NCBI GenBank assembly: GCA_038141665.1
Contig: JAYQIN010000002.1
Coordinates: 121,098-185,097 of the forward strand
DNA from: Thiothrix sp.
GTDB lineage: Bacteria; Pseudomonadota; Gammaproteobacteria; Poriferisulfidales; GCA-002705445
Length of the DNA stretch: 64,000 nt
Direction: 5' to 3'
Below, piece after piece: positions 1 to 64,000 of this stretch (positions are counted from its first letter, which is position 1; each line of letters begins with the position of its first letter). The notes under the pieces were generated by a model. That model worked only from the letters and a program-made list of their open reading frames with translations. It did no database searches and was not told the origin of the DNA. The position numbers were made by a program, and so were the translations under genes.

Positions 1-83
1 GAATGGGAGGTATAACAGCTGTGGTAGAAGAAACTGGTAGAATTAAAATTAATGACAGACTTAAATTGGAAATTAATTCATGA
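1..83 (+). CDS. 3' end of probable MOSC-domain protein (partial, truncated by window edge)
   Basis: Frame from nt 3 reads MGGITAVVEETGRIKINDRLKLEINS*, resembling the MOSC C-terminal GG(I/L)xAxVxxxGxIxxGD pattern; the stop overlaps the aspS start (ATGA). Confidence 0.45.
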   Translation, partial: MGGITAVVEETGRIKINDRLKLEINS

Positions 84-1846
84 GAACTTATTATTGCAAT
101 GAAATAAACGAAAAAAAAATTGATCAAGAAGTTCAGGTTTGTGGCTGGGTAAATAAGATCAGAGATCATGGTGGTGTCATTTTTATTGACTTAAGAGATA
201 TTAAAGGCTTAGTTCAGATTGTTGTAAACCCAGATGATAAAAAGTTATTTGAACTTGCAGAATCTATAAGAACTGAATTTATAATTTCTGTTAAAGGTAA
301 GCCTAGATTAAGACCAGCTGGTTCTGAAAATTTAAAAATTGATTCTGGAAAAGTTGAAATCGTAAGCTCATCAATTGATTTACTTTCTAAGGCGGAAACT
401 CCACCATTTCAGTTTGACGATGACGTAAATGAAGATAGCAGACTTAAGTACCGAGTTCATGATTTAAAAAGTAGAAAAATGCAGAAAAATTTAATTATAA
501 GAAGTCATGTTGTGAATATAATTAGGAGCTATTTAACAGAATTAGATTTTCTTGAGATTGAAACTCCAATTTTAACAAAAGCAACTCCCGAGGGCGCTAG
601 AGATTACTTAGTGCCGAGCCGAGTTAATCAAGGTCAATTTTATGCTTTACCTCAGTCTCCACAACTATTTAAACAAATGTTAATGATGTCAGGTTATGAA
701 AAATATTATCAAATTGCTAAGTGTTTTAGAGACGAGGATTTAAGAGCTGATAGGCAACCTGAATTTACTCAGTTGGATCTAGAGATTTCCTTCACTAATC
801 AGTCGAAAATTATATCTTTAATTGAAAAATTATTTGCTAGAATTTTCAAAGATATTTTGAAAGTAAATATAAGTTTACCAATTCAGAAAGTTTCTTATAG
901 TGAAGCTATGGAAAGATTCGGGTCAGATAGACCTGACATGAGAATCTCATATGAAATTAAAAACATAAGTGAAATAGTGAAAGATTCTGAATTTAAAGTA
1001 TTCTCAATGCCTGCTACTGAACAAGGTCATAAGGTTAGTGCGATGTGTATACCTTCAGATGCAAAATTATCTCGAAAAGATATTGATACTTATACAGATA
1101 TTGCGGTATCTCTTGGTTCTCAAGGGCTTGCATACATTAAATGTAACGATGTAGATGATATTGAAAACGGTCTGCAGTCCCCAATCATAAAGTTTTTAGA
1201 TAAACAAATAGTTAAAAGAATTCTTGAAAATGTTAATGCTTCTAATGGCGACATAATATTTTTTAGTGCAGGACAAGAAAAACTCGTAAATAATATTCTA
1301 GGCACTCTTAGGTGTAAAATTGCTGAAGATAAAAACCTCCTAAATGATAAGTGGAAATTCTTGTGGGTTACTGATTTTCCAATGTTTGAGCACGATAAGG
1401 AAACAAAGAAATGGAAATGTTTGCACCATCCATTTACAAAGCCTGTTTACAAAAATATTGAGGATATAAACTCAAAGCCAGATACTTTATTATCTGAATC
1501 TTATGATCTTGTGCTTAATGGAACAGAGCTAGGTGGTGGATCCATAAGAATAAATGACATAAATGTCCAAAATGAGGTTTTTAAAGTTTTAGGATTAAGT
1601 GAAAAAGAAATTGATAGCCAATTTGGCTTTTTCGTTAATTCAATGAAATATGGCTGCCCACCACATGGCGGTATTGCATTTGGCTTAGATAGAATAATAA
1701 TGTTGTTAACAAATTCAAGTTCTATAAGAGAAACTATAGCTTTTCCAAAAACTCAAACTGCATCTTGCTCGTTAACAAATGCACCTGCTGATATCGATAA
1801 AGAACAAATGAATGAGCTTGGCTTAAAACATACAGAAAAAAAATAA
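80..1846 (+). CDS. aspS: Aspartate--tRNA ligase
   Basis: MRTYYC start, RDHGGVIFIDLRD OB-fold, TPEGARDYLVPSR, FRDEDLRADRQPEFTQLD (motif 2), PPHGGIAFGLDR (motif 3). Confidence 0.99.
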   Translation: MRTYYCNEINEKKIDQEVQVCGWVNKIRDHGGVIFIDLRDIKGLVQIVVNPDDKKLFELAESIRTEFIISVKGKPRLRPAGSENLKIDSGKVEIVSSSIDLLSKAETPPFQFDDDVNEDSRLKYRVHDLKSRKMQKNLIIRSHVVNIIRSYLTELDFLEIETPILTKATPEGARDYLVPSRVNQGQFYALPQSPQLFKQMLMMSGYEKYYQIAKCFRDEDLRADRQPEFTQLDLEISFTNQSKIISLIEKLFARIFKDILKVNISLPIQKVSYSEAMERFGSDRPDMRISYEIKNISEIVKDSEFKVFSMPATEQGHKVSAMCIPSDAKLSRKDIDTYTDIAVSLGSQGLAYIKCNDVDDIENGLQSPIIKFLDKQIVKRILENVNASNGDIIFFSAGQEKLVNNILGTLRCKIAEDKNLLNDKWKFLWVTDFPMFEHDKETKKWKCLHHPFTKPVYKNIEDINSKPDTLLSESYDLVLNGTELGGGSIRINDINVQNEVFKVLGLSEKEIDSQFGFFVNSMKYGCPPHGGIAFGLDRIIMLLTNSSSIRETIAFPKTQTASCSLTNAPADIDKEQMNELGLKHTEKK

Positions 1847-1847
1847 A

Positions 1848-2267
1848 ATGAAAAAAATCCCAATTTCAGTTTTAGTAATAATATATACAAAAAATAAAGA
1901 TGTCTTGTTATTAAAAAAAAATAATGACAAAGATATGTGGCAATCAGTTACAGGAAGTTTAAATGAAAATGAAAAACCTATTGATGCTGCAAAACGAGAG
2001 GTTTTTGAAGAAACAGGCCTAAAATCTAGCAATATATTTGATTGTAACAGGAAAAATGTTTTTGAAATTTATGAGATGTGGAGACATAAATATGAGGATG
2101 GAGTGACGCATAATACTGAACATGTTTTTCTCCTAGAGCTTGAAAGTAAAGTTGATATAGCATTAGATAAAAGCGAACATTTAAAATATGAATGGGTTTC
2201 AAGAGTCAAAGCTGCTGAAAAAGTTTTTTCTCATACAAACAGGCAAGCTATATTTGAATTAATATAA
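1848..2267 (+). CDS. nudB: Dihydroneopterin triphosphate diphosphatase (Nudix)
   Basis: KIPISVLVIIY, WQSVTGS, Nudix box AKREVFEETG, HNTEHVF; canonical aspS-nudB-yebC order. Confidence 0.92.
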   Translation: MKKIPISVLVIIYTKNKDVLLLKKNNDKDMWQSVTGSLNENEKPIDAAKREVFEETGLKSSNIFDCNRKNVFEIYEMWRHKYEDGVTHNTEHVFLLELESKVDIALDKSEHLKYEWVSRVKAAEKVFSHTNRQAIFELI

Positions 2268-2291
2268 AATTTATTTAATAGAAGAGGTAAT

Positions 2292-3023
2292 ATGGCAGGA
2301 CATAGTAAGTGGGCTAACATACAGCATAGAAAAAAAAGGCAAGACAATAAGAGAGGAAAGTTATTCACAAAACTCATCAAAGAGATTACTGTTGCAGCAA
2401 GAGAAGGAGGAGGTGATGCTGATTCGAATCCCAGACTGCGATTAGCATTAGATAAAGCATTTTCAGGAAATATGAATAAAGAAACTGTCGAAAAAGCTAT
2501 TAATAGAGGTACAGGTAATCTTGAAGGTGTAAGTTATGAGGAACTAACATACGAAGGTTATAGTTCGTCCGGTGTAGCTATTATTGTTGAATGCGTAACA
2601 GATAATAAAAACAGAACTGTTGCAGAAGTAAGACATGTATTTTCTAGGTTTGCGGGAAATTTAGGAAGTTCAGGCTCAGTGTCATACTTATTTAAAAAAA
2701 AGGGGGTCATATCCTACGAAGATACAAACAAGGCCGAACAAATTATTGATCTTGCAATAGAACATAATGCTGAGGATATTCTTCAAGAAGATAATTATGT
2801 TGAAATTCATACAGATAAGTCCGATTATTTGAATATTGCTAAAGTTCTAAAAGATAACGATTTTATTTTTGACAATGCCGAGCTTGAAATGCATGCAGAT
2901 ACTAAGGTTGATCTAACAGGAGATGATGCTGATTCATTCATTAAATTTATGGATGCAATTGAAGAACTTGACGATGTGCAAAATGTTTATACTAATGCTG
3001 AATACGAGCAAAAATTAAGTTAA
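2292..3023 (+). CDS. yebC: YebC/PmpR family protein
   Basis: MAGHSKWANIQHRK, YEGY, TDNKNRT, ELDDVQNVY. Confidence 0.98.
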   Translation: MAGHSKWANIQHRKKRQDNKRGKLFTKLIKEITVAAREGGGDADSNPRLRLALDKAFSGNMNKETVEKAINRGTGNLEGVSYEELTYEGYSSSGVAIIVECVTDNKNRTVAEVRHVFSRFAGNLGSSGSVSYLFKKKGVISYEDTNKAEQIIDLAIEHNAEDILQEDNYVEIHTDKSDYLNIAKVLKDNDFIFDNAELEMHADTKVDLTGDDADSFIKFMDAIEELDDVQNVYTNAEYEQKLS

Positions 3024-3069
3024 AGTAGATATTTAAATTTAAATAATTTTATAAGCTGGAGATTTTATA

Positions 3070-3384
3070 ATGTCAAAAATGCAAAGAGATAAAGGTAAGC
3101 GTTTTGAAAGAGAGGTTGTGAATACTCTAAAAGAGTCTGGCTTTTACGATGCAAAAAGAATACCACTATCAGGGTTGCAAGAGGGTTTTAAAGGTGATGT
3201 TTTAATTAAAAGAACTGAATCATCGAAAGAGTTACTAGGAGAATGCAAAAGTAGAGCTGGTGGTTTTAAATTAATATATGATGCCAAAGAGCAAGATGGC
3301 GCAGATATTTTATTTATAAAACAGGATAGGAAACCTGTGTTAGTGGTTATGTCATTAGATGATTATATAAAAGGCGAATATTAA
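3070..3384 (+). CDS. Hjc-like (archaeal/phage-type) Holliday junction resolvase, PD-(D/E)XK fold
   Basis: QRDKGKRFEREV..L...GF..AKRIPLSG....GDV....GECK matches the Hjc signature (KGxxxERE, RxxxSG, D, ExK); good RBS (GGAG); occupies the ruvCAB position. Confidence 0.8.
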   Translation: MSKMQRDKGKRFEREVVNTLKESGFYDAKRIPLSGLQEGFKGDVLIKRTESSKELLGECKSRAGGFKLIYDAKEQDGADILFIKQDRKPVLVVMSLDDYIKGEY

Positions 3385-3394
3385 CATAAAAAAA

Positions 3395-3808
3395 ATGTTT
3401 TCAAATGAAATCGACATTAGGGTTTATTATGAAGATACTGATTCAGGCGGAATTGTATATTATGCAAATTATTTTAAATTTACCGAAAGATGTCGAACCG
3501 AATTTTTAAGAGATTTAGGAATTTCACAAAGCGAAATACATAGAGACCATGGAATTAGGTTTATTGTACATAGTGTAACAATGGATTATATAAAGCCAGC
3601 TTTTCTTGATGACCATTTAATAGTTAAAACATCTATAGAAAAAATAAAAAGTGCATCAATTGAATTTTTTCAAAAAATTTATAAAAAAACTGATAACGGA
3701 AATATTGATATAATCAGATCAAAGTGTAAAATTGTTGCTATAAACAATGATTCGAAAGTTAAACCAATTCCAAAAATGATTTCAAATAAAATTATGGAGG
3801 CTCAATGA
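3395..3808 (+). CDS. ybgC: Tol-Pal-associated acyl-CoA thioesterase
   Basis: RVYYEDTDSGGIVYYANYFKFTERCRTEFL; directly upstream of tolQ. Confidence 0.95.
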   Translation: MFSNEIDIRVYYEDTDSGGIVYYANYFKFTERCRTEFLRDLGISQSEIHRDHGIRFIVHSVTMDYIKPAFLDDHLIVKTSIEKIKSASIEFFQKIYKKTDNGNIDIIRSKCKIVAINNDSKVKPIPKMISNKIMEAQ

Positions 3809-4506
3809 ATGGTCTTTTGCATTTAGCACTTAACGCAAGTTTTTTGGTTCAGTTAGTCATGATTATTTTAATAGGCTTATCAATTTGGAGCTGGGTAATA
3901 ATTTTTGTGAAAAAAAAAGAGCTAAAAAATATTTTAAACAGTACAAATAAATTTAGCCAAAAATTTTGGTCAGGCATTCATATGCAAAAATACTATATGC
4001 AAATAAAAGACAAAAGAAATAAAAGCTCAATAGAACAAATTTTTTATGTAGGATGGAATAGATATGAAATTCTTCATGGTGATGAAAAAGAGATTACTCC
4101 AGAATCGATTCCTCAAACTTCATTAAGAGCAATGCAGGTTGCAATTGCAACAGAATACGAGGCTTTAGAGTCTGATTTACAAACTCTCGCCACTATTGCT
4201 TCTGTAAGTCCATATATTGGTTTGCTAGGAACAGTTTGGGGCATAATGAATTCTTTTCAATCTCTTAGTCAAACTTCCCAGACAACTATTGCTTTGGTTG
4301 CACCAGGCATTTCTGAGGCTTTAATAGCAACAGCATTAGGCTTAATAGCCGCAATACCTGCTTTAATTGCTTATAACAAATTTAATAGGGATATATCTAA
4401 AATAATTTTAAGATATGAAAATTTTTCAGAAGAGCTTACTGAGCTTCTTCAAAGAACACATATTCCTGAGAAAAATGATGAAAATGACACATCAAAATTA
4501 ATATAA
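3805..4506 (+). CDS. tolQ: TolQ
   Basis: LATIASVSPYIGLLGTVWGIM, VAPGISEALIATALGL. Confidence 0.96.
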   Translation: MNGLLHLALNASFLVQLVMIILIGLSIWSWVIIFVKKKELKNILNSTNKFSQKFWSGIHMQKYYMQIKDKRNKSSIEQIFYVGWNRYEILHGDEKEITPESIPQTSLRAMQVAIATEYEALESDLQTLATIASVSPYIGLLGTVWGIMNSFQSLSQTSQTTIALVAPGISEALIATALGLIAAIPALIAYNKFNRDISKIILRYENFSEELTELLQRTHIPEKNDENDTSKLI

Positions 4507-4512
4507 GATTTG

Positions 4513-4941
4513 ATGAAATATAGAGACAAAAAAAAGTTGCTAGCAGAAATAAACATTGTCCCATACATAGATGTGATGCTAGTTCTGCTTTTGGTGTTTA
4601 TGATAACAACACCATTGCTTTACCAAGGTTTAGATGTAGATCTTCCAACTACTGAGGCTAATGAAGTTGATATAAGTAAATTTGAAGAACCGCTAATAGT
4701 AGAAGTAAACTCGAAAGGTATTATAAGAGTCATACAAGAAGATAATTTTAATGAGCAAGTAGTTGAAGAGGATTTAGCAAATACAATAATATCAATTTAT
4801 AAAAATAAAAAGATAGACAAAGTGTATGTTAAAGGAGATAAAACAATAGCATATGAAAAAATAATTAAAATAATATCTATTTTAAACAAAGGTGGCGTTG
4901 AAAATATTGGTTTGATTACTTTGCCGGTAAATGAAAAATAA
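4513..4941 (+). CDS. tolR: TolR
   Basis: AEINIVPYIDVMLVLLLVFMIT, VKGDK. Confidence 0.95.
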   Translation: MKYRDKKKLLAEINIVPYIDVMLVLLLVFMITTPLLYQGLDVDLPTTEANEVDISKFEEPLIVEVNSKGIIRVIQEDNFNEQVVEEDLANTIISIYKNKKIDKVYVKGDKTIAYEKIIKIISILNKGGVENIGLITLPVNEK

Positions 4942-5761
4942 TAGTAAAAAAAAATTAGCAATTTTTGTAAAAGTATTTTTAATGCACTTATTGATATTAT
5001 TACTTATCGATATAAATTTTTCGAAAATTCTTGGTTTTAGTGGAAAAAATATTGAAATAAAAGATTCTGCGAAATTTGTAAATCTTAAAAGTATTAGTTT
5101 AGAAGAAATTGAAAAAAATAGAGAAAAAATTAAGCAAAAAAAGAAGAGACTGGAAGATTTAAAAAGAAAAAAAAGACTAGCCGAAGAAAAAAAGAAAAAG
5201 TTAGCTGAAGAAAAAAAGAAAAAGTTAGCCGAAGAAAAAAAGAAAAAGTTAGCTGAAGAAAAAAAGAAAAAGTTAGCCGAAGAAAAAAAGAAAAAGCTGG
5301 CTGAAGAAAAACAGAACAAAAAGATTGAAGAAGAAAAAAGAAAATCTCAATTAGAAAAGCTAAAAAATGATGAAAAGCAAGAGCTTGAAAATTATGAAAT
5401 TTTAAAATTAGAAAAAGAGCTGTTAGAGTTAGAAAAAATTGAGTTATTAATTAAACAGAAAAATATTAGAAATGCCCAGCTGTCTGATGCCGAAGAAAGA
5501 TATATTTTAACAATTAAGTCTAAAATAGAAAATAATTGGCTCATTCCACATAATACAAAACATGATAAGATTTGCACTGTAATTGTTAATCAGCTTCCAA
5601 GCGGAAAAGTAACAAATGTTAAAATACATGGTTGTAAGGGTGATAACATATACCTTGATTCATTAGTTAACGCTGTATGGAAATCAAGCCCTTTACCAAT
5701 AGCCCCTGATATAGAAGTTTTTCAGGATATAATAGTTCTACAATTTGAGGAACCAAATTAG
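4931..5761 (+). CDS. tolA: TolA
   Basis: N-terminal TM with His, Lys/Glu/Ala-rich repeat stalk, C-terminal TonB/TolA domain (IENNW..P, SPLP); lies between tolR and tolB. Confidence 0.9.
   Translation: MKNNSKKKLAIFVKVFLMHLLILLLIDINFSKILGFSGKNIEIKDSAKFVNLKSISLEEIEKNREKIKQKKKRLEDLKRKKRLAEEKKKKLAEEKKKKLAEEKKKKLAEEKKKKLAEEKKKKLAEEKQNKKIEEEKRKSQLEKLKNDEKQELENYEILKLEKELLELEKIELLIKQKNIRNAQLSDAEERYILTIKSKIENNWLIPHNTKHDKICTVIVNQLPSGKVTNVKIHGCKGDNIYLDSLVNAVWKSSPLPIAPDIEVFQDIIVLQFEEPN
5177..5311 (+). repeat. 24-bp tandem repeat in tolA encoding (LAEEKKKK)x5 plus a partial copy
   Basis: ttagc(c/t)gaagaaaaaaagaaaaag repeated, Ala codon alternating GCC/GCT. Confidence 0.95.
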
Positions 5762-7036
5762 ATGAAATATTTTATTTTTGCAGCAATTTTACAGTTAATA
5801 TTAAATTCAAATTTGTACGCAGAACTTACTATAAAAATTGATAGAGCTAAAGTAGGCGCGTTGCCAATAATGATAAGCTTTAATAGCGATTCGAAAAATT
5901 TTTCTTCAAACATATTTCAAGAAATAGTTAAAAATGATCTTTATAGCAGTGGTTTTTTTAATGTTTTGAATTCTTCGAATGTTAAAAATAATATTTCAAA
6001 AAAAAGTACCCAATATGCTTTATGGACCCTTGCAGGGACAAATTACTTTCTTATAGGAAATATTTATCAAGACAATGGCATTGATTATATTAGATTTGAC
6101 CTTCATGACGTTATAAAGAAAAATATAGTTGCTTCATATAAAATAAATTTAACTAAAAATTCAAATATTAGAAAAGTTTCTCATACAATTAGCAATGTTG
6201 TTTTTGAGAAGATAACAGGAATTAAGGGAATATTTGATACCAAGATAGCCTATATCAGCACAGAAAAAGTTAATAAAAGAAAAATATATAAATTACATGT
6301 AGCAGATATTGATGGACACAATTCCGTTGCTATATACAAATCTTCAAAACAATTAATGTCTCCTACATGGTCACCAAAAAATGACAAAATAGCTTATGTC
6401 TCATTTGAAAACAACAGGCCTGAAATTTTTGTTCAGTCATTATCAACTGGTGATAGAGAGAAACTTCTTTCAGGAAAGTACTCGTCAAGTGCTCCAGCAT
6501 GGTCACCTGATGAAAAATATATGGCATATACATTATCTGTGAATGGTAATTTAGAAATTTTTATTTATAATTTTAAAACTAATACAAGCAAAAGAATCAC
6601 CAATAGTATTGGCATCGATACTGAAGCTGAATGGCATCCTAATAGTAAAGAAATCTTTTTTACCTCAGATAGAAGCGGTAGACCTCATATTTACAAACAA
6701 TCTATCAATAAAAATAAAGCAAAAAGAGTAACTTTTGATGGTTCTTACAACGCCGATGCAAATGTCTCATCTGACGGAAAATACTTATCTTTAGTACATA
6801 ATGCTGGAAATGGCCATAAAATTGCTATTTTTTCTCTAGAAGACCGTTATCTTAGGGTTATATCCAACGGAAGACTAGATGAAGCTCCAAGTTTTGCTCC
6901 GAATAATAAGATGATTCTGTTTGCTTCAAAAAAAATTCACAAAGGTATTCTTGTTGCGACAAGCAATGATGGTAGAATAAGACAAGAAATTGAACTTAAA
7001 GGCGAAAATGTTAGAGAGCCAATTTGGTCACATTAA
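5762..7036 (+). CDS. tolB: TolB
   Basis: Signal peptide, EKITGIKGIFDTKIAY, WD40-like PTWSP/PAWSPD repeats, FTSDRSGRP. Confidence 0.96.
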   Translation: MKYFIFAAILQLILNSNLYAELTIKIDRAKVGALPIMISFNSDSKNFSSNIFQEIVKNDLYSSGFFNVLNSSNVKNNISKKSTQYALWTLAGTNYFLIGNIYQDNGIDYIRFDLHDVIKKNIVASYKINLTKNSNIRKVSHTISNVVFEKITGIKGIFDTKIAYISTEKVNKRKIYKLHVADIDGHNSVAIYKSSKQLMSPTWSPKNDKIAYVSFENNRPEIFVQSLSTGDREKLLSGKYSSSAPAWSPDEKYMAYTLSVNGNLEIFIYNFKTNTSKRITNSIGIDTEAEWHPNSKEIFFTSDRSGRPHIYKQSINKNKAKRVTFDGSYNADANVSSDGKYLSLVHNAGNGHKIAIFSLEDRYLRVISNGRLDEAPSFAPNNKMILFASKKIHKGILVATSNDGRIRQEIELKGENVREPIWSH

Positions 7037-7064
7037 TATTTGTAGTAATTTATGGAGAGTAATT

Positions 7065-7616
7065 ATGACTATTGTCAGACATACAAGAAATATAGCTTTA
7101 TTTGCAATTATTTCTTTTCTTGCAGGATGCAGCAATTTACTTAATCAAAAAGATCCAGATGTTATCGTAACAACAGAACCTATGCTTACAAAATCCGAAG
7201 AGGGCGAGGTAGATAAAGTAACATCTGCTGAAAGCATTAATCTTGATAAAGTGGAAGGAAAAGGGCTTACACTAGGTAATAATATTATATATTTTGAATA
7301 TGATAAATATTCTATAGAAAAATCAGAATATAAAGAGATTATTGTAAAATACTCCGAATATATGGTTGAACATGAGAATGCAACGTTGAGAATTGAGGGA
7401 CATGCTGATGAAAGAGGTTCTAGAGCATATAATTTAGCTTTGGGTGAAAAAAGATCTGAGAATATTAAAGAAATGATGCTGATTAATGGCGTAAAAAGTG
7501 ATTCCATTGAAGTAGTTAGTTATGGAGAAGAAAATCCAGCTGTACAGGGTACTAATGAGAAAACTCATTCATTAAACAGAAGAGTTGAAATAGTATTTAT
7601 TAACACAGGCAAATAA
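7065..7616 (+). CDS. pal: Peptidoglycan-associated lipoprotein Pal
   Basis: Lipobox LAGC, OmpA-C motif IEGHADERGSRAYNLALGEKR, NRRVE; ATG at 7065 preceded by GGAG. Confidence 0.96.
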   Translation: MTIVRHTRNIALFAIISFLAGCSNLLNQKDPDVIVTTEPMLTKSEEGEVDKVTSAESINLDKVEGKGLTLGNNIIYFEYDKYSIEKSEYKEIIVKYSEYMVEHENATLRIEGHADERGSRAYNLALGEKRSENIKEMMLINGVKSDSIEVVSYGEENPAVQGTNEKTHSLNRRVEIVFINTGK

Positions 7617-7617
7617 A

Positions 7618-8487
7618 GTGTTAAGAAAAATATATTTTTGTATCGTAGTTTATGTTTTTTCACTGAACGCACATTCAAATGATAATGATGTTCTTATGAG
7701 AATGTACGAACGCCTTGAAATGATTCGTCTTCAAATGCAAGACTTGACTGAAGACAACCAACAGCTTAATAATAAAATTATAAATTTACAAGGCCAGCAA
7801 GATAGATTATATCAAGACTTATTGAATAAAATAAAAGAACTTGAAAATAATTTAGAAAAAAATAAAACACCTGAAATTAAATCCATAATTCCTGATGTAA
7901 CCAATGTCGAAACAGTGCCTGATAATTCAGCCTTAAACAATAAAATAGTTTCAGAGAATACTGAGAATATAGCGAAGCAAAAGGATAATAAAAAAAATAA
8001 AAAATTAGAAGATATTATACCTAAGGAAGAAAACGAACTTGATTTGGCAAAAAAATATACCAATGATAATTTTAAAAAAAAATTACCAGAATATAAACTT
8101 AAAAATGAAATTGAGTTATATAGGAGCGCTTTTCAACTAGTTAAAAATAAGAAATACAGTGATGCAATTGATTCATTTAATGCTTTTTTATATCTCTACC
8201 CACAAAGTAATTATGCCTCCAATGCTCAATATTGGTTAAGTGAATCTATCTATGCTTTAGGAGACTTTAAAAATGCAATGATAAATTTTGCTAAGGTAGT
8301 CGAGAATTACCCAAATAGCAGTAAAATTGCAGATGCAAGGCTCAAGATAGGATATTGTTACTATTCAATTAAAAAATGGAAAGAAGCAAGATTTATTTTT
8401 TCTGACATTGTAAAAAAATATCCAAACACAAGTCTCTCTCAGTTGGCAGAAAAAAAAATTGAAAGTATGAATGTTGAAGGTCGATAA
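7618..8487 (+). CDS. cpoB: Cell division coordinator CpoB (YbgF)
   Basis: Coiled coil followed by TPRs (YPQSNYASNAQYWL, YPNSSKIADARLKIG); follows pal. Confidence 0.92.
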   Translation: MLRKIYFCIVVYVFSLNAHSNDNDVLMRMYERLEMIRLQMQDLTEDNQQLNNKIINLQGQQDRLYQDLLNKIKELENNLEKNKTPEIKSIIPDVTNVETVPDNSALNNKIVSENTENIAKQKDNKKNKKLEDIIPKEENELDLAKKYTNDNFKKKLPEYKLKNEIELYRSAFQLVKNKKYSDAIDSFNAFLYLYPQSNYASNAQYWLSESIYALGDFKNAMINFAKVVENYPNSSKIADARLKIGYCYYSIKKWKEARFIFSDIVKKYPNTSLSQLAEKKIESMNVEGR

Positions 8488-8495
8488 AAAATACT

Positions 8496-9146
8496 ATGAA
8501 AGATGACTTAAGTTTATCGATTAATGAGATTTTTTATTCAATACAAGGCGAGGCATTAAACTCTGGCAAACCTACGGTATTTATTAGGACGGCAGGGTGC
8601 CCATATAGATGTTCATATTGTGATACTGATTACGCTTTTACAGAAGGAAAAAAAATAAAAATCACAGATATTGTTTCAGAAACTAATTCTTATAATACCA
8701 AATTCGTAACTGTTACTGGTGGAGAACCGTTAGCACAAAAAAATACTATAAATTTACTAAGTGTATTAAACCAAAATTCTTTCAATACATCTCTCGAAAC
8801 AAGTGGATTAATGGATATTAGTACTGTCCCTGATAATACTGAAATAGTAATGGATGTTAAAACTCCATCCTCTAGCGAGTCAGAAAAGAATTTAAAAAAA
8901 AATTTAACATTAATAAAAAAAACGGATGTTTTAAAATTTGTAATTGGAGATAAAAATGACTATAAATGGTCTAAAAATATTCTAATAGAAAACAATTTAT
9001 TAGATTTTAAAAACATATTTTTTTCGCCAGTACACGAAGATTTAAATCTCTCAGAGATCGCGGATTGGATTCTAAAAGATAGACTAAACGTTACATTGCA
9101 ACTTCAGCTTCATAAATATATTTGGGGTGATGTAAGAGGAAAATAA
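8496..9146 (+). CDS. queE: 7-carboxy-7-deazaguanine synthase
   Basis: EIFYSIQGE, radical SAM CPYRCSYCD, TGGEPL, QLHKYIW. Confidence 0.95.
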   Translation: MKDDLSLSINEIFYSIQGEALNSGKPTVFIRTAGCPYRCSYCDTDYAFTEGKKIKITDIVSETNSYNTKFVTVTGGEPLAQKNTINLLSVLNQNSFNTSLETSGLMDISTVPDNTEIVMDVKTPSSSESEKNLKKNLTLIKKTDVLKFVIGDKNDYKWSKNILIENNLLDFKNIFFSPVHEDLNLSEIADWILKDRLNVTLQLQLHKYIWGDVRGK

Positions 9147-9823
9147 TGAACAGGCAAAAAAAAGCAGTAGTGATACTCTCTGGCGGTATGGATTCTATTA
9201 CAACTCTTGCTATTGCAAAAAGTAAAAATTTTGAATGTTATAATTTAACTTTTAATTATGGACAAAAAAGCTTTTCTGAAATTGATGCAGCTAAATATTA
9301 TTCAGACAATTTTAACTCTTTTGAACATAAAATCTTTGATATAAATTTTAATGATTTTGCAAATTCAGCTCTGATCAATGAAGATATAAATGTAGAGATA
9401 AATCACAATGATGATATTCCGTCAACATATGTTCCAATGAGAAATATTATATTTTTATCTATTGCTTGTTCGTGGGCTGAAAAAATTGGTTCATCAGATA
9501 TTTTTATTGGCGCAAACTCAATAGACTATTCTGGTTACCCAGATTGCAGAGAATCTTTTTTAGAGTCATATGAAAAAATGATAAATCTTGGCTCTAAAAC
9601 AGGTTCTGATGGTGGAAAATTTAATATTCATAGACCGTTAATTAATATGAAAAAAACTGAAATTATTAAGTTTGGAAAATCACTCGGTATAAATTATAAA
9701 AAAACAGTATCATGTTATCAGGCAACTCACGACGGAAAAGCTTGTGGTATTTGCGAATCTTGTTTATTTAGAAAAAATGCTTTTATTGAACTTGGCTTAG
9801 AAGATGAAACTATATATATTTAA
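9146..9823 (+). CDS. queC: 7-cyano-7-deazaguanine synthase
   Basis: SGGMDS, TYVPMRN, DYSGYPDCR, SCY..CGICESC. Confidence 0.97.
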   Translation: MNRQKKAVVILSGGMDSITTLAIAKSKNFECYNLTFNYGQKSFSEIDAAKYYSDNFNSFEHKIFDINFNDFANSALINEDINVEINHNDDIPSTYVPMRNIIFLSIACSWAEKIGSSDIFIGANSIDYSGYPDCRESFLESYEKMINLGSKTGSDGGKFNIHRPLINMKKTEIIKFGKSLGINYKKTVSCYQATHDGKACGICESCLFRKNAFIELGLEDETIYI

Positions 9824-9919
9824 GTTTGAATTTAGCTTATAATTTTAAAGTATTGCAAATATTGTATAAAAAATATTTCTTGTTATATAAATTATCAACT
9901 GTACAATCTCAAGCTTATT

Positions 9920-9996
<77 letters not shown>

Positions 9997-10044
9997 ATTT
10001 AAAAGCTTGCTATTGTTATATTTGATCTATTTAGTGATTTATGA

Positions 10045-11289
10045 ATGAAAGACACTAACACATACAATACTTTAAAATATAGCTTAATAGCCTTCCCTTT
10101 GGCATTTGCTGGAATACCTATATATCTTCATGCTCCAGACTATTATGTTACAAATATAGGCATTAAGATTGAGATAATAGGATTTGCGCTTCTACTATTG
10201 AGACTTGTTGATGCAATTTTAGATCCACTTATCGGTTCATTGAGTGATCAATTTTATAAATATAGAGATAAAATAATATACCTTGGGTCTTTTTTATTAA
10301 TACTTGGATTTTGGATGATTTTTCATCCGTCAAATATAAATATTATTTTATGGTTTTCTTTGAGTGTATTTCTATGTACTTTGGGATTCAGCATAATTGC
10401 TATAAATATCCAGGCTTTTGGTGGATTATGGAATATTCCAGCTCCACAAGTTACAAAAATTATTATTACAAGAGAAGCAGTTGGTATATTTGGTTTACTT
10501 GTTGCTTCAATAGTACCATCTCTACTTTATTTAACTTATAAAGATAATAATTTCCATATCCTATCAATTATATTGATATTTATAATGATGATTTCTCTTA
10601 TGGCCTTTTATAGCTGGTTTAAATCCTCAGAACTAAAATCTCCCATTAAGCTTAATAATAGAAGATCTATGAAAGTTATTTTTACAAATAAAAAAGTAAG
10701 ATTATTTTTTACCTCGTATTTTTTTAGCTGTTTTGCGTCAGCAATTCCGGCAACATTAATTATATTTTATGTCAGGGATTATCTGTTGGCAGAAAAATTT
10801 TTAGGGCTATTTTTATTGATCTATTTTGCTAGCGGGGCCTTATCCATGCCGATATGGAAAAATATAGCTACTAGATCTAATTGTATATGTGCATGGTTAT
10901 ATAGTATGATTTTTGCTACTTTTTCATTCATTTGGGCTTTTTTTCTTGAGCCAAACGATATATTAGGGTTTTTTACCATTTGTTTATTTTCTGGGATGGC
11001 TGTTGGAGCAAATCTTGGTCTACCATCAGCGATAATTGCAGAATTTATTAATTCAAATAAAAATGAGAATTATGCTGCAAGTTATTATTCTATAAGTAAT
11101 TTTTTATCAAAATTTGCTTTAGCTATTGCTTCTGGTGTCGCTTTGCCCATACTTGGTTTCATGGGTTATGAAGCTGGAATAGCCAGAACAGACTATTTAT
11201 TTCCGTTCACCTATGCTTTTTTACCGTGTGTTTTGCAGATAATCTCTATATTGCTACTTCGAAGAATTATTGCTTCAAATAATAGCTAG
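10045..11289 (+). CDS. MFS transporter, GPH/MFS_2 family (type usually linked to cfa/DUF1365 clusters)
   Basis: About 12 TM helices, AFPLAFAGIPIY, RLVDAILDPLIGSLSD, FASAIPATLIIFYV. Confidence 0.85.
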   Translation: MKDTNTYNTLKYSLIAFPLAFAGIPIYLHAPDYYVTNIGIKIEIIGFALLLLRLVDAILDPLIGSLSDQFYKYRDKIIYLGSFLLILGFWMIFHPSNINIILWFSLSVFLCTLGFSIIAINIQAFGGLWNIPAPQVTKIIITREAVGIFGLLVASIVPSLLYLTYKDNNFHILSIILIFIMMISLMAFYSWFKSSELKSPIKLNNRRSMKVIFTNKKVRLFFTSYFFSCFASAIPATLIIFYVRDYLLAEKFLGLFLLIYFASGALSMPIWKNIATRSNCICAWLYSMIFATFSFIWAFFLEPNDILGFFTICLFSGMAVGANLGLPSAIIAEFINSNKNENYAASYYSISNFLSKFALAIASGVALPILGFMGYEAGIARTDYLFPFTYAFLPCVLQIISILLLRRIIASNNS

Positions 11290-11433
11290 AATCAAGGTTA
11301 TATCAGGTTTTAACAAAATGTAAATTGAATGAATGTATTTTATATTAGTTAAAAGTGTATTATTATAAGTTATAAATATAATATTCTTGGAAAAAAATTT
11401 AGTTTAATTTCATAGAGTGGAAAAGGAGAGGAG

Positions 11434-13680
11434 ATGGCAGCTAAACCAAAAGATTTTTCTAGTTCGGTAGTTAATTATATACCAAAAATAAAACCACCAG
11501 AGGGACACTCAATTCATCACGTCTGTTGTCCGCATGATTGTCCAGACACATGTTCAATGTTAGTTACAAGGAATGATAAGACCGGAAAAGCTGTAAGTGT
11601 TCAGGGAGATCCATCGCATCCTATTACCAAAGGCTACCTATGTAACAAAGTTAATCATTATATTGATTTAGTTTATAACGAAAATAGAGTTATGTATCCT
11701 CATAAGAGAGTTGGGCCAAAAGGACCAAATGCAAAGTTTGAAAGAATATCATGGGATGAAGCCCTTGATGAAATTACACAAAATTTTAAAGAAACCATAG
11801 AAAAATATGGTAGTGAAGCTGTTCAACCATTTTCCTACTCTGGAACTCTAGGAATGCTAGGTTACTGGACAATGGATAATAGATTCTGGAATAAAATGGA
11901 GGCAGCAAGATTAGAGCAGTCCATCTGCATCTATGCAGCTATGTGGGCAGGATTATATACATATGGTTTAGCAAATGGCCCTCATGTAGGTGAGGCGGCA
12001 AGAGATGGATGTGAGCTTATGATTTTATGGGGAGCAAACTTGGTTAGCACAGGGGTACATTCAATACCATTTATCAGGGAAGCTCAAGATAGAGGTATGA
12101 AACTGGTTGTGGTAGACCCAAGAAAAACAAGAACAACAATGATGTGTGATTGGCACATACAACCTAAACCAGGAACAGATGCATTTTTAGCTAACGCAAT
12201 GATAAAAGTTATTGTAGATAATAATTTGCATGATGTTGATTTTTTAAACGAACAGACACATGGTTGGGAGGAGTTTGTAGAAAAAATACTTCCAAAATAT
12301 ACTCTAGAGGAAGCTGAAAAAGTTACTGGTGTAAAAGCAAGCGAAATTGAAAAACTTGCTGTTGAATATGCAAAAACAAAAAAATCATATATCAGAGCTA
12401 ATTATGGTTTAAATAGACATCAAAACTCAGGCCAAATGTGTAGAGCAGTTTTAATTCTCCCTTGTTTTAATGGATCCTGGAGAGAAGAGTGTGGTGGTGC
12501 TGCGTTTGGCCAACTAGAAGAAATGTGGTTGCGATTTGATTTAGGTAAATTACAAAGACCAGATTTAGGAAATAGAGCTGAAAAAAGAGTAGTAAATATG
12601 GTTCAGATTGGAAGAGCACTTGCTGATAATATTGGCGTTGACGGTGAGCAGCTTGACCCACCAATTAAGTCGTTATTTGTATACAACAGTGATATTGCTA
12701 ATTGCACACCAAACAGTGGAAATGTTAGAAAAGGAATGTCTCGCGATGATTTATTTGTCGCAGTTCATGAAACATTTTGGACCGACTCATGCATGTATGC
12801 TGATATTGTGCTTCCGGCAGATACTGCTTTAGAAAGAATGGATTGTCATTGGGCTTATGGCTCATGGTTTTTGGGTGTTGCAAAACCAGTGATTGAGCCT
12901 TTGGGCGAGAGTATAAACAACACTGAGTTATTTAGAATGCTAGCGAAAAAAATGAATTATGTTGATTCAAATGATAATGCATTTACACAAACTGATGAAG
13001 AGATCATTAAAGATATTCTAATTGAGGCAAATAATGAGGATGGAGAGAGATTTAATTGCTTAACTGAAGGAATAAATTATGATGATTTAGTGAAAAATGG
13101 CTGGGCTAGGGCATCAACAAATTCTAAAAGAAGAGATTTTTTAAATAATGGTTGGGAAACTCCAAGTAAAAAAATTGAAATAAAGTGTGAAGCAATCACT
13201 GAAGCTTATCCTGATGTTAGTCCTTTTCCAGAGTATGTGCCTGAAATCCATGGACAAGAGGATCCTTTAAGATCTAAGTATCCAATACAAGTTTTAAGTA
13301 GTGCGTCACATTATTTTATTGGAGATTCTTTTCAATCAGTCCCAAGATTACAGGCAATGCAATCAAGGCCTACAGTCGAACTTAGCATAAAAGATGCAAA
13401 ACAGAGAGATATTAAAGATGGCGATTTAGTAAGACTTTATAATGATAATGGAGAGACATATTGTTATGCGGTAATAATTGATGGTTTATTAGATGGAGTT
13501 TGCGCTACACAAAAACAATTTAAAGGAAGTAATACGCCGGGCGGACTTAATGTTAATGTATTAAATTCAGAAATGTTGACAGATTTTGGAATGAGTCCAA
13601 CTTTTTATTCAGTTTTAGTAGAAATTGAAAAAGCAAGTGATGAAATGATAGAAAACGCTGTTAAGCAAGGAGTAGTATAA
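11434..13680 (+). CDS. Molybdopterin (DMSO reductase superfamily) oxidoreductase, cytoplasmic, uncharacterised YoaE-like subgroup
   Basis: N-terminal Fe-S motif CPHDCPDTC..GYLC, ISWDEAL, SIC (probable Cys Mo ligand), WGAN, ADIVLPA, C-terminal molydop-binding domain; no Tat signal. Confidence 0.92.
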   Translation: MAAKPKDFSSSVVNYIPKIKPPEGHSIHHVCCPHDCPDTCSMLVTRNDKTGKAVSVQGDPSHPITKGYLCNKVNHYIDLVYNENRVMYPHKRVGPKGPNAKFERISWDEALDEITQNFKETIEKYGSEAVQPFSYSGTLGMLGYWTMDNRFWNKMEAARLEQSICIYAAMWAGLYTYGLANGPHVGEAARDGCELMILWGANLVSTGVHSIPFIREAQDRGMKLVVVDPRKTRTTMMCDWHIQPKPGTDAFLANAMIKVIVDNNLHDVDFLNEQTHGWEEFVEKILPKYTLEEAEKVTGVKASEIEKLAVEYAKTKKSYIRANYGLNRHQNSGQMCRAVLILPCFNGSWREECGGAAFGQLEEMWLRFDLGKLQRPDLGNRAEKRVVNMVQIGRALADNIGVDGEQLDPPIKSLFVYNSDIANCTPNSGNVRKGMSRDDLFVAVHETFWTDSCMYADIVLPADTALERMDCHWAYGSWFLGVAKPVIEPLGESINNTELFRMLAKKMNYVDSNDNAFTQTDEEIIKDILIEANNEDGERFNCLTEGINYDDLVKNGWARASTNSKRRDFLNNGWETPSKKIEIKCEAITEAYPDVSPFPEYVPEIHGQEDPLRSKYPIQVLSSASHYFIGDSFQSVPRLQAMQSRPTVELSIKDAKQRDIKDGDLVRLYNDNGETYCYAVIIDGLLDGVCATQKQFKGSNTPGGLNVNVLNSEMLTDFGMSPTFYSVLVEIEKASDEMIENAVKQGVV

Positions 13681-14823
13681 ATGTCATCAGTATCAAATTT
13701 TGTTTATCCAAAAAATGGTGTACCAAGTTCGAAAAGCAAGATTAATTCTGCACCAAATCCAGATGTTCAAAATAGTAGAGTTAAAATAAATGAGGCTGTT
13801 GTAAAATCAATGGATAATTTAACAAGTGACACATATAAGCTTGTCATAAAATGTCACGACGATGCATTGCCTTTTAATTCTCATGCTGGACAGTACGCAA
13901 CCTTAAAGGTAGATGGTTTAGACAAGCCAAGAGCTTACTCGTTTGCAAAATCTCCTAAGAGTGAAAATAAAAATGAGTATACTTTTTTTATTAGACAGGT
14001 TCCTGGAGGAGAATTTTCAAATTGGCTTGATAAAAATAGAACAGGCGAAAAAATTATAATTTCAGCACCATTAGGTTACTTTAAATTAGATGATTCGAAG
14101 GATGATATGGTCTGCATTGCTGGAGGAAGTGGAATGAGTGCGGTAAATGCAATAGTTGAAGAAGCAATTCATCAAAAAGTAAAAAGAAATTGTTATTTTT
14201 TCTACGGAGCAAGAACTCAAAATGATTTGTATTTAGTTGATGAATTAACAAAAATATCAGAGAAATGGGATAAAGATTTTAAATTTGAATTTGTTCCAGT
14301 GTTAAGTGAAGAGCCTGAAGATTCAGATTGGGATGGGGCAAGAGGCTTCGTTACTGATTATTTTAAAAATAATTATTTAGAAAAGGGAATTGTTTCAGCT
14401 GATTCATGCAAAGCCTTTTTTTGTGGACCTCCACCAATGATAGATGCTGGTGCAAAAGTTCTTAAAGAAGCTGGAGTAGCTGAAAGCTCTATGTTTTTTG
14501 ATAAATTTGAAGATGCTAGATCACCTGCACCAGTAATTGATAACTCTAAATGCGTATTATGCGATGAGTGTCTTTTAGTAAAGCCAACTGCTGGTTGTAT
14601 AGTAGAAACTGCAAAACTAGGTAAATTAAAAGATAATGGTAAGTATGCTGATATTGAAAGGATAGATCCGGCCTATACATCTGGTCTGTACTATAATACT
14701 TTATACATTAACGAAGATGAATGTATAAGATGCTACGCGTGTGTGCATGCATGCCCAGCAAAAGCAATATCTCCTCAATATGATTTAGAACCAAAAACAT
14801 TGAGAGAAACAGTAGAAACTTAA
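13681..14823 (+). CDS. FAD/NAD(P)H ferredoxin-reductase-type oxidoreductase with C-terminal 4Fe-4S dicluster domain
   Basis: RAYSFA, GGEFS, IAGGSGMS, FYGART, CGPPPMID, FDKF, then CVLCDEC...CI and CIRCYACVHACP. Confidence 0.9.
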   Translation: MSSVSNFVYPKNGVPSSKSKINSAPNPDVQNSRVKINEAVVKSMDNLTSDTYKLVIKCHDDALPFNSHAGQYATLKVDGLDKPRAYSFAKSPKSENKNEYTFFIRQVPGGEFSNWLDKNRTGEKIIISAPLGYFKLDDSKDDMVCIAGGSGMSAVNAIVEEAIHQKVKRNCYFFYGARTQNDLYLVDELTKISEKWDKDFKFEFVPVLSEEPEDSDWDGARGFVTDYFKNNYLEKGIVSADSCKAFFCGPPPMIDAGAKVLKEAGVAESSMFFDKFEDARSPAPVIDNSKCVLCDECLLVKPTAGCIVETAKLGKLKDNGKYADIERIDPAYTSGLYYNTLYINEDECIRCYACVHACPAKAISPQYDLEPKTLRETVET

Positions 14824-14892
14824 TTATTAAAAATAGTATTTTTTGGGTAAAAATAAAAAAATAATAATAGTAAAATAAGAGGAGCGAACTCT

Positions 14893-16098
14893 ATGAACGA
14901 AGCAAATACTGCGTGGATTCTTGTATCCACCGCATTAGTACTTTTAATGACATTACCTGGTTTAGCACTTTTTTATGCAGGTCTTGTTGGGTCAAAAAAC
15001 ACACTATCAACTTTAGCTCAATGTTTTGTTATAGCATGTATAGCATCAATAATATGGTTTGTATGTGGTTATTCTATAGCATTTACTGGTGATGGGCCGT
15101 TTTTTGGTAGTTTTGATAAGATATTTTTATCAGGGATAACAATAGATTCACTTTCTGGCGATATTCCGGAAACTTTATTTGTCATGTTTCAAATGACATT
15201 TGCAATAATTACTCCAGCACTAATTGTAGGTGCTTTCGTAGAAAGGATAAAATTTTCAGCTGTAATATTAATTACGGCAATTTGGTTGATACTAGTATAC
15301 AGTCCTGTAACTCATTGGGTGTGGGGCGGCGGTTGGCTTGCACAGATGGGTGTTATGGATTTTGCCGGTGGACTAGTAGTTCATACTACGGCTGGTATTT
15401 CAGCTTTGGTTATAGCAAAATCATTAGGCTCCAGAAATGGATTTCCTAAGTCAATCAAACCTCCGCATAGTCCAGTAATAGCTATGATTGGTGCTGCTTT
15501 ACTATGGGTTGGATGGTTCGGTTTTAATGCTGGCTCAGCCTTGGCTGCAAACCAAAATGCAGCAATGGCTATGCTGGTCACTCATATTTCTGCAGCAGCA
15601 GCTACTATAACTTGGATGTTTATTGATTGGTATAAAAATGGTAAACCAGGATTAGTTGGCATGATTACAGGAATGGTTGCAGGACTAGCGACTGTAACTC
15701 CGGCATCTGGATTCATTGGTCCAGTAGGTGGACTAATACTTGGTATTTCTTCAGGAGCGGTATGTTATTGGTTCGTTGGCTTTGTTAAAACATCTTTAAA
15801 TATAGATGATTCCCTTGATGTTTTTGCAGTTCACGGTGTAGGAGGAATTTTAGGAGCTTTATTATGTGGTTTGCTAGCAACAGAGGGTTTTGGCGGTTTA
15901 GGCTTAGAGCCAACAGTTTGGGAGCAAACAAAAGTACAAATTATTGGTATTGCAAGTGTAGCTGTTTACACATTTGTTGTGACAAAGATAATTGTAATTA
16001 TCACAGAAAAATTAGTTGGCTTGCGTGTATCAGAACAAGAAGAAAATACAGAAGGCTTAGATTTTGGTAGTCACGGCGAGAGTAGCTATCATTTGTAA
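14893..16098 (+). CDS. amtB: Ammonium transporter
   Basis: FQMTFAIIT, HWVWGGGWL, DFAGGLVVH, LWVGWFGFNAGS, DDSLDVFAVHG. Confidence 0.97.
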   Translation: MNEANTAWILVSTALVLLMTLPGLALFYAGLVGSKNTLSTLAQCFVIACIASIIWFVCGYSIAFTGDGPFFGSFDKIFLSGITIDSLSGDIPETLFVMFQMTFAIITPALIVGAFVERIKFSAVILITAIWLILVYSPVTHWVWGGGWLAQMGVMDFAGGLVVHTTAGISALVIAKSLGSRNGFPKSIKPPHSPVIAMIGAALLWVGWFGFNAGSALAANQNAAMAMLVTHISAAAATITWMFIDWYKNGKPGLVGMITGMVAGLATVTPASGFIGPVGGLILGISSGAVCYWFVGFVKTSLNIDDSLDVFAVHGVGGILGALLCGLLATEGFGGLGLEPTVWEQTKVQIIGIASVAVYTFVVTKIIVIITEKLVGLRVSEQEENTEGLDFGSHGESSYHL

Positions 16099-16105
16099 GT
16101 TTTAT

Positions 16106-17563
16106 TTATAAAATTTCTTTATTTTTTTGAAGTTTTCTTATTTCATTTATTTTGGAAGAAATTCTTTCATCTACCATTTTGCCTTTCATATTATATTTCA
16201 AAGCAAGCTTGTAATATTTAATTGCCGAAGTAAAACTTCCTAGTAGTTTTAAATAATCACCACGGTATTCATGACCTAGAGATTGTTCTTTAAGTTTGTA
16301 TGCAGCCTCACTAATTTTTATTATCAACCTATGGTCTTTATGCTCTATAACATAAGGTAATAATTTATTTATAACTTCCTTAAATTGTTTATTACTCATA
16401 TAAGCGTTTGATAAATAATATAAAATTGTAGAATCAGTAGGGTAAATATCATTTAAATTTTCAAGTAACTTTACTGCCTCTTTATAATTACTTTCTTTTA
16501 TGTAAATTTCAGAAAGGGCTATAGAAATATAATTTTTTATAATATAAAGTTGATTTTTATTTTTTACAGTTTTAAGTAAATTATTTAATACAATTTTTCC
16601 ATCCTTATATTTTTTTTCTTTAATTAGTGCAAGTCCGTATGCATAATCATCAACGATTCTACCTGGTGATGTTTCAGTTAATTTTGGCAAATAATTATAG
16701 TTTTTGATGAAATTTCTTGTATTAATTTTTTCTATTGATACTTTCACGGACGTAAATTGATAAGCAAAACTATCATTTGTGAAGTTACCTTTATATTTAG
16801 AAGCAAGACTTTGTGTCTCTGCAATTCTGTTTTTTGTTAATGGATGAGTTCGTAAAAACTCTAATGCACCACCTTCATTACTTTCTTTTTGCAAGGTTTT
16901 AAAAAATTCACTCATTGCATTAGGATTTATATTTGCATTCACTAAAATACTAATAGCTAACCTATCGGCTTCCTTCTCGTTCTCTCTAATAAAATTTGTC
17001 AATTGAGAAGCCTTAACACTTTGCGTTGTAACTAAAGTTTTACCCAATGCTCCGGTGCTATAAGTGCCAGCAATTACAGTTGCTAACACTGATAAAGCAG
17101 TTGAAATATTAACTTTTGATGATTCTTCGTGCATCCTTGATAAATGCCTTGCTTTGACATGTGCTATTTCATGAGCTAAGACACTTGCAAGCTCAGCTTC
17201 AGTTTTAGTTTTCCGAATTAACCCAGAATTTATAACAATCACTCCACCTGGAGTTGCAAAAGCATTAATTGAGGCATCGTTTGCCACTAAAAATTTATAC
17301 TTTATTGGGCTATTATAATCAGATACTAGCAGTCTATTTCCAAGCATTTGTACATAGCTTGTAATTAATGGATCAGATATTAAATTAAAAGAGCCTAATA
17401 TTTGAGAATATATAATATCACCAAGTTTATTTTCTTGGGATATGCTCATGAATCTCGAGGATGTATCTCCAATAGTAGGTACTTTAATGCTATGAGCAAA
17501 GGAATGTCCAGCGATACCCATCATAAAAGTAATAATTACCAATATATTTTTAATTACTTTCAT
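16106..17563 (-). CDS. bepA: M48 metalloprotease BepA/YfgC-like with TPRs
   Basis: INAFATPGG, LAHEIAHV, EKEADRL, EFLRTHP; divergent from tusA. Confidence 0.9.
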   Translation of the reverse strand: MKVIKNILVIITFMMGIAGHSFAHSIKVPTIGDTSSRFMSISQENKLGDIIYSQILGSFNLISDPLITSYVQMLGNRLLVSDYNSPIKYKFLVANDASINAFATPGGVIVINSGLIRKTKTEAELASVLAHEIAHVKARHLSRMHEESSKVNISTALSVLATVIAGTYSTGALGKTLVTTQSVKASQLTNFIRENEKEADRLAISILVNANINPNAMSEFFKTLQKESNEGGALEFLRTHPLTKNRIAETQSLASKYKGNFTNDSFAYQFTSVKVSIEKINTRNFIKNYNYLPKLTETSPGRIVDDYAYGLALIKEKKYKDGKIVLNNLLKTVKNKNQLYIIKNYISIALSEIYIKESNYKEAVKLLENLNDIYPTDSTILYYLSNAYMSNKQFKEVINKLLPYVIEHKDHRLIIKISEAAYKLKEQSLGHEYRGDYLKLLGSFTSAIKYYKLALKYNMKGKMVDERISSKINEIRKLQKNKEIL

Positions 17564-17698
17564 ATGTACTTACTATTTTTTATAATGATTATGTTTGTGT
17601 TTACACTTAACTATAATAAGTATATCCTATTTCGCTTATGTAGACACATAAGGAAAATAAACGTTAATTTAGTTAAAAAATAGATACGGAGATTTAAT

Positions 17699-17929
17699 AT
17701 GGCCGAATATGACCAAGAATTAGATGCATGTGGGTTAAACTGCCCATTACCAATACTTAGAGCTAAAAAATCACTGTCTTCAATGGAAACAGGGCAGATA
17801 TTACATGTTGTTGCTACAGATCCAGGAGCAATTAAAGATTTTGAAGCTTTTTCTAATCAAACAGGGAATAAACTTATGGATTCTAAAGAGGATAGCGGTA
17901 AATTTTACTTTCTAATTCAGAAAGCTTAA
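17699..17929 (+). CDS. tusA: Sulfur carrier TusA/SirA family
   Basis: LDACGLNCPLPILRAKK, TDPGA. Confidence 0.93.
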   Translation: MAEYDQELDACGLNCPLPILRAKKSLSSMETGQILHVVATDPGAIKDFEAFSNQTGNKLMDSKEDSGKFYFLIQKA

Positions 17930-17950
17930 GCAATAATTTACACAAACTTA

Positions 17951-19666
17951 ATGAAGCAAAATATTGATAATAAACAAGAAAAATATACTGGTGCTGAAAT
18001 TTTTGTTAAATGTCTGGAAGCAGAGGGCATTGACTTAGTTTTTGGTTATCCGGGTGGCGCAGTCTTGCATATATATGATGAGCTTCATAAGCAAAACGAC
18101 GTTTCTCATATTTTAGTAAGGCACGAACAAGGCGCAGTTCATGCTGCAGAAGGCTACGCTAAATCATCAGATAAACCAGGGGTAGTTTTGGTAACCTCAG
18201 GGCCAGGAGCAACTAATGCTATCACAGGCATAGCAGATGCATATATGGATTCTGTTCCAATCGTAGTTTTTACTGGCCAAGTAAGGACAGCTTTAATTGG
18301 AAATGACGCTTTTCAGGAAGTTGATACTGTTGGCATAACTAGACCATGTGTAAAGCATAATTTTATGATTACAGATGTTAAAGATATGGCTTCTACAATT
18401 AAAAAAGCTTTTTATGTTGCTTCATCAGGACGTCCAGGACCAGTAGTTGTTGATATTCCAAAAGATATTACAGAAGATATGTGCGAATTTGATTATCCTT
18501 CTAAAGTCTCGATGAGATCATATAATCCTAATATAGAGATTAATGAAAATGCAGTAGATATTGCTGTAGATAAAATTTTAAAAAGCAAAAAACCAGTGAT
18601 TTATGCTGGTGGTGGCGTGATAAATAGTAATGCCTCTAGCGAACTGACTGAGCTTGCTAGATATCTTAACTTTCCTGTTACAAATACTTTAATGGGTTTG
18701 GGTTGTTATCCTGGTGATGACCCACAATTTTTACAAATGCTCGGCATGCACGGATCATATGAAGCAAATATGGCAATGCATGATTGCGACTTGTTGATCG
18801 CAGTGGGCGCACGTTTTGATGACAGAATAACTGGTAGGTTAGATAAATTTAGTCCTGAAGCTACTGTAATTCATATTGATGTTGACCCTTCATCAATTTC
18901 AAAAAATATAAAAGCACACATACCTATAGTTGGTGATGTAAAAGGTGTAATTCAAAAAATTACAAATAGAGTCATACATAAAAAATTAAAGCCTCAAAAC
19001 ATTGATAAATGGTGGGAGCAGATAAATGATTGGAGAAAAAAGAAATCTTTTAAATACTCACAAGGTGATGACATAATAAAACCCCAGTTTGTTATTGACA
19101 GACTTTATGAAGTTACAAAAGGGGACGCTTTTATAACTTCTGATGTTGGGCAACATCAAATGTGGGCCGCTCAATTATATAAATTTAATAAACCTAAAAG
19201 ATGGATTAATTCCGGAGGTCTTGGAACCATGGGTTTTGGTTTACCTTCAGCAATGGGTGTTCAGTTTGCCAATACTGATTCACTTGTATGTTGTGTGACT
19301 GGTGAAGCAAGTATCCAAATGTGCATTCAAGAACTCTCGACTTGTTTACAATATGGCTTGCCCATAAAAATAATAAATTTAAATAATCGATATATGGGCA
19401 TGGTAAGACAGTGGCAAGAGTTTTTTTATGAAAAAAGATATGCAATGTCTTATATGGATGCTTTGCCAGACTTTGTTAAGCTCGCCGAAAGTTTTGGACA
19501 CATTGGTGTTAAAGTGGAAAAACCTTCTGATGTAGACGATGCTATAAAGGATGCAATAAAATTAAAAGACAGATTAGTTTTCTTAGATTTTATAACAGAT
19601 CAAAATGAAAATGTTTTTCCGATGATTGCTACTGGCGCAGCACACAATAAAATGATACTTTCCTAA
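17951..19666 (+). CDS. ilvI: Acetolactate synthase large subunit
   Basis: FGYPGGA, RHEQGA, TSGPGATN, MLGMHG, SGGLGTMGFG, GMVRQWQ. Confidence 0.97.
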   Translation: MKQNIDNKQEKYTGAEIFVKCLEAEGIDLVFGYPGGAVLHIYDELHKQNDVSHILVRHEQGAVHAAEGYAKSSDKPGVVLVTSGPGATNAITGIADAYMDSVPIVVFTGQVRTALIGNDAFQEVDTVGITRPCVKHNFMITDVKDMASTIKKAFYVASSGRPGPVVVDIPKDITEDMCEFDYPSKVSMRSYNPNIEINENAVDIAVDKILKSKKPVIYAGGGVINSNASSELTELARYLNFPVTNTLMGLGCYPGDDPQFLQMLGMHGSYEANMAMHDCDLLIAVGARFDDRITGRLDKFSPEATVIHIDVDPSSISKNIKAHIPIVGDVKGVIQKITNRVIHKKLKPQNIDKWWEQINDWRKKKSFKYSQGDDIIKPQFVIDRLYEVTKGDAFITSDVGQHQMWAAQLYKFNKPKRWINSGGLGTMGFGLPSAMGVQFANTDSLVCCVTGEASIQMCIQELSTCLQYGLPIKIINLNNRYMGMVRQWQEFFYEKRYAMSYMDALPDFVKLAESFGHIGVKVEKPSDVDDAIKDAIKLKDRLVFLDFITDQNENVFPMIATGAAHNKMILS

Positions 19667-19695
19667 AACTGAGTGAATATAAACATTGGTATAAT

Positions 19696-20166
19696 ATGAG
19701 ACATATAATTTCTGTACTACTTGAAAATGAGTCAGGAGCTCTTTCTAGAGTATCTGGTCTATTTTCAGCCAGAAGTTTTAATATCGAATCTTTGTCTGTT
19801 GCACCATCAGAGGATGCAACAACATCAAGAATGACGATTGTTACTTCTGGAGATGATCATATTATAGAACAGATAGTTAAGCAGCTTGATAAATTATTAG
19901 ATGTTATTGATGTTTCGGAAATTACTTCAAATGAGCATATAGAAAGAGAAATTGCGTTTGTTAAAATAAAGGAAAGTAGTATTGAAAAGTCCTTGATGGA
20001 AAAAATTTCAGATAATGAATTTTTAAAAGTACATAAGACAAATAATGGTGAAGTTATAGTAGAATGCGTTGATAGCCCAAAAAATATAAATATTTTTATA
20101 GAGTCAATAAAAAATATTGCTGAAAAAATTGTAAGGTCGGGTGCAGTTGGAATTAATAGTGATTAA
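19696..20166 (+). CDS. ilvH: Acetolactate synthase small subunit
   Basis: MRHIISVLLENESGALSRV..LFSARSFNIESL ACT domain. Confidence 0.96.
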   Translation: MRHIISVLLENESGALSRVSGLFSARSFNIESLSVAPSEDATTSRMTIVTSGDDHIIEQIVKQLDKLLDVIDVSEITSNEHIEREIAFVKIKESSIEKSLMEKISDNEFLKVHKTNNGEVIVECVDSPKNINIFIESIKNIAEKIVRSGAVGINSD

Positions 20167-21210
<1,044 letters not shown>

Positions 21211-21262
21211 GATATCATTTTAATAAATACATGTTATTTAAAAGGCAAATAAGGATAAAAAT

Positions 21263-21352
21263 ATGAAATTTGATAGTGGAATCTTGCATTTTATACTTTT
21301 CTGGGGATTTTATGCTTTTCTAGCATATCTTGTTGTAAATCTTGTAAAGTAA
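21263..21352 (+). CDS. Putative 29-aa single-TM small protein (not in the ORF track)
   Basis: ATG..TAA reads MKFDSGILHFILFWGFYAFLAYLVVNLVK; AAGGA RBS 7 nt upstream; fills the ilvC-pssA gap. Confidence 0.6.
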   Translation: MKFDSGILHFILFWGFYAFLAYLVVNLVK

Positions 21353-21414
21353 TAGAATTTTTTTAATTACGCTAAGCATGTATTTGACATGTCTTGGCGT
21401 TTATTTTTATAAAT

Positions 21415-22173
21415 ATGATAAGAAATAAAATTTATTTAATACCAAATTTATTGACAACTGGGTCGGTACTATGTGGTTTTGTTTCCATTATATATTCTTT
21501 CGAAAGTAATCTAATTATTGCAGCAAACTTAATAATGGCCGCTTTTGTTCTTGATGGTTTAGACGGAAGAGTCGCTAGAATCACAAAAACAACAAGTGAT
21601 TTTGGTGCTCAGTATGACAGCTTATCCGATGTAGTTTCTTTTGGTGTTGCTCCTTCGGTATTTTTATATCAGTGGTTTTTAAAAGATGTAAACTTTTTAA
21701 TAAACTCTTGGTTAGAACTAGGGGTGATTATAGCTTCATTGTATTTAGTTTCAGTTCTTTTAAGGCTTGCTAGATTCAATATTTCAAAAAGCAATGATTT
21801 TTTTATAGGATTGCCATGCCCTCTTGGAGCAATTCTTGTAAGCTTATGCTTTATAATGACTAATAAATTCAATTTTGATGTGCTTTCTTTTAAAGAAATA
21901 TCTGTTTTATTTACAATATTGGTTTCTTTTTTAATGATTAGTAAATTCTCATACTTTAGTTTTAAAAATTTTGGAGATAAAGAAAAAATTAAATTTTATT
22001 GGTTATTTTTTATAATATTTTTATTAGTTATTACGTTAATAAATCCAACAATGGTTTTGCTTATTTTAACCATAATATATACTGTATCTGGGCCAGCTAT
22101 AAATTTATTAAGACAATTTAAAAAGAGAAAAGTTATATACGCTGATAAAAAAAGAGATGGTTATGAAAAGTAA
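21415..22173 (+). CDS. pssA: CDP-diacylglycerol--serine O-phosphatidyltransferase
   Basis: [43 protein letters not shown]. Confidence 0.95.
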
Positions 22174-23713
22174 TCAAGATAAATTAGTTATATTTGATAC
22201 AACTCTAAGAGATGGCGAGCAAAGCCCTGGAGCGTCAATGACTGGCCCAGAAAAACTTCGCATTGCAAAGGTTTTAGAGAAATTAAATGTTGATGTAATT
22301 GAGGCAGGATTTCCTATTGCTAGCAAAGGTGATGCTGAAGCAGTTAATAATATAGCTTCTACTATCAAAGATAGCACAATTTGTGGTCTAGCTAGAGCAA
22401 TTAATAAAGATATTGATATAGCAGGAGAATCATTAAAGCCAGCCAATAGTTCAAGAATACATACTTTTATTGCTACTTCAGAAATACATATGCAGAAAAA
22501 ATTAAATATGAGTAAAGATGAAGTTACTGACCAAGCTATTAGAGCAATTAAAAGAATCCAGAAATATACTGATAATATTGAATTTTCTCCAGAGGACGCT
22601 GGTAGATCTGAGTTTGATTTTTTGTGTTCTATTATTGAGAAAGCTATAAAAGCTGGTGCTACAACAATAAATATCCCAGATACTGTTGGGTATTGCATAC
22701 CAGATGAGTATGGAAATTTGATAAAAAGACTAATTGAAAATATACCTAATTCAGATAAAGCCATATTTTCAACGCATTGCCAAAATGATTTAGGGCTTGC
22801 ATCTGCAAATTCACTTGCAGGTGTTATAAATGGGGCTAGGCAAGTAGAGTGCACTATTAATGGTTTAGGTGAAAGAGCTGGAAATGCATCACTCGAAGAA
22901 GTTGTAATGGCCGTAAAAACAAGACAAGATCTTTTTGAATGTAGCACACAAATCGTTTCGGATTATATTGTTCCTGCTTCAAAACTAGTATCTAGCATAA
23001 CGGGTTTTTCTGTTCAACCAAATAAGGCTATAGTAGGAGCAAATGCTTTTGCACATGAGTCAGGAATACATCAAGATGGTGTTTTAAAACACAGGGAGAC
23101 TTATGAAATAATGAAAGCAGAAGATGTTGGCTGGTTAAAAAATAAAATTGTTTTAGGAAAACATTCTGGTAGAAATGCGCTAAAGACCAGACTGTATGAA
23201 ATTGGATATGAGATAAAAAATACTGAGGAATTGAACACTCTATTTGAAAAATTTAAAGACCTCGCTGATATCAAACATGAAATTTATGATGATGATTTGC
23301 ATGCGTTAATTTCAAACACATCTAATGATGATAATTTGTCAAATTACAATTTAATAAGCATAAGATCAGTAAGTGATAGCAGCTCAGAACCTTACTCAGA
23401 AGTAGTTCTTGAAAAAAACGGTAAAAGCTTTAAAAGCGAATCAAGTGGTGGGGGACCAGTTGATGCGACATTTAAAGCAATAGAAAAAATTGTGAATAGT
23501 GATTCAAAGTTGCAGCTTTATTCTGTAAACAATATAACAGATGGAACAGATTCTCTTGGAGAAGTTACAGCAAGAATTGAAAAACAGGGAGCAATTGTTA
23601 ATGGTATAGGTTCTGATACAGACATTGTGATAGCATCTGCTAAAGCATATTTAGATGCAATTAATAAATTGAATAATAAAGCTGTAATTGTGCATCCACA
23701 AGATCATGGATAA
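22157..23713 (+). CDS. leuA: 2-isopropylmalate synthase
   Basis: [37 protein letters not shown]. Confidence 0.97.
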
Positions 23714-24179
23714 CTCTGAACTCATTAAAAAAGCAAAAATGTTTAATATGCTAGGAATTGATCTTTGGATAAAAAAACCTAATTGTATTAATAAAGAATC
23801 TGAATTAAATAATAGTCTAAATCTTAAAAAATATATTATTGTTCAAGATTCCTTAAAAATAAAACATGAAAAAGTTCTTGAAAATTTCTTTAATGCTGTC
23901 AAAAAAATTGAAGAAGACATTAGTTTAAGTGTATTAAAAGATGTTACCATACTGGAAGCTATAGAAAAAAATACACCAGTAGATTTTAAAAATTTATATC
24001 TAATAGTATGTGATGAAAATTTTTTTAATTTAATACAAAATAAAGTTACAAAAGATCATATGATAATGAAAAAAAATAATACTTTTTTGTTTAATACATC
24101 TTTTGTATCAGATACTATCACAAGCGATATTAAAAAATTACTGTGGAGAGATTTTTTAAAAATAAAAGATTATGAGTAG
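23706..24179 (+). CDS. Divergent DNA polymerase III psi (HolD)-like or degenerate UDG-fold protein
   Basis: N-terminal LGIDLW (cf. psi LGITQW) and C-terminal KKLLW; directly upstream of rimI as in holD-rimI. Confidence 0.5.
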
Positions 24180-24643
24180 TGTTCAAAAAAACCTAAATCC
24201 AAAATATATAAGCATGGATGTCCAGTCATGTTGAAAAAGTTTTAGATATAGAAAATAAATCATACGGGTACCCTTGGTCAGAAAAGATATTTCTAGACTG
24301 TTTAGAACATAAATATTTATGTAGAGTGCTTATTCTTGATGATGTTCTTATTGGTTATTTAATAGGCTCTATTGTTCAAGATGAATGCCACATTATGAAT
24401 TTATGTATTAAAAATGATTATAGAAGTTATGGCTATGGTAAATATTTATTAACAAGTCTGCACAATGAGATTAGAACTCTTAATTGTAAATTATTATTTC
24501 TAGAATGCAGACCAAGTAATAAATTGGCTCTGAATTTATATATGTCTGAAGGGTACAATGAAGTTGGCATTAGGAAAAACTATTATCCAGCTGCAAACGG
24601 TTATGAAGATGCTTTAATTCTTGCTAAAGATGTCAAAGAATAG
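24172..24643 (+). CDS. rimI: Ribosomal protein S18 alanine N-acetyltransferase (probable 1-nt frameshift near 24215)
   Basis: YPWS, HIMNLCI, LECRPSN..A..LY...GY..VGIRKNYY..EDA; out-of-frame upstream ATG at 24172 (MSSVQK...) gives a typical N-terminus. Confidence 0.9.
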
Positions 24644-24824
24644 TTTAAATCTTGCAAAAATAATTTTAAGTATTTTATCCAGTTTTATAGGTATACAGTC
24701 AAATAAAAATAGAGAACGAGATTTTTCGTCAAACAAACCTATAACTTTTATAATTACTGGAATTTTACTTACATTTTTTTTTATACTATCTCTATATTCA
24801 ATAGTAAATTATTTAATAGAATGA
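24630..24824 (+). CDS. DUF2970-like small membrane protein
   Basis: SILSSFIGIQSNKNRERDF..P..FIITG motif. Confidence 0.75.
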   Translation: MSKNSLNLAKIILSILSSFIGIQSNKNRERDFSSNKPITFIITGILLTFFFILSLYSIVNYLIE

Positions 24825-24832
24825 GTGATTTT

Positions 24833-27301
24833 TTAAACATTTTTTGTAATCTCAAATCCACAAATCTCACACCCACATGATTTTTTTTCAGCCTTAAATA
24901 TTGTTTTATTATTAACATAACTAGATATTTTTTCAGAAGCATCAAGAATAACTTTTCTTGCATCTGATAACTCATCGTAAGAGAAAGAAGTGCAATTTAA
25001 AGTATTTTTCGAAACATTAATTGTTAAATATTCAAAAATATTAACATCTGGATCTAATAATGTATAAAAAGGTAATTGCAACAAATCTCCATTAATTACA
25101 GAAGATTTTATCGGAACAAAAGAACCAGTTTTGTAATCCATTATGTGTTTTTTATCCTTTACAGAATATTTTAAATCAAATCTACCTTTTAATGTTATAC
25201 CATTACTTAGTGTCTTAGAAATTATTTTTTCAGAAGTAAAGTTATGCTTATATGAAAAATCATGATAAAAAAAATCGATAACTTTTGGTAATAAATTATG
25301 CCAAAGATTAACTTCAAACGGGTAAACTTCCTCAGAAAAAAACTTTTTTTGTCCGGTAATAGAAAAATCCTTTAGAGAATTAATAAGATCTTGTTTGTTA
25401 GAATTAATATTTATTTTTTTGAAGAAATTTTCAAGTACAAAGTGAACATAAGATCCAAAAAGCAAATTATTTTCTTCTATTGATGAAAAATTTAAATTTG
25501 GAGAATTTTTTTCTAAATAAAAGCAGTATAAGCAATGATTAAAATTTTCAATATCCTTATAGGAAATATTTAAAAATTTATTATTTAAGTGAAATTTTTC
25601 ACTTTTACTTTTTTCTTTTATAATTTTTGGTTCAATTAAACTTAAATTTAAATTTAAATTTTTATTTAAAAAGTGATCTAGATATATTTTAAATTTACTT
25701 TTTGTAAAAACCTCTTTCCCATTAGATGCATTATATGAAATAAATAAAGAGGAAGCGTTATCTGATAAGCTTACAAAATCCTCAATAAATTCATTTTGCT
25801 CAAGGCTTGAGTTAATAGATAACTCGTTATAAATAGTATTTTTTTTATTAAAATTATTAATTATTTTCTTAGGAAAATTTTTTGTTGACATAGAGCTTAC
25901 ATATATTTTGTCATAATAGGATAATAACGTATGTTTTATATCTGCATAATCTATATTACTATGCACTAGACTTTTAAAAGTCCTTGTTTCTAGATAATTT
26001 GTTAAAATCTTGTACCATTTTTCTAGTTTTAATTTTATATCTTTTGTTTTATTTATTTTTTCTAGGTAATTTATCGCTTGTATAAATTCTTTTCCAGCAT
26101 CATCATCTAAAATTATTTTATGAGACTTACAAATTTCTATTTTTTCTAATAAAAAATCTTTAAAATTTTTAAACTCTACTTCGTCACAAGTATTCTCAGT
26201 ATTAGAAAAGAATCTAAAACAATTTCTATCTATGCTATTAATAAAATTACTGACAGAAACTTCGATATTATTATTATGCTCTGTTAGAACATCCTTTAAA
26301 AATTTCTCCTTTTCTATTGAACTTACCTCTGAGTAAAAGAACGGAGAAGACACGATACTCTGCAAATTTATATAATTGTCTTTAATTACAAAATACTTAA
26401 AGATACTATCTATATAACAACACAATGAACTTGTAGATAGAAGCCATCCACTAAAATCATTATATTTTATTTTGTCTCTGTCTAATATTGCTCTTAATCT
26501 TCTAGAAAAATATCTGTCATTATTTATTAATGCAATATGAGCATTTTTATTTTTAGCTAAAGTTTTTTTTATATCGCTTGCAACATATTCTAATTCATCT
26601 TCTTGAGAATCAAAATCATATGACTTGTATTTATGTAAACCTTTTGGCGTGTAGTTAGGATCATAAATATCTTTATTATCCGATTTATAATAAAAATTTA
26701 CATTTTTCAATGAAATGCGCATCCACTCTTTTTCAATATTCTCATAATTATTATAATCCAATATATGATGCTGTATGTTTTTTGGGACAATAATTTTTGA
26801 ATTTAAAATTTTCAGATAGTTTCCAACATACGTTTCTAAATTCTCAGATTTTATTAACCAAACTTTTAGGATTTCATAAAATATTTTTGATTCATTCGAT
26901 TGTAAAAAAAATTTTTCTTTACCAAAAAAACTGTCAATATTAAAGTTTGATGACAACCATGTATCATTCTTTTCAAGAATTAATTTATTAAGTATAGAAA
27001 GGATATTTTCTATTTCATTTGTGAGATTATATTTTTCAAAAAAAGATTTGCTATTAACGACAGCATTTTCTAAGAATGAAGTATCAGAGATTTGTAATTC
27101 ATCTTTATTTCGATTATTTAATTTGAACACATAATCATTGATTTTAGCAATATAAACATTTTTTATATTATTTCTATTTAGAATTTCTTTAACATATATT
27201 TCAGATATATCCTCTGGCACTATAATTTTATTTTCTAAATTTTCATTTTTTTTAATATTTTCAATAATATTGTTGAGTAATATTTTATTTTTCATTATCA
27301 T
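24833..27301 (-). CDS. AddB/RexB-like protein with C-terminal PD-(D/E)XK nuclease
   Basis: QEDELEYVA, DRYFSRRLRAIL, DFSGWLLST, C-terminal CLYCFY, FGSYVH, GRFD, DYKTG, QLPFY, CxxC. Confidence 0.8.
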   Translation of the reverse strand: MIMKNKILLNNIIENIKKNENLENKIIVPEDISEIYVKEILNRNNIKNVYIAKINDYVFKLNNRNKDELQISDTSFLENAVVNSKSFFEKYNLTNEIENILSILNKLILEKNDTWLSSNFNIDSFFGKEKFFLQSNESKIFYEILKVWLIKSENLETYVGNYLKILNSKIIVPKNIQHHILDYNNYENIEKEWMRISLKNVNFYYKSDNKDIYDPNYTPKGLHKYKSYDFDSQEDELEYVASDIKKTLAKNKNAHIALINNDRYFSRRLRAILDRDKIKYNDFSGWLLSTSSLCCYIDSIFKYFVIKDNYINLQSIVSSPFFYSEVSSIEKEKFLKDVLTEHNNNIEVSVSNFINSIDRNCFRFFSNTENTCDEVEFKNFKDFLLEKIEICKSHKIILDDDAGKEFIQAINYLEKINKTKDIKLKLEKWYKILTNYLETRTFKSLVHSNIDYADIKHTLLSYYDKIYVSSMSTKNFPKKIINNFNKKNTIYNELSINSSLEQNEFIEDFVSLSDNASSLFISYNASNGKEVFTKSKFKIYLDHFLNKNLNLNLSLIEPKIIKEKSKSEKFHLNNKFLNISYKDIENFNHCLYCFYLEKNSPNLNFSSIEENNLLFGSYVHFVLENFFKKININSNKQDLINSLKDFSITGQKKFFSEEVYPFEVNLWHNLLPKVIDFFYHDFSYKHNFTSEKIISKTLSNGITLKGRFDLKYSVKDKKHIMDYKTGSFVPIKSSVINGDLLQLPFYTLLDPDVNIFEYLTINVSKNTLNCTSFSYDELSDARKVILDASEKISSYVNNKTIFKAEKKSCGCEICGFEITKNV

Positions 27302-27363
27302 TAAATTAGAATTCTTGGAACTTAGTCCAAGTTATCACAATATTGTAGAAATTATAATGAATT

Positions 27364-27765
27364 TTGAATATGACTGTTGTTAATTTTAAAGATTATAAAA
27401 AATCTCTGAATAAACCAAAGTATAGTTCTGAGCCTGAACCTGGAAAAAATCTATATAAGAAAAATCTTTTAGAAAAAATAGATTATTTTAACTCTCAAAT
27501 GGAAAGTTATATGGATAACCCTATAATTGAAAAGTGTGATTTTTCAATTGAAGGATGTGCTATTAAGTTTAGTTCAAGTGATTCAAATACCGAGGTAACA
27601 TTAATATTACAGGATTATTCACCAGACGAATTTGATTCTCTTTATGTTACATGGGAATTTTATATACATAACATTAGACACGATGAGTATTTAGACTCAC
27701 GTTTTTTTTCTAGAACAGATACAGCCATTAAATACTTTCTTTCTAAGGTAAAATACATGACATAA
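27364..27765 (+). CDS. Hypothetical protein
   Basis: 133-aa ORF with plausible composition; no recognised motif. Confidence 0.55.
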   Translation: MNMTVVNFKDYKKSLNKPKYSSEPEPGKNLYKKNLLEKIDYFNSQMESYMDNPIIEKCDFSIEGCAIKFSSSDSNTEVTLILQDYSPDEFDSLYVTWEFYIHNIRHDEYLDSRFFSRTDTAIKYFLSKVKYMT

Positions 27766-27844
27766 ATAATATTTATTACTATACTATAGTATAACTTATC
27801 TAAAAGTGTTAGTGTGGATGCAATTAAAATAAAACGGATAACAT

Positions 27845-28537
27845 ATGAAAAAAATTATAATATCAACTTTGGCTGCATTAATGCTGCTTGTAACTCACCC
27901 AGTAATGGCAAAAGAATTTTATATTGAAGGTTCACTTGGTCATTATGATATAGATGACGTTGATACAACTAGAGCAAGTGGTACTGCATCTGGAATCACA
28001 TTTACAAATTTAGGTGGTAGTTTAGAATATGATACCGACACTACATTTGGATTTGAAATTGGTGTTAAACTTAATGATAAAATTCGTATTGGCTTTTCAT
28101 ATGTTGATGCTAGCTTAGATTTTGAAGGTGCAACTGTCTCTGGTTCTGCAACTGACGGAACAACCACAATTAATGCTAGCGCTCGTGTAACACCAGCTAA
28201 TGCTTCGGCATTAGGCTTAACATTTTCAAATGATGCTGAAGTTATGATGATTAAAACTTATTATGATTACAATTCTTTTTAGTAATGGTCTAACACCATT
28301 TGTAGGTTTTGGTTTAGGTCAAGCTGATATAGACAATGCTACAGATGATGAAACAATAATTTCATTAACTGCTGGTGCAAGATATAATTTAAATGATAAA
28401 GCATATGTGATTTTTATTTTATTAAAATTTATGTTTTTAATTACATGGAAATAAATGGCCCAGATGACGAGCTAGGAATTCAATACGAAGATATTGAACT
28501 TACATCATTTGAAATAGTCGTCGGTACTTCATTCTAA
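27845..28537 (+). CDS. Outer-membrane beta-barrel protein (opacity/OmpA-like), interrupted by frameshifts near 28275 and 28420-28450
   Basis: Signal peptide, alternating beta-strand pattern, TPFVGFGLG, GARYNL, and C-terminal FEIVVGTSF* ending in Phe at 28537. Confidence 0.75.
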
Positions 28538-28568
28538 TTTATTTGGGACTCAATGAAGTGAGATAGAG

Positions 28569-28597
28569 AAAAGCCGCCTTAAAGAGCGGTTTTTTTT
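28569..28597. terminator. Bidirectional intrinsic terminator between the OMP gene and tmRNA
   Basis: AAAAGCCGC-cttaaaga-GCGGTTTTTTTT hairpin flanked by A and T tracts. Confidence 0.8.
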
Positions 28598-28682
28598 GAC
28601 TTACAATTTGGTCTTCCATTTGGTCTACCGCACCTCTTAGTAATTAAATAATAGTTACTAATCAATATGATAGAAGGGTGTA

Positions 28683-29036
28683 TGGTGGAGGCGGCGGGGA
28701 TTGAACCCGCGTCCGCAAATCCTCTACCTTTGGCACTACATGTTTAGCTTCGTTATCAAAATTCATGTAAAAAATGTAAACGAGCAGACATTAAATTACA
28801 CTATCCAATTGAGTTTCGCAGTTATTCTAATGGCGAGAATAAAGGCTATCTTGTGTTAAGCGACACCAAACGGAAATGCACAAGCACGTTTCTGAATGAT
28901 GACCAGCAGGATTAAGCTGCTAGTGCGTAGTTGTCTTCGTTTGCAACTATAAGTTTATAGCATTTTTAACGAGAATAGCTATATACTCGACATGCACCTA
29001 GGGTTTTGCAATCCACGTCGAATCCAGATCGCCCCC
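28683..29036 (-). ncRNA. ssrA: tmRNA
   Basis: Minus strand begins GGGGGCGATCTGGATTCGAC and ends GGGTTCAATCCCCGCCGCCTCCACCA; internal tag ORF (A)ANEDNYALAA*. Confidence 0.98.
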
Positions 29037-29125
29037 GAAACTTAATTATACTATACTGCTTATTAAGTTAAAATAGCGTGCGATTATAGGTTAAAGACAC
29101 CAAAACATCAAATATTTAAAAAAAT

Positions 29126-30000
29126 TTATAATCTTTTTCCTTTTGCAACTTCATCTTTTATTTCATCATTTGCATTTGATATTTGCTTTATTGCTCTATC
29201 TAGCGTTTCAGTTCTTGAAAGAATTTTTTCTAAAATAGCATTAAGTTGTTTTACAATTTTTTTATACTCGCCTATATCTCCATCCTCGTTAAATCGAAGG
29301 TATTGTTCTTCTAAAATATGTGCAATTAGAAATACATCTTTATAAGAGCAAATAAAAACATTACTTTTTTTACCTATTCCTATAAGCTCTGGCGCCATGT
29401 CAATTACTGAAGGGGGACAACTAAGATACAATTATCAATAGTATTAGGTTGATTTTGATACTTTTGAATATTTAAAATTTCTTTTGCAACTTTATCTCTA
29501 ATTTTTTTTGACAAAAGCTTTTGATCATTAATATCTTTTGTTTCTTCATATTCATTTACTAGCGAATTAATATCAGGGAGTTTTGAGTCTATTGGTATGT
29601 ATTTTCCATCACCCAAATTCCAAGCAAATTCCACATTTTTTGATCCTATCTTTAATTCCGTCTTAATAACGCCAGCTTTAATTGAATTATGTAGGGTTTC
29701 TTTTAGTATCGATTCCCCAACCATGCCTCTCGTTTTGGTCCCAGATATGGTTCTATTGAAAGAATCAATTGTATTACTCATATCTTTCAATTTAGCATCA
29801 CGCTTATCCTCAAGTTTTTCTCTTGTTTTTTCCATCTCGTTAAATATGCCTTTGATTTCTCCTTTCATTTCAGATATTTGGGAGGTAAGGCCAGATTCAT
29901 TGGATAAGTTAGATGATTTTTTTAGCTTTAATTTGCCAATAATATATCCCAGGGTGAGGCCCAATATTAAAACAAGCATTAACAGTATTATTTCAAGCAT
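29126..30000 (-). CDS. rmuC: RmuC family DNA recombination protein (frameshift near 29410-29430)
   Basis: N-terminal TM plus coiled coil, KTRGMVGE, IPIDSKLP, KYQNQPNTID..LVVP, continuing in the second ORF. Confidence 0.8.
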
Positions 30001-30161
30001 TTTTTTCCTATATTTATATATCAATGATATGCTCAATCAAACATATATAGAAGAAGAAATTTTTCAAATTAATATATTTTTTAAAGCTCTAAAAATATAA
30101 ATTCCTATAATTAAATGATATAGTTAAACCCATAATTCTATACAGGACTCTGTATTTCAAT

Positions 30162-33100
30162 ATGCTTATATTACGTGAAAATGAAATTTCAAAAACTCAG
30201 TTTAATCATAAGATTGATTCAAGGGTTTCTGAAAAATTAAAAATTTCTCCATATTTTTCAATGTTTTATATGTATTATCTCGACCTAGAGTCAAATTTTG
30301 ATGAGCAAGAATTTAGTATTGCAAAAAAATTATTAACGTCTAACAAGATTGACGATGACATAAAAAATTTAAAATATTTCCTTGTAACTCCAAGGCTTGG
30401 CGTAGAATCATCATGGGGTTCAAAAGCAAGGGATATTTTCCATGCAAGCGGTTTAACAAAGCTAAAAATAATTGAACAAGTAAAACTCTATATTTTTAAT
30501 GAGGATATTGATAACAATGTGCTCACTGACCCAGTATTTTACTCTGAATTCTATGACAAAATGACAGAATCTATATTCTTCAATATTGAGGATTATAATT
30601 TCTCTACTTCTGAGCCTAGAGAATTATCTGTGACCGATACTGAGATTTTGCCTTATATTGAAAAATGTAATAACGTCCTTGGTTTAGCTTTATCGTCAGA
30701 TGAAATCCAGTATTTAAATAACAACTACGGGAAGTTAAAAAGAAAACCTACAGATGTTGAGTTGATGATGTTCGCACAAGTTAATTCCGAACACTGTAGG
30801 CATAAAATATTTAATTCAACTTGGTTTATAGATGGTGAAAAACAAAATCAAACATTATTCAAATATATAAGATCCACAGAACCTGAAAAATCTAAATATA
30901 TAATTAAAGCATATTCTGATAATTCAGCTGTAATTAGTTCATTTAAAACAAATAAATTATTAATAAATAATGACAATTGTTATGTTTGCAAAGATGTTGA
31001 TACCCATACTGTAATTAAGGTAGAAACCCATAATCATCCTACAGCAATCTCACCATTTTCAGGAGCAGCTACGGGATCAGGCGGAGAAATTAGAGATGAA
31101 GCCGCAACAGGAAGAGGTTCTAAAACAAAAGCTGGCTTGTGTGGTTTTAATGTGTCTAATTTAAATATCCCTAATTTTATCCAATCATGGGAAAAGGATA
31201 TTAGTTTGTCATATCCTGACAGAATAGCATCTTCGTTAGAAATTATGATTGAGGGCCCGCTGGGCGCTTCTTCTTATAATAATGAGTTTGGAAGGCCTTG
31301 TCTTAACGGTTATTTTAGGACATATGAACAAAAAATATCAGAAGACTCTTACTATGGATACCATAAGCCTATAATGATTGCAGGTGGTTTTGGGACAATA
31401 GATCATAATAATTATAAAAAAATGGATATTGAAGATTCTGACCTTATTATTGTTCTGGGTGGTCCTTCAATGCTTGTTGGTTTAGGAGGCGGTGCAGCAT
31501 CATCAAAACATTCTTCAAAGGGCAACGAAGAATTAGATTTTGCTTCTGTGCAAAGAGAAAACGCTGAAATGCAAAGAAGATGTCAAGAAGTTATAGATAA
31601 ATGCTCTAACTCATTGAAAAACATAATAATATCAATACATGATGTTGGGGCTGGAGGATTGTCTAATGCTGTTCCAGAAATTGTAAACGATAGTCAAAAA
31701 GGGGCTATTATTGATATTAAAAATATTAGTTGTGCTGATAAAAGCCTTAGTCCACTAGAAATATGGTGTAATGAGTCTCAGGAACGCTATGTATTAGCAA
31801 TAAAAAAAGAAGATCTGCACATTTTTGACGATATTTGCGCAAAAGAAAACTGCCCATATTCAGCTATAGGGCATGCCACTGACGAGAAGAGATTTATTTT
31901 AAGAGATGAGAATAATCTTTACATTGATCTACCAATGGAAATGTTATTTGGGGAAAAGGGCGAGCAAAAAATAGAAGTAAATTCCAGTAATATTTCTGAA
32001 AATAGTTTTGATTATAGCGATTATTCCTTTGAGGACTGTTTATTAAAAGTTTTATCGCTTCCTGCAGTAGCTTCAAAACAATTTTTAATAACAATAGGAG
32101 ATAGATCAGTTGGGGGTCTAACTGTCCAAGACCAATTTATTGGCCCTTGGCAAGTTCCTGTTGCAGATTGCGCTATTACAGCTAATGATTTTTTATTTAA
32201 ATCTGGAGAGGTTATGTCAATGGGAGAAAAATCAACTATTGCAGTTCACAATCCAGTGTCTTCGGGAGAAATGGCAATTTGTGAGTCGATATTAAATTTA
32301 TGCTCATCTCCAGTTGGAAATATAGAAAAAATAGCTCTTTCGGCAAACTGGATGTCCAGTTTTGAAAATGATTTTGATCAATACAATCTTTTCAAAACAG
32401 CAGAATCAATAACATCCAATATATGCAACAAACTTGGTGTAACTATTCCAGTTGGAAAAGATTCTTTATCAATGAAAATGTCTTGGCCTGAAGGTAATAA
32501 AGAAATTAATGTTAAATCGCCTAACACACTTATCATAAGTGCATTTGCTAGCGTTGATAACTTAGAAAATATTGTTAAACCTATGTTTGTTAATGAGTAC
32601 GATACTTCAATACTGTTTGTTAGCTTGGCGGATGGAAAAACAAGAACTGGGGGTTCAGCACTTTCGCAAGTTTTGCAAACCAACGATTCAGAATGTCCAA
32701 AGGTTGAAAATATTAATAAATTTAAAAAATTCTTTGAGATAACTCAGGACTTAATAAAACAAAAGGAAATTTTATCTTATCATGATGTTTCAGATGGAGG
32801 ATTAATAGTAGCACTTTTAGAATCAGCTTTTGCAGGACATGTTGGTATAGATATCAACTATAATAAAAATATTATTGATCTTAATAATTTTATGTTTAAT
32901 GAAGAACTTGGTGTGGTTATGCAGGTTTCAAACAAACTTTTAGCGGAAATTCAAAAAAAATATTCCAATGCAAATATAGATTCTAATGTAATTGCTAAAA
33001 TAAATAACTCATATAAGTTAAAAATATATAACAATAAAAATATTATTTATGATAATTCTATAGAAAACCTCCACAAAGTCTGGCACCGAACCAGCTATGA

Positions 33101-34004
33101 GATTCAGAGAATTAGAGATAATGCAGAAACGGCAGAGAATGAATTTGATAGTATAGGAAGAATCGAAAACAAAGGTCTTTATATTGATAAGAAATATTCA
33201 GATTTTGATATAAAGAAAGCTTTTTCAATTAGCAAAACAAAACCAAAGGTAGCCATCTTGAGAGAGCAAGGAATAAATGGGCATTATGAGATGGCTAATG
33301 CTTTTAGTAAAAATGGTTTTGAAACATATGATGTTTCAATGAACTCATTAATTTCTATGGAAAATAATTTACAAGATTTTCAAGGTATAGTTTTTTGCGG
33401 TGGATTTTCATATGGAGATGTTCTTGGTGCAGGAAGAGGTTGGGCTAATAAGATATTACATAATAATATTCTAAAGGATAATTTTTCAGAGTATTTTGAA
33501 AACTTAGATAAGTTTTCGCTTGGAATATGCAACGGTTGTCAAACTCTTTCAAATTTAAAATCTATAATACCTGGCTCTGAGTACTGGCCATCTTTCATGC
33601 TTAATAGAAGTGAAAGATTTGAATCAAGGATTGTAATGGTTGAGATTGAAGATTCTAATTCTATATTTTTATCTGACATGAAGGGGTCAAAAATACCAAT
33701 AGTAATTTCACATGGCGAAGGTAGGGCTCAACTTTCAGAGAATGAATATAGGATGTTAAAAAATAATAATCAGATATGCATGAGTTATATATGTGAAAAA
33801 GGTAGTCATACTGAAATTTACCCCAACAACCCTAATGGCTCATATAAAGGTCTAGCTGGAGTATCATCTAGCAGTGGAAACATTACTTTAATGATGCCGC
33901 ACCCCGAAAGACAAATGGATATAAAGCAATTTCCTATCAATAGTGAAGAGCAAATATCACCATGGTCGAAATTTTTCTATAATGCTAGAATGCATTTAAA
34001 ATAA
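30162..34004 (+). CDS. purL: Phosphoribosylformylglycinamidine synthase (large type)
   Basis: [41 protein letters not shown]. Confidence 0.98.
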
Positions 34005-34025
34005 AAATAATATAATATCTGCAAG

Positions 34026-35037
34026 ATGAAAACTGAATCAAAAATACAAATTACATCCCCAGCAAGACTTCATCTTGGTTTTATGGATCTTAGTGGCTCT
34101 TTGGGAAGAAAATTTGGAAGTGTGGGTTTAGCTATTGATAGTATTGAAACATCTATCACAGTTGCAAAAAATTCTTTACAAAATAATATAAAATTAAATG
34201 ATAGAAACGAAAGAGCGTATAAATACGCAAGTCTCATTTTGAAAGCTTACGAAGTTGATGAGTCGATATCAATAGATGTTCATAAAAGAATACCTGAGCA
34301 TGCTGGGCTAGGTTCTGGAACACAACTTGCTCTTTCTGTTGGCGCAGCTGTATCAAAATTATTTGATTTAAATTTAAGTCTAATGGAAATAGGTAAAATA
34401 TTGGATAGAGGTAATAGGTCTGGAATTGGTATTGGTGCTTTTAAAACTGGCGGCTTTTTGATTGACGGTGGAAAAGGAAAATCTGCAGAACTTCCTCCTA
34501 TAACGGTCAGACAAGATTTCCCAGAAAATTGGAGAATTATTCTTCTTGTAAATAGTAGAGAAAAAGGAATTCACGGACAAAAAGAATACCAAGCTTTTAA
34601 AACTCTAAAACCTTTCCCTGATAATCTTTCTGAAAAAGCTTTGTCGTTTAGTAAATATGGTAATTTTACCAAGCTTAATAGAAAAAAATTTTGGTGACTT
34701 TTCACTTTCGATCGGAAAACTGCAAAAAATTGTAGGAACACATTTTTCTCCAATACAGGGAGGCGTCTATTCAAACCCTGATATATCAAACATCATGAAT
34801 TATGTTGAGAAAAAAGGTTTCATGGGTGTTGGACAAAGCTCATGGGGGCCAACAGGTTTTATTCTGACCGATAGTGATACCTCAGCACATAAACTTGTAA
34901 AAGATATAAAAAATAATTTTTTATGCAAAGATCTACAAATAGAAATTGTTCAAGGAAGAAATAAAGGCTCAATTATAGAATCACAAAATAATAACATTGC
35001 TATTGAAAATAAAAATTTAAAAACATTAAAGGAATAA
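34026..35037 (+). CDS. mptG: Beta-ribofuranosylaminobenzene 5'-phosphate (beta-RFAP) synthase; frameshift from an extra A near 34635
   Basis: PARLHLGFMDLSGSLGRKFGSVGL, PEHAGLGSGTQ, RSGIG..F..GGFLIDGG, and GQSSWGPTGF in the second ORF. Confidence 0.92.
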
Positions 35038-35040
35038 AAT

Positions 35041-35943
35041 ATGAGTAAACCATTAATTATGCACATGATAACTACCGCAAAAAATTTAAGCCCATTTGAT
35101 ATAAATATGGCTTACGATGCAGGCTGGGATAAATGTGTTCCATACACATCTATAGAAACTGATGAAGTTGAAGGCCTTGTTCAAGATGCAATTTTCTCTA
35201 GACCTCCAGGGATAAATAAAACCGGTATATTTGTTGGAGGAAGAGATCCACACAAAGCTATAGAAATGTTAAATATATGTAAAAAATCACTTGTTCCTCC
35301 ATTTACTTTATCTGGTTTTGCAGATCCAAGTGGGGCTTTTACAACTGCAGCAGGAATGATTGCAAAAGTTGAAGATGCATTGAAAAATAAATTTGATAAA
35401 AGTTTATCTGGTCAAAAAGTCGTAGTTTTTGGAGGTACCGGGCCAGTTGGCTGTATTGCAGGCATATTAGCTGCTTCTGCTGGTTCTGAAGTAATAATTA
35501 TGGGAAGAAAAAAAGAAAAATGCGAAGAATTAGCAAAGTTTTGTAATGAAAATTACCTAGATTCTTCAGCAAATATAACTGGTGCAGCTAATGAAGAATT
35601 TGACTCTCAAATTTCAGAAGTTGATGTTGTTCTAGCAAGTGGCGCTGCTGGAATACAGCTTGTATCGGAGGACCAGCTTAAAATTGCATCAAATTTAAAA
35701 GTTGCAGCGGATGTAAATGCTGTTCCTCCGTCAGGAGTAGCTGGTTTAGATGCTATGCAAGATTGCAAGGAACTCACTGCTTCTTCATCTGGAGCAATTG
35801 GAATTGGAGCGCTTGCTATAGGACAAGTTAAGTATCAAGCACAAAGTAAACTTTTAAAGAAAATGGCAAACAGTGAAAAACCTGTATTTTTAGACTTTCA
35901 TGATGCTTTAGAATTAGCAAGAGAGTATGTTTCATCAAAATAA
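35041..35943 (+). CDS. mtdB: NAD(P)-dependent methylene-H4MPT dehydrogenase
   Basis: HMIT..KNLSPFDINMAYDAG, QDAIFSR, VPPF..FADPSGAFTTAA, GGTGPVG, DVNAVPP. Confidence 0.93.
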   Translation: MSKPLIMHMITTAKNLSPFDINMAYDAGWDKCVPYTSIETDEVEGLVQDAIFSRPPGINKTGIFVGGRDPHKAIEMLNICKKSLVPPFTLSGFADPSGAFTTAAGMIAKVEDALKNKFDKSLSGQKVVVFGGTGPVGCIAGILAASAGSEVIIMGRKKEKCEELAKFCNENYLDSSANITGAANEEFDSQISEVDVVLASGAAGIQLVSEDQLKIASNLKVAADVNAVPPSGVAGLDAMQDCKELTASSSGAIGIGALAIGQVKYQAQSKLLKKMANSEKPVFLDFHDALELAREYVSSK

Positions 35944-37045
35944 TATTGTATTAATAGGAAATTCACTAGTTGAACAAAGCAAATCATTAAACAGTTTAAA
36001 AAAAAGAATTATAAACATTGATTCTTTCAATGACTCAGATCTAGAAGGTGAAAATTATTTGAACCCAGATCCACTAGGGTTTGTAAACGATGAAGTTATT
36101 TTAATAATAAAAAAATTAAATCTAAAAAAAGATGATACTTTAATTATTGTATCCTCAGATTATGATAATAATAAAAATTATTTTAGTTTATTGCAGCAAT
36201 ATGGAAAAATTATAGGTAATGATTATAACACCATATTAAAACTTAAAGATCACGAAAATTTATCAAAGAAACTAAAAAAGCATAAGATTAAATATCCGAA
36301 AAGATTTTTCTTAAAAGAAAATTTTAAAAAGACAATATTAATTAAAAATTCATTCCTATCAGGTGGACTTGGGATTAAGGAATATAAAAATAATATAGAT
36401 ATTAACAAAAACGAAGAATATTTCGAAGAATATATTGAAGGTCAGGCTTATTCAGTTTTATTTATATCCAATAAAAATAAAAAATTTAAGATTATTGGTA
36501 TTAATAAAATTTTTAATAAAAAAACGACGCATAGTGATTTTTGTTTTTCCGGCGCATGTTCAAATGTTGCTTTAGATAATAGTAAATTAGATTATTTAAA
36601 TTACATAATTAATTTTTTTGTAAATGAATATAATTTAGTTGGAATTAACGGGATTGATTTTATTTTGTCTAATGATATATATTTTTTAGAGATTAATCCA
36701 AGAATAACCCAAACATGTTTTTTGTATAACGACAATTTATCTAATGGTTATATATTGTCTCATATAAATTCTATTTTATATAATGACTTACCTGTTAAAA
36801 AAGGAAACTCAAAAAAAGTAAGTTTTTTTGAAAATTTATTTTCTAATATCTCCTTTAATATGAATATTGATTTAAGTGAATTTAGTTTTGTTTCAAATAT
36901 ACCTAAAACAAATACTTCTATTGCTGTTGGTGATCCAATATGTACAATAAATTCTTGCTCAAGTGATGAAAAAAAAGCAAAAAATTTATTGCTAAATAAT
37001 ATATCATTGGTAAAAAAACAATTAAAAAATATAGAGATAATTTAA
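35927..37045 (+). CDS. ATP-grasp protein OrfY of the H4MPT cluster
   Basis: IDSFNDSDL, SGGLGI, EEYIEG..SVLF, LVGINGIDF, LEINPR, GDPICT; lies between mtdB and mch. Confidence 0.82.
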   Translation: MFHQNNIVLIGNSLVEQSKSLNSLKKRIINIDSFNDSDLEGENYLNPDPLGFVNDEVILIIKKLNLKKDDTLIIVSSDYDNNKNYFSLLQQYGKIIGNDYNTILKLKDHENLSKKLKKHKIKYPKRFFLKENFKKTILIKNSFLSGGLGIKEYKNNIDINKNEEYFEEYIEGQAYSVLFISNKNKKFKIIGINKIFNKKTTHSDFCFSGACSNVALDNSKLDYLNYIINFFVNEYNLVGINGIDFILSNDIYFLEINPRITQTCFLYNDNLSNGYILSHINSILYNDLPVKKGNSKKVSFFENLFSNISFNMNIDLSEFSFVSNIPKTNTSIAVGDPICTINSCSSDEKKAKNLLLNNISLVKKQLKNIEII

Positions 37046-37046
37046 T

Positions 37047-38006
37047 ATGATAAGTGTAAATGAAAAATCGCATGTGTTAGTTCAAGATTTAATAAAAAAT
37101 TATGAATACTATAGGGTTGGTATTAACAAAGGCCACGGTGGTTGCACCATAATAGATGCTGGAGTTAATACTTTGGGAAATATGGAGGCAGGTAGGGTAA
37201 TTAGCGAGATATGTCTTGGTGGTTTAGGAAGAGTACACATCTTAAATACCTTGCAAAATAATGAATGGCCATTAACAGTTCACGTAAATACAAATGACCC
37301 AGTAATTGCTTGTCTAGGTTCTCAATATGCTGGATGGAGTCTGTCGTCTAAGCAAGAAAACTCAAAATTTAATGCGCTTGGGTCAGGACCAGCTAGGTCT
37401 TTAGCTTTAAAAGAACCGTTATTTAACGACATAAAGTATTCTGATAAAAGTGATAAAACTTGCATAGTGATGGAAGTGGACGCATTTCCTCCAAACGATA
37501 TAATTGAAAAAATTGCTAATGATACAAAAATAGAAACAAAAAATTTAACCATCATTATTACGCCAACTTCAAGCATTGCTGGAAATATTCAAGTTGTATC
37601 TAGGGTATTAGAAGTTGCATTACATAAAGCTCACGAACTCAAATTTCCAATGACTGAAATCATTGAAGGCTTTGGTAGCTCGCCAATACCTCCGACATCA
37701 CCAGATTTTTTAACAGCTATGGGAAGAACAAATGATGCAATTATTTTTGCAGGTATAACACAGCTTTTTGTAAATACATCAGATGAAAATGCAAAAGAAC
37801 TTTGTCAAAAAATGCCTAGCTCAACTTCAAATGATTACGGAAAACCTTTTGCCGATATATTTAAAGATTATGAGTATGATTTTTTTAAAATTGACGCAAA
37901 TCTTTTTAGTCCAAGTAAAGTGATAATTTCAAATATGAGAACAGGAAATACATTTATTTCTGGACAAATTGATAATGATTTAATGAAGAAATCTTTTGGA
38001 TTATAA
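37047..38006 (+). CDS. mch: Methenyltetrahydromethanopterin cyclohydrolase
   Basis: ICLGGLG, ACLGSQYAGW, LGSGPAR, QVVSRVLEVALHK, MGRTNDAI, GKPF..IF, LFSP. Confidence 0.97.
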   Translation: MISVNEKSHVLVQDLIKNYEYYRVGINKGHGGCTIIDAGVNTLGNMEAGRVISEICLGGLGRVHILNTLQNNEWPLTVHVNTNDPVIACLGSQYAGWSLSSKQENSKFNALGSGPARSLALKEPLFNDIKYSDKSDKTCIVMEVDAFPPNDIIEKIANDTKIETKNLTIIITPTSSIAGNIQVVSRVLEVALHKAHELKFPMTEIIEGFGSSPIPPTSPDFLTAMGRTNDAIIFAGITQLFVNTSDENAKELCQKMPSSTSNDYGKPFADIFKDYEYDFFKIDANLFSPSKVIISNMRTGNTFISGQIDNDLMKKSFGL

Positions 38007-38008
38007 GA

Positions 38009-38887
38009 ATGCACCTTATATTTACGGAAGATGATGGTTGGCATACCAATCAGTTAATCAAAGCTTTCAAAGCGAATAATAAAAAAGTTGCTACAGCAAA
38101 GATAAATGAGTCATCTATAATTGTTCATAATAATCCTAAAATTATTATTGAAGGCAAAGAAGTGTTACTAGAAGAGATTGAGGGTACGTTTGTGCGAGGA
38201 ATACCTGGAGGAACTTTGGAAGAAGTTTGCTTTCACTTAGACATATTGCATTTTTTAGAGTTACACAATATAACTGTTTACAATAATACTTTATGTATTG
38301 AAAAGAGTGTTGATAAAGTGAGAACCTCATGCATATTAAACGCTAACAAAATTCCAACACCAAATACTTATATTACAAGTAATATAAAAGATCTTAAAAA
38401 GTTTAAAGATAACTTTAACGATAAACCTTGTGTCTGCAAACCTATATTTGGCTCTCAAGGAAAGGGTTTAGAAATATTAGACGATAAAAATGCACACCCG
38501 GATTATAACAGCCTTAATAATGTATATTATTTACAAGAATTTTTAGAGCATCCGGAAGGAAAATTTATAGATTGGAGATTATTTGTTATAGGCAATAAAG
38601 TTATCGCTTCAATGACAAGGCAAGGCGATACATGGATTAATAATGTAGCGCATGGAGCCAAATGTGAACCATTTGAGCCTAATGATGAAATGAAAAGCCT
38701 TGCCATTGAATCGTCCTTAGCGTTAGGAATGAATTATTCTGGAGTGGATATTATGCTGAGTAAAAATGGATATACCGTAACTGAAGTTAATAGCATTCCA
38801 GCTTGGAAAGGGCTTCAATCAGTATGTAATAATATGAATATTGCTGAAGAAATGATAAAAAACTTTTTAACAATTTGTGATAAATAA
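38009..38887 (+). CDS. RimK-family ATP-grasp ligase (Orf5, methanopterin/methanofuran glutamylation)
   Basis: GWHT, VRGIPGGTLEE, IEKSVDK, KPIFGSQGKG, DWRLFV, WINNVAHG, EVNSIPAW. Confidence 0.9.
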   Translation: MHLIFTEDDGWHTNQLIKAFKANNKKVATAKINESSIIVHNNPKIIIEGKEVLLEEIEGTFVRGIPGGTLEEVCFHLDILHFLELHNITVYNNTLCIEKSVDKVRTSCILNANKIPTPNTYITSNIKDLKKFKDNFNDKPCVCKPIFGSQGKGLEILDDKNAHPDYNSLNNVYYLQEFLEHPEGKFIDWRLFVIGNKVIASMTRQGDTWINNVAHGAKCEPFEPNDEMKSLAIESSLALGMNYSGVDIMLSKNGYTVTEVNSIPAWKGLQSVCNNMNIAEEMIKNFLTICDK

Positions 38888-39739
38888 ATGCCAAAACTAA
38901 CAGAAAATCAGGTAAAAATGGCTTTTGAATATTCATGTAAATTAGATGTGTTTTCTATAAAACCTGGCAATGTCTTTTTAGACCATCCTGCATACGGAAT
39001 GACTCATAAAGATTTCTTGCAAAGCTCTATGGCCTGTTCAGATATTATTTGTGAACATAATATGGATATCGGCAAAAAAATTCTTGAAAGTGTCAAAGCC
39101 TCGATGGATGTTGTTGGGTGTAACACCAATCTAGGCATTATTCTTCTATGTGTACCTATAGTTGAAGCCATTTATTCTGATAATAATCACAAATTTGACC
39201 AAAATAACCTTAAAAATGTAATTAATAATATTAGTTACAAGCAAACCAGGGATATCTACAAAGCTATAAATATAGCAAATGCTGGAGGTATGGGCTCAAA
39301 ACCAGAATTTGACCTAAAAGAAAGTAAATCTGGTAAATTTACTATTTTGGATGCTATGAACTATGCAAAAAAATATGACTTCATAGCAAACGAATATTCA
39401 AATTATTTTCATAATATAATCAATGTTATATCAAAAAATTGGAGAAATTACTTTAATATTATGGAAAATGCTGAGAACGCAACAACAGCAACATTTTTAA
39501 AACAAATAAGCTCTAATCCTGATTCTTTAGTAGCAAGAAAACACGGTTTAAATGCTGCAGAAGAGCTTTCTCAGAGATTTAAAGTTATTGCAGATGATTA
39601 TTGTGCCTCAAAAAACCCAAATACATTAAATAATAAGTTGTTATTAATGGACTCAGAGCTTAAGATACAAGGGTTAAATCCTGGAACAACAGCTGATGTT
39701 GTAGTGGCAAGTATCTTTCTTAACCGCTTGGGTTTATAA
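38888..39739 (+). CDS. CitG-like triphosphoribosyl-dephospho-CoA synthase family (Orf7)
   Basis: [31 protein letters not shown]. Confidence 0.9.
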
Positions 39740-39818
39740 TACAAAACTTAGCTATTCGCAGAAATTAATGGCGAAAGCTATTTTTACGTTAAATTATTAT
39801 AATAATAGGAGTTATATC

Positions 39819-40343
39819 ATGGCAATAAATAAAGTGATGGTAGGGGAATCGTTAGTTAACGACAATGACCCAACAGGAACTATGGCAGAGATTGCTCATA
39901 TCGATTTATTAATCGGTCCAAGAGGCTCAGCAGTTGAAACAGCATTTTGTAACGGTCTTTGTAATAACAAAGATGGTTTTACATCATTATTAGCAGTGGT
40001 TGGTCCAAACTTAGTTTGTAAACCAAATACAATGATGTTCAACAAAGTTACAATTAAAGGAGCTAAACAAGCTGTTCAAATGTTTGGTCCTGCTCAAAAA
40101 GCTGTAGCTATGGCTGTAGCAGACAGCGTTGAAGCTGGTGTTATTCCAAAAGGTGAAGCTGATGACTTATACATTTGTGTAGGCGTATTCATCCATTGGG
40201 AAGCAAATAGCGACGAAGCTATATACGAAAATAACTATAAAGCTACAAAAGGTGCTATCGCAGCTGCGGTAAACGGTACTCCTTCAGTAGACGAAATGTT
40301 ATCTAAAAAAGACAGCACAGATCATCCTTTCCAAGGATTCTAA
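39819..40343 (+). CDS. fae: Formaldehyde-activating enzyme
   Basis: [59 protein letters not shown]; strong RBS AGGAG. Confidence 0.97.
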
Positions 40344-40360
40344 AGCTATCTTGTATTATT

Positions 40361-40390
40361 TTGCGCCAACCAATTGGATGGCGCAATTTA
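40361..40390 (+). terminator. Hairpin terminator after fae
   Basis: TTGCGCCA-accaattgga-TGGCGCAA followed by TTTA. Confidence 0.7.
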
Positions 40391-40440
40391 TACTTAAACT
40401 GGAAACTTAAAATAAAATAGGCATCTATTAAACTTAACAA

Positions 40441-41584
40441 ATGTCATCAAAAGATAAGAAAATTCAAAAAGACGGATTAACAACACAAGAATATTCTTTC
40501 AAACACGCAATACCAATAGAAACAATTCTCGCAAGTGATAACAAGTCAGAAAAAGTAAGTGTAAATAAATTATCAAATAATCAGGCTAAATAAAGAGCAA
40601 CAAAATATATTAAAAGCATATCATGATTTAAAGCTTTTAATAAATGTCGATAATAATATTCATATTTATGAGGAAGTAAGAAAATTAGATTATTTATATT
40701 GGATTGAAAATAAGCTTAGCTCTTTGGGTTTTAAATTTTATGAAGAAAATAAATATTCAAATGAATCTCATAAAACGATAACAAGAAATTTTATAGCTAC
40801 AAGCAAAAAAAATATTAATTTTATAGATATCCAAAATTACGAAATAAGTGATTTTTACCTATATCTATCAATAATTCTTTTATGTAAGGGTTATATATCA
40901 AATGGGTATATATACTTAAAAGATATAAAAAATGATGTTCTAGAAATTCTAAAAAAAAATCTTAATCAACACAATATACAAATCAATAAACTAACGATAG
41001 CAGAAGACTTATGGATTGCGCGAATTAAAACAAAAGATGACTGCAAAAAACTAAAAAGTAAGCTAGATGTTCATTTGAAAAATATGCCGTGCTTATTTGA
41101 AAAATTCTATGAAGAAACACCAAAAGCAAGTATCACCAAAAAACTTGTTTTCGACTCTGCGCATTATATAACCGATCATGACGGAAAGTGTAAAAATCTT
41201 CACGGCGGAAGATATGATATAGAAATTACTGTTAAAGATAGGATAGATCCGATGACCGGATTTGTCATTGATTATTCATTAATAAAGAATATAACAAAGA
41301 ATCTTATAATTAAAAAATTTGATCACAAGACATTAAATCTTACGTGCCCAGAATTATCCTGGAGATCTAGTACAGAATTTTTATCAATTTACATATGGGA
41401 AGAATTAATTGAGTATTTGCCTAATTTAAAGAGAATTAAAATCTATGAGACAGAAACGTCTTTTTGTGAGTTCAAAGGAAATAGTCTTGATGATTATATA
41501 ATAAATGGACCGAATAAAATTTTAAAATATTTTAAAAATTTAAATAGAAGCTTAGACGAAAAAGAAAAAAATATCTTTGGGTAG
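40441..41584 (+). CDS. queD: 6-carboxytetrahydropterin synthase (QueD/PTPS) with long N-terminal LAGLIDADG-like extension; probable frameshift near 40560-40590
   Basis: C-terminal FDSAH..GKCKNLHG..GFVIDY..FDHKTLN..STE..IYETE; reading frame is open from 40565 upstream of the TTG at 40724. Confidence 0.8.
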
Positions 41585-41590
41585 TTCACT

Positions 41591-42499
41591 ATGCAGCATA
41601 AATGGCTCCAAAATAACTTTGATTATGCTAAAAATCTTATAGATGAAAATAATTTACCTAATTGTCTGATTATTTCAGGAAATAAGTCGATTGGAAAAAG
41701 AGATTTAGCTACAGAAATATCAAAATATTATTTAGATGATAAAAATAATATATCAATACACGACAATGTTAACTATAAGTTAATAAAATCAGACGATGGT
41801 TCAAAAATAATCAAAGTTGATCAAATTAGAGAGATGCTTAATAAGATCTATCTAAAGGTAGAAAAAAGAATTATCTGTATCCAAGATGCTGAAAAACTTA
41901 ATGTGAGTTCATCAAATTCTTTATTAAAAATAATTGAGGAGCCGCCACTTGGAACCAAATTTATTCTCACAACATCAAAATTATCTTCGATAATTCCAAC
42001 TATTATAAGTAGAAGCACAGTTTTAAAATGTAATAATCCCTCAAAAGAAGATATTAGTAGTTACTTTAATTACTTAGATGAAATTGATATTGATAATTAT
42101 TATGTTCTTTCAAATTTAAATAATAAAGATATTAATTCAAGTTATTATTCAGAGAGCTTTTCTTTAATTAATGATTTTTTTTATGATATCGAAGATGTGG
42201 TTTCTTCATCTGAAAATATAATAAATTTCTCTAAGAAATTTTCTGCATATAAAATTGATCATATTATTAATATGCTTCTTTTTGTCATTGTTAGCTTTCA
42301 AAAAGCAAATATTCTCAATAAAAATACTGACTTTTATAATAATAATAATATTATTATTAAAGAATATAATTCAGAGAAATTAAATTTATTTTATGATAAA
42401 TTAATAAATATTAAAAAGAATATTGATATTATTCAAAATAATGAAACTATTTTATTTTCAATTTGTATACTGTTTAAAAAACTTTCTAAAACCAGTTAG
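41591..42499 (+). CDS. holB: DNA polymerase III delta-prime subunit
   Basis: IKVDQIR, AEKLNVSSSNSLLKIIEEPP, PTIISR. Confidence 0.88.
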   Translation: MQHKWLQNNFDYAKNLIDENNLPNCLIISGNKSIGKRDLATEISKYYLDDKNNISIHDNVNYKLIKSDDGSKIIKVDQIREMLNKIYLKVEKRIICIQDAEKLNVSSSNSLLKIIEEPPLGTKFILTTSKLSSIIPTIISRSTVLKCNNPSKEDISSYFNYLDEIDIDNYYVLSNLNNKDINSSYYSESFSLINDFFYDIEDVVSSSENIINFSKKFSAYKIDHIINMLLFVIVSFQKANILNKNTDFYNNNNIIIKEYNSEKLNLFYDKLINIKKNIDIIQNNETILFSICILFKKLSKTS

Positions 42500-43462
42500 C
42501 ATCTTTACATGTGCAGTTCCGCTATTTTTTTGCGTGAATGCATATTCTTTAGAGCTATTTTATTTAGATAAAAATAATACTGTAGTTGGTTCTATAAGGA
42601 CAGTAACTGTCAAAGAAAATGACAATGTTGCCGATATGGCAAATCAATATAAAACAGGCTTTCAAGATTTATTAATAGCTAATCCTGAATCACATCATTG
42701 GAGTCCAGAGCCACATACAAATTATTTAATACCTTCAATGTATATACTTCCTCAAAAAAATTACAATGGTATTATTTTGAATCTTGCCGAATTAAGATTA
42801 TATTTTTATATGAAAAGTGAAGATTTATACGAAAACACAAAAGTATTAACTTATCCTGTTGGTATTGGAAGGCTAGATTGGAAAACTCCATTAGGCGAAA
42901 CTTTTATCAAGAGTAAAGTCAAGAATCCTTCGTGGTATCCTCCTAAATCAATCATTCTTGAGCATGAAGAAAGAGGTGAGATTTTACCAAGAGAAGTTAA
43001 GGCGGGGCCGGATAATCCTTTAGGAAATTATGCTTTGAAGCTTGATGTAGATGGTGGTTATTTATTTCATGGGACTAATAAAAAGTATGGGATTGGAATG
43101 ATGGTGTCACATGGATGCATAAGACTAAGAAATAAAGACATAGAGACTATTTTTTACAACACTGCTTTGGGTACAAAAGTAAAAATTATTAATGAGCCGA
43201 TAAAATTAGGTATTTATAATAATTATATTTATATGGAAGTGCATGCTTTTAATGATAAAGAAGTTTATTCAAATAATCAGAAAAATATTTTAACCACAAA
43301 AAATATTTATAAACCAATAACTTCTGTGATGAACTTTATTGAAAAAATCCAGAGTATAAGATAGACTGGAGCAAAGTTTTAAGGACATATGAAGAATCAA
43401 ATGGTATCCCAGCAATTATAGGTAAAAAAGAGGATATTAAGCAAAATATTGCTAAAAACTAG
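42423..43462 (+). CDS. L,D-transpeptidase (ErfK/YcfS type); start uncertain, C-terminal frameshift near 43345
   Basis: NLAELRLY, YPVGIGR, NPSWYPP, GPDNPLG, FHGTN..GIG..VSHGCIRL; shifted tail IDWSKV..NGIP. Confidence 0.9.
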
Positions 43463-43482
43463 ATAAATTAAGGACAAAAATT

Positions 43483-43785
43483 ATGACAGATATTAATTAT
43501 GAAGAAGCTATAGGACAATGGCATAGAGATAGAAATCTTATTGAAGGCAGTTCAGACAAAGATCAATACATGAAGTTAATTCAAGAAGCAGGCGAGTTAT
43601 CAGATAGCTTATGTAAAGGCAAAGATATTCGTGATGATATTGGAGATATGATGGTTGTATTAATTAATATCATGGTGAGAAATAATCTAACTATGGAAGA
43701 GTGTTTATCGGTTGCTTACGATGATATTAAGGATCGAAAAGGAAGAATGGTTGATGGCATCTTCGTGAAAGAGGGAGATAAATAG
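43483..43785 (+). CDS. MazG-like NTP pyrophosphohydrolase (short, phage-type)
   Basis: W..DRNL, Q..KL.QEAGEL, DDIGD..VVL, AYDDIKDRKG.MVDGIFVKE. Confidence 0.85.
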   Translation: MTDINYEEAIGQWHRDRNLIEGSSDKDQYMKLIQEAGELSDSLCKGKDIRDDIGDMMVVLINIMVRNNLTMEECLSVAYDDIKDRKGRMVDGIFVKEGDK

Positions 43786-44264
43786 TGCTTAGGCTAAAAA
43801 TTAAAGTATTTATAATATTTTTATTAATTTTTACCACCAAGGTGTATTCTGACGAGGATATTTCTAATTGCAAAGGAGAAAATCATAAAAATTGGAATAA
43901 CTGTGTTGGTTCAGTTGCCATTGAAGGGACAGCTTACGTCGGTCATTTTAAAAATGGCTTATATCACGGAAAAGGAACTTTCACATTTTCTGATGGCGCA
44001 ACTTATGTTGGAAATTTTGAAAATGGTAAGGAGTCTGGATTTGGAACATTTATATGTTGGGTTCATGGGGCCAAATATAGCGGAGATTTTAAAAACGGGA
44101 AGAAACATGGTAATGGTAAGTATAACTATCCTAATGGTGATGTTTATGAAGGGCAGTGGGCAAATGGAAAAAGAGAAGGGGAAGGTATATATACTTATTT
44201 TTCTGGCAAGAAAGTTGATAAGGGGTTATTTAAAAATAATAAATATATTAGTGAAAAAAAATAA
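43785..44264 (+). CDS. Secreted MORN-repeat protein
   Basis: Signal peptide plus repeated YxGxFxNGxxxGxG units. Confidence 0.9.
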   Translation: MLRLKIKVFIIFLLIFTTKVYSDEDISNCKGENHKNWNNCVGSVAIEGTAYVGHFKNGLYHGKGTFTFSDGATYVGNFENGKESGFGTFICWVHGAKYSGDFKNGKKHGNGKYNYPNGDVYEGQWANGKREGEGIYTYFSGKKVDKGLFKNNKYISEKK

Positions 44265-44290
44265 CCCTAGAAAATCCTTTTCTAGAGTTA
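44263..44290. terminator. Bidirectional hairpin between convergent genes
   Basis: AACCCTAGAAAA-tcc-TTTTCTAGAGTT inverted repeat. Confidence 0.6.
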
Positions 44291-44302
44291 TGTCTTACGA
44301 AA

Positions 44303-44503
44303 TTAAGCTTCTGAATCTTTATCTTCTTTAGCTTCTACTTCTTCAGTATCTTTATCTTCCTTCATGCCGGTATCTTTTTTCATTTCTGAATGCTTAGCTT
44401 CATGGTCATGATCATGATCTTTATCGTGTGAAGCGCCAGCGCTACAGTGCCCAGCAAACGATGCTGTCGAAAATAAATATATTGCCAATAATAAATATTT
44501 CAT
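44303..44503 (-). CDS. Small secreted His-rich protein
   Basis: Signal peptide ending ASFA, then GHCSAGASHDKDHDHDHEAKH; RBS GGAGG. Confidence 0.8.
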   Translation of the reverse strand: MKYLLLAIYLFSTASFAGHCSAGASHDKDHDHDHEAKHSEMKKDTGMKEDKDTEEVEAKEDKDSEA

Positions 44504-44513
44504 AAAAAACCTC

Positions 44514-44729
44514 CTATAAATTAGTATCTTTGTCCTTTGGGTTATTTCCAGTAAACTTAGATGATTCGACTTTTACTTTTTTTTCAATTGTGTCAGTATC
44601 ACTTGAATCCATATAGCCTTTTTGATCAGCTTGTCTGTCTGAGCCGTTATGACTAGCGCCAGAACTACAATGATTTGCTAAGCTGACAGTTGAAAAAAAA
44701 TATACAAATAATAATAATAAATATTTCAT
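44514..44729 (-). CDS. Small secreted protein, paralog of the adjacent ORF
   Basis: MKYLLL.. signal ending VSLA, then NHCSSGASH. Confidence 0.75.
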   Translation of the reverse strand: MKYLLLLFVYFFSTVSLANHCSSGASHNGSDRQADQKGYMDSSDTDTIEKKVKVESSKFTGNNPKDKDTNL

Positions 44730-44853
44730 GTTGCCTTTTTAATGTTAAATAACAAATTTAACAAAATACGTCAAAATTTCTACTTGTGCCATATCTGTAC
44801 AGATTTATATATGCAAAATATATGCAGTATTAAGGAATAAAGCATATTATAAA

Positions 44854-45560
44854 TTAGACATATCTAATTCCGTTTTCAACAAAGGAAAACTCAGCTTTGC
44901 TATGACTTAATCTTTGCAGGTTATATTTTTTTATTACATTATGTAGAAAACTTGGTAAATCTTTGCAGAATTTGAGTTCTATAACTGTTAGTCCACCGCG
45001 CATAGGTTTTAATGAAAAATTTGTATAATTTTTATTGTAGCCTGATGATCTTATATCTGTGTCAAAAGTTACTCTTATTCTATTGTCTATTTTACCAACT
45101 AAAGGTAATCTATTATAAGTTACTATTGATAATGGTTTTAAAGTTGGCCTAAGAATTAGGTCTTTAAGCACAGTAAAAGAAAAATTTTCAGATAAATTAT
45201 TATAATAGCTTTGTAGAGGAGTGCCAGATAGCAAGCTATCTAATATATTTTCTGAAATTATTTGACGCTCTTTAATTACAAAATCACCATATTTTCCTTT
45301 GTATTCAAGAAAAACATTTTTGTTTAGTGGTGTGATTTGATTATACGATCTTAATCTAAATTTACCCCGAACCAAAAGGGCATCTTGTTTGTTCCTAAAA
45401 TCGTTAAGATAAATATCGTCAAAGTAAATGCTATGTACACTATACCTGACTTAATTTTTGCATTCGTATCAAGTTCCATACTGGAAGCCAGATCAAACCT
45501 TATTTTCATCGCAATTGTTGGGTCAACAGCAAATTTATACTCAAATCTTTCAAACTTCAT
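44854..45560 (-). CDS. VTC-domain (polyphosphate polymerase-like) protein; frameshift near 45450
   Basis: RFEYKF, SIYFDD (shifted frame), KFRLRSY, LEYKGK, YNR, RIRVTFD, ELKF, SK. Confidence 0.85.
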
Positions 45561-47763
45561 TTATAAATCACCAATTTTGAAAAATTATCTTTTTTTATAT
45601 TAGTATTACTTAAAGTTGACGGTATTTTTATAGTACCACCTCCAGAAAATCGATAATTTTTTTTCTTCAGATTAATATCATATTTAAAATTTGACTTCAA
45701 AGATACAGTCGGAAATAAAATGGCAGTAGATTTATCTTTTACCTCAATTCCAATATAATTTTCATTTAGTGAAGAGTTATTAAGGTTTAAATTAGAATTC
45801 TCACCAACAGATATGCCTTTATCACCGTTATTTATAAAAGTAGACTTATTTACGCTAACGTTGCTTGTCATCAAATCCAATCCATCATTTCCATTGTTTA
45901 AAAATACTGAATTTTCTATTTTACCTTTTGAGATATCAATATCTATTCCATCAGAGGGTGAATTTTCTATAACACTATTTTTAATTAAAAAATTTTCAAC
46001 ATAAACTAAATGAACATTATCATCATAATCAGAATTTGAAGAAAATTTACACATTTCTATTATCAAGTCATCCACATCATGAGCACTAAATTGTCCAGTA
46101 TATTCATAATATTTATTTTTAAAACCACTACCACCTGAAATATTCACATAACGAAGTAAAGAGCTTTCAGATTCCTTAATAACAACTGCTCCAAAGGGTT
46201 TATTTTTATCTAGCCTTTTTATTATAATTGGCTTGTTCTTACTTCCTAACATTTTTACATTTGCGAAAATAATATTAACATTCGGGCCTAAAAGTATAGT
46301 AGTGCCAGATTTAATCTTAACATTATTTTTACTGAAATCTTTTGTGCTAGAAAAAATTAATTTATCTTTTAATATCACGTCTTCTTTTATATGGGTCTGG
46401 TAATCTAAATTTGGTTGCTCGTACGAATCTATTAAGTTTAAAGATTTATCTATATATGAATAAAGTAAATTTAAAGATTTAATTACTTCAGGTCTTGAGG
46501 TTAAACGTGAACCAGTAAAATATATACCACCTAATGCTGGATCATTTTTAGCTAAATTTAAATATTCAATATATTTTTTTTTAAATATTTCTCTTAAAGA
46601 TTTTGTATTAGAGGATAATTCTTTAATACGCTGCTTTACTAATAACGAAGATTTTAATAAATCCAACAACTCATTTTCCATACTTTTTTGTTAATAAAGT
46701 CGTGTACGACCATATCTTCTTTTTTAGGAATACGTTGTTTTAAAGTATTCCCAAATGGTCCATGCCATGCCATTATGTCATTAACCACCGGATAAAATTT
46801 TTGCATCCATGGATCATAAAATAATGAAAAATTATGTCTAGAGTCCTGATGTGTAGACTGAGTTAACTGTATAAAAAAAGAAATCTTGATAGATAATCTA
46901 TATCAAACAATTTAATTAATTCATTAATATCCTGATTATTGCTTACAACATTATGAAATATGTTTAAAAGGTTCCTAATTGGATCTTTGCTTGCATAGTT
47001 AAAATGATTGTTAACAGCGTCTTTTCTCCAAGATAGAGGAGATGAAAAACCATTCGCTCCCTTAATTAATGAATTATCTTTGTTTTTTCCGGTTAGTTTT
47101 ATTGTGAAAATATCAGCTGGCATTTTGCTATTAAGCCTTAGTAACTGTTCGTCAAGAGAGCTTACAAATTGCCTTAAAAACTTCTTATTCTGGTTAAATT
47201 CTACAATTACAAGTCTATGTTCGGGCATTAGCAAATTTAACTCTTTTGCCATCTCATATGCTAGAACATCATTAAAAATACCTGGGTGTCCAATTTTATC
47301 AAGATCAAAAATTCTATGTTTATCTTTATATAATTTCTTTTTTGAAACTTTTATTTTAACTGATACGTCTTGATGAATAAAATGAAAAGGAGACTCGCCT
47401 TTGGATTTAATTTTTGCTCTATAATTCATATTCTTATCAGATAATGAAACTCGACTATATTTACTGTTCCAACTATAGTCTTTTAAAAAGAAGCGGATAT
47501 AAATTTTTATCTTCTGTGTTTAGTTTAATTAATTCAAAATTTGAGTTGTCAGCTATAATATAATTCGGTATTAAATTTATAATCCTAGAAAAAATAAGCG
47601 CATTAAGATTTTGTTTGTTTGAAAGATCCCAGCTAGAGTAATGATTCAAATTTTTATAAGTGAATACCAAAATCCAAATAATGTAAGCTATAACTACAGG
47701 TGTCAATACAAGAGCTAAAATTTTAAATAGTTCTTTGAATGGTTTGAAATTTGAATAAATCAT
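45557..47763 (-). CDS. CotH-kinase-like protein fused to a right-handed parallel beta-helix; split into three or more ORFs by frameshifts
   Basis: N-terminal TM, KIKSKGE..H, PEHRLVIVEFN, and HQDSRHNFSLFYDPWMQKFYPVVND in the 46780-46870 gap; C-terminal SDGIDID/NDGLDL/DKGISVGE beta-helix repeats. Confidence 0.72.
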
Positions 47764-47775
47764 ACTCTATTGATT

Positions 47776-48594
47776 TTATTTGGTTGGTTTAATCATAACT
47801 TTAGCTTTTTCTAAAGAATAAATTGTGACCTTAGGACTCCTAATTTCATGAAATACAGTATTAGATTTTCTCTCTAAAAATAATATACCATTTTTATAAG
47901 ACTCTCTAACATTACAATTTGTTTCGCAATTAATAGTGACTTTTTTATTTGTCGATAAAATAAAGTCTAGTCCGCTAGGTATTTCAATAAATTTATTCTT
48001 ATTAGTAATAAAAACCGCTCTATCTGAATCATAGATAGTTAAATTAGTGTTAAAAGAGCGAATAAATGTTACCCAATCATGAATATTATAAACGTAGTTC
48101 AATATTCCTCTATTATTAGCTTCACTTATTAATGAAATATAGTTTGCGTCTGGAGTTCTTGAAAGTCTTATACTGTGGACAAGAGTTTTTTCACTAAGGT
48201 AAGCTGAATATCTGCCTGCTAACTTCTGGTCAAATAAAATATTTAAATATCTTGTTATGTATTTTTGACAATTTGATGGAAAATTTGAATTACAATATTG
48301 ATCTATAGTATCTCTTAGTAAATCTCTATTTCTGCTATGCCTAGTAAAACTTTTCAAGGAATTACTTATATATTTTTCAATTTTTTTTTTATCGTCTCCA
48401 TTAATTATTTTATAATTGTTTTGCCTTACTAAATTTTGAGGTGTATTTTTTAGAGTTTGTGCCCAAGAGTTATGATATAGTTTTAAATAATAATTATAAA
48501 TAAATTTATTATCAAAATTATTTATAATTAAATAAACAACTACTATTAGCAAAACAAGCAAAATCATAGATAGCTTTTTAAAATGTCTGAGCAT
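47776..48594 (-). CDS. Hypothetical membrane-anchored protein
   Basis: N-terminal TM helix, 272 aa, within the DUF4956-CotH-VTC operon. Confidence 0.6.
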   Translation of the reverse strand: MLRHFKKLSMILLVLLIVVVYLIINNFDNKFIYNYYLKLYHNSWAQTLKNTPQNLVRQNNYKIINGDDKKKIEKYISNSLKSFTRHSRNRDLLRDTIDQYCNSNFPSNCQKYITRYLNILFDQKLAGRYSAYLSEKTLVHSIRLSRTPDANYISLISEANNRGILNYVYNIHDWVTFIRSFNTNLTIYDSDRAVFITNKNKFIEIPSGLDFILSTNKKVTINCETNCNVRESYKNGILFLERKSNTVFHEIRSPKVTIYSLEKAKVMIKPTK

Positions 48595-48595
48595 A

Positions 48596-49291
48596 CTAGT
48601 AGGTTATATTTGAATTTCCTGTAACAAAAGATATTGCTACTTTATTCGAAAGCTTCATCATATCATTTTTCATTTCATTAAACTGCTTTTGTGAAATGGC
48701 AGTTATTTCAAAAGTTGCAGACGAACCTTTTGAATCACTTAGCTTTTCATAACCAAGGAGTTGATATTTATTAATTGTTTTATTTAAAATTGTCTGAATA
48801 TCTTCAAAATTTATATCATTATCTTCAGACGAGAATCTTAAAATGTGTTCGAAATTATCTGTTGCCAAAATTTTAGAATATCTTACAGCAAGTGATACAG
48901 CAGTTAACAAAACTGATACCGTAAAACTTATTAATATTAGACCAGAACCTACAGCCATACCAACAACAAGTCCTGCAAAAATAAATGTTAGATCTTTTGG
49001 GTCTTTTATAACGGTTCGAAATCTTATAATAGCAAGAGCTCCTACTAGTGCAAACGCTCGAGCAACTTTTTCGCCAACAATTATGATTATTGCACAGGAC
49101 AAAAATGTTGCTGTTAAAATAGTAAATGCAAAACTACTTGAGTAGGAAATACCAGAGTGAGTAATTCTATAAACACTTGCTAATGCCATGCCGAATAAAA
49201 GCGCGATACCTATTCTAAGAACCCCAAGCTCTGAGGAAACATTACCTAATGGGGCTTGAAAAACGTTTGATAAAATTTCGTTAATTTCCAT
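48596..49291 (-). CDS. DUF4956 membrane protein
   Basis: ARAFALVGALAIIRFRTVIKDPKDLTFIF..GMAVGSG plus C-terminal ACT-like domain. Confidence 0.9.
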   Translation of the reverse strand: MEINEILSNVFQAPLGNVSSELGVLRIGIALLFGMALASVYRITHSGISYSSSFAFTILTATFLSCAIIIIVGEKVARAFALVGALAIIRFRTVIKDPKDLTFIFAGLVVGMAVGSGLILISFTVSVLLTAVSLAVRYSKILATDNFEHILRFSSEDNDINFEDIQTILNKTINKYQLLGYEKLSDSKGSSATFEITAISQKQFNEMKNDMMKLSNKVAISFVTGNSNITY

Positions 49292-49552
49292 TTCAAATTA
49301 TTATTTGTATTATTCTTCTTCTTATTATTATTATTTTAAATATTATACACTAATTATATGTATTTTACACTACGCCGCAAGTGCTTAGCATTCAGAATGT
49401 ATTAAAACAATATAATCTTTAATCACGAAAGCATTCTAATAGAGGAAGGGTAACTACCAATTGATCTACACTTTTGCATCCATATCCGTATAATGTTAGA
49501 GCGCCTAAAATATTAATTTATAATTTATTGCTAATAAAATGGTATGTATTTA

Positions 49553-49960
49553 ATGAAAATTAAACTTTTTACAATTTGTTTACTTTTATTTGCTTCAATA
49601 GTTCAAGCTCAAGTAAAAGATATTAATAACAATCAGATTATTAAACTAATTGAAAACAATGTACTTATAGTTGATATTAGAAGACCATCAGAATGGAGAG
49701 ATACCGGAGTAATTAAAGGAAGTTATTTACTTACATTTTTTGATAAAAAGGGTAATTATAATTTTGATGAATGGCTTGTAAAATTAAAGAAAATTGCTAA
49801 AGAGGGTGATCCAGTAATATTAATATGTAGAAGTGGTAGAAGAAGTAAAGCTGTTGCAAAGTTTCTCAATGAGCAGACAAATTTTAAAAATGTTTATAAT
49901 GCATCAGGTGGAATATTGTCTTGGATAAGCTCAAAAAATAAAATTGTAATGCCTAATTAA
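49553..49960 (+). CDS. Secreted rhodanese-like protein
   Basis: Signal peptide, VDIRRPSEW..TG, ICRSGRRS, GGILSW. Confidence 0.88.
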   Translation: MKIKLFTICLLLFASIVQAQVKDINNNQIIKLIENNVLIVDIRRPSEWRDTGVIKGSYLLTFFDKKGNYNFDEWLVKLKKIAKEGDPVILICRSGRRSKAVAKFLNEQTNFKNVYNASGGILSWISSKNKIVMPN

Positions 49961-50744
49961 GTTTTATCTGTGCTTTTTTTATTAAAGAAGATATATAATT
50001 ACTTAGAAAATTTGGCAAAGTTTGCAAACCCTTCATAATAAAATACATTGGAATTGGAAAACTAATTTCAAATCTATTAGACTCTAAACCCTTTGAAATA
50101 ATACTTGCAGCTGAGTTTGCGCTAATTATCAACGGCATAGAAAATGTATTTTTATCTGTTAATGGGGTTTTTACAAAACCTGGTGTAATTACTTTAACAT
50201 CAACAATATTTTTCAGTTCAATATGAAGCGAAGAAGCAAGGTTATAGAGTGCTGCTTTGGTCATAGAATAGGGCTGACTATATGGCAATCCTTTATAGGC
50301 AACAAGACTAGAACAAATAATTAACTGGCTTGTATCATTTGTATTTTTTAAAAATTCTTTAGTAACAGAAAGTATGTGCAATAATCCCAAAATATTTACA
50401 TTAATTACATTATCATAATCCGAGGAATTATCTGGACTGTATGTAGCTGACATATAAATAATGTGTAAAGAATCTATGTCTCTATCAATAATATTTTTTG
50501 AGACATCAAAGCACTGACTTTTATCAGATAAGTCTAATGGAATTATCTCATGATTATTAATTAATGATTCATTTAAATCATTAAGTTTTTCTTTATTTCT
50601 AGAAGATAAAATTAAATCATAACCCTTAGCATCAAGTTTTTTAGCAAGCTCTTTTCCAATACCTGAGCTAGAACCTATAATCCAGTATTTTTTTTCATTA
50701 TTAATTTTTTTGAAGTGTAAATTGATAAACATTTGTTCTTTCAT
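49953..50744 (-). CDS. Short-chain dehydrogenase/reductase (true start probably ATG at 50698, obscured by an A-run indel)
   Basis: WIIGSSSGIG, YSMTK (YxxxK), PGFVKTPLT..NTFSMP. Confidence 0.9.
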   Translation of the reverse strand: MKEQMFINLHFKKINNEKKYWIIGSSSGIGKELAKKLDAKGYDLILSSRNKEKLNDLNESLINNHEIIPLDLSDKSQCFDVSKNIIDRDIDSLHIIYMSATYSPDNSSDYDNVINVNILGLLHILSVTKEFLKNTNDTSQLIICSSLVAYKGLPYSQPYSMTKAALYNLASSLHIELKNIVDVKVITPGFVKTPLTDKNTFSMPLIISANSAASIISKGLESNRFEISFPIPMYFIMKGLQTLPNFLSNYISSLIKKAQIKLN

Positions 50745-51870
50745 TAATAAAGCTTGAAGAACACGAGGTTAAATAGTATTCCCAAATTTTAATAAATTTT
50801 TCATCAAAATTTAGTTTTTCAACTTCTTTAATATTTCTTTTAAAACTGTCATTCCATAAATCTAAAGTTCTAGAGTATGAATCCCCAAATGAAAAAGAGT
50901 CTAAAACTTTAAAGCTATTCTTTTTTGCGTATTTCATGAATATATTAGGTGAGGGCAACATACCTCCCGGAAAAATAAAAGTTCTAATTGCATCTGCACT
51001 GTTTTTATAAGTATTAAAAAGCTTATCATCAATGGTAATAGTTTGTATTACAGCTTTACCATTTTTTGATAATAAATTATAAATTTTTTGAAAGTATGTA
51101 TTCCAATACTCTTGCCCAACAGCCTCAAACATTTCTATTGATACAATAGAATTGTATCTTTTAGTAACATTTCTATAGTCATCGTATATCACATTAACAT
51201 TAGAATTATTTTTATGTAAATCAGTAGAGTATTTGAATTGTTCTTTTGATATTGTAATACTATCTAATTGATGAAAGTCATTTTTTGATTGCATTAAAAA
51301 ACCACCCCAACCAGTGCCAATCTCAAGCAAATTATTTGTGCTTGTCGTTTTTAAAATATCTTTAATACGGTTATATTTATTAAGTTGAGCATCATAAAGA
51401 CTATTTTTATTATTTAAAAATAATGCTGAAGAATATGTTAATGATTTATCAAGCCATATTTTATAGAAATTATTTCCTAAATCATAATGAGCTTCAATAT
51501 TTTTTTTGCTACCTTTAATTGTATTTTTATTAAAAATATATTTAATATTTTCAAAAATTCTTGTAATGAATTTTCCAAAAAGAAGTTTTGATAATGTTTT
51601 GTCGTTAATAATTACAAAAGTAAAAAGATTTTTAAGGTTTGCAGAGGTCCATTTTCCATCTCTATAGTCTGATGCAAAACCAACATCACCATTCTTGATC
51701 ATATTTCTTATTATAGACCAATCATTAATTTTAATATCAGCCATTACTTCAGATGTTTTATTTATCTCTAGTATTTTATTATCTGGACAAGTTATTTGTA
51801 TTGATCCTTTTTCACATTTTTTTAAAGTTGAGATAAATAAATTTATTTTTAGTTGTTCAAGATATTTCAT
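50701..51870 (-). CDS. Cyclopropane-fatty-acyl-phospholipid synthase / UfaM-like fatty acid methyltransferase
   Basis: NIEAHYDLGNNFY..WLD..TYSSA, LEIGTGWGG, SIEMFEAVG, IFPGGMLP, WEYYL. Confidence 0.93.
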   Translation of the reverse strand: MKYLEQLKINLFISTLKKCEKGSIQITCPDNKILEINKTSEVMADIKINDWSIIRNMIKNGDVGFASDYRDGKWTSANLKNLFTFVIINDKTLSKLLFGKFITRIFENIKYIFNKNTIKGSKKNIEAHYDLGNNFYKIWLDKSLTYSSALFLNNKNSLYDAQLNKYNRIKDILKTTSTNNLLEIGTGWGGFLMQSKNDFHQLDSITISKEQFKYSTDLHKNNSNVNVIYDDYRNVTKRYNSIVSIEMFEAVGQEYWNTYFQKIYNLLSKNGKAVIQTITIDDKLFNTYKNSADAIRTFIFPGGMLPSPNIFMKYAKKNSFKVLDSFSFGDSYSRTLDLWNDSFKRNIKEVEKLNFDEKFIKIWEYYLTSCSSSFINERTNVYQFTLQKN

Positions 51871-51871
51871 A

Positions 51872-52603
51872 TTAAGTTATTTTATTAACATTTTGGTCTG
51901 GTTTTTTATAAAATTTTGTTTTCTTAAAGAATAATTTTAAAGCCTGATAATGAATCAAATACATAACTCTAGTTATAAAAAATAAGGAAGTAAATATATA
52001 CTTTATAGTCATATAATTATTTTTAACTAATGCTTTATTCCCACTTATATATGTTTCTAATATGTTTTTATTATGTTCATTATAGTAATCTATATTAAAA
52101 TAGATACTATTCTTGTTATTTTTATATTTAATTTTATAATGCCCATTTCTTGGAAGAAAAGGGGAAACATGAAAGAGTTTTTCAATGTCATAGTTTTGTA
52201 CAGACTCTGAAGTCATATTTATATAATAATGATTTTCCGAAAATGTATTGTTTACCTTTAATATTGTGCAAATAATTTTTTCTTTTGAGTAACAAAATAT
52301 AAATGATACTGGATTAAAAGCATACCCAAAAATTCTAGGCATTGTTATTAGCTCTAAATTATCTATTTTCTCTATATTGTATTTATTTTTTAATAGGTTG
52401 CTACACCATTTAAATAAATCAGGGTTTCCATTAGCATAATCTTGCTCATATACTGACAAAAGATTAAATTTATTTAAGCTAAAAAAACTTATTTTTTTAT
52501 TTTCTTGTGGAAATTTTATGCTGATATAGTTACATTTATATAAGAATTTATTGGCTTTTGGCCAATTTCTTTTATGAAATACTATGGCTTTTACAAATTT
52601 CAT
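51872..52603 (-). CDS. DUF1365 protein (UfaO-like)
   Basis: HKR..P..NKF.Y, MPRIFGYAFNPVSF, VNNTF.E.H.Y, KLFHVSPF, IHYQALKL. Confidence 0.9.
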   Translation of the reverse strand: MKFVKAIVFHKRNWPKANKFLYKCNYISIKFPQENKKISFFSLNKFNLLSVYEQDYANGNPDLFKWCSNLLKNKYNIEKIDNLELITMPRIFGYAFNPVSFIFCYSKEKIICTILKVNNTFSENHYYINMTSESVQNYDIEKLFHVSPFLPRNGHYKIKYKNNKNSIYFNIDYYNEHNKNILETYISGNKALVKNNYMTIKYIFTSLFFITRVMYLIHYQALKLFFKKTKFYKKPDQNVNKIT

Positions 52604-52606
52604 TTA

Positions 52607-53860
52607 TCACAAATCAATACTTTTTAGTTTTTCAACTGCCTTGATTGACGATACCACTCCGTCTTCATGGAATCCATATTTGTTATAAGCTCCACAAAAA
52701 AAAGAGTTATTTTCTCCTTGAATTAATGGCATTAAATTTTGAGCATTTCTTGCAGTCATATCAAAAATAGGGTGTTCTAGAATGTGCTTATTAAATACTT
52801 TATCTTCTTTGATTTGTTCTCCTGGGTTTAAAGAAACAAAAATAGGGTACTTTTTATCTATATCTTGAAGTGAATTCATCCAGTAAGATAAAATTGGATG
52901 ATTGTTTTTTGTTTTTTTATATACCCAGCTTGCCCAACATTTAGGGTTTTTAGGCATTATGGAATGATCTTTATGTAAAACAACTTCTTTTTAGAATATT
53001 TAATGTCTTTTAACACATCAATTTGATGATTTGATAGGTTTTTTCCTATACTTATAACTTCATTTGGATGATTGCAAAAAAATACGTAATCATGCTCATC
53101 TTTACTATCATCAGTTATTATTTTTACGCCGTTATTACTTTTAATTACTTCTTTTACTTCGGAATTTACCCTGTTATCTGCATCAATATATTCTATAAGA
53201 CTATTTACATAAATTTTACTGCCATTTTTAATATAATGCCATTGAGGTTGATTGTTAATGCTCAAAAGGCCGTGATTATTCATAAATCTTACATAAGACA
53301 AATATGGAAACTGTAGTATTTGTGAGGGTTTACAGCTCCATATTGAGCTACCCATAGGTAATACATAATTATCTATAAAAAAATCATTAAAATTATTGTC
53401 TTTTAAAAATTCATGTAGTGTTATATTTCCAATTTCATTATTGATATTTTTTAGAGTTTTTTTAGATAAGTAATTGAATTTATTTATATTATAAAGCAAA
53501 TTATAGCGTTTATAACTAAAGATAGTTTTTTTGTCAGCAAAAAAACTGTTGATATCTGAATATTTGATTTCTGGATCTTTATGCATACTACTAGTTACAG
53601 CAAATGACATGTCACTATTTCCATATCGTACATTTAAAGTATTTAGCATTTTTGTAAAATTAGGGTAGTTCTGTTCATTGAAAACTATAAAACCCGTATC
53701 TACATCAATATTTACTCCATTTTTATATTCAACTGATAACGTTCTTGTGTGACCACCAAGATATTGTTCCTTTTCATAAATAGTTATGTCGTATTCTTTA
53801 TGTAAGGTAAGCGGAATATAAACCAGATATCCCTGAACCTATAATTGCTATCCTTTTCAT
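52607..53860 (-). CDS. FAD-dependent oxidoreductase, amine-oxidase family (UfaD-like); frameshifts near 53800 and 52960-52990
   Basis: MKRIAIIGSGISGL from 53860, GGHTRT, DTGFIVFN..NYP, SDMSF, PMGSSIWS, WASW, YWMNSLQ, HP, GAY..YGFHEDG. Confidence 0.88.
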
Positions 53861-53874
53861 TGCTTATCCTTAAG

Positions 53875-53902
53875 AATTCGCATAATCATTATTATGTTAA
53901 AT
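53875..53902 (+). other. dif site (XerC/XerD recombination site)
   Basis: AATTCGCATAA-TCATTA-TTATGTTAAAT: perfect XerD arm, XerC arm close to the gammaproteobacterial consensus, 6-bp spacer, intergenic. Confidence 0.9.
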
Positions 53903-53910
53903 TATATTAA

Positions 53911-54690
53911 CTAACCGTAAGTATTAGTTAGTGATCCAATAGAATCAATATCAATAGTGACCTTACAACCCTTCTCCATGGGACCTAAGCCAAGTGATGT
54001 ACCAACACATATCACATCGCCAGCATAAAGAGTCATATTTTGAGATAGGTACATAACAATTTCATCTGCAGAAAATATCATGTCACTCACAGGATAGTCT
54101 TGCTTAACATCAGAATCGTTTATAATAGTTTTAATTTTTAAATCTTTCGCTTCAAGGTCAGTTGCAATGAATGGTCCGAAAACACCAAAATTATCAAACC
54201 CTTTACATCTTGTCCATTGATCAAAATTTGGATCATTTTTAAGTAAACCGAATGCAGTAACATCATTGATACAGGTGTATCCAAATATAGCGTTTTTGGC
54301 GTCATTAGTGTTATCTAGGTCCTTGATAGTGCTTCCTATAACAATACCCAACTCACCTTCAAAGAAAACATCACCGTCATAATTTGTAGGATGTTCAATG
54401 TGATCATATGGTCCTGCAAATGAAGTTGGGGACTTAAAAATGTATAGGGGCTTTTCAGGATAACTTAGACCTTTTTCATCAGCTAGAGCTTTATAGTTGT
54501 TCCACAAAGCAATCATTTTAGAGGGCTTACAAGGCGATAATATATTAACATCATTAATAGATATAACCTCTCCAGTATCTTTAGGTTCTTCAAACATATC
54601 GCCATTGAATACGGTTATTGAAGCACCATCTGAAGATAACTTTCCAAACTTTATATCACCGTTGTGATTGAATCTTGACCATTTTTCCAT
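53911..54690 (-). CDS. Fumarylacetoacetate hydrolase family protein
   Basis: PSKMIAL..NY, EGELGIVIG, GYTCINDVT, QWTRCKGFD.FG..GP, GDVI. Confidence 0.92.
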   Translation of the reverse strand: MEKWSRFNHNGDIKFGKLSSDGASITVFNGDMFEEPKDTGEVISINDVNILSPCKPSKMIALWNNYKALADEKGLSYPEKPLYIFKSPTSFAGPYDHIEHPTNYDGDVFFEGELGIVIGSTIKDLDNTNDAKNAIFGYTCINDVTAFGLLKNDPNFDQWTRCKGFDNFGVFGPFIATDLEAKDLKIKTIINDSDVKQDYPVSDMIFSADEIVMYLSQNMTLYAGDVICVGTSLGLGPMEKGCKVTIDIDSIGSLTNTYG

Positions 54691-55667
54691 AAATCCTCCT
54701 TAAATATTAATTCTTCTAGTTTTTTGACAGGTTCTTTCTCATAATTTAATTCATGACACATATAAGCTCTTGTGTGTTTTGAGCCTATATAACCTTTAAA
54801 TATACAAGATAAATGTTTAGTAAAATCAGTTATTTTTAGGTCTTCTTTAAAGTTTTTTCTAATATATTTAAAATACTCCTCTAAAATGCTTTCTTTATCC
54901 AAAATTTTTTCATTATTAATCAAGACATCTATTTCATTAAGTAAAAACGGATTATTGCAAACTGCCCTACCAATCATTACACCATCAACGTTTTCTAAAT
55001 GTTTAACTACCTCTTCAGGCCTATCAATTTCACCGTTAATAATGATTTTAAGATTTGGATAATTTTGTTTTATTTTATAAACTCTTTCATAATTTATTGG
55101 CGGAATTGATCTATTTTTTCTAGGATTTATACCTTTTTTCAAAATAGCTTTTCTTGCATGCAAATGAAATGTTTTAACACCTTCATTAGAAACAATATCA
55201 ATAAAGTTTTTTAAATGACTGATATCATCAATATTATCAATTCCTAAACGAGTTTTTATAGTTACTGGAAGACTGGTTACTTTTGCAATTTCATTAACAC
55301 ATGAGGCCACTAATTTGGGCTGGTTAAACAGACAGGCTCCAAAGTTTCCTGATTGCGCCCTTTTGCTTGGACAACCAATATTTAGATTAATTTCATTATA
55401 TCCATAAGACTCGATTATTTTTGCACATTCAGCTAGTTGTTTTGGATTATCACCTCCAAGTTGAAAGCCCACAGGCTCATCATTCATATGTTCTAATTTA
55501 TTTAGCCTTTTTGATTTGTTATGAAGAATAGCATTTGAAGCTACCATTTCGGTATAAAGCATCGTTTTTTTTGATATTAATCTTAATAAATATCTAAAAT
55601 GCATATCTGTATGCCCCATCATTGGTGCTACACATAATTTATACGAATAATTGTTCATCATAGTCAT
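54651..55667 (-). CDS. dusA: tRNA dihydrouridine synthase DusA
   Basis: VAPMMGHTD.HFRY, YTEM, QLGG, EINLNIGCPS, KTRLGID, HARKA..G..P..NR.IPP, GVMIGR. Confidence 0.93.
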   Translation of the reverse strand: MTMMNNYSYKLCVAPMMGHTDMHFRYLLRLISKKTMLYTEMVASNAILHNKSKRLNKLEHMNDEPVGFQLGGDNPKQLAECAKIIESYGYNEINLNIGCPSKRAQSGNFGACLFNQPKLVASCVNEIAKVTSLPVTIKTRLGIDNIDDISHLKNFIDIVSNEGVKTFHLHARKAILKKGINPRKNRSIPPINYERVYKIKQNYPNLKIIINGEIDRPEEVVKHLENVDGVMIGRAVCNNPFLLNEIDVLINNEKILDKESILEEYFKYIRKNFKEDLKITDFTKHLSCIFKGYIGSKHTRAYMCHELNYEKEPVKKLEELIFKEDLWKNGQDSITTVI

Positions 55668-55716
55668 AAGGTCATTAGTAGTTTATTATATAGTCCTTTT
55701 AGGAAAATATATAATC

Positions 55717-56640
55717 ATGGATTCATCAGCGTTAATTATAAATAATTTAACCAAAACATATTCAAATGGACATAAAGCTCTCCATGGTATCAATTTAGAA
55801 ATTCCTCATGGGGATTTCTTTGCTCTCCTCGGTCCAAATGGAGCAGGAAAATCAACAACCATCGGAATAATAACATCGCTAATTAAAAAAACTAGCGGAG
55901 ATATAAATATATATGGCATTGATATTGATAAAAATTTTGTTAAAGCAAAAACTTTTATAGGCCTAGTTCCTCAAGAAATAAATTTTAATACATTTGAGCC
56001 TATCAATGAAATTATTATAAACCAAGCCGGATATTATGGCGTACCCAGAGAAATTGCTGTACCAGAAGCAAAAAAACTTTTAAAAAAATTAAATTTATGG
56101 GATAAAAAAGACCAGTTTTCAAGAAAACTGTCTGGAGGCATGCAAAGAAGGTTAATGGTTGCAAGAGCTTTAATACATAAACCTAAATTACTAATTTTAG
56201 ATGAGCCAACTGCAGGAGCTGATGTCGAGGTAAGACGTCTAATGTGGGATTACTTAAAGCAACTTAATGATGATGGTACAACAATAATACTAACAACGCA
56301 CTATTTAGAGGAAGCAGAAAATCTCTGCAAAAATATTGCGATAATTGATGATGGTAAAATTTTAGAAAACTCAAGCATGAGATCTTTTCTTAGTAAATTA
56401 AAAAATGAAAAATTTATACTTTATACCGAAAACAAAATTCCTAAAGATTTAAATTTAAATGGACATAATTTTAATTTAATTGACGATAATACACTAGAGG
56501 TCTCAATATCAACAGGATCGAATATTAACTCATTGATACAAGACCTCTCAAAAAAAGATATCAAAGTTAAATCGTTAAAAAATAAAACAGGTAGACTTGA
56601 GGAATTATTTATGAGGTTGGTTGACAAAAATGGGAAATAA
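55717..56640 (+). CDS. ABC transporter ATP-binding protein (YadG-like)
   Basis: GPNGAGKST, LSGGMQRR, LILDEPT, LTTHYLEEAE. Confidence 0.93.
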   Translation: MDSSALIINNLTKTYSNGHKALHGINLEIPHGDFFALLGPNGAGKSTTIGIITSLIKKTSGDINIYGIDIDKNFVKAKTFIGLVPQEINFNTFEPINEIIINQAGYYGVPREIAVPEAKKLLKKLNLWDKKDQFSRKLSGGMQRRLMVARALIHKPKLLILDEPTAGADVEVRRLMWDYLKQLNDDGTTIILTTHYLEEAENLCKNIAIIDDGKILENSSMRSFLSKLKNEKFILYTENKIPKDLNLNGHNFNLIDDNTLEVSISTGSNINSLIQDLSKKDIKVKSLKNKTGRLEELFMRLVDKNGK

Positions 56641-57409
56641 AAAAAATATACAGCTAATAGCATATAAAACTATTGTTAGAAAAGAAGTTTTGAGATTTTC
56701 AAGGATTTGGAAACAAACTCTTATCCCGCCAATTATTACAAATGTTTTATATTTTATAATATTTGGAAACCTTATAGGTGAAAGAATTGGACAAATTGAA
56801 GAATACAATTATACGGATTTTATTTTCCCTGGGTTATTACTTATGTCTGTGATAACGCATTCTTATACAAATACCGTATCATCTTTATATATTTCTAAAT
56901 ATCATAGATATATAGAAGAACTTCTTGTCTCGCCTATTCAAAACTATACAATTTTGGCTGGCTTTATAACCGGAGGTGTAATAAGAGGTCTTTCTGTTGG
57001 AATTGTTGTTATTCTTGCGGCGCAATTTTTTGTATCTTTTACAGTGCACAGCATTCTTTTAATGCTCATTATAATTGTTCTTTCATCAACATTATTTGCT
57101 ATGTGTGGATTTCTAAATGGACTTTTTGCAAATGATTGGGATGATATAAACGTCATACCAACATTTATTATGACTCCACTTACTTATTTAGGGGGAATAT
57201 TTTTTTCTGTATCAATGTTGCCAGGTATTTGGCAAGATATTGCTTTAATAAACCCTATTTTATATTTAATTAACGCACTAAGATTTTCGATGTTAGGCAT
57301 AACCGATGTAAGTATTCTTTTTTCTTTTTTTATAATTTTATTATTTAATTTAATACTTGTTTCTTTTTGTTTATATTTTTTAAATGCTGGAAAAGGTTTA
57401 AGAACTTAA
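56630..57409 (+). CDS. ABC-2 permease (YadH-like)
   Basis: RIWKQTLIPP, IEELLVSP, PLTYLGGIF, NPILY. Confidence 0.92.
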   Translation: MGNKKNIQLIAYKTIVRKEVLRFSRIWKQTLIPPIITNVLYFIIFGNLIGERIGQIEEYNYTDFIFPGLLLMSVITHSYTNTVSSLYISKYHRYIEELLVSPIQNYTILAGFITGGVIRGLSVGIVVILAAQFFVSFTVHSILLMLIIIVLSSTLFAMCGFLNGLFANDWDDINVIPTFIMTPLTYLGGIFFSVSMLPGIWQDIALINPILYLINALRFSMLGITDVSILFSFFIILLFNLILVSFCLYFLNAGKGLRT

Positions 57410-57415
57410 TATTTT

Positions 57416-57994
57416 ATGAATAAACAACAAAATATATTGGACAATGTTTGGAAAGAGCTCAATCTTGGTTTGAGTAAATCTAAACACCCGTTTCATATAT
57501 TTTCTATATGTACAATAAATAATAATAAGCCTGATAGCAGATATGTAGTTCTTCGGGATGTTAATAAAGATGATAAAGTACTAACATTTCATACAGATAA
57601 AAGATCAAAAAAAATTAAACATATTGAAGCTAAGAACAGCGCATGCGCATTATTTTACGACCAACAACAAAAAATACAGCTTCGATTATATGGAGATATT
57701 TATGAAGTTGAAGATAAATTAGAAATTAAAGAAAGATGGAAAAAATCAAAAAATATGAGCAAATTATGCTACTTAAATAAATACCCGCCTGGAGAAGTAA
57801 TACAAACATCAAAAGAATATATTTATGATGAAAATGATCTAAATTATATTGAAAATGGTATAGAAAATTTTTCAGTAATTAATATTAAAATTAGCAAAAT
57901 TGATTGGTTAAATTTAAACCACAAAGGACATGAAAGAATGATTATAAGTTTTTTAAGTAATAACGCTGTTAAATTTGAATGGGTTGCTCCTTAG
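57416..57994 (+). CDS. Pyridoxamine 5'-phosphate oxidase-like FMN-binding protein
   Basis: HPFH, RYVVLR, FHTDKRSKK, FYD...KIQLR, IDWL.L...GH.R, WVAP. Confidence 0.85.
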   Translation: MNKQQNILDNVWKELNLGLSKSKHPFHIFSICTINNNKPDSRYVVLRDVNKDDKVLTFHTDKRSKKIKHIEAKNSACALFYDQQQKIQLRLYGDIYEVEDKLEIKERWKKSKNMSKLCYLNKYPPGEVIQTSKEYIYDENDLNYIENGIENFSVINIKISKIDWLNLNHKGHERMIISFLSNNAVKFEWVAP

Positions 57995-58006
57995 GATAAA
58001 TCTATT

Positions 58007-58565
58007 ATGAATGCAATTGACAATATTTTAACTAGAACATCACCTATCAAGCTCACTTTGCCCTTCCCAAATGATGATGAAATGAAGACTGTTTATAAGG
58101 CAGCACTTAAGGGCTCCTGACCATGCTTGGTTGAGACCATCAAGATTTATTCAAGTATCTGGTGATGGTATTGATCAATTATCAAAAATTTTTACAGATT
58201 ATTGTAAAAAAAATATAAAAGATATTACGGAAGAAAAATTAAACAAATATAAAAATGCTCCCTATAGAGCCCCAATGATAATTATTTTAATATCAAGTAT
58301 TACTCGCCACCCTACAGTTCCAGATCACGAGCAAATGTTTTCAACTGCTGCTGCCGCTCAAAATATTCTTCTTTCTCTTCATGCGATGGGTTATGGTGGC
58401 ATATGGAGAACAGGAATTTTTGCTATGAATACTGAAATTGAGAAGTCGCTTGGGCTAGCTGATAACCAAAAAATACTTGGATATCTTTATATTGGAACCC
58501 CTGATAAAAAAATTAAAAAAATACCGCCTGTTGAATTAGAAAAACATGTGACAAAACTTGATTAA
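58007..58565 (+). CDS. Nitroreductase, YdjA family; 1-nt frameshift near 58110
   Basis: MNAIDNILTRTS.. then A(L/R)APDHAWLRP across the shift, RAP, AAAQN, GYGGIWRTG, GYLYIGT. Confidence 0.88.
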
Positions 58566-58569
58566 ATAT

Positions 58570-58794
58570 TTAATACCACCATTTTTTACTAATGAATCCT
58601 CGTAATAGCCAAAAAAAAACATATACAGATATGCCTATAATTGCAAGTTTGCTAACTTGAATTAACTTATATTCATCCATTTGACCGGATATAGATGCTA
58701 GAGCAAATATAGTTAAGAACATAAAAACTGTAAGCCATGCAGTTGCAAGCCAAAACAGCCCTTCTAAAATACTATTAAGCAAGTCTTTGTCCAT
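58570..58794 (-). CDS. Small hypothetical membrane protein (2 TM)
   Basis: Two hydrophobic segments in 74 aa. Confidence 0.6.
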   Translation of the reverse strand: MDKDLLNSILEGLFWLATAWLTVFMFLTIFALASISGQMDEYKLIQVSKLAIIGISVYVFFWLLRGFISKKWWY

Positions 58795-58844
58795 ATAGCT
58801 AGAATATCATGTTAAAATCAATCAAACTATAAAGGAGTATAATT

Positions 58845-59054
58845 ATGTCAGATGAAATGTGTAAAAAAGATATTAGGGGTTTGTTGAAAACTTTTGGTGT
58901 TATGGCTGATGAAGCAATTGTAAGTCATATTGCAAAAAATCCAGGGCTATCAAAACTAAGTCTAAAAGTGACGCTTGAGGATAATACGCAATATTCAGAC
59001 GATAATATTGAAAAGCTTAATCTAGAAGTTACTAAAGATATAAATTGTAAATAA
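58845..59054 (+). CDS. Small hypothetical protein
   Basis: Strong RBS AAGGAG; IRGLLKTFGVMADEAI looks like a conserved uncharacterised motif. Confidence 0.7.
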   Translation: MSDEMCKKDIRGLLKTFGVMADEAIVSHIAKNPGLSKLSLKVTLEDNTQYSDDNIEKLNLEVTKDINCK

Positions 59055-59059
59055 CTGAT

Positions 59060-59935
59060 TTATTTATTAATTTTTTTTAAAAAATCCAATACTGTTCTTT
59101 TTATTTTCATGTCATGCATTAAGCCATGAGATTTAGATAATTGAGAGCCATCATCTATAACAATAGATTTACTATAAGGATTATCGTTAATAAATTGACC
59201 ACAATGACCTCTCAAAATATCTAATTGGAACCATGGGTCGTTTTTTGCAACCATAGATAGAACTGGCTCATTATCCGGAGTGTTTACCCCAATATATTCA
59301 GGCCAACCAGCATTGCAAGTCCAGCCCTCAATTACTCTCGCATTAACTTTGGCTTTTAAGTTTTGTGGATTATAAGTAGCAACTGTTATTCCCCCTTCGC
59401 TTAATCCAAACAAAAAAATATTATTATTGTCTACCCAGCTAAGTTTTTTTGCCATTAATACAGCATTTTCAGCGTCAATTTGCCTAATTTTGAGGACTTT
59501 TCTATACATACCACCTTTATTAATAGCTGTATCACAAGATTGAGCATATTTTTTTCTTGCCATGCTTGCAGGCGCAATCACCGCATAACCATTTTTTGCA
59601 AAAAAATCTATTCTTTTAGCAGTCCCGCTCCAATGTCCAGAGCAGCCATGAAGATAAATTATCGTTTTAAAATTACTTTTAGAAAAATCATCATACTTAT
59701 TAAGCTCCTTTACAGATGTTCTGATGATACTGCCATCATTTTTTGGAATTCTTACCAAAGCATTTGTCCAGGTCAATTTAATTTCCTCTGGATCAAGGAA
59801 ATCTTTTTCATGCATATCAGCATTAGAAGTGAAAGTTTTTGACGAATTATGAAAGTCAGAGTAAAAATTATTATAATAATCAGAATCAAAGACATTTGAG
59901 AATGAAAAAACTAAGAAAATTATAAAATTACGCAT
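59060..59935 (-). CDS. Secreted alpha/beta hydrolase (dienelactone hydrolase-like)
   Basis: YLHGCSG, GYAVIAP, nucleophile GLSEGG, DPW, H near C-terminus. Confidence 0.85.
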   Translation of the reverse strand: MRNFIIFLVFSFSNVFDSDYYNNFYSDFHNSSKTFTSNADMHEKDFLDPEEIKLTWTNALVRIPKNDGSIIRTSVKELNKYDDFSKSNFKTIIYLHGCSGHWSGTAKRIDFFAKNGYAVIAPASMARKKYAQSCDTAINKGGMYRKVLKIRQIDAENAVLMAKKLSWVDNNNIFLFGLSEGGITVATYNPQNLKAKVNARVIEGWTCNAGWPEYIGVNTPDNEPVLSMVAKNDPWFQLDILRGHCGQFINDNPYSKSIVIDDGSQLSKSHGLMHDMKIKRTVLDFLKKINK

Positions 59936-59963
59936 ATCATTATATTAATTTAAAAAATAAATT

Positions 59964-60404
59964 ATGTATACTGGTAAAATGACTTCACTAGAATATCCCA
60001 GTACTGACAAACAAATATTATTATGGAATAGTTATCTTAACTCAAAAAGATTATGCCCAATTGAGCTTCTTATTAATAAAAAAAATAAGAATTTCAATAA
60101 CTTGCAAAAAATTTTTAAAACTTTAGCTTTGGATAACATACAGCCAAAAATTTTTATAAATACATATATTGATGCGAAGAAAAAAAATAATACAGAGCAG
60201 TTTGTTCTCAGCATGACAAACCTATTTATGTCGCATAAAGTTAATAAGGCCTTAAGCGAAGGACAGTCAATAAAATCTGCAAGAACACAAACTGTGGCTA
60301 GAATTCTTGCTCTTTCATTTAGCAATGCAAATAAAAGTGAAGATGAGAATTTTAAAAACATGAAAAATACAGTAAGGAGTATTACAAAAGATATAAGAAT
60401 TTAA
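59964..60404 (+). CDS. Hypothetical protein
   Basis: 146-aa ORF filling the gap; no recognised motif. Confidence 0.55.
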   Translation: MYTGKMTSLEYPSTDKQILLWNSYLNSKRLCPIELLINKKNKNFNNLQKIFKTLALDNIQPKIFINTYIDAKKKNNTEQFVLSMTNLFMSHKVNKALSEGQSIKSARTQTVARILALSFSNANKSEDENFKNMKNTVRSITKDIRI

Positions 60405-60548
60405 TTAAAAAATTAATTTCAAAAAAAAAAATAAAAATTCTTAATATGTGCACAGAATATATATATTTTCATTTCTAGGCATATTTTTACTAAATGTATA
60501 TTTATATATACATAAATATAGTAAACTTCTTCTTTTTATGGATTTCTT

Positions 60549-60839
60549 ATGAAGCAGTTACTTACCACCTTAAATTGGATTAAAAAAGATTATTCTTCGC
60601 ACCCTTTTCGTTTTGTTATTGAATTTTTAGCTTGGCTTATAACAATAGGTTGTTCGATAGTTATGGCAATTACAGTGCCAAATCCTCCATTATTTGAACT
60701 TTATATTGTTTGGATATTTGGCTGCATTCTATATACATGGGCTGCATTTACTAGAGGATCTTTTGGAATGTTAGCGAATTATATAGCACTTACTTTAATC
60801 GACAGTTTTGGACTGTATCGAATTATTATCACAGCATAG
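60549..60839 (+). CDS. Small 3-TM membrane protein
   Basis: DYSSHPFRFVIEFLAW..IGCS..MA.TVPNPPL, RGSFGMLANY. Confidence 0.75.
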   Translation: MKQLLTTLNWIKKDYSSHPFRFVIEFLAWLITIGCSIVMAITVPNPPLFELYIVWIFGCILYTWAAFTRGSFGMLANYIALTLIDSFGLYRIIITA

Positions 60840-61170
60840 CTTTTAAATTTTCGGGTGGCCTACCTAAAATAGCTTCTTTATCAGAGATTAGTATTGGCCT
60901 CTCTATAAGAGTCGGAAATTTTAATAAAATATTTATTATTTGTTTATCTGACATTCCCGCAATATCTATATTGTTTTCTTTAATAATTTTTTCTTTTTTT
61001 CTAACAAGTTCTATTGGTTTTATCTTGAGCTTTTGAATTATTTCTGTAAGTTCGGCAAATGTAATTTTTTCTGATAAATATAACTTAATCTTAAAATCTT
61101 TTTTGCAATTTTCTAGAAGTCGCAACCCTTCTCTGGACTTGCTACATCTTGGATTATGGTAATAAATCAT
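60829..61170 (-). CDS. ArsC/Spx family reductase
   Basis: YHNPRCSKSRE, P.LIERPI, GRPPE. Confidence 0.92.
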   Translation of the reverse strand: MIYYHNPRCSKSREGLRLLENCKKDFKIKLYLSEKITFAELTEIIQKLKIKPIELVRKKEKIIKENNIDIAGMSDKQIINILLKFPTLIERPILISDKEAILGRPPENLKAML

Positions 61171-61187
61171 ATTTAATAAGCCTAAAA

Positions 61188-61263
61188 TGGCGTCCCCAAG
61201 GGGAGTCGAACCCCTGTTGCCGAGATGAAAACCCGGTGTCCTAGGCCTCTAGACGATGGGGAC
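61188..61263 (-). tRNA. tRNA-Glu (TTC)
   Basis: Minus strand GTCCCCATCGTCTAGAGGCCTAGGACACCGGGTTTTCATCTCGG...GGTTCGACTCCCCTTGGGGACGCCA. Confidence 0.97.
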
Positions 61264-61304
61264 ACTAGGAAAGTCAGTGATTTTGGGGCTGTTTGAGCGT
61301 AATG

Positions 61305-62687
61305 TCAAGTAATCAAAGTTTTTGCAGCTTTTAAGCGTTTTAAACAAGAGTTTTTTCCAAGGAGATATATAGTTGTATCAATAGATGGTGATGATAATGA
61401 GCCAGTTAACGCAACTCTTACTGGCTTTGCAAATTTTGGTGTGTCAAGTTCTAGAGATATTTTAATGTTTTCAATTATCGCTTGTATATTTTCAAGGCAC
61501 CAATCGCTTTCACCTTCCAATTGCGTTATCAAAACATCAAAAATCTGAGAGTTCCCATCTACAAGAAATTTAGCTTTGAGCTTATCATCAATATCAAAAT
61601 TATCTGATAAGAAGAATTGGCTTTCGTCGACTATATCCTTAATTGTTTTACACCTATCTCTTTGAGCTTCAATAATCTCCATTAATTTATCTTCACCAAA
61701 ACTATCAAATTTTTTTGTTAGGTGCTTGAATTCAGTATATAAATCATAAATTTGCAATTCTTTTATAAAATATTTATTAAGTGAATAAAGTTTCTTATAG
61801 TCAAAAATTGAAGAAGATTTATTTAAACTATTTAAATTAAAAAGTTCTACAAGCTCTTCAAGTGTAAACTTTTCTTTATCTCCAGAAGCCCAGCCCAATC
61901 TAGCAAGATAATTGATAATTGCTATTGGCAATAGGCCCTCTTCTCTAAAGTCATAAGTGCTAGTAGCCCCATGCCTTTTTGATAATCTTTTTCTATCCTC
62001 GCCCATTATCAGCGGAATATGTGTGTAAGTTGGAAGTTTATAATCTAATAAATTCATCATATGAACTTGTCTTAATGTGTTATTTAGGTGATCATCACCC
62101 CGAATCACATTAGTGATACCCATATCTATATCATCTACTACCACAGTGAGATTATAAGTTGGACTTCCATCAGCTCTTTGGATGATTAAATCATCTAATT
62201 CGCTATTATTAACCGATATCTCTCCTTTCAAAGTATCGTTAACAACTATTTTACCATCAAGAGGAGTCTTAAATCGTATAACTGACCCAGGCTCATTCGC
62301 AAGATTTTTATCGCGATTTCTCCCGTCATATTTAGGTTTAATTCCTGCCTTCTGTTGTGAAGCACGAAGCTGATCTAGCTCTTCTTTCGAGCAATTACAA
62401 TAATATGCATTTCCATCTTCAAGTAATTTATCAATAACAGACTTGTATTTGTTGGCTCTTTCACTTTGATAAACTAAACCATCATCGTACGATATTCCAA
62501 GCCAATCTAGAGATTCTAAGATACTTTCTACATATTTCTGTTCTGAGCGGTTTTTATCTGTATCCTCAATCCTTAGAAGGAATTTCCCATTTTGATTTCT
62601 TGCATATAACCAGTTAAATAAGGCTGTTCGTGCTCCTCCAATATGTAAATTCCCAGTTGGGCTTGGTGCAAATCTAGTTATAACCAT
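61305..62687 (-). CDS. gltX: Glutamate--tRNA ligase
   Basis: RFAPSPTG.LHIGG, RIEDTD, IRGDDH, LSKRHG. Confidence 0.98.
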   Translation of the reverse strand: MVITRFAPSPTGNLHIGGARTALFNWLYARNQNGKFLLRIEDTDKNRSEQKYVESILESLDWLGISYDDGLVYQSERANKYKSVIDKLLEDGNAYYCNCSKEELDQLRASQQKAGIKPKYDGRNRDKNLANEPGSVIRFKTPLDGKIVVNDTLKGEISVNNSELDDLIIQRADGSPTYNLTVVVDDIDMGITNVIRGDDHLNNTLRQVHMMNLLDYKLPTYTHIPLIMGEDRKRLSKRHGATSTYDFREEGLLPIAIINYLARLGWASGDKEKFTLEELVELFNLNSLNKSSSIFDYKKLYSLNKYFIKELQIYDLYTEFKHLTKKFDSFGEDKLMEIIEAQRDRCKTIKDIVDESQFFLSDNFDIDDKLKAKFLVDGNSQIFDVLITQLEGESDWCLENIQAIIENIKISLELDTPKFAKPVRVALTGSLSSPSIDTTIYLLGKNSCLKRLKAAKTLIT

Positions 62688-62757
62688 CTTAATACCTTGA
62701 AAAATGAATGTAAGAGTTGTATTTTAATTCGATTTAAATATAGACTGCAATCATATT

Positions 62758-63879
62758 ATGTTAATAGATGAATATAAAGCACTGAGTTCAAGGAACGATT
62801 TTTTTATAGATCCTGAACAACAAAAAACAATTGATTCCTTTCAAGAGTTATACAATCGTATTCTTGGAATTAGGAATCCCGGTGGTTCTATTTTAGGCAA
62901 TATTGGCGCTACATTATTTAGTAAAAGATCTAGTGAAAATAACAAGGGAATTTATCTTTATGGTGGCGTAGGCAGAGGCAAAACTTTTTTGATGGATATG
63001 TTTTATAAAGAGTTACCAATTAAAAAAAAGCGTAGAATACATTTTCATAGATTTATGAACGATATTCATGATCAATTAAATACAAAAAAAGATATAGTAA
63101 ACCCAATTGACCATATTGCTAAAGATATTTCACAAGATATCAATGTCTTGTGTTTTGATGAGTTTATTGTAAATGATATAGCAGATGCAATGATACTAGG
63201 AGAATTATTAAAAGGATTATTTGCAAACAAAGTAACTATTGTTTTTACATCAAATACAGAACCAAAAAAACTTTACTCAAACGGTTTGCAGAGAGAAAAA
63301 TTTCATTATGCCATTAAGCTAATTGAAGAAAATACAGAAATTATTCATCTTGAGAGTAACAAAGATTATAGATTATTAAAATTTGGAAACGTAGGTACAT
63401 ATCATTATCCAAATAATGAGCAAACTGATTTAAATATGCAGCAGTATTTTTCATCTATCGCACCAGATTGGTTTAATTGGTTTACTAGAAAACCTGTTTT
63501 TGAAGGTGCTACAATACCTATCAATAATAGAGATATTGATGTAAGATTTTTATCTTCAAATACAGTTTGGTTTAAATTTAATGTAATTTGCGGTAATGGA
63601 AGATCACAAAATGACTATATTGAAATTTCTAAAATATATCAAAATGTTTTTATATCTGATGTTCCAAAAATGGACAGTAATTCTATTGATGAAGCAAGAA
63701 GATTTATTAATATGATTGATGAATTTTATGATAGAAATGTTAAAGTTATAATTTCAGCAGAGTCTTCCATAGAGGACTTATGCAATATTAAAAAAATAAA
63801 TGCTGATTTTAAAAGAACTAAAAGCAGACTTAGCGAAATGCAGTCCGATGAGTATATGAAAAAAGAACATAAACAATAA
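62758..63879 (+). CDS. zapE: AFG1/ZapE family ATPase
   Basis: [47 protein letters not shown]. Confidence 0.93.
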
Positions 63880-63895
63880 TACGAGATTATATAAA

Positions 63896-64000
63896 ATGAA
63901 AAAACCAGTTAACGTTGCAATTACAGGAGCAGCAGGAAACATTGCTTATTCTGCTATTTTTAAAGTGGCTTCAGGTCAGATGCTCGGAAATGATCAGCCT
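63896..64000 (+). CDS. mdh: Malate dehydrogenase (5' partial)
   Basis: [35 protein letters not shown]. Confidence 0.9.

Follow-up and report, generated by a model that had tools for sequence, protein, structure and literature searches.

A small open reading frame (ORF) in a genome of Thiothrix sp. (GCA_038141665.1) occupies the position at which related Gammaproteobacteria carry ruvC, ruvA and ruvB, three genes for which we found no counterpart in any of the 17 genomes of its family. We consider it probable, at roughly 0.7, that the product of the ORF is an Hjc-like nuclease of the PD-(D/E)xK type, acquired from phage and domesticated, which took over the resolution of Holliday junctions, in company with RecG, after ruvCAB was deleted. 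The window analysed is a stretch of 64,000 nucleotides of contig JAYQIN010000002.1 (positions 121,098 to 185,097, forward strand), and all coordinates below count from its first nucleotide. A first-pass annotation, made from the letters of this stretch, had proposed that a single resolvase gene displaced ruvC-ruvA-ruvB in situ.

Genomic context

The ORF (3070..3384, ATG start, 104 aa) is bordered on both sides by housekeeping genes. The features that define its setting are as follows.

80-1846, upstream of the ORF: aspS (Pfam)
1848-2267, upstream of the ORF: NUDIX gene (Pfam)
2292..3023, + strand: yebC (TACO1/YebC family; PF01709 and PF20772), the gene before ruvC in relatives
3024..3069, + strand: AT-rich spacer of 46 nt between yebC and the ORF, with no room for a ruv remnant
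3058..3061, + strand: GGAG ribosome-binding site, 8 nt 5' of the ATG of the ORF, read from the sequence
3070..3384, + strand: putative PDDEXK_15 / Hjc-like nuclease gene (ORF, PF24608, invariant tetrad, AF2 model, dN/dS)
3395..3808, + strand: ybgC-type acyl-CoA thioesterase gene (4HBT_2, 4HBT; synteny), first gene 3' of the slot
3805..7036, + strand: tolQ, tolR, tolA and tolB (Pfam MotA_ExbB, ExbD, TonB_2, TolB_N/PD40; synteny by tblastn in relatives)
9920-9996: tRNA-Lys

The tolA gene is identified by its C-terminal TonB_2 domain, and tolB is followed by an OmpA-family pal, a TPR-type cpoB, a radical-SAM queE and queC (Pfam). A spacer of 10 nt separates the ORF from ybgC, and the feature first noted at 3024-3394 consists of the ORF plus both spacers. 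The Pfam assignments and the tRNA-Lys agree with the neighbour order, from aspS to tRNA-Lys, that the first-pass annotation had given; the good ribosome-binding site it described is the GGAG listed above, and no integrase or other phage gene adjoins the ORF, as it had stated.

The order aspS-nudB-yebC, then a gap of about 2.1-2.4 kb, then (ybgC)-tolQRAB is shared by five relatives (L026-L030), which represent three other families. In all five of those examined, the coordinates of ruvC, ruvA and ruvB fall inside the gap between yebC and ybgC/tolQ, and the slot held by the ORF is therefore the ruvCAB slot, its identity being fixed by the downstream tolQRAB context. The claim that the ORF sits in this slot is thus borne out by synteny. 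The arrangement exceeds what chance would give, as 11 further genomes of the same family (hereafter f1) show it too.

A search of 1700-4000 gave no terminator-like site. A 151-nt contig of X2, from an RNA library, covers 2988-3138, across the end of yebC and the start of the ORF, with zero differences, in a library which may contain DNA. Contigs from four RNA-library runs cover parts of 2292-4506 and leave the ORF otherwise uncovered, from which neither expression nor silence follows. The contig across the yebC-ORF junction gives a weak hint that the two may be co-transcribed.

Sequence family and predicted structure

The ORF protein matches the Pfam family PF24608 (PDDEXK_15) with 34.3 bits against a gathering cut-off of 27 (E 2.7e-8), residues 5-98 aligning to positions 2-115 of the 164 in the profile, and the family is present in a single copy in this genome. 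Its match to the archaeal Hjc family PF01870 reaches 19.3 bits, under the cut-off of 21.1 (E 1.1e-3), and spans residues 11-65 only; that to the NCBIfam Hjc equivalog NF040854, at 14.5 bits, falls far under the curated cut-off of 70. PHROG 244, a phage family labelled 'Holliday junction resolvase', matches at E 2.2e-15; the 'RusA-like' wording attached to PHROG 244 is a library label and not a fold assignment. The enzyme had been called an archaeal/phage-type Hjc in the first-pass annotation. The phage half of that description holds, through PF24608, and the archaeal half does not, both Hjc thresholds having been missed; judged by sequence, 'phage Hjc-like' is the better name.

Among solved structures, the best sequence match is to Hjc_15-6 of Thermus thermophilus phage Tth15-6 (7bgs; E 7.9e-5), to which residues 4-47 align with E13 against E10 and D43 against D40 (HMMER). 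Alignments to Sulfolobus Hjc-type proteins are weaker than that to 7bgs but include the E-x-K motif, and the one to the ST1444 Hjc spans the entire tetrad (the E, D and E-x-K positions; HMMER). A profile-free exhaustive search with a limit of E <= 0.001 returned 830 cluster representatives; when 76 of them are aligned, K8, G9, E13, D43, E58 and K60 prove invariant, and the tetrad E13/D43/E58/K60 is likewise invariant in a 12-sequence alignment. We propose E13, D43, E58 and K60 as the catalytic residues. All the Hjc-like motifs named in the first-pass annotation can be located in the protein: KGKRFERE spans residues 8-15, RIPLSG 30-35, GD 42-43 and ECK 58-60.

An AF2 model built on the 76-sequence alignment (mean pLDDT 86.5, pTM 0.79) has the order helix, three strands, helix, two strands, helix. 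When compared with the PDB by Foldseek, ranks 1-10 were all archaeal Hjc chains (best E 4.5e-5, TMq 0.50-0.62), the top matches being Hjc from A. fulgidus, P. furiosus and Sulfolobus; below rank 10 came other Hjc/Hje entries and 7bgs, and lower still tRNA-splicing endonucleases, the restriction enzyme SwaI and Cas4. TM-scores are moderate (0.44-0.62, rmsd 4.6-8.8 A), and the ORF protein, at 104 aa, is shorter than the matched Hjc chains of 116-130 residues. The model thus predicts an Hjc-type alpha/beta nuclease fold, in keeping with the PD-(D/E)XK fold, and the structural likeness to PF01870 proteins, expected from the motifs. The protein is not a member of the RuvC family (TIGR00228 / PF02075), and its fold matches are PD-(D/E)xK proteins.

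The protein is also predicted to form a homodimer, with a score of 0.82 against 0.01 for the best control, a difference which may reflect only its likeness to solved Hjc dimers. Contacts agreed between runs to at least 98%, with pLDDT of at least 85, and the predicted dimer pairs strands across the two chains. Of the proteins with structures solved as pairs, 20 of 30 attained the mark used here, as did 1 of the 23 with single-chain structures.

Phage relatives

Relatives of the ORF protein occur in 12 phage records, including two Roseobacter phages at 52% identity and several Geobacillus-group phages in which the gene is annotated 'Holliday junction resolvase'. A scan of viral contigs yielded 93 relatives, the best 44-53% identical, and many viral-contig relatives score over the PF24608 gathering threshold; on one such contig the gene is surrounded by those for a Sak4-like annealase, a primase-helicase and exonucleases. 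Similarly, a 3.6-Mb gammaproteobacterium that possesses ruvC holds a PF24608 member inside a prophage-like replication module. The family is phage-borne, and its phage copies sit among recombination and replication genes.

These observations bear on the strongest competing explanation, by which the ORF encodes a PD-(D/E)xK nuclease with another job (acting on branched or damaged DNA, in restriction or defence, or on RNA), its adjacency to yebC is incidental, and junctions are dissolved or avoided by RecG and topoisomerases. PD-(D/E)xK nucleases serve many other roles; the lower part of the Foldseek list includes tRNA-splicing endonucleases, SwaI and Cas4, the protein reaches neither curated Hjc threshold, and the name of PF24608 is 'putative PDDEXK endonuclease'. 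Against this, the phage relatives lie in recombination and replication modules rather than defence islands, the nearest solved relative cleaves junctions, and a PF24608 gene occupies the ruvCAB slot in two non-sister host groups (see below), in neither of which ruvC was found. We regard another job as unlikely, though it is the most serious of the alternatives.

Conservation and selection

Whether the ORF is sporadic or lineage-wide had been raised as a point on which the proposed displacement turns. Relatives were represented by 61 genomes, namely 17 of f1 (this genome included), one of family f4 and 43 others. A homologue of the ORF was detected in 12 of the 61, all in f1: 11 of the 15 genomes of the host genus (this one included) and the one genome of genus g3. 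The protein is 68-97% identical across the 11 other f1 genomes (10 of the genus and that of g3). Among the five f1 genomes in which the homologue was missed, three have no detected yebC either and one has yebC at a contig end. Wherever an f1 locus is assembled, the ORF directly follows yebC, and nine of the ten genus loci run on into ybgC-tolQ; in G007 (L008) the ORF is followed by a convergent SelO-like gene at the contig end. The ORF is accordingly lineage-wide in f1.

Within the genus the ORF protein (87-97% identity) is better conserved than ybgC (61-74%), nudB (70-88%) and yebC (71-92%). Ten orthologues from the genus give 45 pairs, with medians of 0.063 for dN, 1.6 for dS and 0.044 for dN/dS, seven pairs being saturated; the ORF is under strong purifying selection. 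Its composition (GC 33.0%, GC3 21.9%) is similar to that of its neighbours.

That PF24608 is mostly phage-borne could suggest that the ORF is what remains of a prophage or other mobile element, either selfish or in decay, with no function for the host. Such a remnant would not be expected to show the median dN/dS given above, even with synonymous sites near saturation, nor to exceed its adjoining genes in conservation; the host-like GC and GC3, the want of phage neighbours and the retention of the same position across genera of f1, where the locus is assembled, tell against it as well. We rejected this explanation on the dN/dS, composition, neighbours and position, and consider it very improbable.

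Absence of RuvABC

The genome under study is 1.11 Mb in 2 contigs and 90.5% complete. Neither RuvC nor RuvA had a match anywhere in it, and RuvB_N gave just four weak matches, none above 27.8 bits and all in long AAA+ frames. Among the relatives, none of the 17 f1 genomes yielded ruvC, nor did the single f4 genome, as against 43 of 43 outside these two families; ruvA and ruvB (over cut-off) show an identical distribution, 43 of the 61 genomes having each. Four f1 genomes that are 97-98% complete, in 3-8 contigs, are also without ruvA, ruvB and ruvC, and ruvX, a positive control of similar size, is present in all 17. The f4 genome (G019) gave no match to ruvABC, PF24608, yebC or aspS, and its locus is probably unassembled.

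At the level of sequence, the displacement of ruvC-ruvA-ruvB is upheld by the search of this genome and its relatives. An intact ruvABC elsewhere in the genome, with the ORF sporadic among relatives, had been named in advance as the contrary outcome; instead, no ruvABC was found and the ORF is spread throughout the lineage. The evidence comes from 17 genomes of one family, not independent of one another; at 90.5% completeness, failure to find ruvABC in this genome would by itself be no proof of absence.

A wider sample of 401 Gammaproteobacteria places the absence in context, as ruvC was found in 386 of them, including genomes of 0.3-0.4 Mb. It was absent in 15. In G184, which is 99% complete, the miss is due to a contig break, ruvA being the start of its contig.

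The weakest alternative, that these organisms do possess ruvABC, which the assemblies failed to capture, and that the ORF is additional to it, draws on the incompleteness of this genome and the fragmented metagenome assemblies of many relatives, and we rejected it as highly improbable, since all three genes are missing from 17 of 17 genomes, the four at 97-98% completeness included, with ruvX found in each, the slot is contiguous with the ORF alone inside it in the window and in nine further family loci, and the comparable miss in G184 has its explanation in a contig break.

Retained recombination genes and a possible mechanism

The genome retains recA (469 bits), and recG exceeds its cut-off in 16 of the 17 f1 genomes. 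The one genome in which recG was missed is 73% complete and yields only an Mfd-like match. Searches for other candidates were negative: radA/sms was found in none of the 17 f1 genomes, RusA (PF05866) had no match in this genome, and RecU (PF03838) matched nothing in the 17, the ORF included. With recG kept, and ruvAB and radA not found, RecG is left as the sole recognised branch-migration helicase and is likely the branch-migration motor here. The suggestion that the ORF might replace the RuvAB motor as well fails, in that a 104-aa nuclease cannot be a motor and RecG has been retained.

We envisage a pathway in which RecA would form the junction and RecG would move it. Next, the four-way junction would be bound by two copies of the 104-aa protein acting as a homodimer, with Mg2+ held by E13, D43 and E58 and with K60 stabilising the transition state; paired nicks by the dimer would resolve the junction, and ligase would seal the products.

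A second lineage with the same arrangement

In the class sample PF24608 was detected in 8 of the 400 genomes scored. Four of these, namely this genome, G092, G301 and G446, have no ruvC, and all four are 0.9-1.3 Mb in size and at least 90% complete; the remaining four carriers have ruvC. As for the other genomes of the sample without ruvC, most are incomplete or highly fragmented, and one has a size of 0.4 Mb. In G092, G301 and G446 neither ruvA nor ruvB was found either, and in all three loci examined the interval from yebC to ybgC/tolQ holds a PF24608 gene, with a product of 135-141 aa. The three belong to one order, which has four families, and so represent one further lineage rather than three.

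This second order comprises small-genome marine Gammaproteobacteria. A PF24608 gene is present in 57 of its 61 genomes, and in 37 of the 37 of high quality; ruvC was found in none of the 61. The proteins exceed the PF24608 gathering threshold and form a distinct subfamily, 28% identical to the window protein, with which a profile-profile comparison nonetheless gives a probability of 97% and aligns the tetrad. The subfamily is abundant in marine metagenomes (744 clusters). The f1 protein scores 88.8 bits against the viral/metagenome relative P0031, compared with about 15 bits against the second-order proteins.

The relationship of the two host groups was assessed with a tree of the flanking genes (AspS, YebC, TolQ, TolR and TolB), a quick tree of 20 taxa and 1561 columns in which 16 of the 20 rows have unusual composition. 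Family f1 groups with families f2 and f3 (SH-aLRT 100), both of which carry ruvCAB, and the second order lies apart. If this tree is right, the hosts are not sisters, and therefore the flanks were not transferred along with the slot gene.

A phylogeny of the slot proteins against phage relatives, as the first-pass annotation had suggested, was also built; its 109 rows form a polytomy with 58 of 106 inner branches open. A constraint joining both slot-resident groups reaches a log-likelihood 23.5 above that of the free quick tree, with a p-AU of 0.694; a common origin of the slot gene is therefore not rejected. The gene may have been taken from phages on two separate occasions, or a single acquisition may have been followed by the passage of this small gene, by itself, into the equivalent slot. 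On both readings the slot arrangement came about, or was put in place, on more than one occasion.

The broader proposition is that two non-sister marine lineages each dropped RuvABC and put a phage-derived Hjc-like nuclease in its place, leaving RecA, RecG and a nuclease of about 100-140 aa as a minimal system. We judge its chances to be about even. If it is true, the repetition at one slot would point to selection for a yebC-linked expression context, or to transfer of a small gene between lineages.

Comparison with known resolvases

The closest parallel by sequence is Hjc_15-6 (PDB 7BGS/7BNX), which, according to the accessible part of its description, cleaves junctions and has the proposed catalytic residues E10, D40, E53 and K55 (motif E10-SD40-EVK55; PMC8805305). 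It shares with the ORF protein the E...D...E-x-K tetrad, and it is a phage-type enzyme with an archaeal-like PD-(D/E)xK fold. It differs in length (163 aa, as against 104) and in having SD/EVK where the ORF has GD/ECK; moreover, it is encoded by the phage of a thermophile and, in the same part of its description, may form a tetramer, whereas the ORF is fixed in a bacterial chromosome.

Archaeal Hjc proteins have the same tetrad and are the top structural matches; the homodimer predicted for the ORF protein may reflect only its likeness to them. Two arginines of P. furiosus Hjc, R10 and R25, resemble R14 and R30, basic residues beside the tetrad of the ORF protein, by position, not by alignment (PMC10956419, in the sections available). 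The ORF protein differs in being shorter, in falling below the Hjc thresholds and in its bacterial host. It also has no tail comparable to the C-terminal PCNA-binding motif that the same source, in those sections, describes for Sulfolobus Hjc (PMC10956419).

A precedent for the proposed exchange is RecU, which replaces RuvC in Firmicutes and Mollicutes and is presented, in the available portions of two sources, as a non-orthologous displacement by a resolvase of the PD-(D/E)xK superfamily (PMC3403352, PMC10956419). As in our proposal for the ORF, a PD-(D/E)xK resolvase there displaces RuvC. The organisms with RecU keep RuvAB, however, and recU lies away from ruvAB, as far as the accessible text of PMC3403352 goes. 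Here, by contrast, ruvA and ruvB were not found either, the new gene stands at the old operon position and its product is a PF24608 protein.

The proposed partnership with RecG has a laboratory counterpart in RusA, a small prophage resolvase that suppresses ruv defects of E. coli when RecG is present (PMC10956419; PMC3403352, available portions). The logic is the one proposed here, a small resolvase with no dedicated partner acting alongside RecG, which these genomes retain. RusA differs in fold and family, and its effect in E. coli is one of suppression in the laboratory, whereas the present arrangement is fixed in natural lineages. Similarly, a Methanobacterium Hjc is reported to restore repair in RuvC-less E. 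coli (PMC10956419, in the sections available).

The Pfam entry for PF24608 reads 'Phage putative PDDEXK endonuclease' and describes a phage-borne family with no assigned function; the copy described here differs in being chromosomal and host-like in composition. Some pipelines already tag relatives as 'Holliday junction resolvase', and the family assignment as such is not new. In searches of the main texts of openly accessible papers, we found none on the displacement of RuvABC by PF24608 and none naming PDDEXK_15. What appears to be new is the replacement of RuvABC throughout a lineage and specifically in its own slot.

Implications

RuvABC is treated as the standard junction-processing system of bacteria, and the loss of all three genes across free-living lineages is unusual, given the presence of ruvC in nearly all of the class sample, even in some genomes of only 0.3-0.4 Mb. 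The operon link between yebC and ruvC is documented (PMC3403352, in its accessible portion), and the functional link of yebC to junction resolution proposed there is touched by the present case, because the yebC linkage was kept though the family of the putative resolvase changed.

If the ORF encodes a resolvase, it would be a natural counterpart of the laboratory complementation results with RusA/RecG and with Hjc, a phage gene turned into a core gene of its host, and a very small candidate for a junction-cleaving enzyme. For annotation, the genomes of these lineages should not be counted as being without junction resolution.

A divergent PF24608 gene in a second order

The slot between yebC and tolQ, which in relatives from other families holds ruvC-ruvA-ruvB, is also occupied in a second, separate order of small-genome marine Gammaproteobacteria. 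In three loci of this order it contains a divergent PF24608 gene encoding 135-141 aa:

L053, 6078-6488, PF24608 gene of genome G301
L054, 5866-6291, PF24608 gene of genome G446
L055, 6393-6800, PF24608 gene of genome G092

Of 61 genomes from the order, 57 gave a match for the PF24608 gene and none for ruvC. G092 has no ybgC between the PF24608 gene and tolQ.

G238 (L056, 5940-6275) and G397 (L052), two 1.1-Mb genomes which are both ruvC-positive, encode a protein of 111 aa that shows an E...D...ECK-like pattern. Its scores of 22.7 and 21.4 bits fall under the PF24608 cut-off, and its surroundings are neither phage nor ruv.

The 104-aa protein and its locus

Modelled as a homodimer, the 104-aa PF24608 protein (window 3070-3384, forward strand) has a very large predicted interface, with 192-197 contacts over residues 55-99, in which strand 80-83 pairs across chains with strand 57-60. 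For a family member as unusually short as this one, such pairing may mean that the two chains exchange strands.

In one member of the genus (G007), the gene is followed by a convergent SelO/YdiU-like gene (L008, 1890-3305), which reaches the contig end, instead of by ybgC-tolQ; a rearrangement or an insertion may account for this, or the contig may be chimeric. The orthologue from genus g3 (G016; L016, 1501-1812) carries two ambiguous codons, so that residues 55 and 59 appear as X in its translation; cluster P0008 supplies the unambiguous sequence.

Downstream, tandem repetition marks tolA:

4931-5761, tolA, TolA-like protein whose linker carries six tandem AEEKKKKL-type units
4882-5319, strand opposite to tolA, long ORF built from this repeat read in reverse

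Branch-migration helicases

Among ruvCAB-bearing relatives, extra partial matches adjoin the intact genes in G031 (ruvA/ruvB, C1:744164-745234) and G047 (ruvC/ruvA, C1:983586-983830), which suggests small tandem duplications or remnants within their ruv operons. As radA/sms is found in none of the 17 genomes of the window's family, that of the window included, and ruvAB is likewise absent, RecG is the only recognised branch-migration helicase left in this family.
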